From: Sphyrna mokarran
Taxonomy: Eukaryota
Length of the DNA: 64,000 bases
NCBI GenBank assembly: GCA_024679065.1
Contig: JAGIQG010000019.1
Coordinates: 23,994,001-24,058,000 of the forward strand
Direction: 5' to 3'
The notes beneath the pieces are model-generated. The model had not been told where the DNA came from, searched no databases, and saw nothing but the letters and a program-made list of their open reading frames with translations. Position numbers and translations under genes: made by a program. Positions 1-64,000 of the stretch are shown in pieces (position 1 is the stretch's first letter; each line of letters starts with the position of its first letter).

Positions 1-231
1 CCACTTTCCCCCCCATGTTTTTATTGGTGGTGGAAGTGGTTCGTCATTGGTGGGTTCCTCTAGTCATGTCAATATTTATGGCATTTTGCATAGCTCGACC
101 ATCCTGCCATTGGGGAACCCATCGCTCAGGGTTACCTTTGGCGTGACTAGAAGATTCTGCTGGCAGGAAGGTCTAGAAAGTCATGGCCATAATAATACAT
201 TGCAATTAAATTACTTTCCTTATGAAAATAC

Positions 232-518
232 TTAGACTATAAGACATAGGAGCAGAATTAGGCCATTCAGCCCATCGAATTTGCTCTGCCACGGCTGATT
301 TTTTTTCTCTCATCCCCATTCTCCTGCCTTTTCCCCATAACTCCTGATCCTCATCAATCAAGAGCTTATCTATCTCTGTCTTAAAGACACTCAATGACCA
401 GGCCTCCATGGCCTTATGCCACAAACATGTTCCACAGCTTCACCACTCTCTGGCTGAAGAAATTTCTCCTCATCTCTGTTTTTAAGGATTGTCCCTTTAG
501 CCTGAGGTTGTGCCCTTG
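232..518 (-). mobile_element. CR1 LINE 3' fragment
   Basis: The minus strand encodes an ORF2 C-terminal remnant (EAWSLSVFKTEIDKLLI), followed by a CR1 3' UTR and a TCTTATG-like tail. Confidence 0.85.
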
Positions 519-1176
519 TTGTTCAATATGTATTTAGTAAGAAGTTGCTAAGGCTTTTTTTCTTAGACCTGACAGGCTTTAACAGGCTTTAGGGGTTAAA
601 ACATAGATCCCTGCACTCATCCACAGATACAGACGCACTTGGCCTTTATTATTCATGTTGTCTTGTGTCAAAGCCACTCTTGGTAAGTGAAGCTTCTCTT
701 AGCCTGGTATTATTGTCTAATTTAAAGTTTGCATCCTTAATGTAATCAGAGCTATTCTAGCCTTGTAAAACTGGCTTCAAATTTCAAAACTACATGTGTC
801 ATGAATCGAAGTAGTTGTCATGACTACCAAAAATGGTATCTATGCATGGAGCCCAGCTGGTACAGGTTTTCTATTTTTTTAATCCTTTGCTACTTATGCC
901 AAGTTGACATATGCTGTGAAGGCTTCCGCGGATAGATTTGTACTTGCTCTGGGGCAGCCCCGTCAGCTAAAAATTGCCCATGTAAACAGAAACTCTTTCA
1001 GGGTAAAACCTGAGTCAGCAGCTGGTGAGCAGTAGGGCTTACCATAGACCGAGAGTTAACAGTGACACACAAGCCCCCAAAGCCCAGACAGGGTGATTCC
1101 ATGATAAGCTTAAAGTTATCGCAGCATGAAACTGAACTTGCAAACTCTCCTGTAAAAGAGTAATCTGATATCAGTT

Positions 1177-2116
1177 ATAGAATCATAGAGGTTTACAGCA
1201 TGGAAACAGATTTTACCATTAAACTAGTCCCAATTGCCTGCATTTGGCCCATATCCCTCTATACCCATCTTACCCATGCAACTGTCTAAATGCTTTTTAA
1301 AAGACAAAATTTTATCCACCTCTACTACTGTCTCTGGCAGCTCGTTCTATAAACTCACCATCCTCTGAGTGAAACAATTGCCCCTCTGGACTCTTCTGTA
1401 TCTCTCCCCTCTCACCTTATACCTAAACCCTCTAGTTTTAGACTCTGCTACTTATCTCATCTATGCGCCTCATTATTTTATAGACCTCTATAAGATCACT
1501 TATAAACCTCCTACGCTCCAGTGAAGAAATGCCCAGACTATCCAGCCTCTCCTTATTACTCAACCCATCAAGTCCCAGTGGCATCCTAGTAAATCTTTTG
1601 TCACTCTTTTTAGTTTAATAATATCCTTTTTATATTAGGATGATATAATAATAATAATAGGATATAGTATAATACTGTACACATATTTCCAAATGTGGCC
1701 TTACTAATACTTTGTACAACTTCAACAAGACATCCAAACTCCTATATTCAGTGTTCCGACCAATGAAAGTAAACATGCCAAATGCCTTCTTCATCATCCT
1801 GTCCATGTGTGATCCCACTTTCAAAGAGTTATGAACCTGTACTCCTACACCTCTTTGTCCCAATGCCCTACCATTAACTGAATAGGTCCTGCACCGATTT
1901 GATCTACCAAAATGTATCACCTCATATTTACCTGAATTAAACTCCATCTACCATTCATCAGTCCAATCCTAGGTAACCTTCTTCACAGTCCACTATACCA
2001 CCAATCTTGGTATCAACTGTAAATTACTGGCCATACCTCCTAAATTCTCATCCAAATCATTAACATAATTAATAACAGTGGATCCAGCACCGATCCCTGA
2101 GGCACACTACTGGTGA
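1177..2116 (-). mobile_element. CR1 LINE, 5'-truncated and degenerate
   Basis: ORF 1630-1947 reads MEFNSGKYEVIHFGRSN...LYKVLVRPHLE. A QGSVL-like RT motif lies near 2080-2100 and a TTCTATGA-type tail at 1177. Confidence 0.9.
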
Positions 2117-2190
2117 TCAAAAAAAAGAGAAAAGGAATGTTTATTTTGTCAAATAGCACAGGACTTGATTATTGGTGGAAAAAAAGGGGC

Positions 2191-2226
2191 ATGTTGAAGT
2201 TTTTCATCTTGCACTCATCGGGACAT
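2191..2226 (-). ncRNA. Degenerate minimal hammerhead ribozyme in a PLE-like remnant (~2150-2365)
   Basis: The minus strand reads ATGTC-CCGATGA-GT-GCAAG-AT-GAAA-AACTTC-AACAT. This is the HHR layout with a U4>C change, a short stem II and an imperfect stem I (ATGT/ACAT). Confidence 0.55.
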
Positions 2227-2534
2227 TACGCAAAAATACTGTTGTAAGGGGAAATCAACAATTCACATTTTATGGGAAGAATGTGCTGATTGGCTGACAA
2301 GTAGACTCTACACTGATTGGTAGAGACATTGCCATGACAAGTGCACAGTTTGACTGACAGTTAAGCACGACCCCCTAGTGTTGCCTGGGAACAAAGAACT
2401 GTCAAGGTTTGCTTGTCTGCTTCCTGCATACCGATAGACCCATCTACTATAAGGTTAATACCAGTAACAGTGGAATGGGTCCATTAAGTGAGCATTCCTG
2501 GCCCACTTTGATAGAATCTTGCAAAAATGTAATT

Positions 2535-3635
2535 GAGTGTGGATGAGGGAAGTTCAGTTGATGTAGTTTATATAGATTTTGGCATTGCCTTTGACAAGAT
2601 CCCATATGGGAGACAAAGTGTCATCCTGACTTTAAACATGGGCTCTATTCTCTTTCCACAGATGCAGTCTGAGCTGATGAATTTTTCCAGCTTTTACTAT
2701 TTTTGTTTCAGATTCCAGCATCTACAATATTTTGCCTTTATCCAAGACTGGTGGTGTGCTTAATAGCAAACAAGGAGACACAGGAAAATATAGGTGGATT
2801 GGTCAGATAGGCAGAGCTATGGCAGATGGCATTTAACCTTGATAAGTGCAAGGTGATACACTTTGGAATAAGTAATATGACAAGGGAGTATTTAATGAAT
2901 AGTAAGACACTAGGAAGTGCACAGGAACGCATGGATCTTGGGGGACTTATTCACAGATCCATGAATGTGATAGAGCAGGTGATAGATAGGATAATTATGA
3001 AGGCATTTGGAACACTTGCTTCTATCAGTCATGGTATGCAGTATAACAGCAAGAAGGTAATGTTGGAATTCTATAGAACGTTGGGCAGTCCACAGCTGGG
3101 GTACTATGTGCAGTTCTGGTCACCGCTCTATAGGAAGGACGTGATCGCACTACAGAGGTAAAGAGGAGGTTCACCATGATGTTGCCTGGGATGAAGCATT
3201 TGAGCTATAAGGAGAGCCGAGATAGACTTGGATTGGTTTCTTTAGAACAGAGAAGGCAAAGGGAGACATTTTTGAGATACATAAGATTATGAGGCATATG
3301 GACAGGATGATTTGGGAAGTAGCTGTTCTCCTTGGTTTGAGGATTCAGTCACAAGGGGGCATAGTTTTAGAGTAAGGAGCAGGAGGTTCAGAGGAGATTT
3401 GAGATTTTTTTCATTCAGCAGGTGGTGGGAATCTGGAATACACTAACTGGGATGTTAATGGAAACTGGGAAACCTTACAACCTTTAAGAAATATTTGGAT
3501 AAGCACTTGAAACATCATAACATTCAAGGATATGTCAAGGACAAGTCTAAAAAATGAGTTTAGCGCAATTTTAGTGGTAATTATCATCAGTGTGGACCTA
3601 ATTGGCCAAACGGCCTTTTCTGCATTATATAACTC
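2535..3635 (+). mobile_element. CR1 LINE RT/C-terminal fragment with an internal deletion and a PLE insert
   Basis: VDVVYIDFGIAFDKIPY at 2533-2610 and MAFNLDKCKVIHFG...YYVQFWSPLYRKD at 2826-3161. Confidence 0.9.
2612..2742 (+). mobile_element. PLE terminal fragment inside the CR1
   Basis: Similar to 25409-25510 and 52593-52799 (tcatcctgact..aaacatgggctct...gtttcagattccagcatc). Confidence 0.65.
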
Positions 3636-3638
3636 AAT

Positions 3639-3760
3639 GGGCAGGATTTTACCTGCACGTCCGCAAAAGATTCATATGATCCCACTATAGGCCAATGGAG
3701 AATGCTGTCTTCTGAGCCTTGCCCCAGAATCAGGGCAGGCGTGCCAGCAAGATGCCGGCT
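3639..3760. mobile_element. Harbinger-type MITE
   Basis: Left end GGGCAGGATTTTACC, degenerate complementary right end, and the internal aggccaatggagaatg motif shared with other copies. Confidence 0.55.
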
Positions 3761-4454
3761 TATGACATAAGAGCTTCAATTGATGGGAGGATGGAAAGGC
3801 AGCCATGGGCATTCCTGCTATTGACTTAATCGAGGTGAAGGTGAGAATGTGGTGGGGACCTCATCTATTACAGGATCAAATAATCTCTCCACCTTCAAAC
3901 TCAAAATACCACTCTAAGTATATGGAATATTATACTGGTGGAAAAATAGATAACAAATGTACTGTCTGAACAACCTAAAGATTAAGTTCAAAGAGAATAG
4001 GTAGAGTTAATAGCTGTAGAGCAGCAAAGAGCAAAAGGAATGCTGACCCACTTTGCTGTCAGTAGTATATTAGACACAGGACACCACGTTGAAGCTGCAG
4101 AGATCTCGGATCCAGGCAATACCTTATCAATGTTAAGTACTGAGACTCGAGGGTAATCCAAGCCTGAAAGTATGGACAAGAGCTGACTTCTTTTGACAGA
4201 AAACTGTGTTATGATGACAGAAAGGAAAATCTCCATCTCCTTCACTTTGAAAAGAGACAGCTCAGAGGGGATTTCATAAAATAGTCAAAGATATAGGAAC
4301 ATTAAATCCAAAGCACTGCTCCAAGCTAAAGCTTCACAGTGGGATCAGGAGGCAAAGGTTCAAACTAGTAAAAGGTAAAAATAGCAGCAACCTTAGGAAA
4401 TGCTTCATTCAAAGAGTACAGAACACATGGGTTGCAGTTTGAGTTGGATATTTT

Positions 4455-4860
4455 TGTATTATTCATGCATGGAATGTGAGGATTGATAGCAAAGCCAACA
4501 GATACTGTAACTCCATAATTCTCCTTGAGGAGACTATGGTGAGCTATATTCTTGACAACCTAATGGTTTACTAGGCCATTTCAGTGAGTAGCCAAAAGCT
4601 AACCACACTCCTGGGGGTCTGGAGTCCAATTTAGGTCAGGTAAGGGTGACAGATTTTTTTCTCTCAAGAATATTAGTGAAGTAGATAGTCTTTAGGAAAA
4701 TCTAACAGTTAAAATGGTCACTGCCACTGGTACATCCCTTTTATCCCAGATTTATTCACTTAACTGAATTTAAATTCCCTTGCTCCATGATGCAATTTGA
4801 ACTCAAAAGATTTAGTTCAATCCTCTGAACTATTTGTCCTCTGAACCACCATGCTACTGT
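4455..4860 (-). mobile_element. Old tRNA-derived SINE with a LINE-like tail
   Basis: Colinear but diverged match to 62282-62633. Confidence 0.6.
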
Positions 4861-4896
4861 TTCCAATAAATTGGAGGCAAAAGCTATGGAGTCCTT

Positions 4897-5207
4897 TAGT
4901 TTAAGTTTAAGTTTATTTATTAGTGTCACAAATAGGCTTACATTAACACTGCAATGAAGTTACTGTGAAAATCCCCAAGTCACAACACTGCGGTGCCTGT
5001 TCAGGTACACTGAGGGAGAATTTAGCATGGCCAATCCATCTAACCAACATGTCTTTCAGACTGTGGGAGGAAACTGTGGGAGCACTTGGAGGAAATCCAT
5101 GAGGAAAACATGCAAATTCCACATAGCCAGTGACCAAAGCTGCGAATCGAACCTGGATCCCTGGCATTGTGAGGCAGAGTGCTAACCACTGAGCCACCAT
5201 ATCACCC
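4897..5207 (-). mobile_element. V-SINE (HE1-like head) with tail type B
   Basis: tRNA head GGTGGCTCAGTGGTTAGCAC...GGTTCGATTC and V-domain. The tail is ATTTTCACAGTAACTTCATTGCAGTGTTAATGTAAGCC...AATAAA(AAACTT)n. Confidence 0.9.
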
Positions 5208-5354
5208 ATGAGATGTTTTAAAAGACTGTGGTTTTTAGAATTGAGGCAAGAGGAGCTTAATAGCCTTCCTGATCTGTTTGTTTTGAGGGCCAGAATTCTC
5301 CAACTTTGCCCGTGGATGGGATTCTCTAATCCCGCTGCAGTGAATTGGGATAAG

Positions 5355-5632
5355 TAAATAAGTTTAATTATTAGTCGCAAGGCTTACGTTAATAGTGCAA
5401 TTAGGCTGCTGTGAAATTCCCCTAATTACCATAGTCCAGTATCTATTCAGGTCAATGCACATAGCCACCGCATCTTTCAGAATTGGGAGGAAACCAGAGC
5501 ACCTGGAGGAAATTCATGCAGTCACAAGAAGAACATGCAAACACCACATAGGCAGTGACCCAAGCCGGAAATTGAACCCAGGTCCCTGGTGTTGTGAGGC
5601 AGCAGTGCAAATCACTGTGCCACCATACTGCC
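5355..5632 (-). mobile_element. V-SINE with tail type B, inserted in a MITE (5287-5680)
   Basis: Head, V-domain and degenerate B tail. The flanks 5287-5348 and 5633-5680 look like two halves of a GGGCCAGAATTCTCC MITE. Confidence 0.8.
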
Positions 5633-6720
5633 AATTCAAACTCTCAGTTCTCGATGGCAGCGGTGACAGGGCAAACAACATCAGAGAGTATTTGTGACCA
5701 GAGGAAGTTGAAAAACTTTAAACATTACCTTCAAATGTTCAAAACACAGTAACAATGAAACCCAAAATGTAGAATTGGTGTAATTAACGCACTTACATTC
5801 AGTTGGCATTTTTTAACTATTGTTTTTATAACATTAACTACACAGGAAAATTTGTGATGAAGAATAAGGGGGAAATTATTTACTTCCAGATAACTTGAGA
5901 CTCCCACTTCTGTGAGAAAATTTCTGTCGTTAATGATGGCTTTTGAGCTACCTGTGAATTCCTGTGTATCAGCACACAAAGGCAACTGAAGCCTCTGTGC
6001 ATTTTTTTCCAGGGCATTTAGAAAATTCTTAAATGAATGAATAGACATTCCCTTCAAACATAGCTGTCAATACCTTAATTTCTTACTTCAGGCAGGCAAA
6101 GTAAAAATCCTTTTCAAATTAACTGTGAAGCACTGCATGAAAGCAAATCAACCGTTCAATATTTTGGTTATAGTTAATGATCAAATGTACATGCTACAAA
6201 TTTAATCACAAAACATAGCCCTGGAGAAATAAATATAGGCTAGAATATTTCCCATGGCCATGCTCATGGTGAATCAGAGGATTTGCTGTTTTGTAACAAT
6301 CGCAGAAAGTGTCTTATGCAGGGAATACCATTGAGCCTTTGGACTTACAGTGACTGAGCAAGTCAAATCCCGTTTTTAATAAATGATATTCTGCAGCTTT
6401 TAGTAGTGCCTTGGGGATATAATTCCACAATTTTGTTCATTATTTTGTGGAAACCCTATGTACGTGCAAGTGCAAGTGAAAAAGACATCTCAGGAAACAG
6501 CAAACACCAGGGGCCAGTTCACGTCCTATCTCACATCCCTCACGGTTGTTCAGTGAGTTTGGGGCATATTATGTTCCATTGATATCATGCTACACCGAAC
6601 ATTGTGGAGATTTTTATGCCACTGTGGAAAATATTGAGTCCACAAAAAACATCGATAGTTAAAACTGAAAACAGATGGAAAATTTGTTTCTCAGGGACTT
6701 CACTGGAACCAAAAATTAAT

Positions 6721-7790
6721 AGGTGAAATTTTACGAGACATTTTTCTCAGCGTCCAGTTGGTGTGAAAACGGGAGAGTGACTGATCCATTTTTATGGGTG
6801 AGTTTTCACACCCAAACACTCAGTCTTTGAAAATGTAGGCTAGCTGGATTGTTTCTAGCTGCTAGAGGCAGTCACGTCAGCGATGAAAAGCATGGGGCGT
6901 GAAATCCTCACCATGAGTGGCAGGTCCCAAACGATGGCCAAGTCACAGCAGGTCACGGTGGAATCCCAGAGGGCCACAGCTGAAGGCCTCAACAGAGTCT
7001 CCAGATTCTGCAGCCCATGGCTGAGAGACTCGAGGGCTTGCAGGATGCCCAGCGGGACAGTGCCGAAACACAGCAGGCTACAGCATCAGCTCTTGAGAAT
7101 GTGGCTCACTCACAGAAGATCATGGTTGAGGGGCTGTAGGACATGGCCCAGTCTCAGAAGGCACTTGCTGCTGCCATTGACAAATGGCCCCCAACTCGAG
7201 GACCATCACAGAGGGCTCAACCACCGTGGCAAGACCAGCTGGCATGGCCAGCTGATGTCAGAACTTCTGGAGCTCACTGCAAAAGCACCGCCATCTCATG
7301 GAGTGAACCAGGGGCTCACAGGAACACTGAGGAAGGAAGAGGGACTCGAGTCCATGCTGGGCCTTCCATCCAAGAGACTGTGACTCTGGCTACACCTTCT
7401 GACTCTCTCTTTCTTGACACCAGGGCATCTCAGGGACAGCAGGACGAAAAGAATGTCATTCAAATGTCCCAGACACCTGGAAACTGACCAAGGCCCTTAA
7501 GGTCCAGGGCCTCTGAAGGACAATTGCCAAGAGCATCAAAGGTCATGGGGTACAGTAGGCAACTGGCCACCTCCATCTCTGATGTACATCCTGTAGAGAC
7601 ACCACGATGTAATGGTAGCCACATAAGGTTAAGAAGTTGTAGCAGCACTAAGATCGGTGAAGGGCAACACTGGGTAGATAGAATATTTTGGCACTTTAAA
7701 GTCTCACAATCACTTATTTTTATGTTATCACTTCTTTAGAAAGCACTATTATTAGCAACAATAAATGCTACTTCACCCCATACCTGTGAC
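6721..7790 (+). mobile_element. Probable Harbinger-like element: terminal region plus a decayed second (Myb/SANT-type) ORF C-terminus
   Basis: TIR-like start AGGTGAAATTTTAC, then a GC-richer frameshifted coiled-coil-like peptide (SQTMAKSQQVTVESQRATAEGL; MAQSQKALAAAI), then an AT-rich end with AATAAA. The assignment is an inference. Confidence 0.45.
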
Positions 7791-8039
7791 TAACTTGCTT
7801 CTAATTAGTTTCTAACAGGAATGTATTTATCCCAACGGCTGGATTTTAAAAATGCATTGGGAAATTCCAGAAGGTAAAGGAATTGTTGCATCTTAAAGGA
7901 AGTGCCGGAGCGAGGCAACTTCTTGCAAGCTATGCCCAGCATACTCTCGAACTTTTACTCTTGTTCTATGCTTTTAAAACTCTACTCTCATTTAATAAAC
8001 TCTCTAACAACGCTCTAATTCAATCTCTACAGCCTAGCT

Positions 8040-8172
8040 ATCACTGTAACATTATGTCCTGCATCGTCTCCTTTCCTTCTCTATGAAGTGTATGCTTTGT
8101 CTGTATGGCACAAGAAATGGTACTTTTCACTGTATAATAACACATGTGACACTTATAAATCAAATCAAATCA
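8040..8172 (+). mobile_element. Rex1/Babar-type LINE 3' UTR and tail
   Basis: Matches the 3' UTR of 55481-55847 and ends in (ATCAA)n. Confidence 0.75.
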
Positions 8173-8719
8173 TATCAAGATCAATCTGATTGGAGTTGCT
8201 GGGTTTTCAGCCTATTTCTGAGTCTAAGCAACATTAGCAAAGAATTTCTTTCTGAAGTTAATCAAGTTAGTGATGTTACGTGTAACTTCTTAACTATGCA
8301 ATCACTCCAAACTTCTTGTGCGCATGTCTGTAGTATTTTATGCAAGTTACAAATGGGAATTATCCATTTCAACCAGATGTCGAGAAACACTGGGTGCTGG
8401 GGATGTCCCAGAACCTTAACTTGATGTAAACAAATTATACGCAAACCAAGAGAAACCAAAGTAATGATACTACATTCTGGAGCACGACTAAACTGAAAGA
8501 AACAACATCATTGAAAGGAACTAGAAACAGAACCTCTTTCTGTTATCAAAATGCAGAAGTTAATTCAGATTTGAACTATTGGTATTACATCAGCAGGCTG
8601 TTTTGCCATCTGTCGCAACATAATTAATTGATTACTTTTTTTGAAAAGGATAAGCACAGGAAAAGGATTGAACAGTAAAATTCCTAAGAATTTCCTGAGT
8701 TACTCGACTTCCAATCAAT

Positions 8720-8848
8720 GAGTGGGATTCTCCGGCCATTCAGGCCCGTGGGATTCTCCTGTCTGGCTGTGGGTGATTTGGCCTAGTACCAAATTCTCCT
8801 TCCTCTCTGGCAGAGGCTGTGGGTCATGAATGGCAGAAAAATTCCCGA
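8720..8848. mobile_element. Harbinger-type MITE
   Basis: Ends GAGTGGGATTCTCC ... GAAAAATTCCCG; same family as 28045-28180. Confidence 0.6.
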
Positions 8849-9029
8849 CTATGGCATCGACCCTTGAAATATTCTCCGATCTGCCAATTATTCAATTCCC
8901 TAGGTTTTATGGCATGTGATTGGTAGCTATTATTAAACCTGATAAATCTAGGCACATCAACAGAGTGACATATTTTATACTGTTGATCCTAAATTACACA
9001 CAAACTGGTAAGAATTGTCAGAAACAGAG

Positions 9030-9372
9030 AGGCTACAAAGGAAGGAGCTATTTCTACTGGTTGGGGAGTGGTGAACTAGAGGGCATAATCTAAAAACTAG
9101 TGCCAGTCCTGGGAGAATTAAAGTTAAAAAACACTTCTCCACACAAAGGGCCATAGAGGTTTGGAATTCTCTTCCACAAATAGGAATAGACACTGAAATC
9201 TATTGTTAATTTTACACCTGAGATTGATGAATTTTTGTTATCCAAAGATAAACGGAATATGGAACAATATATATCGGCACATGGGGTTAAGTCATAGATA
9301 AACCATGATCTGATTGCATGGCACAACAGGATTGAGGGGCTAAGTGTCTACTCTTGTTGCTATGTTCCTATG
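9030..9372 (+). mobile_element. CR1 3' fragment
   Basis: Degenerate LFLLVGE..TRGHNLK..HFSTQRAIEVWNSLP, followed by a TATGTTCC tail. Confidence 0.8.
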
Positions 9373-9727
9373 ATCCTAAAGGTTACTTTCTCTTCAACAA
9401 ATTTATTTCAGAAGTGTTTAATAATTATTAATACACCTTTCAGAGTGTCATTCCGCTGCAGCTGGTATCAACCAAATAATGGGAAAAGGATTTGCCATGT
9501 GTGGTGTACAATAAGCAATCCCTGATATGTTTATCAGTGGGCTCCCAAGTTTCTTATTCAAAGACACATAGTGTCTGGTCAACAGACAAGATACCGGAAA
9601 GTCAGATGCATGCTGAGAGTTCTTCCTGTTAACTCCCTTTCCTCCTCATCCACTGACCCATTCCCCACCATTATTCATATGTGTTTGAGGTCCCTCCTCA
9701 ATCCTAAGGTTTGCATGGATGTCATAC

Positions 9728-10130
9728 TAGTGGTAGCCACTTTCTTCTGGTGGTACTGCAAACACAGAAGATCTGCTGGCCTCTGATTAACCAGCAGTTT
9801 TAGCTAGGCAGGACTTCTGCTTCAGGAGACCTTGCTCCTTGGGGAAAGGCCCAACACTGGCTCGAGTGCTGAAGACATGACAGACCTTCCCATTATGGGT
9901 GAAATGGGTGTGTCGCTGGTTCCCCAGCAGCAGTCAATATCTATATCACTTCCATAAGATTCTTGTGCCACTCAGGCACTTAATAGTCCATCAGCATGCC
10001 TTCCCTTAGGATCAAGGACCATAGGATAGAGATCCTACAAACTGAGAGCTGCCAGTCAATCAGAAGCCAGCTGCTCTTCTATACTCAGTGGTGTCACTGG
10101 AGGCAGTTGCTGCTGTTGGTACTACACCCA
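9728..10130. mobile_element. Old internally palindromic non-autonomous element
   Basis: 9745-9812 and 10034-10103 are diverged inverted copies (GCTGGCCTCTGATTAACCAGCAG versus CTGCCAGTCAATCAGAAGCCAGC). Confidence 0.5.
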
Positions 10131-10194
10131 CCCAAGGCCTCAGATCAAAGAGAGACCAAAGCAGAAGTGTGTAAGATCATCATAGATAGATAAA

Positions 10195-10520
10195 TCATAC
10201 GTATCCTACGTTGCAAAAAGGAGCCATTTGGCCCATCAAGTCTGCACCTATCACAATCCCACCCATATCCCTACATGTTATCCACTAATCTCTCTAACGT
10301 ACACATCTCAGGACACTAATGGCAATTTTAGCTTGGCCAATCAACCTAACCCACACATCTTTGGACTGTGAAAGGAAACCAGAGCACCTGGAGGAAACCC
10401 ACGCAGACAACGGGGAGAATGTGCAAACTCCATGCAGACAGTGACCCAAGCCAGGAATCGAACCCAAGTCCCTGGAGCTCTGAAGCAGCAATGCTAACCA
10501 CTGTGCAACCGTGCCACCCA
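10195..10520 (-). mobile_element. HE1-like V-SINE with a CR1-type tail (type A)
   Basis: Full tRNA head, V-domain and tail GATGGGCCAAATGGCTCC...GATACGTATGA. Confidence 0.9.
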
Positions 10521-10814
10521 CGATTGGGAAAGGGGTTGCAGAGTGCAAGGCCTAAGGGGGGTGGGGGAGACAGGGAATCACAGCAAAGACAGAAGGGTTG
10601 CTTTTAGGGGACACTCTGTTCTTGGTACCTTGATCCGGCACATCCTCCTATGCAAGAGCCCGCGAGCAAACAAGCCAAACTTAGGTTGTCATGCTTTCTG
10701 CATGGTGGGTCTTCTGCATGCCGCTGGGCCAATTGCAATGGCCGGAGTTTAGGCGTCCTTATTTGTTGTGGGCCAGGATTGCAGTTCAGAGGCCTTCGTG
10801 TCATAGACTTAATC

Positions 10815-11232
10815 TACGTGAGATTGACTAAACTAGTGTTGTTTTCCCTGGAAAGATGGAGGTTGAAGGGCAACGTAATAGAAGTTTATAAAATTATGAA
10901 GGGCATAGATAGGGTGAATAGTTGGAAGCATTTTTCTAGGTCAGAAATGACAAACACAGGAATCACAAGTTCAAGGTAAGGGGGGCAAGGTTCAATACGG
11001 ATATACGGGGGACATTTTTTACACAGAGGGTGGTGGGGGCCTGGAATGCACTTCCAAGCAAGGTGGTTGAGGCAGACATACTAGGATCATTTAAGACTAT
11101 TCTAGATAGCCACATGAACAGACTGGGAATAGAGGAATACAGACGGATGGTCTAGTTAGGAACACATGATCGGTGCAGGCTTTGGGGGGTGGGAAGAGGG
11201 GGCCTGTTCCTGTGCCATATTGTTCTTTGTTT
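10815..11232 (+). mobile_element. CR1 3' fragment
   Basis: LVLFSLERWRLKGNVIEVYKIMKGIDRV, followed by a TGTTCTTTG tail. Confidence 0.9.
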
Positions 11233-11559
11233 AATCAGAGTTGTCTGGGGGTAGGGGTGGGAGGGGCACATCACCTCCTGCAATTTTGGTCAATTAAATT
11301 CCCAAAACACCAAACTCACCGTGGAGAGCCTACAAGATTCTGCCCTTCGATATGCTTCAAAATATTTAAAACAGTGATAAAAAAGATTTAAACAATATGA
11401 ACAGAAATCACTTGAAAAGATGTTGCATATATTTTTAATCTAGGTTGACATTGCACCATAAGATTTCTTCACTGATCATTTTTGAACACAGTGTCCAAAA
11501 AAAAACATTTTGTGGATGGTACAAAAAGTACCATAGTTCATTTGGCCTTCAAGGAATCA

Positions 11560-11938
11560 TTGCGTCATTGCTCCTGGTACACAGTGTCACTGTCAAACTT
11601 GCGCAAGTATTAAAAATACTGATTGAGATCAATTCCAGAACACATGAAATATGTTCATTTTGTCCAGCCTTGTGGTAATCTTCAAACTTCTTTTGTGATG
11701 AAAAAATCTGGGCTGCTGGAACTCACAGTGCGTCACAGAGGATGAGGAAATATTTCACAAAAAAGTTTTCGGGAAAGCAGTGGGTGCGGGTGGGTGGGAG
11801 GGAGAAGCTGAAAGTCACCTGACTGTTGCATAAGAGCAGACTATTTTTCAATGGGCGCAAATTAAAACAGGAAGCTGTCCATTGAGAAAGCTGAAGGCAG
11901 CCCCTGCGACAAATTGTTCCTTCTTATCTTCTGTAAGT
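11560..11938 (+). promoter_or_regulatory. Candidate promoter/enhancer ending in a splice donor
   Basis: Unique sequence containing TTGCGCAA, TGTGGT, TGCGTCA twice, GAGGAA, a GT/GC-box run, GTCACCTGAC, TTGCATAA, CAGGAAG and CTTATCT, then CT|GTAAGT at 11932/11933. Confidence 0.35.
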
Positions 11939-12316
11939 GAGGTCACGTTCAACGGAAAAGTTAACAGTCGTTGTAAATGATTGGCAAATCGTTGTTTGAC
12001 ACTGGGGTCAGATTTTTAAAAGAGGAATGAGGCAATTACACAGCATGCTGGAACGCAGGCATGCTGCACCACGGAGTGATTCCCTGTCAGTCGTCCATCT
12101 GAATTGCGTTGCTGCAGGGAGACTGCAACCAAGTTGCTTTTTCACAAGAAGGGAACGGCAAATCAGACAGCCAAGTAGCCTGGAACAGCCGACCACATGC
12201 ATAACTGCAAGAGAATGGGTAGCATAAACTGAAGGAGAACCAACAAAGTGCATAGGAGAGAAAAACCAAGTAAATGCCCAGAAATGGAAAATAAAGCATG
12301 CACAGCAAAAGCAGAG

Positions 12317-12786
12317 AATCATGAAATCCCTACAGTGCGGAAGAAAGCCATTCAGCCCATCAAGCCTCTATCAACAACAATCCCTACTAGCCTATCCTCA
12401 TTACCCCACGTATTTACTCTGCCAAACTTCTGACACTAAAGGGGGAGCTTTTCTATCTTGCCAGTAGGTGGGAGGGAGGTGTGGACCGCACAGATTTTCT
12501 ACCTAATCTTGCCCTAAAACTGGAAAACCCCGTCCTAAGGGTCAATTTAATATGGTCAATCAATCTAACCTGCACATCTTGGGATGCACTGTGGCAAATT
12601 TAGTTTGGTAAATCAACCTAACCCACACATCTTTGGTTAATGGGAGGAAACCAGAGCACCCGGAGGAACCCCATGCAGACATGGGTAGAACGTGCAAACT
12701 CCACACAGTCACTTAAGGCCGGAATTGAACCAGGGTCCCTCATGCTGTGAGCAGCAGTACTAAACACTGTGCCACCGTGCTGTCCC
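12317..12786 (-). mobile_element. HE1-like V-SINE (type A) with an internal duplication and a MITE insert
   Basis: Head at ~12720-12786, a duplicated aatcaa..taacc..cacatctt block, and a CR1-type tail at 12317. Confidence 0.85.
12440..12535. mobile_element. PIF/Harbinger MITE with a TAA TSD
   Basis: TAA at 12437-12439 and 12536-12538. Removing the insert restores the SINE sequence GACACTAAGGGTCAATTT. Confidence 0.75.
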
Positions 12787-13424
12787 AAAAGAAGCTGGCA
12801 CACCATTATATTTATGCTTATAGCCATGAAATAGAGAGTAACATCTCCATGCTAATCTTAGCTCCAATGCTATGCAGTGGTATTGCCTGCAGGTAAGATA
12901 ACCCTCAAAAGTCAGTAATTTAATATTTAGAGGGAAGAATTGTCCTTTACCCTCTTTGGCTATTTAAGAGTGGCCTTGGCATGGACATACCTGCTGTCCT
13001 ATACTAGTAGTGCTTGACTTGGGAAGAAATAAATAAGAAAGTAAAAAAAATATAAATAAAGAAATAAAGGAAGCCAATAAAATGTAAGAGAGAAAGAACC
13101 AAATAAATGACCAGAAAGAGAAAATAAAACTCACAACTATAAAAGAGATTCATAGAATCATAGAAGTCCTGCAATGCAGAAGGATGCCATTTGGCCCATT
13201 GAGCCTGATCAACAACAATTGCACCCAGGCTCTAACTCTGTGACCCTATGTATGAATAAAATTGCAATTATAAATGATGATATTGTCAAGAGGCTGTGTT
13301 TGCTGCCAATGCATTGTATGCTTCACTGTGACCTCATTGTGAGTGACAGAGGATAAAAATGTACTGATTCCCCAATCCCAGTGTGATACCTGTTCTGTCC
13401 ATTTTGTTTCTCTTTACGTTTCAG

Positions 13425-13532
13425 GATTTTGGAAGCAGGAGGAGCTATTTTACACAGAACAATATACAAAACTCATTTTCGTCTAAATAATTTTCTTTAA
13501 CATTTCCCGTGGCATGCGCCTGTTTCTAACAA
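13425..13532 (+). other. Candidate 108-nt exon (5' UTR or non-coding)
   Basis: Acceptor ttttgtttctctttacgtttcag| and donor CAA|GTGAGC. All three frames contain stops; an ATG lies at 13514. Confidence 0.35.
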
Positions 13533-13872
13533 GTGAGCATGTGCAGAGAGGCTGGAGACTTCAAACTCCCTTTAAAATGCAACAGAATTTATTTTCACGT
13601 TCCTGCTTCTGAAATTATTGAAATATCTGCCCACAGTTACAAAGTTTACAAAGATGTTGGGAAGTTGGCTAGCTCCCTTATGGGTATGTCATCCTCCTCA
13701 TCTGAGTTGTCTCAATATTGGATGATTCAATATACCCAAATTCAATGAGAATATTAAATATATGACACATGTTTTGTTTAACCTCAAATTCTGAGTGGCA
13801 ATTTAAATGTGTACATCAGTTTTCCATTGTTGGCAAGATCCAGCTTTAGGGCTTCTCTGCATTCACACACAA

Positions 13873-14170
13873 GTGCACCAATGCACAGTGCCCAATGCAC
13901 AGTCAGCCAGTGCACAGTGCACAGTGCATCAATGTACAGTGCGCCAATGTACAGTGTGAAAATGCACAGTGCGCCAATACACAGTGCGTCAATGTACAGT
14001 GTGCCAATGCTCAGTCTGCCAATGCACAGTGCATCAATGCACAATGTGCCAATGAACAGTGCGGCAATGAACAGTGCACCAATGCACAGTTCCCAATGCA
14101 CAGTGAGCCAATGCACAGTGCCCAATGCACACTACCCAATGCACAGTGACCAATGCACAGTGCGCCAATG
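13873..14170. repeat. Minisatellite, ~20 copies of a 14-15-bp unit GTGCGCCAATGCACA
   Basis: The tandem array is directly visible. Confidence 0.95.
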
Positions 14171-15964
14171 TTTAGATGCGTGTCAGTGGCCACCTTGGCA
14201 AGTGACCAGAAAATCTGGCCTGAAGTCAAAGGACTTTTGCATAGTCCTGTTCTGCCTGCTATGATTTCTGTGGGATGGGAAAGTTCCATCAAATGTATGA
14301 AGCAAGTGCTTAATGCTGTTGGTGTAAAACCCATTATCTGACCACATAGCAGTTTGCATCGAAAAGACAGTTGTATATATGTTTTAAAACAGAAACACTT
14401 GTAGGGTCATGAGGAAAGAATCGGGAAGTCAAACTAATTGGATAACACTTTCAAGGAGCCAGCAAGGGTACAGTAGGCTGAATGGCCTCCCCGTGTGCTA
14501 TGCAGTTCTGTGACATTATGTTATTATCCTGCATCAAATGGTTTAATGTCTGTATCAAACTGGCAGACAGAGGAATTTCATCCAAAGTACTTGTCTGCTA
14601 ATATCACCAAGAGTAATTTCAGGCCTCATAAGCACAGTCATTTTGCAATCGAGCAAACCACAGAAATGAAGTTCTTCGAAAATGCAACTGTAAAAACAAT
14701 GATTTGCATTTATTCTGAATTTAGTAAGAGCAGTTTATATAATCAGATATGAACAGGACACACTTCAGGATCTCTCTATCATTTGCTTTTATAAGCTATA
14801 AAACGATGATACTGTGAGTGGAATATACCAGGCTGGGAATTTTAAACAGCTTCAGTATTACTGAGTATGCACACCATAAACATTTGTGTCTTGTCATGAT
14901 AATTTAGACTGTTAGGGTAAAGGGGGACTCAATTTCACTAAGTCAATTTTGTAGATAAAAATGTCAGAAATGATGCTCCTGGAAACTGAAACAATTTATA
15001 GATCAGTAAACTGAAATGTTCTATCAAGTTGATATATACAACATAATTTCATGATGGCTTTTAAATAATTTGATCTGTGACATGCCTAATTAATTCAGTT
15101 TCTTTCTGGCAGTGATTTATAAGTATAGTTGCTTATCTTCTTCCCAGCATCCTTTGTGCATTGTTAGACATTTAATCTGCCACAAGTGTCTAGGCATACT
15201 CACTCTCAGACATACATTGTGCTGCATTTGAACCATATTATTTTAGTGTACTTAACACTGATTCAAGTTATTAAGTGTCACGCTATCACTCTTATCCATC
15301 CTCCCTGTCAGATAATGCACAGCAGAAAAATAATACTGCTTCGCTTACTCTCCCTGTCATACGATACCATTCAGTGAAAAATACCTCTCAATTGAGCTGT
15401 GATTCAAATACTGTCAAAACCAGATTTGAGAATAAAAGCTATTGTCAACCATGTTGTAGGAGGAAAGTTTAAGAGGAGCATGGCAACATTTGCACGGTGT
15501 GCTCTGCTCAAAATGTTCCAGTCAGGAAGTTCACCAAGTCAATAACAGAGGAAAGTGGCTTCTATATTGAAACACCAATTGCTTAATTAGATAAATAAAA
15601 AAAGTGACATCCGCTGCATGTTCTCTGCTTATCACACTTCAGTGTCACTCATAGCTTCCTGTGTCACAAATAAAAGTCCAATGCAAAAACTCGAAGTACT
15701 CTATAGATACACGAATCACTAAAAGCAAGGGTATCTAATGTGTAGTTTTGACATACACATTCACGGTGAGAATTCTGATAACTTTGAGTTCTCAGCAAGG
15801 TGCTGCATTAATAGAGGTTTGGTTTAGAGGGGAATTACAACGTTGTAACTGGTGTGTTTTGCACAGAGAAAAACTCACCACGTGGATTCATAGCAGGAGC
15901 CATTATTGAGTAACTTTATATGCATCACTCTAAAAGTAAAACACTGAAATTCTCAATCCTCTGA

Positions 15965-16127
15965 AAGAAGTCTTACAATATCAGGTTAAAGTCTAACAGG
16001 TTTATTTGATATCACAAGCTTTCAGAGTGCTGCTCCTTCAAGGTAATAGTAAACTTGTTGGACTTTAACCTTGTGCTGTTAGACTTCTTACTGTGCCCAC
16101 CCCAAACCAATGCCAGCATCCCCATAT
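15965..16127. mobile_element. PLE-derived foldback mini-element with a decayed HHR
   Basis: Inverted arms AAGAAGTCTTACAATATCAGGTTAAAGTCTAACAGGTTTA / TAAACTTGTTGGACTTTAACCTTGTGCTGTTAGACTTCTT. Between them the minus strand reads TGAAGGAGCAGCACTCTGAAAGCTTG. Confidence 0.75.
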
Positions 16128-16493
16128 AATGAATCCCCTGAAGTGGAGGAGAACTTCTACCTGTCTCGAGGTAATAACATGAATTGTTGACCAACTCTGT
16201 TTAAATATTGAGTGGTGGATTGCAGTCTGCATCCTAATTGTACACCCTAAGGAGAATTTTAGCAGTTGCTGATAGCATAAATGAGTAATATTGGATCAGC
16301 CATTTGTAGAGTTAAGAGTTGTGTCTGCTCAATTCCAAGGCATTGCCTGAGGCCAATGGATAATTCCGTTCTGCGAGCCTGACCCACCCCGATTCTAGGG
16401 CAGACGAGGCGATTCATTTCCGGCCATTGTTCTTTAGAATGTTTCCAGAGCAGACACAATTCCAGAGGGTAATCTATTGAAACAATAATGACT

Positions 16494-17170
16494 GGAGACT
16501 TTGCACAACTCAGGAACATTACTGAGCTTCAGAGATTGCTTAGGATGGTCAGCCAGGTAGACCGTTCCCACCAAATTTGGCAAAGGCCAACGAGCCTTTG
16601 AGACAGCTGTAGAAACAGCTCAACAGTGCTATTAGAATGTGAACCAGTAAAATGCATTTGAAAAGATGAAACAATTTTTAATCTCCTCCAAAATCACAGC
16701 ATCTTAAAAACCAGATCTGCCAACTAGAGCAGCAGTAGAAGTATCATCAACAGGTCTGGGAGAAATATTTGAGGGATTTTCCAGCCATTCATGCTGGCAG
16801 AATTGTCCAGTTTCATGGTGGTGAGCCCCGCCACTGCAGGTTCCCTGGTAGTGGAGGGTGAGTATAATGAGAAACCCCATTGACAGGGTCGGGACTGGAA
16901 GATCTCTCCACCGGCTAATGGCAGGCTGCCACTGTCACTGCAAAACACACTGTAGAGAGGACATGAAAAATCCTGCTTAGTATTTCAAATGCAGAAAGAT
17001 GACAAGCACGGATGAGTTTAACATCTCAAAGTCATTATCAAAAAGGGAATAAAGATGCATCACAATTGTAAAAGAGGCATTGGCAGCAATGCGGGTGAGA
17101 AAAGAAAATTCTCAGACTATGTTATGAGATTATGGTTCAGAATTCAAACAAACCAGAAATGTTTGCCTTC
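16494..17170 (+). mobile_element. Gypsy-type LTR retrotransposon pol fragment (RT connection to RNase H), decayed
   Basis: Frameshifted peptides NITELQRLLRMVSQ, PNLAKANEPLRQL, NAFEKMKQFLIS, DLPTRAAVEVSSTGLG, [MITE], FQMQKD, KEALAA and KFSDYVMRLWFRIQTNQKCL. Confidence 0.8.
16769..16977. mobile_element. Harbinger-type MITE inserted in the Gypsy fragment
   Basis: Ends GAGGGATTTTCC / GAAAAATCCTGC; related to the partial copy at 1-188. Confidence 0.65.
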
Positions 17171-18269
17171 CTCCGCATGTATTTTTCCCAGATTAGTTGG
17201 GTACTTCTCTACATGATAGAAATTACTGCCTGACTTCCACATTCCTCAACACTGTCAAGAGTGTTGTGCCATTACCCAGCACCAGCCTGGTGTGTCTCTT
17301 TCTTGCCACTTCTCAGCTTAATCTGGAGTCATGTACAGGTCTTGCTGCTTGTGGGCACAGGCTGACAGTGAATTCCCTAGCCGAGTGATGCAGGCTGATA
17401 CATTGCAAAGCCCAGGATTACGTATTGAAGGATATATTAAAGCTTGGGGCAGCCACTTCAGAGGTGCATTAGGGGAAGGTCGCTATCAAAGACCTCTCTG
17501 GGTTAAATTGCACCCTGGAGGGGTGCCATCTGTAGCTGAAGGCTTGTTCTTTGATGAGTGGGAAGGAAATGTGCTAAGTGAACTTACCGAGTAAAAATTG
17601 GGAATATGTGGGCTAAATTAGCAGCTGTTAGACATTGCTATCTGATCTGTTTGGAAACTTCCAAGCTACACAAACATGGCTACTTATGTGGCATACTTCT
17701 TAGCATAGAATATGTGAGAACCATGCAGGCTGTGAGCAAATGGGCTGGATTTGCTACACACTTCACTCAAAGAACCTGGGGCTTCACACTACAGGCCAAA
17801 TTTCAATGTAAGCTTTGCAATCCCACTTTGGAGAATAAAAGAAAGTACCAGACATTTCATTCTGGGTTTTTACATGCAGCCGAAGGGGGGATATAATTGA
17901 TTAATCTCAAACCAACCTTGGGAGAAGCTGTCAAAATGCAAAGAAAGCCCTGAGGTTGGATTTTCCTTTATTCGTGTCCAAAATCATGAAGAATATTTGA
18001 CAGAATAGGAGATAAAATTGGATGGTGAGGCCTACTGCCTCAATTTCCATCTGGGTTGAGATTCCTGACAGACTGCTATTCCCATTTGCTGCATGTAAAT
18101 GCCATGGGTGGGCAGATAAAAGGGTCATGGCCCCTCAGTACAAGTTCCTTCAACAGCTCTTCTTCCTGTTGCTACACAGGGACTCTTGCTAAAGTGTGGC
18201 AATAAATCTGGATATAAGACCATAAGAATTAGGCAACTCAGTCCATCGAGTCTGTTCCGCCATTCAATC

Positions 18270-19155
18270 GTGTTTGTAATATATATAAATGATTTGGAGG
18301 AATATGTAAATAGATTGATTAGTAAGTTTGCGGATGACACAAAGGTTGGTGGATTTGCGGATAGTGAGAGGATACAGCACGATATGGATCAGTTGGAGAT
18401 TTGGGCAGAGAGATGGCAGATGGTCCTTAATCAGGCAAATATGAGATAATGAAATATACAGTAAATGGCAGAATCTTTAAGTGTATTGATAGGCGGAAGA
18501 ATCTGGGTGTACAAGCACAATAAGTCACTGAAAGTGACAACACAGGTGGAAAACATAAGCAAGAAGGCATACAGCATGCTTGCCTTCATCAGCCATTGAG
18601 TTTAAAAATTAGCAAGTCATATTGCAGCTTTATAGAACCTTAGTTAGGCAGCACTTGGAATATAGTGTTCAATTCTGGATACCACACTGCCAGAAGGATG
18701 TAGAGGCTTTGGAGAGGGTACAGAAAAGATTTACTAGGATATTGTCTGGTATGAAGGGCATTAGCTATGGGGAGAGATTGCAGAAACTTGGTTTGTTCTC
18801 ACAGGAACAACGGAGGTTGAGGGGAGGCTGATAAAAGTCTACAAGATTATGAGGGGCATGGACAGAGTGAAGCTTCTGGTTTTTTCCCAGGGTGCAAATT
18901 AGTAGGGGCCGCAGGTTCAAGGTGCGAGGAGCAAGGTTTAAAGGAAATATACGAGGCAAGTTTTTTTATACAGAGGGTGGAGGGTGCCTGGAATTCATTG
19001 CCGGGAGAGGTGGTGAAAGCAAGTTCGATAGTGACTTTGAAGGGGCGTCTGAACAAATACATGAATAGGATGGAAATAGAGGGATATGGTCCCTGAAATG
19101 GTTGATGCAGGCTTAGAGGGTCTGTTCCTATGCTGTAATTTTTCTTTATTCTTTT
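18270..19155 (+). mobile_element. CR1 fragment nested in an antisense CR1 tail (18212-19245)
   Basis: FVIYINDLEE..ISKFADDTKVGG and LYRTLVRQHLEYSVQFW. The flanks join up into a minus-strand CR1 3' UTR. Confidence 0.9.
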
Positions 19156-20914
19156 TCATGGCTGATATTTTTCTCATCCCACTTTCCTGTCGTTTCCCCA
19201 TAACCACCAATCCTCTTATTAATCAAGGACCTATCTATGTCTTAATGATCTGATGTGGTTGAGTAAAGGCTGCCTTTTCCTCCAAAGATTGACTCCCAAT
19301 CTTACCTTTATAGACTATAATCTCTGTCACCACACACAAAGCCAGGTGCGTTGTTCACCTTCAGGGCTTTTGGATCCTTGCTGTTCTTTCCAGTACTCCA
19401 GTATTTTTCCTTTTGCACAGATGTTGACCAAAGCTCTTTTGGATAATAAATGATTCTTAACCAAGGAAAGTAGGTCAGGGGTCAATGACCTTGTGCAGCA
19501 AACAGAGGTCCTGCTCCACTGCGATGCTGCTACAAAGAAAAAAAAATCCAAACCTTTAACCTTAATCATTAACCCTTAACCATTAAGTGTTGGTACAAAA
19601 TGGCGCATTTCTGAAATTATCTGGCTCCCCACTGATCGAACGCAATTTGCTATTTTCTGTACCTAATTGACTGCCAACATTAATCACTCTTACACCAAAT
19701 ATGTGCAAGCTTAATTTAAATGCTCAATTTTATGCAAATTGGATCATAATGAATTCCCTCAAGAAATACTAATTTTCCCTGCAGAAATTGCACTGTGCAC
19801 TCATGATATTGCAATGGGTATAAAAAAAAACTAGTCACATGCTGTTCTGCCAGGAAATGCTTGCTTAAAAATGAACCACTTTATCTTGGCTGCAGTTGCC
19901 AAAATTGAAAATAATTGGCAGGTCTTTCAGTATTCCTTTCCCTTTGATTATTGTACGGAAAGAGCAAAAAAGGAAGAAGAGCTGCAAGGGCGAATCATTT
20001 GCAGAAGAGGCAGATGGACAGGTAGCACATCCTGACAAAATGCTATGTGGATGTTTTTTCAATATAGGTAAGGTGAGTGCATGGTGCAACTCCTGCATGT
20101 GTTTCTTGACGGAATTCTTGAGGCATCAATGGTGTGTGGATAAATGCATTTTGACCTGGAGCCAAATACCCTCTGTTAGGAGCTGATATGATGGTTTTCT
20201 TGTTGTATTTAAAAATTATCATTTCCCTCAAGTAGTCAAACAAAGTAACAGTGTGGTTTCAAGATGAACTTTACTTTAGCCAGCTATAGGACCTTGAATG
20301 TCAGAGAGCAGAAAATTCAGAAATACAAAGGTAATTAAAATCTCAGCTTCAATTACAAGTAATTAGCATATACCAATAAAAGAATAGGAGTTATTGCTAT
20401 CCAATCATAGTTAAGGTTACATCATGCATACATAAGGATATAATGTTCAATTAAAACTTGTGTATGTTATGTCATCAAGAAATGATAGCGGTACCTCTGA
20501 CCAATCTTATCTCAAGCTTGCTTTCCATTGTCCGTTGTTCTAACATGGAACTGCAGCCGCACATCATTCGATTAGATAGCCCTTGAACCCTTTCTGGACT
20601 TACTTTAACCAAATGCTGTCATTTGCACATAGCTTTCTCTGTGTGACTGAGGTTCAGCTTGCAGCTTATGTGATTTTTAAACCTGTGTGATTTTTATCCC
20701 TTTATTCCTCATAAGCTCTTGCTTATCATGGAGACAATAGGGAAGCTGCAATGTCTATGGCAGTCACATACAAGCAACCTTAATCAGAAGGTCAGCATTG
20801 CCCAATGGCTTGGAAGCAATTTCCAGGAGAAATCAGTAATTGAAGTTAACACGCAGTGATTCATTAAAAAAGTCACAAGGAGGGAATAGGAGTAGGATAG
20901 GAATATTGCTTAAA

Positions 20915-21190
20915 GTTTTAAAGTTTATTTATTAATGTCACAAGTAGGCTTACATTACCATAGTAATGAAGTTACAGTGAAAATCCTGCCACACTCCAGC
21001 ACCTGTTCGGGTACAATGAGGGACAATTTAGCATGGCCAGTTCACCTAACCAGCATATCTTTCAAGTTGTAGGAGGAAACCTACGCAGCCATGGGGAGAA
21101 CCTGAAGATTCCGCATAGACAGTGTTCCAAGCCAGGAATCGAACCCAGGTCACTGACATTGTGAGGCAACAGTGCTAAACACTATGCCAG
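20915..21190 (-). mobile_element. V-SINE with tail type B
   Basis: Same structure as 4897-5207. Confidence 0.85.
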
Positions 21191-22034
21191 CTTAGGAAAA
21201 GGAGTAAGCTATTTAGTCCTATGAGACTGCTCCACCATTCAAAGAAATCATTACTGATCTGTGACCTAATTCCATATACACGCCTTTGTCCTATTTCCCC
21301 GAATAGCAATGCTTTAATTAGTTTCTTCTTGCAAAAACAACAGCAGAATGTTACCCTTTTGAAGATGTGAGTTGCAGCAGTAAGGAGTACTGTAATATGA
21401 TCTTGCATGCAAAACAAAAAAGGTTTATCTAATTGCTTTTTGTAGGGCAGTGGTCAAAACATTTTGCATCGCGCATAATCTGCATCCCACTTGATATAAG
21501 GTATATGGATAGATGGTTGTCAGCTCAGCAAACTGTTCCCTCATCTGCTTGCATGTTCCCTGGGTGTTGAAGACAGCGTTTGTTCTTTCTGTCACCTCCT
21601 TTCACACATTTTGCATCTCCTGTAGGAAGCATGCACTTGAATATCAAACAATGTACTTTTCTTCTGACCACTTGCTGCAGCTACACCTCCAGCACTGAAT
21701 TTGTGATGTGGGATTTTCTTTTTATTTCTGCGTGCTATTGCAGAAATTTAGCAGAAATGATTTTCAGACAGCCCACAGTCCTGCACTAACAAAAGGACTC
21801 TTGTCTTTAAATTGCTGCAGAAGCACTGGAAATTCTGCCTCCAGAAGACTGGGCGTAAATACTAACCTTGGAGATTGTGTCAGGAATGATCATGATGAGC
21901 ATATGCGAGGATGATTTTTTTCTGCTATTGGAGGACCAGCAATGTAAAACACATCTATCTGCTCATGGCTTAAGAAATTCCACATTACCAAAAGAATAAT
22001 ACATTGTGTATTTTATGATAGAATAATTGCATCA

Positions 22035-22210
22035 TAAAATCCCATAGAAACTCTAGAGTGCAGAAGGTGGCTGTTTGGCCCACCGAGCCTGCACTGACAA
22101 CAATCCCATCCAGGACCTTTCTGCGTTACCCCATGCATTTATCCAACTAATCCCCCTGACTCTAAGGGGCAATTTAGCATGGTCAATCAACCTAACCTAC
22201 ACATTTTTGG
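22035..22210 (-). mobile_element. HE1-like SINE, 3' half
   Basis: End of the V-domain plus a type A tail. Confidence 0.8.
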
Positions 22211-23071
22211 GCAAGTTATTTATTTGTAATATTTATTTTATGTAAATGTCTAAATGTCCTTCTACTCAATTAATACAATTGTTTTCTTATGTTATTACTT
22301 TCAGTGGAATGAAAAGGACAGGAATTGAGGATTAATTTAACATGTTTTTCATCAGTTTCAGCACAGGGTGGCAAAGGTACAAAATGCATTCTGAGTGAAG
22401 GAACTTCAAAGTCCATTATCAAGAATGGTTGATAACACTACTATAAACAGAGCTAGTTGAATCCTAAAGGGCACAGCAGCAGGATGGGTTGTGCACCAGA
22501 TGATGAGGGAACTAATAAGAGTGAAAAACCTCATCAACCTGCCTGCTGCAGATGACTTATCCATTACAATTTCAGTAGAAGTGACCACCACAGAGTCCTG
22601 TGGAGACAAAGTCCCATTGTCACATTGAGGACACCCTCCATCATGTTTTGCACCACCATCGTGCTAAATGGGGTAAACTTTGAGCAAGTCTTGAAACTCA
22701 AGACTGGGCATCCATGAGGTGCTATGGGCCATTAGCAACAGCAGAATTGTCCTCAACCACAGTCTGTAACCTCATGACCTGGCATATCCCCCACTATACA
22801 ATTACCACCAAGCCAGATTCAAGAAAGAGTGCAGGCAACATTCCAGGAGTAATACTAGGCATTCCCAAAAATGAGGTGTCAACTTGGAGAAATTATAAAA
22901 CAGGACTTCATGCATTCCAAGCAGCGTTAGCAGCAAGTAACAAAGCTAAGTGATCTCACAACCCATGGATCAGATCTAAGAACAGTAGTCCTGCCACATC
23001 CAGTCATGATGGTAGTTAATAATTAAATAACTCACTGGAGGAGGAGGCTCCACAAATAAGAACACACCATC

Positions 23072-23462
23072 AGAACAGAAGAACTGAAGCAGGAGTAGGC
23101 CATCTGGCTTCTTGAGTCTGCTCTGTCATTCAATAAGATCATGGCTGATTTCTTCACAGACTCAGCTTCACTAATCTGCCCATTCACTGTAACCCTTAAT
23201 TCCGTTACTGTTCAAAATTCTATCTATCTCTGCCTTAAAAACATACAATGAAGTAGCCTCAACTGCTTAAGTAGACAGGAAATTTCACAGATTCACAACA
23301 CTTTGGTTGAAGAAGTTTCTCCTCAACTCAATCCTAAATCTGCTCTCCTTTATTTTGAGGCTCCACCTCTAGTTCTAGTTTCACTCATCAGTGGAAACAA
23401 CCCGCCTGCTTCTATCTTATCTATTCCTTTCATCATTTTATATATTTCTGTAAGATTTCCCC
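23072..23462 (-). mobile_element. CR1 3' fragment nested in the older LINE
   Basis: The minus strand encodes DKIEAGGLFPLMSETRTRG..RNFFNQSVVNL, with a 3' UTR. Confidence 0.85.
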
Positions 23463-24743
23463 CATAATATCCCACCCTCAATGATGGAAGAGCCCAGCAC
23501 ATTTGCAGCAGTTTTCAGCCAGAAGTGCCGAGTGCATGCTCCAGAAGTCCCTAGCATCTCAGATGCCAACCTCCTACCAATTTGATTTACTCCATGTGAT
23601 ATTGAGAAATGGTTGAAGGCATTGGATATTGCAAATCTATGGGTCCTGACACTACTCCAGCAACTGTACTGAAGAAATGCTCCAGAACAAGCTGTGCCCT
23701 TGGATAAGATATTCCAATACAGCTTCAACACTGGATCTACCCAGCAATTTGGAAAATTTCCCAGGCATATCCCGTATAGAAAAAGCAGAACAAATACAAC
23801 CTGGCCAATTACTGCCCCATCAGTCTACTTTTGTTCATCAGTAATGAAAATTGATCAGTGATGAAAAGACTTATCAACAGCACTATCAGGTGGCAGTTAT
23901 TGAGCAAAATCTGGCCCACTGTTGCCACGTTTGTGTTCCAAATGGGTCATTCAACTCATAACTTCATTGCAGTCTGTGTCCAAATTTGGACAAAAGAGCT
24001 GAATTTCAGAGGAGCGGCAAGAGTAACTGCTCCGAACATCAATGCATTGTTTGACCAGGTGAGGCATCAAGAAACTGTAGTGAATCTGGAGTGAATGGGA
24101 TTCAAGGGGAAAACCCTCTGCTGTTTGGAGTCATACCTGGCAAAAATGAAGCTGGTTGTGATGGTTGGAAGTCAATTATCTCAGTTCTACAACAGAACTG
24201 TAGGAGTTCCTCAGGATAGTATCCTGGGCTAAACTATCTTCAGCTGCTTCATCAGTGACCTTCCTGAGTCAGAAGTGGGGATGTTTGCACAATATTCCGC
24301 ATCAGTCGTGTCTCCTCAGACAGTGAAACATTCATGTCCAAATGCAGCAGGACCTGGTCAATCAGCTTGTGCTGACAAGTGACAAGTAACATTTCCCCCT
24401 CACAGATGCCAGGTAAAGACCATCTCCAACAAAGAGGACCTAACCATTGCCTCTTTACATTCAATGGGATTACTATTGCTGAATCCCCCATTATCAATAC
24501 TCTGGGGATTGCCATTGACCAAAAACTGAATGGACTAGTCATATAAATACTGTGGCTACAACAGTAGATCAGTGTCTAAGAATTAACTCCTGACTCCCAG
24601 CGTCCATCTACGATTTACATGGCAAAAGTCAGGAGTTTGATCTAATACTCTGCACTTACTTGGATAGGTGCAGCCCCAACAACAAGTTTGACATGATCCT
24701 TTCTCATTTAGGGTAGGGAAGTCTGTATGATTTCAATTATTTT

Positions 24744-25060
24744 AGGCAGCACAGTGGTTAGCACGGCTGCTTCACAGCGCCAGGGTCCCAGATTCAATTC
24801 TGGCCTTGGGTCACTGCCTGTCTGGGATTTGCACATTCTCCCCATGTCTGTGTGGGTTTCCTCTAGGGTGATCTGGTTTCCCCCCACACTCCAAAGATGT
24901 CCGGATTAGCTTGATTGTGGCCAAGCTAAATTGAGCCTAGTGTCAGAGGGATTAGCAAGTAAATGTGTGAAGTTACAGGAATAGGGCTTGGATGAGATTG
25001 TGGTCAGTACAGACTTGATGGACCAAAGGACCTCCTTCTGTACTTGTAGAGATTATATGA
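24744..25060 (+). mobile_element. HE1-like V-SINE, type A
   Basis: Head, V-domain and CR1-type tail. Confidence 0.85.
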
Positions 25061-25408
25061 TCCAAGACAACGCAAGTCACTTGAAGAAACAATTTCTATT
25101 TACAATTGTTCACTCTCTCCAACACTGACAAATAGTGGCTACAGAGTGTACCATCCCTAAAGTACACCATAGAAACTCACTAAGGGTCTTTTCTACTTTT
25201 ATACCTTGAATTACTTAAGAATGGAAAATTTTCAATAATTACATAATTTTAAATAAGTCTGATGTGAATGAATGACAGTTAGAGATCTTAAATTTTGAAC
25301 ACTTCTACCAAATTTTCTCTTCATCCCCACTGGTCTAAGATGAATATTCCCATATTTCTAGTCTCACTATACTGCTGACATCCCACTTTCCCAGTACCAT
25401 TCCACATC

Positions 25409-25440
25409 CTGAAGAAGAGTCATCCAGACTCAAAACATTG
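25409..25440 (+). ncRNA. Minimal hammerhead motif, CpG-decayed, at a PLE end (25409-25510)
   Basis: CTGAAGA-A-GAGTC-ATCCA-GACTC-AAAA-CATT. Stem II is a perfect 5 bp; GAAACGTT appears decayed to AAAACATT. Confidence 0.65.
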
Positions 25441-26239
25441 GCTCTGTTGTCTCTTCACAAATGTTGTCAGACATGCTGGGATTTTCCAGCATTTTCTGAT
25501 CCAGCATCCACTACCAGTCCACACGGTAGTGAAAGAGCAAGAGTCGTAAGAGGAGGAAGACAAAGATGAAAAAGCAACTGCATCCCCAACAAATAACTTG
25601 CATTACTTATATTAGGAAATAGCTTAGAGACAGTTCTGCGCATGGAGAGACGTCACACACAAATGGGGATGGCTCATGGAAGAGAATTGATGAATATGTG
25701 CAATGAAATTTTTGGTGCATTGTCAATGTTAAGGGCCATGGGGGAATCTGGCAAGACTTTGGCATAGGTCACTGCACAGCTGCAACACACGTTCAGACTA
25801 TTCTCATGCAAGCTAACCTTGTTACCACATAAGCTCAGACTGCAGCCTTGAGGTTATGGATACCAGAATTGCAACAAGCTTGTAGGTGCCCAAAGCAAAG
25901 CCTTCTAGGCCCGGAGTTATTCAAGGCTCTCTGTAGTTACCCACCACTGAGAGTTAACAGTCTTCTGCCAACCATGTTGCAACCATTGTTAAGGAGCACT
26001 AGGACTGACAAAGTCAGCCAAAAGACAGGCACAAAGAGAATGCATAAGGCTGATTTGTTGCTATTTGTATGCAATATAATTTATTGAATTTTTCTGGAAT
26101 ACTTGCTTTGTATTGCTGTTTATTTCAGCATTGTGACCAAATAGATCAGGAAGAGAGGAAGGACCAGAGAGGTGGGACTGTTGGTGACTGAGGAATTGGG
26201 TTGCATTGATTTATATCCTCGTCAGATGAATGGAGCATG

Positions 26240-26670
26240 TCAAAGAGCTCCTCCTGCTTCCTCCTCCTGCTCAGCTAGTCCCTTCATGATAGTGAGTTTG
26301 TGCAGCATTCAGCAAGTCACCATGAATTTTGATTTATACTCTGCTGAGTACAACAAGTTTCATCCAGAGCAAATTGGGCAGCAGAAGCAATATTCCAATA
26401 ATCTGCTGGTATAATTTTTTATATGGATATATGAGTTTTGTATGGAAGTATGCTTTTTGTTGTACTTTATACGTGTGCACCTGGCACAATGGACTGCTGC
26501 AGAATGAAGGCTTCATGACTATTGCCAAGATAGCAACACTGACCTGCGTGATATGCAGAGTATGGACTCCAGCCAGCTGAGTCATGAGTGCATAGAATTC
26601 CTTTATTGTAGCACATTTCAGAGATTGCCAATGTTCTCTTCTCCCTGCTCTGAAACTGTGGCTGCAGCAA
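26240..26670 (-). pseudogene. Decayed PIF/Harbinger (HARBI1-like DDE) transposase
   Basis: YNKG..; TQLAGVHTLHITQV; YLGNSHEAFILQQSIVP; LLYSAEYKSKFMVTC*MLHKLTIMKG..EEE. Confidence 0.75.
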
Positions 26671-27532
26671 AGTGGTAAATTTTATTGAGAATATCCTTAT
26701 TGAAGCAAAACATCTCAGAAATGGTTCTTTGCTGAGCTCAACCTACAACAACTTCTGTCTGAATACCCAGGGCAGATATGGCTTTCTGGTGATAGTCCTT
26801 TCTCTCACATTACCCTCCATCTTCCAGCAGCCTCTGCCCAATCTGCTATCATGCTGTATTCCAAGAGGAATATTGCACCTATACCTGGGAGGAAGAAGTT
26901 TGTGAAGTTACATAGTTTGTGCAAATGAAGAGCAGGATTGTGCAACTGAGCCCTTTGAGTTTTTCCTCCATCTAATAAGATCACTGCTGATCGGACTGGA
27001 ACCTCGATTCAACATTTCCACCCTAACCCCATATAACCTTTCACTCCCTTGTTTATCAAGAATCCATTTACCTCTCCCTTAAAAATATTCAAAGGCTTCT
27101 TTCACTGCCCTTTGAAGAAAAATGTTCCAAAGACTATAATTTTCCTGTCCTGCCCACCATGAGAATTGTTCATGCTAAATTTTTCCCCAGTGTCCTTGAA
27201 CTGGTGCCAAGTATGGTGACTATCAGATTTTCAATGCAGTGTTAATGTAAGCCTATTTGTGACATCAATAAATAAACCTAACTTAAAAATGTAATTCTTT
27301 CAGCACCTGCCAGGCTACTCCTTACAGATTTTAGCAACTTTGAACATCTCTGGTAAGTACTGAAAGCTTCCATATTCAGAACAGGCTCCGGCAGTAATCA
27401 ATCAGCAACCAACCTGAAAAGAGTTGATGATCCCCTTCAACGCTGCTGACAAGGGGACCTTTAATTTTGTGGAAAACATGTCCAGCTGTGCAAGGATAAG
27501 AAGGACATCCACATAAGCTCCAGAATGGCGAC

Positions 27533-27833
27533 ATTAGTGGATTGGCATTGCTGCCTCACAGCTCCAGAGAGCCGGCTTTGATTCCTGGCTTGGGCCACGG
27601 TCTGTGCGGAGTCTGCGTGTTCTCCTTGTGTCTATGTGGGTTTCCTCCAGGTGCTCTGGTTTGCTCCCACAGTCTGAAAGACATTGTGGTTAGGTGCATT
27701 GGCCATGCTAAATTCTCCCTCAGCTGTATTCGGACAGGCACCAGAGTTGGCGACCAAGAGATTTTCACAGTAACTTCATTACCATTTTAATATAAGTCTA
27801 CTTGTGACACCAATAAATAAACTTTAAACTTTA
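27533..27833 (+). mobile_element. V-SINE with tail type B
   Basis: Head, V-domain and a B tail ending AATAAATAAACTTTAAACTTT. Confidence 0.9.
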
Positions 27834-28044
27834 ATCATTAATCTGATACAAGACTTCTTTCAGATTGTCAGGATCAAGTATGATCTGATGCTTGCTACAT
27901 GTGTTCCACTGTCCTCACCAAAATGGCATCTGTTTTGTGTAGGAGACTTGATAAGTAAGGCAGAATTTGGGTAAAAACTAATGGAGATTTATATACAGTG
28001 TGTTGATCTCCACTATGGCTGCTTCTTCTCTGTTTCCACACTAA

Positions 28045-28180
28045 GGCCGGAGTCCTACCACCGTTCATACTGGTGGGATTTTCCCGTCCGGCCACAGTGA
28101 ATGGAGATTTGGCTGGCCGCTAAATTCTCTGACATCGCTGCAGCGGGAATGTGGCATGAATGACAAGTAAGATTGTGCCC
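28045..28180. mobile_element. Harbinger-type MITE
   Basis: TAA|GGCCGGAGTCCTACC ... GTAAGATTGTGCCC|TAT. Confidence 0.65.
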
Positions 28181-28924
28181 TATGCCTGTAACATTGCTTC
28201 CACTGCACACATTAATACGGCAGAGCTCCAGTGAGCCAATAGGAATAGATACAAATACATAACAGCAGCCAAAGCAGCTCACTTCAGAAAGTATGCATGT
28301 GTATCATGGATAGTATCACTGAGAAAAAAAAACTGGGAACAAAGCAGCCAAATTTCATGGCAACTATTTTTTTAATCTGTGCTTTATGGAACTCCTGATT
28401 CCAATCATATATCTGACACAAGAATAATATTTCCAGCCACTCTATTCACGCATTCATCATAATTAGACTGTATTAAACACGACACTAGCAACATCTAAAT
28501 AGCAACCTCCTTACTGTTGCCTGGAAACACTGATTTGCATCACGATACACACACCAACAGTGGCATTTGCCTCAATGGAACTCATCCAACGTGATTAGTG
28601 TAAATAGCACAGCTCTGATCCTTGCAGCTACATTGGAAGTCTAAATATAACAATAAACTTTCCCTGATTTCAGTCCCATGATACTTTGGCAGAAGAAGTA
28701 CATAAACACTAGATAATAAGGGCTTCAATTTGTTCTAGTTAAAGTTTCTAACATAGGACATGGTATGGTTCTGAATGAAGTGAAAGGAAGGAAGCAGAAG
28801 TTGTCACGTTGACCGATATGTTATTGGAATTGTGTTATTGCCTTGTGTGGAGCTGTTTACCTAGTCTAATAATGCTCTTCTCAAGATTTAGTTTATGGAT
28901 ATATGGATATGTAGTTTATGGATA

Positions 28925-29100
28925 TCTCCAGGTGCTCTGGTTTCTTCCCACAATCTGAAAGATGTGCTGGTTACGTGCATTGGCCATGCTAAGTTCTCCT
29001 TCAGTGTACCTGGATAGGCACCGAAGAGTAGTATTTTCACAGTAACTGCATTGCCATGTAATATAAGCCTACTTGTGACACCAATGAATAAACTTTAAAT
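28925..29100 (+). mobile_element. 5'-truncated V-SINE with tail type B
   Basis: Starts mid V-domain and has a B tail. A TAGTTTATGGATAT duplication sits at the 5' junction. Confidence 0.85.
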
Positions 29101-29609
29101 TTTAGTCATCAATCAGATTGTCAGTGTCAAGAATTCCTGTGGGAGCTTCAATGCGTCTGTCAGTCTTAGTGGGGGTTTTTGATAGCTGGGGGAATGTACA
29201 CAGGGATAACAGAGTGGTATTTGCCTTGACACTGACCCACTATTTCTGTACAAAGCGTAAGATTTGGGCAGTGTTGTCCTTGTGCTTGGAGTTTGGAAGA
29301 TCAAATCACCTTTACTCTTTGAAGTAGTAAAGCCAAATCCTTAGCAGAAAAATCTGGCCTTGTGCTTGTCAGGATCCCGAATCTGTAGAGTTGGAATGCA
29401 GCTGTGCAGGATCTGAGATTTCTAGAGGAAACTGAAGGATATATCCATGTTTATGGTGCTAGCTTCCTCCAACAGCCAGATAAACTTTTTCATTCAGCAC
29501 ATAGTCTGCTTTTTCCTTTTATGAGTTTATAGAGTTGGGGTATAATTGATAAATTTAAGAAGTGAAACCAGTCTTCATCTAGAAGAAGAGATGTGTATTT
29601 TATAAAATC

Positions 29610-30300
29610 CTGGAGTGAATTTTATAGAGGGTGCATTTTCCTATCCCCATATTTGATTGAAAAGTCCGCTAGCCCCTTGCTGACTTTAAAACAGGCTGAC
29701 TCGCAGTGACAATATGCTTCCAGCTGCGCTTGCCCCAAAACTGGAAAGTCCAATCTGAGATCAACAGACCTTTGCATGATCTCCCTCATCACCGCCCTCT
29801 ACCCGTCCTGCCCATCACCCTGCCACCTGCTACAATTCCTCTGGTGGTTGGGATGGGAAAGTTCTGCGCAGGAAGTCCAATTTCTGAGGCCAACATGATT
29901 GGCTGGAAATCGAGTAGTTCCAGGAGTGTCAAAACACAGTAGCAGCTGATGCTGGGACTGCCAGGAATTCCTCAATGGGGCTGTTGGGTTTTCAAGGTCA
30001 GGGGAGGCAAAAGGGGCTAATCCATCTTGGGGAGGGGGGTAAGATGTCCCCAATGGACAGAGGGAAAATCTTAAAGGAGGTACCGCAATTTTCTTTCCTG
30101 CCTTTTATCACAAGCTGTTAAAGTGGTGGGTAGACTAAATTCCTTCTATCTTCCCCCACCAAATGTGGTCTATAAATGACCTTTAATTGGCAACCTAAAG
30201 GCCTCAATAAACCTAAGGACAAGCAGGCAGTCTAATGTCCTATCCATTTTCCATAATTTGGGGAAAGATCTCAGGGGTGAGCAGGAAAGTAGGGTGTTGG
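29610..30300. mobile_element. Old non-autonomous DNA-transposon-like segment (Harbinger-like)
   Basis: TIR-like GGAGTGAATTTTA start and internal motifs shared with 9728-10130. Confidence 0.35.
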
Positions 30301-30825
30301 TCACTCTTTTATTTGCTCCTGCCTTCAAATATGTCAACAGGGGCCATCAACTATTTAAGATGTTACAGATGAGGAAAGCTATATGGCTCAGTTTAGTTCC
30401 TTAACCCAGAAATCGCAAGAATAAGTCCCATTTCAGCAGCTAATCGCAGGGGTTTTATCTTCACTGGATATTTCCGGAAGCCTTGCATTGCTGATTACTT
30501 ATGCAACAGATATCTTAATCCACACTAATTTCTAAAACCACTCTTCTTGCTGACCTCTTTGTGGCTAAAATCATTCCATAGCCTTACCCCTCTTAATCCC
30601 CCTATCCTCCTCTGATGCTACCAACTATTCCTCTCTGAAACTCTCTGCTTTTGGTGCTGCTTCCTGTGTATTCATTCTTTTTCCTACACCCTACCATGGC
30701 TAGCATTGTCTTCAGTCACTGAAGACCCACAATTTGGAATTCCCTTCCTTCACATGTCTGTCTCTTCTGTAATAGCTCCTCAAAACCCTCATTGATTGAG
30801 TGCTGGGACAAAATCTCTTCCATTA

Positions 30826-31530
30826 TAAAGAACAAAGAAAATTACAGCACAGAAACAGGTCCTTCGGACCTCCAAGTCTGCACTGATCATGCTAATCAAC
30901 TGAACTAAAGCCCCCTACTCTTTTTGGGGACCATATCCCTCAATTTCCATCCTATTCATGTATTTGTCCAAACGCTCCTTAAAACTCACTATCATATCTG
31001 CTTCCACTACCTCCCCCAGCAGTGAGTTCCAGGCACCCACCACCTTCTGTTTAAAAAACCTGCCTTGTACATCTCCTTTAAACCTTGCCCTTTGCGCCTT
31101 AAACCTATGCCCCCTAGTAATTGACTCTTCCACCCTGGGAAAAAGCTTCTGACAATCCACTCTATCCATGCCTCTCATAACCTTGAAGATTTCTTTTGGT
31201 TCATCCCGCAACCTCTTTTGTCCCAGTGAGAACAAACCAAGTTTCTCCAATGTCTCCTCCTAGCTAATGCCCTCCATACCAGCCAACATCCTAATAAATC
31301 TTTTCTGTGCCCTCTCCAAAGTCTCCACATCCTTCTGGTAGTGTGACAACCAGATTGAACACTATATTTGAAGTGCGGCCTAACTAAAGTTCTGTAAAGC
31401 TGCAACATGGCTTGCCAATTTTTAAATTGCCCAGCAGATGAAGGCAAGCATGCCATATGCCTTTTTGATTACCTTCTCCACCTGCTTTGCCACTTTCACT
31501 GGCCTGTAAACCTGTACACCCAGACCTCTG
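30826..31530 (-). mobile_element. CR1 3' fragment
   Basis: ORFs 30915-31250 (EKLGLFSLGQKRLR...TRGHRFK) and 31175-31456 (LYRTLVRPHFKYSVQ), with a (TTCTTTG)n tail. Confidence 0.9.
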
Positions 31531-31559
31531 GGTCAAGCCTGCCAATATCTCTTCCATTA

Positions 31560-31820
31560 TGGGCAGCATGATAGTACATTGGTTAGCATTGCTGCCTCAC
31601 AGCGCCAGGGATCTGGGTTTGACTCTCGGCTTGGGTCACTATCTGTGTGGAGTTTGCATATTCTCCCTGTTTCTGCATGGGTTTCCTCCAGGCGCTATGC
31701 TTTCCTCCCATAGTCCAAAAGGCATGTTGCTTAGATGCTCTGGCCATGCTAAATTTTCACAGTAGCTTCACTGCAATATTAATGTAAGTCTACTTGTGAC
31801 ACTAATAAATAAAATAAACA
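31560..31820 (+). mobile_element. V-SINE with tail type B (internal deletion)
   Basis: Head and V-domain fused to the distal part of the B tail. Confidence 0.85.
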
Positions 31821-32439
31821 TTAGCTCAACATCAATTTTATTTTCTCAAACTTCTTTGATACACCTTGAAATGTTTCCCTACGTGTAAATTAAAAATTAT
31901 TGTGCTTTTATCTTCATAAATTAAGTTACTGATCATATCTTGCAACTGGTTATGATACTACATGTACAACAATTCTACATTTCCTATGCCCTGGAGATGT
32001 GCAGATGTGAATGTGTTTCTCCAGTTCTTAGATCATGCATATGCTTTGACTAAAAATTGTGTCAGCAGTTTTTCCAGTGGTGAAGCACTTTGTTTGGCTT
32101 ATCCTACTCCTGCAGAAGATAATAGATGCCATGTATTTGTACTTGTTGAACATGAATTTAATAAAGTTACATCCTTTTGAAGATATGCTGCCACATTTGC
32201 TTCCATGACTAACTGTCCAAAAGCTACTCTGCTTGCTTGACCAAAATACACCCAGTCGAACAAGTTGGCTATTATTTTTCTCTTGAGATAGAATTTATAT
32301 TACTGCCTTCGTAACATTGTTTTCCCCAGGTTTCAGGGCATTCAGGTTTTCATTTCACCATCCAACTCATTTTTTCAAGAAGCAAACAATTTTAATTTCT
32401 CTGCATCTTTCTGGTTGCTTGATGCATTTACTTTATAAA

Positions 32440-32745
32440 ATAACAGAATCCCTAAAGTGCAGAAGGAAGCCATTCAACTTGTTGAATTTGCATCTGACAA
32501 CAATCCCACCCAAGCCTTATCCCCACAACCCCACTAATCCCTCTAACACTAAGGGGCAAATTAGCATGGCCAATCCACCTAACTTGCAGATCTTTGGAGA
32601 TGGGAGGAAATCGGAGCACTCAGAGGAAACCCATGCAGACATTGGGTTCAAACTCCATGCAGACTGTCATCTGAGGCCAGAATTGAACCTGGATCCTTGA
32701 TGCAGTGAGGCAGCCATGCTAACCACTGCGCTGTTGTGCCGCCCT
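32440..32745 (-). mobile_element. HE1-like V-SINE, type A
   Basis: Full length; GGGCGGCAC head at ~32735-32743. Confidence 0.85.
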
Positions 32746-35700
32746 CTTTACCAATTGATGCAAAATATCAGACCAGTCGCTGATTTAACTTAATGCTGAA
32801 AAATAGATCTCATAATAAATATTTTCTCTGTTCTGGGTATCCAAAGGCATTTATTTTATTATCATGCTATTAACTAAACAATACTGAGTTAATTTAAATG
32901 TACTTGTGCTGCAGCTTACAAAGAACAAAGAACAAAGTTGTTGCTTTGGAATTCTAGTGGAATGTTGTAACAAAAATGGTTTCACATGACACGGCACATA
33001 TACCATAGCTGTTTCCTCCTTAATGTCCCACTGGATTTGTCGCACATAGATATGATTGTATTAAGTGTCTGGGAGTCAACTTAAATAAGCTACTTACTCT
33101 TTGTTTGGTAAATGTCAGTTTTCAACAATAACTGCAATAACTCAAGGTAAATCTTCAGGCAGTTTTGCATCCATGTTTGCATATTACTATGAAATATGTG
33201 CAGTTCCATTGTCTACAGTGCAACTACACATAACAAAAGATCATTCTAATCCTGGAAATATTGAATTGCAATGAGCTAAAGAACCTACCCATCCATTCTC
33301 AACTGTGCAGAATCCATTGTTCAAAAAATGCAAAACTGAATTTAATTTCTGTTCTCAATAAATGTCTACTGCAGGTGTTAAATGGACTTTGATTTGAGGA
33401 AATCTATTCCTCTCTATATATAGACAACTAATTTTACTGATTTTTGAAATATCCAGGGGTCAAGTTTAACCCAAAGTGGCTTTTGGATAGGTGAGGACTG
33501 GGACAAACAAGTGGAAAGCCTAAATTCTAGGCCCAGGGTAATAAAGCACTTGAGGTTTGTTAACATTTGATTAATGTCTTTCTCACCTAACTGGGCATGA
33601 TTTCCGAGGAATCTCAGAGACCAATTTAAAACAGGATGCAATTCAAGAAGAAAAATGGTTTTTATTTTCTGACATTGTTTTCTCTAAGGCTATAAGGTGA
33701 AGACTGAGTCAACAATGAGCCTCAAAGTTTCCTGAGGCTTCTGCTGAGTTTCTGGTTGAAGGGAGGAAAGTAAGGAGAAGGTTTGCCCATTAATGGTGGT
33801 AAAATATCAAAAATAGACATTCACTGGGCTTGAATCGATCTGACTGAGTGAATTTGTCCAGAAGCATCATCCTTAGGACTTGGGTTGAATGCAGAAAATA
33901 CTTCAAATGATATGACAAGAGCTTTTAGAGTGAGTGTAATTCATCATTTCTCTATCTCTTTCAAGAGACTTTTCAACAGACCTCTTCTGCTCCCCAACAC
34001 CCTTACAATTCCATCTTTTGCACACATCCTTCACTATCCACCACATAGGCAGACTTTTCATCTATGTTTACACACAGATGTACTAGTAACTAGTAACTTC
34101 GCATTGTCTTCTCACATGATAGCTTTCTAAGAAACTGTCAGAATTCTTTTTCACGATGCAGTTCAGCTTCCCTCAGGGATGAGAGGAATGGAGAATAATG
34201 CTGCTGAGAAACCCAGGTATGCAGATCTCAGGAATCTAGTCTTCAAAAGGACAACAAGCCAGACTTTTCAGCCCCAACAGCAGTGAATATTGACGTTGTC
34301 GGGATGGGAAAATTTGGAGAGTTGCTAAGGCTCTCCAATTTGTTCCCGTCCTGTCCACAATGATGCCCACCTGTGTTGGGGCTGGGAAATCTTACCTGTG
34401 TCAGAACTGGAAAATTCCATCACTTGATTCTGAAGTACAGAACTCTGGTACAGACAATGGAGACAATTTCTATGCATGTGATTGAGATGTTGATGTAGGA
34501 ATAGTGCCATACTTCCATCTTCAACACATTGCAGGAAGTTACTCCTAATGAGTCAAGAAATCAGTGATAGTCTAGGAGATTTGTGGAAGAACATGATACC
34601 AGGAACATATAACAGACCAAGGTGTCTTCCCAAGAATCTCCCTAAGCGATAATTTGGGCACAGTCAAGGTATAATTGCTTTAATAGATGCTTTGAAGTCA
34701 CCCTAAATGCAGGACCTCCACAAAATTTCCCAGACTTAACTGTATCTATTTAGTCTGTAATGACATTAATCAGGCCTCAGCCTTGCTCTAGGGGGCTACA
34801 GGGTGTGGTGACAAATGGTTCTGTCTGTTGTGATGGTGAAGGTGCACAAATGATTTTTATGGTTCGTTTAGTGCTAGCATCTGAGAAAATTTCAGTCTTG
34901 GTCCCAATTACAATGCAGTGACAAGTGGAAGTGGGTCTCAGACACACTAGACTAACATTGTATCCAATTAGAGTACATTTTGTAGCACATTTTATTCAGT
35001 TACATTTAACATTAAACAGGAAATCAAACTGGGACTACTTGGTGAGAAAATGTATCCCAGTCATGCCTGCTGGATTGCATCTTATGAATCTTATAATCAC
35101 TCAAATGTAAACTTTTATTTAGTTAGCTTAGAATGTTGTGTAGCCTGCTCATTCTTTTCTATAAAGCCAAAGAAAATCAAAACATCTTTCCACTAGTTTG
35201 TAAAAGAAGTGAGATTTTCCTGCTAGGAATTCCCACAAGAAATCTGGCATTTATTGACAAAATAACTTTCTCAGAATCGAAACATTGCACATACATGTAC
35301 TTAATCTATTCAGGTACTTTTTCCTGCAAACATAACTGAAAAGCTAATAATAGCACTGGTATTAAAGCTTTAATCACTCCCTAATTACAACTTTCTTTTA
35401 GTGCTGAGGTAACTTATACAAACCAACCAGCAAGGTGAAAAGTCCTTGTGATGGTGAACGTTTGGGGGGGGTGGGGGGGAAAGACGTCTAATTGCATGTC
35501 AGAACTAAAATTGTCAGCTGTCTGACTGCTTTTAATTCTCACTTGCGTGCATGCTTCTGCACATCTCTGTGGCTCCAGACAGTGAATATTACAGGTGATT
35601 AGTGCTCCAGTTCAAACACTTCCAGTTCAAAACATGTTTACTCCCAATTGAGTTGCCCTCAAACAACTTCTAGAAGGGTATCTCCTGAGTCCCGCTGAAA

Positions 35701-35981
35701 GCAATTCTGCCTCTATTGGATAACAGCCAGGCCTTGTATTTATGCTGTGTTGCATCTCACATGGCACGCCATGCACTTCCTGACAACGATTGATGTCTCC
35801 GGAACACAGTGTTATAGGGTACTGTTCGTGCAGAGAAGCATTGCTAAGTATCTGAATGGTTTGATAACGATTTATCAGCTAAATGTATTTGCCTGAATTT
35901 GGGAACAAGAATTGTGGCTTTACTCCTCATTTAAGTCAGACTCTAAATTTAGCCAGAAGCAAGGGTTAATAATGCAAGATT

Positions 35982-36008
35982 CCCCCCCCCCCCCCCCCCC
36001 CCCCCCCC
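35982..36008. repeat. Poly(C)27 run
   Basis: Directly visible. Confidence 0.95.
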
Positions 36009-36925
36009 ACCATTTCATGAGCATCATTGTGTAAATAATGGAGTTGAATTTCATGGGGATTCTCACAATTGTGTTATCATAGCTCAGCAGAAAATCTCTA
36101 GGATTCATGCACAAGTCTCAGCTGGATTAGCCTTATAAATATTGTGGCTACAAGAGCAGATCAGAGGCAAGCAATCCTGGGATGAGTAATTCACCTCCTG
36201 ACTCTTCAAAGCCTGTCCAAAATCTGCAATGTTGTTGAACCACAGTTCAACTCTAATGAGGATATAAGGATGAAACAGTAAGATCACAGACAGCCGCTGG
36301 AAGAGAGCTGCAAGATTCCAGAGACATTTTTAGTAATGTCTGATCACATTATAGACTTGCAGCAGCTGTAATAACTGGAATACACCACATCATTTAAATG
36401 TTCAACCCTTCGCAACATCGTATTTATTAACATAAAAAGCTGAAGTTCCAAGTGGCATCCTCTGTCCAACAATTTTTTTTCAGTTGCAATGCAACTTTAG
36501 ATTTTCATCCAAAACGAAATCATGAACAGTATTTTTATACTTAACGGCAACAACCTTCTGAAACTTTGTAAGAGTCACGATGCTGCATGTCCCTCATAAT
36601 CCTTCTTCAGATCTATGCTAATACTTCAAAGAGGTGCCTTAGGGCTTAGGTTTGGAGAAGGGGACAGCTGCTCCAGGACGATGAGTCTCTTGGGGACACA
36701 GGCAGACCTCGTCTCTTGTGGAATTGCAGAATCTATAAAGCCATCTTTTGCTGTCCCAGTAGACAATGAGATCAAGATATTGATTGTCACTCATCTGTGG
36801 GGAAACAGATTGCTACTAACCATTAATTCTTGGGAAAGAGTCTTTCGAAAAGCCTGAAAGCCCAGGGATATAGTAAATCTGAATCCAGTAGATATGGGAC
36901 TATAAATTATTTGGGTATAGATGTC

Positions 36926-37233
36926 ACATAGAATAGAATAATAGAATCTCTACAGTGTAAAATGAGGTCATTTGGCCCATCAATTCCATCCAGGCCCTAT
37001 CCTCATAACCCCACGTATTTACCCTGCTAATCTCCCTGACACTAGGGGGCAATTCAACATGGCCAATCAACCTAACCCTCAATTCTTTGGACTGTGGGAG
37101 GAAACCAGAGGAAACACATGCAGATATGGGGAGAACATGCAATCTCCACACAGATAGTCAGCCAAAGCTGGAACTGAATCCAGATCCCTGGTGCTGTGAA
37201 GCAGCAGCGTGAATGACTGTGCCACTATGCCAC
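36926..37233 (-). mobile_element. HE1-like V-SINE, type A
   Basis: Full length. Confidence 0.9.
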
Positions 37234-37284
37234 CCATTTTGTTATTTGCCAAATTATCATACTGGCAGTGATAGGGGTACTGCA

Positions 37285-37472
37285 CACGGTTTCTTCCCAC
37301 AGTCTAAAGGTGTGCAGGTTAGGTTGATTAGCCAAGCAAAATTGCCCGTTAATGGGGACTAGCAGGTTAAATATGTGAGGTTGCAGGCATAGGAGATGGG
37401 TGGATTTGTTGTTGGTGCAGCTCAATGAATCAAAATACCTCCTTCTGCTCTGTATGGGTTCTATGATTCTAT
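37285..37472 (+). mobile_element. HE1-like SINE 3' half, inverted relative to its neighbour
   Basis: End of the V-domain plus a (TTCTATGA)n tail. Confidence 0.85.
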
Positions 37473-37574
37473 GAGCTGGAATGGGGAGTGGGCAGGAGAG
37501 TGATTGAGGTGTGGAGGGAGAAAAGATTTAGGAAGCCTGTAACACAGTTGGAAACTTGGATGCAGTGTTGGAGG

Positions 37575-37825
37575 ATCAAGATCTGAGGTCACGTACCAAC
37601 CAACTCAGGAGCAGCTTCTTCCCTTCTGCTATCAGACTTTGAATGGGCCTATCATATATTAAACAGATCTTTCTCTTCACCCCTAGATGTAACTGTGACA
37701 CTACATTCTGCATCTTCTCTTTCCTTCTCCTATGTACTCTATGAATAGTAAGCTTTGTCTGTATAGCACACAAGAAACAACCCTTTCACTGTATACCAAT
37801 ACATGTGACAATAATAAATCAAATC
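37575..37825 (+). mobile_element. Rex1/Babar-type LINE 3' end
   Basis: RSRTNQLRSSFFPSAIRL*, then the 3' UTR and an ATCAA tail. Confidence 0.8.
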
Positions 37826-38149
37826 CTTTGAGTAGACTGAATAATTTCACAAACTAAAGTTTATGTTCTTTTACAAGTGGAGGGATTAGAAATAAATAAT
37901 CCATTAATTCTGTATGATCTGAGCCAATCAAGACCCCAGGTGTACCAAGTGTGATTAGAAATGTAAAATATATCACATGCAAATCTGAATATTTTCATTA
38001 TCCTTATTAAAATACAAGTCAAAATATTAATAATTTTATTCTCATTCAAATGGGATATACAATTTAACTTGTGTTTAGATCAGTAGAAAAGCATAAGCAA
38101 ATTTCTTTTTCCTTAACAACATGACTTCAAATCAGGCTTTCATTTTATT

Positions 38150-38705
38150 AATTGTTATCCTGTTGATCTCTCCGGGGTTTATTTCCATGTCCTGCTATAA
38201 ATTCCAAGCCCTCCTCTAAACCAGACTACTTGCAGCCGCTGCAACTTATTTAACCCCAAGTAGAGGTTTTGAGCTGGACCGTCTCCAATAGGAAACTGCC
38301 TATTTCTGTCTCCATAAAGTCACCTACCAGCTTCACCATCATCTCATTCAGTCTGTTGTTGAAACCCAGACCTTCAGTCGCAACTATTCCAGTTTGTTCT
38401 TCCCCAGCCTTACAAGCTCCATTCTCCATAATTTCAGTGCATTCAAAACCCAAAGGTCCACATCCTATTTTGCATCAAAACCCGTTTTCATTGAATTTGA
38501 TGACATTTTCTAACCCCAAAACCTTTCTGCTCTTTATTTCTCTAGCCCTCTTTTCCCACAGGCTCTCAATTTTTCAGACTCCAATGTTTTCCTATCATCC
38601 CTCTGCATCACCATTGTTGGCTTTCAACCACTGATATCTCCTATATTGGAATTTCCTCCCTGCATTTCATCATCTCTCTGCTTTCGTCTTTAAAGACACC
38701 CATTA
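38150..38705 (+). mobile_element. L2-like LINE 3' remnant
   Basis: Degenerate SRNYSSLFFPSLTSSILHNFSAFK resembling L2 RLDYxNSLLxGLP, and a pyrimidine-rich 3' part. Confidence 0.5.
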
Positions 38706-38708
38706 AAT

Positions 38709-39150
38709 CTAACTCATTCTCTTCCTAACCTTAACGCTTACCCTAACGAGGCAGATAAGGCATATTTTTTACACCCAGAGTAATGGGTGCTTGGAACTCA
38801 TTGCTGGGGAGGTAGTGGAAGTGGATACAGTAGTGACTTTAAGGGGCATCTTGACAACTACATGAATAGAATGGGAATAGAGGGAAATAGATCCTGGAAA
38901 GGTAGAGGGTTTTAATTCAGTTGGGAAGCATGGTGGGTTGGAGGGCTAACGGGCCTGTTCCTGTGCTGTAATTTTCTTTGATCTTTGGTCTAACCAACCA
39001 ACTCTTCCTAACTGTAACCCTAACCCTCACAGAAATCAATCCATCCTCTTCCTAACCCTAACCCTAACTCTAATCCTCAGCCTAACCAACACATCCTCTT
39101 CCTAATATCAACATTTTGAACTTCCAGTTATTGAACTTTCCAGTTATTGC
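38709..39150. repeat. Telomere-like composite repeat, interrupted by a CR1 3' fragment (38748-38988, +)
   Basis: About four units of CTAACCAA..CATCCTCTTCCTAACCCTAACCC. Confidence 0.75.
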
Positions 39151-40399
39151 TGGTTAAGTGAATTGGCCATACTGAATTCCCCCTTCCACAGTAATTTCAT
39201 TACATTGCTAATGTAAGCCTACTTGGGACACCAATAAATAAATAAATAAACAAATAAATTGTCAATTCTTGCACTGTCAACAAAAGGCTTATCCTCATAC
39301 CAAACCCATAAACCATCTGAATAAATGAGGTAATTCTGCCAGCTAGTGCCCCCGCCCCAATCTGATACATACTCCCACACCACACCATCCTGCCCTCCAC
39401 AACATAGAACACCTGCAAAAAATAAAAGTCATCCCATCCCACCAGTTCCAGGAGCCCCCTCACCCTACCCATCCTAACCGACACAGACCGGAGATGAAAG
39501 TGCCAAGACGGGAGGACAGCAAACCACTCTCCAACCCACAATCTACCCACCAACATCTCTATCAGGAAATCTCCGAGACTTTTCTTCACTACAGTAGCCT
39601 ACCTACCCCCAACCCCGAACCCTCCCTCGAAGAAAACAGAATCTGACTCAGCAACAGTACAAAATCTCCCCAACAAAGAAATCACCCTCCTGCAAAAAAA
39701 AACTCTCCAACACATACCCCACTTTGACATTCACCCCAGCTAACAGCCCCCTCCTCCTAACACACACCACTTCACCAACCACCTGTCCCCAAGTACCTAA
39801 AATTGAAGTGGACCATTACCCCATTTTCCTTTGTTTCTTCCTCCCCTCTTCTGTCATACGAGGATACGCCTGCCCCCATTCACCATCCCATGCAAGAAAT
39901 ATGAATAATATATAAGGGAAAGGTCCAGGAGACAAGAAGATAACAAGGCACAAGGTAGGGCAATGAGGGTTGGACGTGAACCAAAAGAAAAATGGCAGAG
40001 CATGAAGAAAAAGAGACATATCCTCTCTCTATCCGACCCCAAGAGGCTCACCATAACCGACTCTTCCTCTTTCTAATATTGACATTCTTAACTTGGTTTC
40101 CAGTCATTGATTATTCCTCCATTAAGCATCTTTGAGTGTTTTTCTGTGTTAAAGAAAGCATAAAGTCTAATTGAAAAGCATGTTACCAGGGATTTGTGAA
40201 GAATTGGCTATTCTACTTTTTTTTGTGAATAAGGGAATTACAAGTTTTAGGAACCTGTAATGCAGAAGTCCTGTATAGTATTTGTATGAATAATTGGATA
40301 TTTGGGCTTCATCATCAAATGCATTTTACTTGCCAAAAACTGTAGCATGGAGATAACTTAATGTGCCTCATTTCCTCCTCTCTCTTTAGTTTCTTACAG

Positions 40400-40470
40400 G
40401 ATGTGCATTATTCTACGTTTGAGAAGATGGGTTCTTGTTGAGCACCTCACAAGGAACTGAATTAGAAAAG
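40400..40470 (+). other. Candidate 71-nt non-coding exon
   Basis: Acceptor tttcctcctctctctttagtttcttacag| and donor AAG|GTAAGC. All three frames contain stops. Confidence 0.4.
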
Positions 40471-40844
40471 GTAAGCAGCATTTTTCCCTTCTTTTCCTAT
40501 TTCCTTTGGCACAAGGCATATACCTTCCTCCTGATTTTAAACTAAAAATCATCATATTTTACAGCATGGCCTAACTTAAAGGAGCCTGTGTGGAATAACG
40601 GGCATGCACCTTCTTTGTGGCACAGCGTTTTGGGATTAGCACTGTGCTATCTATACACTAGCCTGGAATTTTCTCAATCAGCAAACACAAAACATTAGAC
40701 CAAGAAGTGACCTATTTCCATGCCTAATCTGGTGATGTTGAGTTATGCTCAAATTTCATGCAAATTTCGTTTGAATACACCTGATTGTAATACAGATAAA
40801 TTCCAGGTCATCAATCAGGGCACAAAATGCAAAGACTCACACCA

Positions 40845-40980
40845 CGGCCGGAAATCTCCAGTCATACACGCCCGCTACTGCTGCCAGCGAAGACAGAAAA
40901 TTCGGCACTCAGCCAAATCTCCTTTCACTACAGCCAGACGGGAGATTCCTGGCTGCCAGCGAAATCGGAGAATCCGGCCC
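40845..40980. mobile_element. Harbinger-type MITE
   Basis: TIRs GGCCGGAAATCTCC / GGAGAATCCGGCC. Confidence 0.75.
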
Positions 40981-41589
40981 CAGATGCCTCATCTATATGT
41001 ATGAATGTTAAAATTTCAATTCATTTCACCATCAATCAAACACATTGGGCGCAACGGGGAGAATTTTAAACCTAAAGGTTATGTGGGTTGGGAGCGGTGG
41101 GAGGTGAAAAATAATTGCATTGCAAACCTGACCCCAAGCCACCTTGAACCTGGCCATTTCTGGTCTTAATGATGATGTGTCAAATGTGGGCAACCAACTC
41201 ACTCTTAAGCTGGTAATTAAAATCTTTTAAGGCGGCTGTGTGCCTTGCTTTTCACATGACCTTTATTTTTGATTAATTTTAACCATGTTTTCTGACACAG
41301 AGGAAAATTAATAGATAAAAGAAAGCAGGAATGGCTGAATCATTGAGATAAGTGCCTTTACAACACTGCTTGTGGGCTGTGAGGAATAGGATCTCTGTGC
41401 AGACTGCAATCAGCCAAAAGTTGCACTCTCACAACTGTCTCTGTAATCTATGATGCTGCACTCAAGCTTCTCCCCACTCCATCCCCTCAATCAAATCACA
41501 ATAAAATACTAGAAAAGTTAGTTTGTGTCCTCTGTGTCAGAAATCAAAAATTTATTGATTTCATGTTGGAGTAAAATTAAAAGTATTGT

Positions 41590-41930
41590 TTCTTGTGTAC
41601 TAAACAGACAAAATACACTATTCATAAAGTACATTGGAGGCAAAGAAAGGAGAGGGTGCAGAATGTAGTGTTACAATCGTTGCTAAGGTGCATAGAAAAA
41701 TCAATATAATATATGGTAGGTCTACTCAAATGTCTGGTAGGCAGTAGGGAAGAAGCTGTTCTGGAATTGGTTGATACATGATCTCAGACTTTTGTATCTT
41801 TTTCCCAATGGAAAACGATGGAAGAGTGTATGTCCAGCAAGCGTGGGGGTCCTTGGTTACGCTGGCTGCTTTCCTGAGCTACTGGGAAGTGTAGACGGAT
41901 GGGAGGCTGTTTGTGTGATGGACTGACAGC
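41590..41930 (-). mobile_element. Rex1/Babar-type LINE 3' end
   Basis: The minus strand encodes KDPHACWTYTL..GKRYKSLRSCINQFQNSFFP; matches 55481-55847. Confidence 0.75.
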
Positions 41931-42934
41931 AAACCACCTCCCTCCACAAGGTGTTCTGTCATCAGAGTCCCAGCTCTTGCTGCAGAGGAAGCTGAAATTT
42001 AAACACACAAAGCATATTTTGTGACCATCACCCAGTGATTCAAACATGGTTGTAACTAGCGTATTTCCCCCTTGTAACTTCATCAGTGCATGTCTGTCAG
42101 ACAGTGTCCCACTGTTCGTGATTGGGTTTTGTGTATTCTTAGTATAGTTTTGACAGTACACATCTGGGAACATTCTGTTGAATATCCTAAGTGATTGGCC
42201 TAATGCCTTGCTAATAGGGACTGAAAATGTGACATATTTATATTCTGCTATTATAATTTGGGAGATGCAGTCATGCAAACAGAAGACATTTACTGGGATT
42301 TTGTGTCCATGTTTGCTGTGGGCATGTACCAGGGAACACTCCCAGCCAGGGGAGTCTTTGTTTTCACTTTGAATTCTTTTAGGTGAGGGTCTCAATCTCT
42401 GCAAGGTTATGTTGCTGGCTTAGTGGGCTCTGATATAGTGGTGTGGAACCCGCCTCCACTAATTGATTCCGCAAAGTGTTTAAACATTTGGTGGGAAAAG
42501 TTGGTAGTACAGCCAGTGGACTATGTACCACTTTGCCTGCCTGAGACAACACTTAAAAAAAATGGAAATTTTTACCTCACGTTTTTGCCACGAGCTCAGA
42601 TCACACTTTTAGTTTGTGTTTGAAAAAATCTCCAGGTTTTTAAAATTTCACTTCAATCTTCCCACCATTGGATTAAAAGTAATTATTTGGCATAAAACAT
42701 GTTTTTGTGACAGCTGCATACAGTATTCGATGTGTAGCCAAACTCCATGTGTACCCCATATGCAGTGGGATTGGTTTTTCTTGTACATGAATCACTGAAA
42801 AGTAATATGCAGTTACAGCAAGGAATAAGGGAGGCATTAGAGCAGCTTTCGTGGCAATGGAGTTAAGAGTCCAAGATTAGAAAAACCCTAATGCAATTAC
42901 CTAGGGCTTTGGTGATGAACAGGTTTGGCTTATT

Positions 42935-43500
42935 TGATAGCACTCTCTCCTTGGAGTCACAAGTATTGTAGTTCATAGAATTATAGAATCCTTACAGTGC
43001 AGAAGGAGGCCATTTGGGTCATCAAGCCTAAACTGACAACAATCTCACCCAGGCCCAATCCCCATAACTATAACTATTTACCCTGCTAATTCCCCTGACA
43101 CCAAGAGATAATTTAACATGGTCAATCATCCTAGCCCACACATCTTTTCAAGTCCCACCCCAGGACTTGAGCATAAAACAAGATTTAATATTCCAGTGCA
43201 GAACTGAGGGAGTGCTACAGTGCTGAAAGTGTCTTTTGGCGAAGGTTCAATTCTCAGGTGAATTTGAAAGTTATCAGGGCACAATTTCAAACAGAACAAT
43301 TATCCCCAGTGTCCCAGCCAATATTTATGCTTCATGAAAACAGAGTACCTGTTCTTACCACGTTGTGTGCAAATTAGCTGTAGCACTTCTCCCATTGCAA
43401 AAGTGACCACACTTTCAAAACTGTTTTATTGATTATGAAGAGCTGTGAGTCATCTAAGTGTCATGAAAACTGCTATATAAATGCAAATTTTTATTTCTTT
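42935..43500 (+). mobile_element. Deu-domain SINE (SacSINE1/AmnSINE-like), with an HE1 3' half inserted (42975-43149, -)
   Basis: CCAGTGCAGAACTGAGGGAGTGCT, TCCCCAGTGTCCCAGCCAATATTTAT, TGTGTGCAAATTAGCTG, and an L2-like tail GCTATATAAATGCAA. Confidence 0.7.
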
Positions 43501-43992
43501 ATTCTTCCCTGAGGAAGAATTTGCATAGAGAGGGGAATACTTCAAAGGTTCACTAGACTGATTTTGCAGATAAGTCAATTGTCCAATGGAAGACAGATAG
43601 AGTAAAATGGGCCCCTATTGCCAGGAGTCCAGAAGGTAAGAGATAATCTAAATGAAACATAAGATTCTGAGAGAGCTTGACAAGTAGATGCAGAGAGCTT
43701 GTCTCTTCTGGCTGGAGAGTCTAGAACTAGGTCATAGTCTCAGGATAAGAGGGTGGCCATTGGGACTAAGAGGAGAAATTTCTTGTCTCAGAAATTTGTT
43801 TCTTTGGAAGTCTTTACCTAAGGGAGCTGTGGACTATATCCAAGATCCAAAAATCTATCAATTTAACACAATGGGAAACTTTATTGGGAAAAGGTAGGAA
43901 GTGGAAAAGTGGAGTTAAGATCAGCCATTATCTCATTGCAGGGCAGATATGACTTAAAGAATCATATTGTCTACTCCTGCTTCTCTTTCTTA

Positions 43993-44076
43993 CGATGGTG
44001 GATATGCTGGCGTTGGACTGGGGTAGTTTAACAGGATTATTTGGTATCATGAGCTTTTGCAGCGCTGCTCCTTCAT
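43993..44076. mobile_element. PLE terminal fragment
   Basis: GATATGCTGGCGTTGGACTGGGG..AACAGGATTATTTGGTATCATGAGCTTTTGCAGCGCTGCTCCTTCA, same family as 15965-16127. Confidence 0.7.
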
Positions 44077-44668
44077 TTTTCTTACATTATCTTCGAAATG
44101 TGCAGAAAATTTCCAGGTCTCCATGTTCAATGAGTGAACTTTTGATTTGATTAACCCGTTGTCTGATTCAGTTGTTTAATGAATAGAAATGAAACAGAAT
44201 CTGCTGCCATCCCAAGTGTGTTAACTAATTAAGTGTCAGGGTGAAATTGAAACAATAATGAAATGTATCATTATGTTGCAGCACAATGTGTCCTATTCAT
44301 TTTCTGATTAATGGCACTGTTTGTACTTGAGCTTTTCCTTTTGTCTATCACAAACAGGCCAGGACACTGAGTTTATGTGCCATAGTGAAGTAAATAACAT
44401 CAAGTATTCAAGGGGGCCATAAATCTTGTCTTCATTAATTTTGGTGAAAAGGTACGTGTGAGCCATATTAACATGCTCTATATTTGAATGGAAAGGGAAT
44501 TACAGACCCCAAGCAGCTACAATTCATATACAAATAGCTGCTAACCTTACCCAGTGCAGCACTCCAGACTCGAAGAAAGAAAATTGTGCGTCTGAACCTC
44601 ACTGCATAACATAGACACACGATGAAGGTATATAATAACAATTAAATGCAACAGTGAGACAATGCATA

Positions 44669-44776
44669 GGGCAGGATATTCTGGCCGCGCTCACCCCAAG
44701 ACCCGAGGTCAACGTAACTTTGCATAGCCCGTGACCTACCCACTTTGATTCCCAGACAGGACGGTAAAATTCTGCC
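44669..44776. mobile_element. Harbinger-type MITE
   Basis: GGGCAGGATATTC ... GTAAAATTCTGCCC. Confidence 0.7.
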
Positions 44777-44844
44777 CTGGATAAGATGTTAAATTGAAAC
44801 CCTGTGTATTCTGGCAGTTAGGATGAGATTAACGTGCAGATTCT

Positions 44845-45505
44845 ATGAGCAGCAGTTAGGAAAACAAATGCAATGTTAACATTCATGCCAAGAGAGCAAG
44901 AATACAAGGGCAGGGATGTATTTCTGAGGCCGTATATGGCTCTGGTCAGACCCCATTTGGAATATCGTGAACAGTTTTAGGTCCCATATCTAAGGAAGGA
45001 TGTGCTGGCCTTGGAAAGGGTCCCGAGGAGGTTCAGAAGAATGATCCCTGGAATAATGAGCTTGTCATTAGGAACAGCTGAGGACTCTGGGTCTATACTC
45101 ATTAGAGTTTATAAAGATGAAGAGGAGGATGAAACTTTCAGGATACTATGAGGTCTAGATAGAATGGACGTGGAGAGGATGTTTCCACTAGTAGGGAAAA
45201 CTAGAACCCCTACTGAGCAAAACCTGAGGCTAAAGTGACGATCCTTTAAAACAGAGATGAGGAGGAGTTTCTTCAGCCAAAGAGTGTTGAAACTGTGGAA
45301 CTCGTTGCTGTAGAAATCTGTGGAGACCAAGTCATTGAGTGACTTTATAACAGAGATAGATTCTTGATTAATAAGGGGATCAGGGGTTATGAGGAAAAGG
45401 CATGAAAATGAGGATGAGAAAAATATCAGCGAAGATTGAATGGTGGAGTAAACTCCATAGGCCGATTGGTCTAATTCTGCTCCTATGTCTTATCGTCTTA
45501 TGGTC
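44845..45505 (+). mobile_element. CR1 3' fragment
   Basis: YMALVRPHLEYREQF..YLRKDVLALERVPRRF, followed by a TCTTATGG tail. Confidence 0.9.
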
Positions 45506-45875
45506 TCATAGTTTAAGCATCTGTTAAAGGTTTCATTCTAAATTAACCAAAATCTGCCTTCGACCTTAAATCATCAAATGAAATGAACTGGCCATTCATC
45601 TTTTGCTGTGTACGAACTGACTGCTTCATTTGCACCAGTCACTGCAGAATAAGTTTCAATAACTCACAGGACTTATTTTGAATTAGAACACCATGTCCTT
45701 TTCCTTTGGACACTGATGTGACCCAATTTGCTTTCTTTTCAACACCACATTCTGTTATCTGAGCACAGTACATAAATAATAGGTTTATATTTTCCCACAA
45801 CACAACACAATGCACAAGCTAGTTGTTTATTTGCTGATTACTCAAATGCTTCATATTTACTTTCATGCAACTTAC

Positions 45876-46740
45876 ATAGAACATAGAACATAGAACATTA
45901 CAGCACAGAACAGGCCCTTCGGCCTTCGATGTTGTGCCGAAATAAAAAGCAATGCCCCTCCAAACTAAACCATTCCCTTCTCTTCCATATACTTATCAAT
46001 TAACCTCTTAAACGCCACCAAACTTGGCGCATCTACAACAGCTGCAGGCAGGGCATTCCACTCCCTAATCACTCTTTGAGTAAAGAACCTACCTCTGATA
46101 TCCGTCCTATAACTCATACCCCTTAATTTAAAGCTGTGTCCCCTCGTGCTAGCTTTCTCCATCCTAGGAAAAAGGCTATCACTGTCCACCCTATCTAAAC
46201 CTCTAATCATCTTATATGCTTCAATAAGATCCCCTCTTAGCCGCCTCCTTTCTAACGAAAACAACCTCAAATCCTTCAACCTCTCTTCATAGGACCTGCC
46301 CTCCATACCAGGCAACATCCTGGTAAACCTCCTCTGTACCCTCTCCAATGCCTCCACATCTTTCTTATAATGTGGGGACCAGAACTGCACACAATACTCC
46401 AAGTGCGGCCGCACTAGAGTTTTGTACAGTTGCAACATGATGCTACGGCTCCTAAATTCAATCCCCCTACCAATAAAAGCTAAGACTCCATATGCCTTCT
46501 TAACAACTTTATCCACTTGACTGCCTACTTTCAGGGATCTATTGACACATACACCAAGATCCTTCTGTTCCTCAACACTATTAAGAGCCCTACCATTAGC
46601 CCTATACTCTACACATTTATTGTTCCTGCCAAAGTGCATTACCTCACACTTTTCCACATTAAACTCCATTTGCCACCTCTCGGCCCAGCTCTGCAACTTG
46701 TCCAAGTCACTCTGTAAACTATAACACCCCTCTTCACTAT
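45876..46740 (-). mobile_element. Young 5'-truncated CR1 (HER1-like) with an intact ORF2 C-terminus
   Basis: ORF 45965-46753 is 262 aa without stops (LQSDLDKLQSWAERWQMEFNVEKC...LVRPHLEYCVQFWSP...TRGHSFKL). The tail is (TTCTATG)n. Confidence 0.95.
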
Positions 46741-46772
46741 ATATTACCTTCACGTTATGAGTATAAACCAGT

Positions 46773-47385
46773 TATATAACCAAAATGTAAATTACATTCA
46801 ATACATTTAGCTGAATAATTAATGCTAATGTACAAGTTGCTTGTTTACTTAGGAATTGGTATGCAATATGATTGGCTACTTGGAAATATTGAGACTGAGG
46901 GCAGGTTGCTAGTTTGTAGGATCCTGTGTGATTTGCCCCTAAACACTATAATTGTGTTAAAATTTTCATAATGCACCATTCTAAAGTAATTTTACTGACT
47001 AGTTGAAATTCAAATGTCAGTTATAGTAGAATTTTTACCATTAGGTCAGAAGCTCCAGGGACTTTACCATAGAACCTAGACTGAGGTCGGAATTCTACCG
47101 GTGCGGGGGTGAGCGAGGCTCAAAGAACGGCATTTTCCATTGGCCTCGAGTGGGAACATACGAACCTTGGGCAGACGTGCCTGTAAAATTCCATCCTGAG
47201 AGTTCAGCTGCCAGAGATGTTTGGGGTTCTTTTGATAAGAAACCTCACATCACCAGGTAAAAGTCTAACAGGTTTATTTAGTAATCACAAGCTTCTGGCC
47301 AATGCCTAAGTAAACAAACAATTTATACACAAGCATCAATTACTCAGCTAAATATATTGAATGTACTTTACATTCTGATTATTTA
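46773..47385. repeat. ~87-bp AT-rich inverted repeat pair (46773-46859 / 47299-47385)
   Basis: AAAATGTAAATTACATTCAATACATTTAGCTGAATAATT..GTTTACTTAGGAATTGG versus the reverse complement AGAATGTAAAGTACATTCAATATATTTAGCTGAGTAATT..GTTTACTTAGGCATTGG. Confidence 0.8.
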
Positions 47386-47620
47386 GGGGAAGTAATCCAC
47401 CTGCCTTTCTTTCTCAAGTGAGCGATTTCATTTTGCCTGGCCTCCAATTTCTTCTGCAGACCAAGAGAGATCCCTAGCAAAATGCTGATGACTAAGTATT
47501 CTCTTCCTTCTGTCCAAGAAAATAGGGTTGCACAGTGTTTACCCTGTTTTGCTGTGTTTCAAAAATCCTCTTTGAACTTCAAGCAGCAAGTGACCAAAAA
47601 AAGATGAAATGCTTTTAAGT

Positions 47621-47958
47621 AGTTCTTTCATGTACTCAACAAGTAAAACGAGCTCAAATTAACTTAGGGACAAATTAAGAGGGGCTGCTCCCCAAAAACG
47701 AAGGTGGGACATCCCAAACAGAAACCAAAGTCGAAAGGTAACTTAAAACATTAAATCAAAATGTGACTGTAAGGGTCTATAATACACATCAGCCCCTGCA
47801 GTGCCCAGCGGGCACGGAAGGCATCAACTGCACCCATGACACCGCATGCTCCCTCTCCAAGGACACGTGGCTGCAAACGTAGCCATGGTAGAGGGGTAGG
47901 CAGTCGGGATGGTTGATCGCCTGCTGCCTGGATCTATTAATGGTGCATCTCGCCAGGT
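47621..47958 (-). mobile_element. L1/Tx1-clade LINE 3' end
   Basis: LARCTINRSRQQA..PDCLPLYHGYVCSHVSLEREHAVS. Probable TSD AAATGCTTTTAAGT (47607-47620) / AAATGTCTTTAAGT (47959-47972). Confidence 0.7.
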
Positions 47959-49709
47959 AAATGTCTTTAAGTCGCACTCGAAATGGCCAGCAATATCCTC
48001 TTTACACCTGTACGGTTGGTCACTATTGGAATAAATCATTAAATGAAGCCTAATTCACCAAGGTAGGGCACAGATTGTTTAATGAATACCAGCAGCAATG
48101 TAATTGTTAATCAGCCCCGAATGATAGAATTGATAGGATTTGATAGGATTGGTTTCAACTCCTTCACCAAGATGGCGCCTTGTGCTAACCACATTTTAAA
48201 CCAGTATAACAACTTAAAACCCCACCTTGGCCATACCCTTGTCTTTTTACCACCTAAAAAATTGGGTAAAATCATCCTGTGCCTTTCAGTCAGACATTAA
48301 ATAAAAGCCCCATTTTCTCTCTCAGATGGATATAAAAGATCGTATGGCACTATTTTTTTTAAGAAGAGCATGGAGTTCATCTGATCAGCCAATTATTACA
48401 GACAGGAAGGGGATTAATGGACACAGTACTCATTTCTCCTCACATCACCCATCCATAGACAGAAAGGTTTTTTGACTTGTTTTCCTCTTTTTTATATGAT
48501 TTAATTTTTTATTAGTAATTCCTCAGAAAATGAGATCGGGTAAACTGATCTGTTTAAACTGATGATTGTTTGCACACATCCAAAATGTGAAAGGAGGGTC
48601 ATAATGTCACAGCAGACTCACACAGTAAAGAAAAGCAGAGAGAAAAGAAAATTCTACAGTGCAGAGACCATGGAGAAAAGAAGCAGTGTTTCTCATAGGT
48701 TCCATAATCCAGACTCAAAGTGTAATGAAGCATTCTTTCGGGGAGGTCGGTGGGCTGGAAAACAGTGCTGGACTTCACACAATGAAATAGGTGTGCAGAG
48801 TTAAACATAGGAAAAAGGAACAAGAGTCGGCCATTCAGCTCTTTGAGCTTGCTCTGCCATTCAACATGATCATGTTTGCTCCTCTATCTCACTGCCATAC
48901 TCCAGAAATCCCTCCATATCCCTTGACATCTTTTGGGTAGTATTCAGAACAGAAAACCTAGTCGAGGGTGATTAACCCAGGAAACTGTGTTGTGCTTTTG
49001 CTCTGTCTGATGGTCAGCCATTCCCTTTCTGCCTCTGCACCCTTCACCTGCAGTGTGACCTTCTCTCTGTACATGCCAATTTAGTCAGCGTTGCAATACA
49101 TGAGTCTGCCACTGATTGACACTCAAAAGCTTGGAAGCACAGTTCTCAAGCATTAAACTCAAATCTCATACTCACACCTACATAACAGAGAGGTAACACA
49201 GATATGCTCCCCCCTCCCCCGACTCCACACAAAGGAAGGCATCACGGTGAATTCCTTCATCATTCAACCTGACAGGCATCGGGGGTGGTGGTGGGCAGTA
49301 TCTTATTCCACAATTATGTTAGGATGCTGGTTCACTGAATGCACTCAACTGCTCTAACTCCTCACCTATTGGGAGGTGGGGGGGCATGTGGACTTCTGAG
49401 ACTCTCAAGGGTTGAAGCTCTTTATTCAAGTGGAATTGAGAAGGACAACTGTGGGGAAGTGGCTACTGTATGACAGTGTAGAGAATGAGGCCTAGTGGAA
49501 AGATGCTCATGTAGAAAAGATGCACATATCAGGATGTCCCAGGTCCTGAGAGAGCTGAGGCTCAGGGCACTGTCAGTGATCCTTAATATTCATTTTGATG
49601 GTCTCTTCCTTTAATTTTAAAATTCTGGAAAATCATGGAGCCAGCTGAGCTGCAATTCATTTTATTGGGATTGAGGAGCAGCAATGATGTTCATGTGTTG
49701 CTACACATG

Positions 49710-49960
49710 ATGTAGAGATGCCGGCGTTGGACTGGGGTAGTAAGAATTCAGTAAGAATCTAGCAACACCAATTTTAAATCCAACCGATTTATTTGATAGT
49801 AAATTTGCAAGCTTTCGACACTCTGTGTCTTAGTCAGGCAAATGCAGTGTTCTGGTCTGCAATAGCACACATATCAACACAGACAGTCACTATCAAATTT
49901 ACTATCAAATAAATCGGTTGGATTTAAAATTGGTGTTGCTAGATTCTTACTGAGTTCGTC
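49710..49960. mobile_element. PLE-derived foldback mini-element (251 bp) with a 9-bp TSD
   Basis: Perfect 60-bp inverted repeat at 49748-49807 / 49894-49953. CTACACATG at 49701-49709 and 49961-49969. Confidence 0.9.
49803..49843 (-). ncRNA. Minimal hammerhead ribozyme-like motif with a variant core
   Basis: AUUUGC-CUGACUA-A-GACAC-AGA-GUGUC-GAAAGCUU-GCAAAU. Stems I and II pair perfectly; position 8 is U instead of G. Confidence 0.7.
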
Positions 49961-51179
49961 CTACACATGGCCAGGAACAGAGCTCTGAAGTGGAGGGGGA
50001 GACAGGGCCTGTTGATCTTCCGGCCAGAGCCTCAGAGAAGACACTACTGGCCAAGGGTATTCCGAATTTCCTACCTCCAGATGTCAGTGGTCCAGTATTG
50101 GAGAAGACTGTATCCCAACAGACAGTAGACCACCAGTGCCAGGTAATGAAAGAGTTGATACCGTATGGATTGGGAAGTCACAGATTGAACATCACCATCA
50201 CTCTGAACTTTCTGGTAGCTCATTTCAGGGCTGCATGTGTGACCCGTGTGATATCTCCCAGTCAGCAATGCTTAAGGTAGGTCACAGATGTTCTCTTTGC
50301 GAGGGCCCATCATATACATCAACTTAAACTGAGACCATGAAATCCAGGACATCAAGGCCATGGATTTCACTTGCATAGCAGGAATGCTCCAGATGCATAA
50401 AATGCATTTACATGACACTGCGCTCCCCTTGGGCGCCATTTTTGAACTATAAGGGATACCACTCCTTCAAAGTCCAGATCACCTGTTGCGCATCACGCAG
50501 GCATATGTCCATTACCCAGGGAGCATTCCATAGTTACATCTTGCAGAGTTCATGGATCCTAGCCATCTTTGAGGGACAGTAATGGTTGAAGGGATGGATC
50601 CTCAGTACTCACAGCTCCTTTTGTTCGAGAGTCATGGGCAGACATAAATTCAAACATTTTAAGGATCTTGGTTCCATTTTTTTTCGAAATAGCCATATGG
50701 ATATCTATGTGTATTTTATAAATACATACAGTGTGAGGTTTCAAACTCTCACACAATGTTTATTCCATAGCCAAAGGCAGGTTACCTGGTTGTTATCACC
50801 TTGCTCTTTGCAGGAGCTTGCCTTGTTTTAGTCACTGCACTTCTGACATCACAGTGGCAATTGCATTTCAGTTATTGGCTTCATTGGCTGGAAAGCACTT
50901 TGGAACATCCTGAGTTTGTGAAAGGCGTTAAATAAATTCAAGTCTTTTCTTTCTTCCTTGAGCGGTAATAGTGGAACACTCGTATTAGTATTTTTCCCTG
51001 TCGTTGAAAACAATAGCAGCTCAAGTGTACATAAAAAGGTCAACCCTCTTAAGGCACATTGTACATTTTCTGTGCTCTCAACCTCTCACTGTCATTGAGC
51101 AAACACGCAGGAAGATTTTCATAAAGACACATTACAAATTATACTTTGTGTATCTCCATCACTATTAGACGGATTAGGG

Positions 51180-51475
51180 TTACAGAGGTTAGCACTGCTG
51201 CTTCATAGCGCCAGGGACCCAGATTGGATTCTGGCCTTGGCTGACTGACTGTCTGGGTTTTGCATGTCCTCTCCCTGTCTGCATGGGTTTCCTCCTGATG
51301 CTTCAGTTTCCTCTCGCAGTCCAAAGATGTGTGGGTTAGATTGATTGGCCATGCTAAATTGCTCTTTAGTTTCAGGGGGAGTAGGGAAAAATACGTGAGG
51401 TTATGGGGATAGGGCCTGCATGGTATTATTGTCGGTGTAGACTCGATAGGCCGAATTGCACTGTAGGGATTCTGT
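51180..51475 (+). mobile_element. HE1-like V-SINE, type A
   Basis: Head, V-domain and tail. Confidence 0.85.
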
Positions 51476-51597
51476 GGCAACACCTAGTAGTCTGATATGT
51501 CTCAGGCAGTCATCCAAGTTATACTGAGAAGAATTTCTTCAGCCAGAGGGTGGTGAATCTGTGGAACTCATAGGATTATGGTAGCCAAGTCATTGAG

Positions 51598-52010
51598 TGG
51601 GCCTGATTCTCCCATCACGACATATGAATTTTTTGGCGCATTGAGTTGGGAGGTGCCCGTGAGGGTTATTTTGCAGGATTTATGATCTCCCACTGCTGGC
51701 GAGCATGTGCAGTCAAGATCATGCTGGAAACTGGCGGGAAGACCAGTTAAGTGATTTTAATCTGTTTTTAATGTAATTAAAATGTCATTATTGGGCCCGG
51801 GACTGAATACTCTAGCCCAATCACATCTCTCACCCTACCAGGAGTATTTCACTCCGGCTGGGTTTAGATTAGCTCCCCACTTTTGGGGAACTAGCGGGAG
51901 ACCGTGCTGGAGTGAAAGGGGAAAATCAGGGCCCTTCAGGCAGTGGTGGAGTAGTGCCCCCTGAACATGGGTATCCTGGCACTGACCAATAGGAAAAGTG
52001 CCCATGCCCC
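51598..52010. mobile_element. Harbinger-like terminal segment
   Basis: TIR-like TGGGCCTGATTCTCCC start followed by a GC-richer subterminal region. Confidence 0.4.
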
Positions 52011-52592
52011 ACCCCAAAATAATTTGTTTATGAATTCCAGCAAGTGCAGACATACTCAATACATCTGACAGTAAACATAAATAAAAAAAAAATTATCCAT
52101 GTTCCTCAGGAAGACTGGGAAACTTTATCAATTCTTTCCTGACTCCAGACACAAATTGTTAAGAAAATCTCAAGCTCTTTATAGACAAAAAAAAACCCTC
52201 ACTGATTCATTTTGATATGACAAATATTGTGAACAAGAACCCCAGAAATGAGATATTACCTTGAGAACAACAGCTGCCAACTTATTTGCTGGGATGTAAC
52301 TAATTATCCTGAGCTGCGTTGGCCCACTTCCTATCTCAAGGACTGCCTTGGCTATCCTTTTCTATACAAATAAGTCAATTGGCGTGAATCACACATCCTG
52401 CACTTTCAGTAGAAGCTAAACAGCACATCCAGTTAAATTGTACCCTGACACATTAAAGCACTTTGGGAATGAACAGCTTTAATCATTTCATTATTTCTAG
52501 CTATAGTACAAATCCATAAGCCATTTATAAGTAAAAATAAAACAACAGTCATAATCATGTGAGACTTCACCAACTCCTAATCTGATGCCAAT

Positions 52593-52799
52593 ATAAAAGC
52601 AAATTACTGCGGATGCTGGGATCTGAAACACAAACAGAAAAAGCTGGAAAATCTCAGCAGGTTTGACAGCATCTGCGGAGAGAAAACCGAGCCAATGTTT
52701 CGAGTCTGGATGATTCAGACTTGAAATGTTGGCTCCATATTCTTTTCAGAGATGCTGTCAGACTTGCTGAAATTTTCCAACTTTTTCTGTTTGTGTTTC
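52593..52799. mobile_element. Second-family PLE foldback element (~175-nt hairpin)
   Basis: 52625-52709 is the imperfect reverse complement of 52713-52799. The centre holds two truncated HHR halves (CAGACTCGAAACATTGGCTC). Confidence 0.8.
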
Positions 52800-52999
52800 T
52801 AACCTGCTCTGTATGTGTATACACAATTTGGGTATCTTGCAACTGGTTTGTCAAATTAAACTGAGTGAATGGAAATGTGTGCATGTGTGTTCAGAATCAT
52901 GTTTAAAGCCCTTTAATATTCTGGTGAGGTCTTTTGGTTGCCTTAAATGTAGCTTGGCGCTAAAACCAGAGAAAGTGCAAGCAATGTGAGTCCATATAG

Positions 53000-53790
53000 T
53001 CTACTCCATGACCTTACTGGTGATTGTATGACCACACTATAGGCATACTCTGCATCTGTGCCTGTGTTCCTGACCATAAGTCATGTCCAGAAAGGACACC
53101 TCTTGTTGCCACCTATGAATTGACTACCTGATTGGGCGGCATGGTAGCACAGTGGTTAGCACTGCTGCTTCACAGCTCTAGGAACCTGGATTCGATTCCT
53201 GGCTTGGGTCAATGTCTGTGTGGAATTTGCACAATATCCTTGTGTCTGCGTGGGATTTCTCCAGGTTTCCTCCCACAATCCAAAGATGTGCCGGTTAGGT
53301 TGATTGGCTGTGCTAAAAATTGCCCCTTAGAGTCCTGACATGCGTAGGTTAGAAGGATTAGCGGTCAAGTATGTAGGGATATGGGGGTAGGGCCTGGGTG
53401 AGATTGTGGTCAGTGCAGCCTCGATGGAACAAATGGCTTCTTTCTGCACTGTAGGGTTTCCGTGAATCTATGATTGACAGAAAGCAATTCAGAGGACTGG
53501 TGCAGGAAGGATAGACGAATCTTGGCTGCATTCAGGAGCAAGGCAGAAACCTGCAAAAAGCACTACATGTAATCACAAAAAAATTGCACGTTCAGGAAAT
53601 GGTATCCCCCTTTATGGGTAAAGCTGGCATATTGGTGATGGGGAGCATACAGGTCAATGTAAGTGCAGTTTGTGGCACCGTGGAGCCTGGGAAGCCTGCA
53701 ATGAGGGTAATCCCAAGAGCTCTCTCTCATCTTGCTTTGTTCTATGTATGGGGAAATGAGTAACTTTTGTAATACATCAGTGCACAGCAA
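53000..53790 (-). pseudogene. Decayed PIF/Harbinger transposase, split by an HE1 SINE
   Basis: RLPRLHGATNCTYIDLYAP..FTHKGGYHFLNVQFFCDY; ECSQDSSIL; [SINE]; FIGGNKRCPFWT*LMVRNTGTDAEYAY..HTITSKVME*TI. Confidence 0.85.
53134..53474 (+). mobile_element. HE1-like V-SINE, type A
   Basis: Full length, with a GGGCGGCATGGTAGCACAGTGG head. Confidence 0.9.
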
Positions 53791-54279
53791 ACTGCAAGAT
53801 GTTACTCCTGAATTAGAAGCCCCTTAGCCAGGCTTTTCATGTGCACTTATGAGCCTAGCATTTATCTATAATATAGCCCAGATATATCCTAGTGACAAAA
53901 TGCAGGGTAAATCTAGATCATTCAATTACTATTCTGTCAATCTCCCTACAAACATCAGCCAAGTTATAGAAGGAACTACCAATAATGTCATCACAAGTTG
54001 AATAAAAAATCTACTTCTTGTCATATAAAACCTTTATAATAGAATCTTGGTAGAAACCTATGCTATTATTCAGACATTGTGTCAATTATGCTTAAAGTAT
54101 TTTAAGGACAGGCTGCCAAGGTACTGAAGCAGTTTAAGGACTGAAGGAATAATGGAGCAAATGTTCAATTATGCATAAAGTTTCTGAGCGGAGCATTTGC
54201 TGGAAGAGGATAAAAAAAAAGTGCAGTCTGGTAATAATCTAGTAAATAAACAGGACCTTAGTTAACCATTCATAGGACT

Positions 54280-54755
54280 AATAATATTGGACACCTCCTG
54301 GTAGTACAAAGTGCCGAATATGGAAGTACACCAGCGTGTAGGGATCCCACAGGATGGATTTCCTCTTGATTCAGTGGCAGCTCTGTTGGCTGGTTCATGT
54401 ATCCTGTACAGTTGATGGCTCCGTAGTGAGACATGCTCCATGGTGATATTGCTATTGGCACAAGACCAACAGGTCACTCACATCTACACTAGAAGGATGT
54501 CAGCAAGTGAGACCTTGAGTTGATTGTGGTCAGATTCAATGAATGGGAAGTCCTTGTTGCTGACTGGGCTGCCTGGAGACATGTAGTCAGGACTAATGTG
54601 GAGAATGCAGAGGACAAAAGAAATGACCAGATAGAGGAAGAGAGAGTCCAATGGAAGAAACACATCAGTAATGGGCCAATACTATTCATCAGTGTCATCT
54701 ATGGAAGGAATTGCCACACACATGTTGGTCTCTAACGCAACAATAGATGTGTTCA
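54280..54755 (+). mobile_element. RTE-clade LINE C-terminal remnant
   Basis: YKVPNMEVHQRVGIP; QLCWLVHV; MLHGDIAIGTRPTGH..KDVSK*DL; WEVLVADWAAWR; decayed zinc-finger GRNCHTHVGL. Confidence 0.75.
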
Positions 54756-55480
54756 ATCCAGGGATGTCATATAACCTGCGTCTAGTCCAGTTCCCAAGAC
54801 AGACACATTATTATTATTAGAATGAGTCAAAAATAGTTGTTTAGTATTACAGTTCTTCTCTTCAATGTGTCTATAGCTTGAATTTCTTTTATTTGTCCTC
54901 TTAATCAGAGCACTTAGAGTTTCAGGCTGACATCCTTATTTTCTGCTATTGACTGCATAACTTATCCTTTGATTGACTTATTGATTGCTATGTTACAGAG
55001 AATGGATAGGCTGGACACTAAGTATACTGGAACAGTCTAGATTTCCTTGCATTTTTGCCTATTTCAAAACCACATGGATTATACATATCCCCCATAATTT
55101 TTTCTTTCCTATGTTTTATACTTCCATCTTACTTTGTATCACAATTTTCCTGTGGAATTTCATGTGTCACTGAAACATCTCTTTACACATTTGCATCTAA
55201 TTCTCTTCGGATCATTATTGTTCAGATTCAACTGTCTTTCCCCTAACTGGTGGCTTATTCAAAATTGGAATACCCAGCTGGGATTTCTTTGATTTAAAAG
55301 GACCCATTTGGTACTTTTGCAATTTAAAAAATGCTACAATCTTGTAATACCTTCCAATTATTTGTTACGCAGTGTGTTTTGTTCTGCAGAAAATAAAACT
55401 GTCTCATTAAGGACTATATAATAGACACAAAATACTCCATACATCCTCCTTTATTACAGAATTGTTACAGCGCACAAAGA

Positions 55481-55847
55481 GGCCATCCATTAACTCTATC
55501 TACACTTCATGCTGCCTTGGAAAAATAGCCAGCATAATTGAGGACCCCATGCATCCAGGACATTCTCTCTTCCACCTTCTTCCATTGGGAAAAAGATACA
55601 AAAGTCTGAGAGCACGTGCCAACCGACTTAAGAAAGGCTCTTCCCTGCTGCTGTTAGACTTTTGAATGGACATACCTTGCATTAAGTTGATCTTTCCCTA
55701 GACCCTAGCGAAGACTGTAACACTACATTCTGCACTCTGTTGCTCCCTTCTCTATGAATGGTATGCTTTGTCTGTATAGTGTGCAAGAAACAATGCTTTT
55801 CATTACATACTCGTACATGTGACAATAATAAATCAAATCAAATCAAA
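55481..55847 (+). mobile_element. Rex1/Babar-type LINE 3' end
   Basis: PSINSIYTSCCLGKIASIIEDPMHPGHSLFHLLPLGKRYKSLRARANRLK, followed by an (ATCAA)n tail. Confidence 0.85.
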
Positions 55848-56605
55848 TAAAAGGCCATTTGGCCCATCAGTTCTGCACTGACTCTCCAAACAAGCATGAT
55901 TCTTTCCCTTCATACCCCAGCATATTTGCCACAATTTTGCATCCACTTTCACTGCAATTGCAAATGGCGACATGGGCGCAAAGTATTGCACACTCCGAAA
56001 ACGAGAATCTCGTCAATGAGATCTTGTTTTCCAATTCCTTGCCCTTCCCATTCTGCCAATGACGTAACGCCAGTAACAAAATTTCCACTCAGGAAGGACA
56101 AGAAACTCATTTCAATAAATATAAATATAATCAGCAGGCTTTCCTGCCATACTGTCCCCCCCTCACACTTGGAGTTTACCCATTGTCAAGGTGAACTTGG
56201 CACAGCTAACAACCGCTTTTCACAGACAGGAAACAGGTAAAGGGGACCTACTAGGAATGCACAGGTGAATAAAGCCCCGGAGGGAATGGGACAGGCATGG
56301 ACAGTATCCTGGCACTGTCTCCCTGCACTCCACCTTGCACTCACCCCAAATGGCAGTGCCAGGGTACCTGGGGGTAGTGACAAGGGGCCTCAGAGGGGCT
56401 TTATTTGGGGAAGAGGTGTTTTTCCTCATGCGTATGTGTGGGGAGCTTGGTGGGTAGGGTTTTCCTGTGTTGTCTACTGGAGATATGGGAACCTTAGCTC
56501 ATGATTCCTAGCTGCTGGTTCCACTGGCTCCACCTCACCAGTGTGATGACATGGGCCATGTCTCCAGATTTTTTCTGAGTGTTAGATTGTTCAACACTCA
56601 GTTTT

Positions 56606-56945
56606 TAGAATCATAGAATCCTTACTGTGCAGAAGGGGCCATTCGGCCCAATGAATCTGCACCGACAACAATCCTGTCTAGGCTCTATCTCTGTATCCCA
56701 CCTATTTGCCCTGCTAATTCCTCTAACCTATGCGTTGCAAGACACTAAGGGCAATTTAGCATGACCAATCCACCTAACTTGCACATCTTTGGACTGTGGG
56801 AGCAAACTAGAGCACTGGGAGGAAACGCACACAGACATGGGGAGAACAGAGTCTATATAGACAGTGACCCAAACCGAAATCAAACCCAGGTCCCTGAAGT
56901 TGTGAGGCAGCAATTCTAACCACTATGCCAGCATGTCACTGTGCC
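56606..56945 (-). mobile_element. HE1-like V-SINE, type A
   Basis: Full length. Confidence 0.85.
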
Positions 56946-57059
56946 ACTCATCTGGAAAATAAACCAAACTGTGCAGCTGATGAGCTACATGCAGGTTTGC
57001 TCACCTCAGCCAGCACTCTGTGCACAGAATGGAAAGTTGCATGCTCTGTTCTTATTCAG

Positions 57060-57425
57060 GTAATCACCCAACTCCCTCTTCAATGCCTTGTTTGAACCTG
57101 TTTCCACCATACTTCCAGGCGATGCATTCCACACACAAGCCACTCGCGGTGTGTAAAAGCCTTTTCCCACCTCTCATTTGCCTTTGCAAATCTATGCATT
57201 CTCGTTCTTGCTCCTTTTATAAAGAGAATATTTATCCCTACCTATTCTGTCTGGCCCTCTCATGATTTTGAGCATCTCTATCAGATCTCCTCTCAGTCCC
57301 CTTCTTCTCTCGAAAGATAACAGTCTCAATCTGTCCAATTTATCCTCAGAACTGAAGTTTCTCATCCCTGGAACCGTTTTTGTAAACCTCTTTTGCAGTC
57401 TCCAAGGTGTTTGCATCCTTCCTAT
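57060..57425 (-). mobile_element. CR1 3' fragment
   Basis: RLQKRFTKTVPGMRNFSSEDKLDRLRLLSFERRRGLRGDLIE. Confidence 0.85.
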
Positions 57426-57599
57426 GGCAATAACATTGCTTGGAATAAAATGATTTCTATGATGCAGTTTCCGCTCCTGAGACAATGTTCATCAATCAGT
57501 AGAAATGACTGCAACTAATTGGGAAGTGCACAAATTGGTGGCCATACGAATTATAATGAGAGTAATCACTATCTTCTGCGCTGCACAAACTGGCAGAGA

Positions 57600-58000
57600 A
57601 GGACTTGGAAATATTAGCCGGAAATGGAGGCATATTCCCAGAATAAAGAAACAGATTAGTTCCTTGAAGAAATGCTGAGGATATAAGAAGATCTTTGGTG
57701 CCAAAACCAGTGTTGACATAACTGTGCAGGCATGTCTGGCTCAAAAGATATGTCACCACTCTTGCTGATGTGTTGATGTTGATCCAGGATATTTGGGATG
57801 CAAATTCTGCAGAATTCCATCAGTGTTCATGCCAACTATCTCCTGAGGACATCCTAGGATTTCAATTGAGGACAGGCTTTCTACTGGGTGTGCGTCTGCC
57901 AGCATTTGGATCACATGCTGTGCTTTCAGGCCAGCCACCAAGTTAGAGGCAGAAGACTGCTTATGCTTATTGCAGAAGCCAAACACAATCTCCAAAAAAG
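57600..58000 (+). mobile_element. Possible ancient RTE-like LINE remnant
   Basis: KIFGA / PVLT*LCRHVWL / IQDIWDANS..SPEDIL..LLGVRLP..VLSGQP..RGRR loosely follows the RTE C-terminal motif order. Confidence 0.35.
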
Positions 58001-58289
58001 ATACAAGATTGGCAACAGAAATAGCTTCATCTATTTGTTCTTCACAATCATGTTTAAATTCAGAAATTAATAAATTCAAGTAACCTTTATTTTTCAATTT
58101 CAGAGGATGTAAGCATTTTTTAAAAGGACAAAACTGTATCAAAGACATATGATTTATTTATAATTTGAATTGGGGAGATTAAAATTTAAATTCTAGGCAT
58201 CAAATCTAACGTTGAAATAAAATCAAATTAGAATCCAAATAGCTTAAGAATAATGAGTTAATGTAATTAACTGCCTTACGAGCCTGGTT

Positions 58290-59502
58290 GAGTTCTATGA
58301 AAATGTGACTAAATACATTGACGAAGGAAAAGTGGTAGATGTGATTTGTATGGACTTCAACAAAGCGTTCGATAACGTCCCCCATGCAAGACTTCTTGAG
58401 TAAGTGAGACGGCATGGGATCCAAGGAGCTGTTACCTTGTGGATCCAGAACTGGCTTGCCTGCAGAAGGCAGAGAGTGGTTGTTGATGGGTCTTTTTTTG
58501 TATGGAGGTCGGTCATCAGTGGAGTGCCCCAGGGATCTGTTCTGGGACCTTTGCTGTTTGTAATTTTCATAAATGACCTGGATGAGGAAGTGGTGGGATG
58601 GGTTGGTAAGTTTGCTGATGACATGGAGATTGGTGGTGTTGTGGATAGTTTGCAGGGATGTCAGAAGTTGCAGCGTGACATAGATAGGATGCTAAGCTGG
58701 ACGGAGAAGTGGCCAATGAACTTCAACCCAGATAAATGTGTAGTGGTCCACATGACAGGTCAAATGGAATGAAGGAGTATAGTATCAAGGCTAAGACTCT
58801 TAGCAGTGTAGAGGATCAGGAGGACCTTGAGTCCGGATCCATTAGGACTCCTAAATTGGTTTCACAGATAGATAATGTGGTTAAGAAGGCATCTGGTGTA
58901 CTGGCCTTCATCAATCGAGGGATTGAGTTTAGGAGTCGGGAGATAATGTTGCAGCTTTATAAGACCCTAGCCAGACCTGTTTTCGAATACCATGCTCAGT
59001 TCTGGTCGCCTCATTATAGGAGGGATGTGGAAGCTATTGAAAGGCTGCAGAGGAGATTTACAAGGATATTGCCTGGATTGGGTGGCATGCCTTAGGCAGA
59101 TAGGTTGAGGGAACTCAGTCTTTTCTCCTTAGAGAGACGAAGGATGGGAGGTGACCTGATAGAAGTGTATAAGATGTTGAGAGGTATAGATTGGGTGGAT
59201 TCTCAGAGGCTTTTTCCCAGGGCTGGAATGGTTGCTACGAAAGGACATAGATTTAAGATGCTGGGGAGTAGGTACAGAAGAGATGTCAGGGGTAAGTTTT
59301 TCATTCAGAGAGTGGTGGGTGAGTGGAATTGGCTGCCGTCGGTGGTGGCGGAGGCAAATTCGATAGTCTTTTAAGAGACTTCTGGATGAGTACATGGGAC
59401 TTAATAGAACAGAAGGTTATAGGTAAGCCTAGTAAGTAGGGATATCATCAGCACAATTTGTGGGCTGAAGGGCCCGTTTGTGCTGTAGTTGTTCTATGTT
59501 CT
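58290..59502 (+). mobile_element. CR1 LINE, RT domain to 3' end, with frameshifts
   Basis: VDVICMDFNKAFDNVPHARL; GVPQGSVLGPLLFVIFINDL; FADDME; FWSPHYRRD; TKGHRFK; GTTCTAT tail. Confidence 0.95.
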
Positions 59503-60037
59503 AATTGTTTTAGCTTTACAAATGTAACTGAATCATTTGAGACTCCCAGGTCTTTACAACGACCAAGGTTGTTACTATCAAATATCAATCTTTCACTTTT
59601 GTCTCACACTGCAGAATGTTGTTTCATTACCAGATATGGAATATTAAAAAAAGAAAAATTATTTTCCAGTAACAACACAGGCTCCAAGCTCCTTTAATAG
59701 TCATAGCAGATACAGTAGACTATTTGATCTGAATGGTGTACGCAGACTAGAAGGTATAGGTTTGAAGCCAGCACATCAAGTAACACTAGAAATTACAATA
59801 GGATTATTCTTCTTCAGTATAATGAATAAAGAGCAAGTGGCATTCCAGTAGCATCAGCGATTTTGAGTTGATTTACCTCTTGAAAATATGCAGTATAAAT
59901 ATTTAGTTGGGAATAGAATTGGGGGTTATCAGAATAAATATTGCATGAGGTCATCAAATAATCTTTGAGCCAAGTGTCTGTCTGTTTCCAGTTGAGAGTG
60001 AAGGGCTTTTGTTGCACAACTGAATCAAAAGATGAAG

Positions 60038-60160
60038 AGTGGGATTCTCTGGCTGCACTTGTCCCAAAACCAGAAAGTGCGAGGTCAATGGAACTTTGCA
60101 TGGTTCACACCCCCTGCTCGCTACAATTTCCATGGCAAGTGGAGAGGGAAAGTTCTTCCT
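60038..60160. mobile_element. Harbinger-type MITE
   Basis: AGTGGGATTCTCTGG start and the internal GAGGTCAATGGAACTTTGCATGG shared with 44669-44776. Confidence 0.6.
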
Positions 60161-60945
60161 GAAGTACGTCTTGGAGTTCTGGCTGTGGATCCAGGATAAG
60201 GGGGCTTGGGGATCAGAGACTGGGGCATATATATACCTCAAGCTTGCATTGATCTTCAATGGGACAATATAAAAACCTGGGGTTAGATAGATCAAATCAA
60301 AGTGTTGCTGGCATCCCACTGTATTACACTGAAGCTCAATGCAAACTTGAGAAACAGCACCAATCTTATTACTGGGCACTTAACAAATTTAGATCTTAAC
60401 CACTGCTTCCTGTTCCTCTTTAACAATTTGGGCCCATCTTTTAGTCCCATAAACATCTCATTAGCTCACCTTGTCATTACACCATCATCCCTTACAGTAA
60501 GTTTTAAAAGGGTATTTGGATAAATTTAGAACTAGGGCAGAATGTTCCCCAGAGGTAAGCGAAGGCTGACAACTGGCAGGAAAATCTGACAAAACCGGGA
60601 ATAAAAAAGCACCGCCCCACCCACTTTATATAATTTAGCTGTGTATGGCCTAATGCAGATCATAAATTAACCCTTTAAGCTGATATAATTTGACAGAGAA
60701 ATAACCATCAAGCAAAGTCTCAGATGCTGAATTAAAAAATAACACCACAGCTTAAAAGAATAAAAGATAAAACCACAATGCATTTATTAATTGACTAAAA
60801 TAAACGAACAAGAAGTATACTTATTAACAATGCGCCATAGATGTGACTCCAAATGAATGGCCAATCTGGAAGAAGCAATAAACTCTAGAAGTCTTCCCAC
60901 TGAGAGAAATTCTGCCTCTGTTCCTGGGCCCAGTGCTAAACTATG

Positions 60946-61125
60946 AGGGGAGATTTTCCTATCCCGCCTGCCATGGGAACTGTAGCAGATGGGGCGGTGG
61001 GGCGATGGGGTGGTGGGGGGAGGTGGGGAAGGTTCTGGGGGAGTGGGCACGGACCATACTAAGGTCCATTTTGACCTCAGATAGAATTTTCTGGCTTTGA
61101 TACATTGACAGGAATTCTATCTCTG
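60946..61125. mobile_element. Harbinger-type MITE with a G-run expansion
   Basis: GAGGGGAGATTTTCC start; several G4-G6 runs at 60991-61047. Confidence 0.55.
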
Positions 61126-61644
61126 TCTCCAAGACTAGACAATACAATCAGTTAGCCTGCAATTGATGCAAATAAACAAGATGGTTCCCAAAACCATCTT
61201 TAAACCTAATTCTGGCATCACTCCATCTTGATCCAAAGATGTTACTAATAGATCAATTGTGGTTAAGGACTCATTTGATTGGATCTGGCCATTAGTTCAT
61301 TTGCCTTAAACATAAGACAATGGATTAGTTCAAGATGTATTACTTATTTTAAACTGGACTTACTCCTTATTCATTCAGAGCACTTACCAGACTAGTCAAG
61401 GACAGTTTATTTTGATAGGGATTTTGATGGAATAATGCAATTTCTTCTCACAGATATTCTCATGGTGTGTTTAAAACATGAATAGGAGTGCTAGTGAAAA
61501 AAACAGAAATAATTAACAGCTAATAACTAAATAACTACTTATTCATACTTCTAATAATCATATGTTGCTGGTTGATTAATATTTTATAATACTAATGCTT
61601 TGTGTGTGAAAATATTATATATTTGGCAGCAGCTGTTCATAAAT

Positions 61645-61805
61645 AGTTTCCTTCCTTCCTTGACTGACCTCTGTCTTTATATCTGGTGAAAGATTGTTCA
61701 CCAGTATCCATTACGAGCCCACCAATTCTCACAGCCTTGCCTACATCTCTTCCCTGCTCACAACCTGTAAGGACTCCACGCCATTCTCAGTTCTTTTGCC
61801 TCTTT
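61645..61805 (+). mobile_element. PLE reverse transcriptase (thumb region) fragment
   Basis: PFLD..SVFISGERLFTSIHYEPTNSHSLAYISSLLTTCKDSTPFS resembles PLE LPFLD..YxKPTDSHxYLxYxSSHPxxCKxSIPFS. Confidence 0.75.
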
Positions 61806-62281
61806 CCATGAAGGTGCCATTGATATGTCTTCCTTCAACTATCGCTCCTTACCTCCCCCCTCCCCAACCCCAATACAAAATGATGGCTTGAACTTATTAA
61901 CCTACTGCAAAATACAGGTATTATGAAAGTTAAGCAGGCAATCTTTACTAAACTAAAATATAAACTCCAGGCCTACATATAATTATTTCAAAGTCTTTTA
62001 ATTGCTTCTGTCTATAGTATAATGGAGTATAGATTTAAGACCCATGATGGATTAACTGTAATAGTCTGTGATGTAATAGAAGGAAGTGACTTATATTCAT
62101 ATGATGTGAGAGAATCCAGGAGAAACTAACATAGAAAGAAAGAAATGTTTTATATAACATAACATAAATACGTTACAACAAAATTAGAGTGTTTGCAGCT
62201 AACAGCCTTCAGGAGTTACAGAAACTATTCCAATCCAAAAAGAAGTAATCTCCCATCAAACATAGATATTCTGATCTTTCA

Positions 62282-62633
62282 TTTTTTTTTTATTCGTTTG
62301 TGGGACATGGGCATCGTAGGCTGGCCAGCATTTATTGCCCATCCCTAGGTGCCTGAGGACAAGTTAGAATCAACTGTGTTACTGTGGCTCTAAGGGCACA
62401 TGTAGGCCAGACCAGGTAAGTGTGGCAGATTTCCTTCTTTAAAGACATTGATGAACCAGGTGAATTTTTCCTACATATGTTTAATGGTTATCAGTAGATT
62501 CTTAATTACAGATATTTTTCTTTGATTTTAAATTCCACCATCTGCCATGGTGGGATTTGAACCAGGGTCCCCAAAGGGAAAAAAAGTTTCAGGATTAATA
62601 GTCTAGCAATAATACCACTAGGCCATTGCCTCC
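62282..62633 (-). mobile_element. tRNA-derived SINE with a LINE-like tail (not HE1)
   Basis: Head GGAGGCAATGGCCTAGTGGTATT..GGTTCAAATCCCACCATGGCAG; 3' end GGGCAATAAATGCTGGCCAGCC..poly(A). Confidence 0.75.
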
Positions 62634-63181
62634 TCTAACTGTTCCTAGTCCCGTTCCTCCTCAACACTATGCTTGCTTAAAAATTACTAATTTTCAATTC
62701 AAAAGCAAAATAAATTTGCCAATCATGATGGCAGCTGAATATTTTTGACAAGTTTACTTTCACAAACTTTTCCAGTTATCTTTGCTGCCAATTTTGACAT
62801 GTGCAGCAATTAGCAAAAGGAGCATTTAGATACTTAAGGAAGTGGCATAATTATGAAGGAGCACAACTGGGTAGTATTATGGTCAAACCTTCTTAACAAT
62901 TTGTACACTAAAAAAACTCATCATTTTCCAGCTGATTGTTCAATTCTGCTTAGATCTGTTGTGATTTGTTGAATTGTCAAATTAATAGGGAAGTCTTCCT
63001 CTCTGTGGTAAAAGTAATGAAATCGACAACACTTTTATAAAGACTAGGTTTAGAATTAAATTTTGGATAAGCTCTCAGAAATGTTCCCTCTGCGTAGAGA
63101 ATTTAATAATTAATTATAAATATAAAATAAATTGTTATACTTGAAAGTTGATCAATTTTCCTGCTGTAGTCCTTGCAGTAT

Positions 63182-63532
63182 GGATGGCACAGCGGTTTAG
63201 CACTGCTGCCTCACAGTATCATATATCCAGCCACAGTATCATATATCCGACCCAATATCATATCCGGCCTCTAGTTGCTCTCCGTCTGGAGTTTTCATAC
63301 TCTCCCTGTGTCTGCATGCGGTTCCTCCAGGTGCTAAGGTTTCTTCCCACAGTCCAAAGATATGCAGGTTAGGTAGATTGGCCATGCTAAATTGACCCTA
63401 GAGTCAGGGGATTAGCAGGGTAAACACATGAAATTACAGGAATAGGGCCTGGTTGGGATTGTGGTTGGTGTGGGCTCGATGGGCCAAATGTTCTCCTTCT
63501 GAACTGTAGGGATTCGCTGATTCCATGATTCT
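63182..63532 (+). mobile_element. HE1-like V-SINE, type A, with the B-box region replaced by a tandem repeat
   Basis: A-box, CACAGTATCATATATCC x2-3, V-domain and tail. Confidence 0.85.
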
Positions 63533-64000
63533 AATTGTGCGGTGTTGGGGTAGAGATTGGGACAGACAATTCTTAAAGACAATTGTCATATGATTTATTC
63601 AGCTAGTTTTACACCAGGGTCATTCAACTTACTTTCCTATTGCTAACAACCTCGATGTAGGTCTCTGTCCCTGACTTTGATTAATCGTTGGCAACGAAGG
63701 ATTACACAAATAATCAGGGAAGGGCATGCCTTATCTCTTTTTCTTTAACATGCTGTAGGGTTAAATATTCTTTTTCTGATTTGGCATGCAAAAGGAAAAT
63801 ACTGTGCAATCTGATATAAAAGCAGCAAATGTTGGAATCCACAGTAAGTTTGTTGTGTTAAGCCTACTTGCGACAGTAATAAGTAAACTTAAACTTTAAA
63901 TATTGAGCAGGTCATGCAGTGTCTGAGAAGTGAGAAACAGAGTTAAGGGGCTGAATTTTAGAAATGGAGGTGGTATAAACAGGAGTAGCAGAGTTCAAAA

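Follow-up and report, generated by a model that had tools for sequence, protein, structure and literature searches.

The 251-bp insert at positions 49710-49960 of the window (the whole 64,000-nucleotide stretch of Sphyrna mokarran DNA that was analyzed) is very probably a single, heavily 5′-truncated insertion of an abundant endonuclease-bearing Penelope-like element (PLE), with two short copies of the terminal sequence arranged head to head, the likely result of priming on both target strands. We infer that it is inert debris, immobile as a unit. The locus itself is minor, being one of probably thousands of dead stubs, and its inverted-pLTR layout is already published; it is an ordinary example. 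PLE stubs resemble MITEs and ribozyme mini-elements, however, and are therefore at risk of mis-annotation as new families. In addition, family-wide statistics of tails, arm lengths, alleles, and end points make the origin of the inverted pLTR testable in genome data as well as in the in vitro system already published.

Structure, target site, and age of the insert

Positions within the arms are given as t, the base count from the 3′ end of the PLE. The features of the locus were as follows:

49635..50615, + strand: host, a degenerate Harbinger/PIF (DDE_Tnp_4) transposase gene that carries stops and frameshifts (tblastn) and is split by the insert
49701..49709, + strand: left TSD copy, CTACACATG, ending in 4 bases (49706-49709) shared with the element end
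49710..49743, − strand: one-sided tail of 34 nt (t1-34), absent from arm B
49710..49890, − strand: arm A, the last 181 nt (pLTR end) of a 5′-truncated PLE with RT and GIY-YIG, at 96-97% identity to copies that extend into the RT/EN ORF
49803..49843, − strand: relic of a minimal type-I hammerhead (motif alignment)
49843-49838 with 49808-49803, − strand: hammerhead stem I (motif alignment)
49837-49831, − strand: hammerhead core, with G8 changed at 49832
49829-49817, − strand: hammerhead stem II (motif alignment)
49809/49808 (t100/t99), − strand: predicted hammerhead cut (motif position)
49891..49893, no strand: inversion junction with 3 extra bases, within a 10-bp direct repeat (49889-49898 and 49901-49910)
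49894..49957, + strand: arm B, an inverted tail-less copy of 64 bp running from t98 to t35, with no hammerhead core
49958..49960, no strand: 3 bases that match neither element nor target in register, likely untemplated
49961..49969, + strand: right TSD copy, CTACACATG, flanking the insert

The preliminary description of this DNA had reported two 60-bp arms, 49748-49807 and 49894-49953, separated by an 86-bp spacer, and these are indeed exact reverse complements with a spacer of that length. The arm homology is in fact longer, covering 64 bp (49744-49807 and 49894-49957) with a single mismatch at 49747, a position that is C in 18 of 18 arms of the same subfamily and T in the left arm of the window. 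Because both arms are truncated inside the pLTR, at 181 and 64 nt, the insert lacks an ORF and the whole of it forms one hairpin. Its description as non-coding and hairpin-shaped was thus correct; there was no ORF inside, and the fold z-scores were −16.9 and −18.1 (0 of 200 shuffles each), with either strand forming one long hairpin. The three bases at the inversion junction are likely a templated slip during end joining. At the other end of arm B (49958-49964), the first four bases of the right TSD match t28-31 of the element in register, past the three junction bases, two of which are mismatched; the match could reflect primer pairing at a second start site, or chance.

Harbinger/PIF transposons have terminal inverted repeats and a second ORF (Myb/SANT). 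Identification of the host as a Harbinger relic was supported by a tblastn match (E 3e-19) to L310, an open DDE_Tnp_4 ORF in the same genome; this match was spread across several frames, with stops. The host also matched seven further of the 12 tblastn queries (E < 1e-5), and the short host peptides of the window alone gave no match in Pfam. We found 18 paralogs of the host, 65-77% identical to it, 13 of which also match upstream of the insertion site. All six paralogs that were aligned lack the insert and are continuous across the site, with a single copy of a word resembling the 9-mer that stands on both sides of the insert in the window; therefore, the insertion is real, as had been claimed. 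The genome contains eight open DDE_Tnp_4 frames of 371-660 codons (L309-L315 and L319) among thousands of decayed Harbinger relics; these could be domesticated HARBI1-like genes or, alternatively, young copies.

The TSD had also been called frame-verified, on the ground that removal of the insert restored a continuous transposase frame. This was not borne out, because the host is frameshifted at the site. A base missing from the window near 49652 is present in all six aligned paralogs, and both the intact ORF L310 and the paralog L040 read MEPI.LAV.L at the insertion site; thus the frame that reads open at this point is a shifted frame. The true transposase frame contains a stop there, the shifted frame is brought back by a later deletion, and the host ORF is broken again farther downstream. 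Regarding the 9 bp assigned to the TSD, the duplicate at 49701-49709 and 49961-49969 was confirmed but its length is uncertain; because the final four bases (CATG) are identical to the element's own end, its span is 5-9 bp. Among 53 foldbacks of the family, 45 had flanking exact duplications of at least 6 bp, and in 30 of these they measured 9-12 bp, with the shortest possibly due to chance.

The insert had been considered young. The family is fairly young, and within it the insert is of ordinary age: over 181 positions arm A departs five times from the majority base of 18 arms of its subfamily (two of these positions are polymorphic), and those sibling arms themselves carry 4-14 such differences (median 6). 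Mismatch between the two arms of other foldbacks averaged 4.6% (211/4,610), a value partly inflated by variant-word sampling, and 6 of the 54 had one mismatch or none. At the family rate, the probability of at most one mismatch in 64 positions is 0.20, and that of none in 60 is 0.06. Among the 15 of 86 joints listed for public sequencing runs there was no joint that skips the insert, a result uninformative on an empty allele. Of the runs listed as carrying the sequence, none was an RNA run. One run (X1) bridges the right junction and may be the source sample itself. Another (X3), which bears a different organism label, yielded a 178-nt contig (depth 2.3) that spans the right junction with three differences and one gap; it has only 26 letters on the insert side, under our 31-letter rule, and was left uncounted. 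This contig hints that a related species may also carry the insertion, which would then be not very recent.

Parent element and the mini-element hypothesis

A search of the insert against its own 2.77-Gb genome gave 1,961 candidates, of which 40 were scored. Many of these match insert positions 1-181 at 96-97% identity and then diverge. When copies were extended outward they reached an ORF with Pfam matches to RVT_1 (E 1e-9) and GIY-YIG (E 7e-5), above the cut-off, and in the sister copies L052 and L053 RVT_1 and the C-terminal GIY-YIG domain both exceed the Pfam cut-off within a single ORF. The proposed derivation from Penelope was thereby confirmed, and the suggested check for an autonomous PLE with the same terminus turned up these sister copies encoding RT and GIY-YIG. 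Motifs of the parent ORF include DKG, a linker of the form C-X4-CxxC, and a GIY-YIG motif containing two cysteines; the C-X4-CxxC lies upstream of the GIY-YIG domain in L052, L053, and L056. The Neptune and Nematis clades are described as having a C-terminal GIY-YIG domain and a CX2-5CxxC zinc-finger motif in the RT-EN linker (10.1101/2021.04.23.441226). The parent linker has this form, and by these linker and domain definitions the parent is assigned as a Neptune/Nematis-type PLE. One copy, L162, comprises a full unit of ~3.02 kb and, after it, a second direct pLTR; in this tandem arrangement the 34-nt tail at the element 3′ end leads straight into the following unit's start codon. Two long copies, L052 and L122, both end at ~t2408 ahead of their inverted arm, possibly at a shared pause or joining site.

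Assignment of the insert to a distinct subfamily holds relative to the other PLE ends in the window, which resemble the arms at 74% (15959-16011) and at 90% over 30 nt (43998-44027). It does not extend to the whole genome, which contains the family in very large numbers: a single arm 31-mer, taken in three variants, had 9,239, 8,066, and 1,765 exact matches, or 19,070 genomic places. As for those other ends, 15959-16130 is an older foldback from a different PLE-like family, whose right end resembles a tail and whose arms (15965-16004 and 16050-16089) are 83% complementary, and 43998-44030 and ~47240-47290 are short decayed end fragments of other PLE-like families.

The preliminary description also called the insert possibly ribozyme-bearing. 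Rfam reported nothing in the window at its gathering score and no hammerhead in three loci at E values up to 5; therefore, the hammerhead motif was assessed by alignment. In an alignment of 46 copies, 91% of the stem cells were paired versus 15-39% for slid partners, and one stem II pair showed 14 double-sided changes; in this test, related sequences can beat a shuffle control even without structure. The core (C3-U4-G5-A6-N7-G8-A9) is not intact in the window copy, which has lost G8 at 49832; the commonest intact core is kept in 93 of 152 long arms, and that of the window copy occurs in two. In an anole element, G8C abolished cleavage (PMC11167929). Moreover, the long hairpin of a read-through RNA is predicted to capture the 3′ strand of stem I. 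Thus a hammerhead motif is present, but as a relic, and judging from its bases the window hammerhead is likely dead.

To compare copies we used a family sample of 220 loci (L087-L166 and L169-L308), which were the first-listed places on contig C1 selected by exact 31-mers. From these, 302 arms were parsed, the two in the window included, with 45 of 115 long arms as the reference panel. The 54 other short foldbacks in which both arms were found had 52 distinct inner-end pairs. A 19-mer spanning the window junction had two matches in the genome, the second of which (L032) has different flanks, carries its tail on the opposite arm, and shows the same join as the window minus the slip, leading directly into t91. 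With up to two mismatches allowed, a junction 28-mer matched two places, the window itself and a site whose arm-A side is different. Because the junction is unique and 52 of 54 end pairs are distinct, we conclude that the insert does not represent a mini-element family. The inversion point differs from copy to copy, the very outcome named beforehand as speaking against an amplifying mini-element.

It is accordingly very improbable that the insert is an amplifying, non-autonomous hairpin element, MITE- or retrozyme-like, with fixed boundaries and mobilized by the PLE protein. Its small size, near-perfect inverted repeat, TSD, and hammerhead motif would all suit such an element, and non-autonomous PLE derivatives are described in 10.64898/2026.07.22.740005; however, against at least 19,070 arm matches the junction was found once, inner ends vary, there is no tandem array, the hammerhead has a rare core without G8, and the hairpin is predicted to sequester one strand of its stem I. 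The only twin structures in the sample, L090/L093 and L172/L175, apparently lie in one inverted segmental duplication. These rearranged PLE copies are at ~808-820 kb and 1637-1649 kb of contig C1, coordinates that fit duplication and not transposition.

The window, L032, and L002 are three independent insertions joined at or beside t181, and the joins of the window and L002 carry short, templated-looking inserts. In the unbiased sample no arm ended exactly at t181 and three ended at t177-183; t181 is at most a weak hot spot.

Origin of the inverted arm

An arm with a tail was paired with a tail-less one in 52 of the 54 other short foldbacks, and the tail-less arm started at t33-38 in 36 of 53. 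Short arms without a detected inverted partner numbered 79, of which 38 were tailed and 41 tail-less. Among the 52 mixed pairs the tail arm was shorter in 34, longer in 14, and equal in 4 (P = 0.006). Subfamily alleles were concordant between the arms in 54 of 55 cases at t52, 52 of 55 at t50, and 43 of 45 at t96; at t52, a site with four alleles, random pairing in the 55 short foldbacks predicts 44% concordance. This sharing of the t52 allele supports the earlier suggestion that the second arm arose at integration: both arms were likely made then, from the same source. The junctions of 54 foldbacks comprised 19 with an overlap of at least 2 bases, 18 blunt, and 17 with inserts; alignments that extend by chance inflate the overlap counts, and parsing errors account for a few of the long "inserts".

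Of 200 inner ends of short arms, 86 clustered at t129-154, a range immediately upstream of hammerhead stem I (P = 3e-19; the window and three loci in the duplicated segment were left out of the test). The density there was 3.3 ends per base, versus 0.6-1.3 in the flanking ranges, for inverted and simple insertions alike. The cluster may correspond to the start of a transcript or to a site of pausing.

As the probable origin of the window insert, we propose that the endonuclease made staggered nicks ~9 bp apart. One target 3′ end would prime at the start site beside the ORF start codon, aided by 4-base complementarity, and the other would prime ~35 nt farther in. Both strands would use the same source RNA, both cDNAs would stop early, and the two short cDNAs would be joined by microhomology and a short templated slip. 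The 10-bp junction repeat of the window would then reflect pairing, brief extension, slip, and re-pairing, which we take to resemble polymerase-theta joining. More tentatively, as a wider proposal that could well be wrong, the thousands of stubs of this family might record PLE insertion itself, with both target strands priming one RNA, or the RNA of one source, at starts ~35 nt apart, and with copying that mostly stops at t129-154. If the t129-154 cluster is the transcript 5′ end, as it may be, the stubs would be strong-stop-like cDNAs of the 5′ pLTR, a reading that, if true, connects the two start sites found in vitro with the origin of the inverted pLTR. Among the literature matches listed we did not find "twin priming" for Penelope inverted repeats; a published two-strand model may exist.

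An unlikely but not negligible route to the same one-off insertion is snap-back, in which the first cDNA (t1-181) primed itself at about t91-98 and was copied back to t35. Self-priming is among the proposals for PLE palindromes in PMC3846280, and the window copy would suit it: it belongs to the minority class with the longer tail arm, its arms share alleles, and its junction slip is templated. Elsewhere in the family the tail is on the shorter arm in 34 of the 48 unequal foldbacks, and a tail-less first strand cannot template it. In addition, simple tail-less insertions are as frequent as tailed ones, and L032, with the same join as the window, has its tail on the opposite arm. Thus snap-back appears to misfit the 34 foldbacks with a short tail arm, unless central deletions reshaped them later; the order of events was read from end points alone, and deletions arising later at a palindrome's center could shorten either arm. 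Tail-arm lengths and shared alleles therefore favor, in our interpretation, formation of arm B by priming on both target strands rather than by snap-back.

The inner end of arm B is one base short of the predicted hammerhead cut (t100/t99), as would be expected if the reverse transcriptase had run off a hammerhead-cut RNA, and t95-100 was slightly enriched, with 14 of the 58 ends that fall in t89-128 (uncorrected P = 0.045). We consider run-off an improbable cause of the t98 end: the cut itself had no peak in the family (5 of 58 ends in t98-101, P = 0.70), several of the t95 ends lie within an AT-rich microhomology patch, and hammerhead mutants left insertion unchanged in vitro (PMC11167929). 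Run-off was not supported.

Comparison with known systems

The usual PLE layout is described as an inverted 5′-truncated copy with a one-sided tail of 30-40 bp and a variable TSD (PMC3846280; 10.1101/2021.04.23.441226). Pen2a of Adineta vaga, for example, is given a 31-bp tail, a 9-bp TSD, and a pLTR reaching into the beginning of its ORF (PMC3846280). The insert shares with such inverted insertions of EN+ PLEs the inverted 5′-truncated copy at the 5′ end, the tail at one end, and a TSD of ~9 bp. It is unlike Pen2a-type insertions, as they are described, in that both arms are cut off inside the pLTR and there is no ORF.

Metazoan PLE minimal type-I hammerheads are reported to have stems I and II around a characteristic core (PMC4209133). 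The relic resembles them in its core, in the extra base between 9 and 10.1, in G10.1-C11.1, in the palindromic 15.2-16.2, and in a stem II that varies across the family; in contrast to the hammerheads described there, the window copy has a changed G8 and a stem I strand taken by the foldback. Animal non-LTR retrozymes, as presented in 10.64898/2026.07.22.740005, are likewise short, non-coding, and pLTR-derived, with a hammerhead motif. They are head-to-tail repeats of a fixed unit with an active hammerhead, whereas the insert consists of one head-to-head stub whose junction is unique and whose core is mutated.

The closest comparison in vitro is with Poseidon of Anolis carolinensis (PAc), whose purified protein cuts and extends both strands, initiating at two neighboring RNA sites that delimit the tail (PMC11167929). 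The inverted arm was left unexplained in that study. The family in the window is similar in having two adjacent start sites that bound its tail, apparent cutting and extension of both strands, and a hammerhead near the pLTR-ORF junction. Priming in PAc was reported without target homology (PMC11167929), whereas bases of the element end overlap 25 of 45 TSDs here, a count made without a chance control. The two also differ in the placement of these parts: in PAc the start lies 111-118 nt inside the ORF and the hammerhead overlaps the start codon (PMC11167929), whereas in the window family the outer start site coincides with the start codon, with the hammerhead about 95-135 nt upstream.
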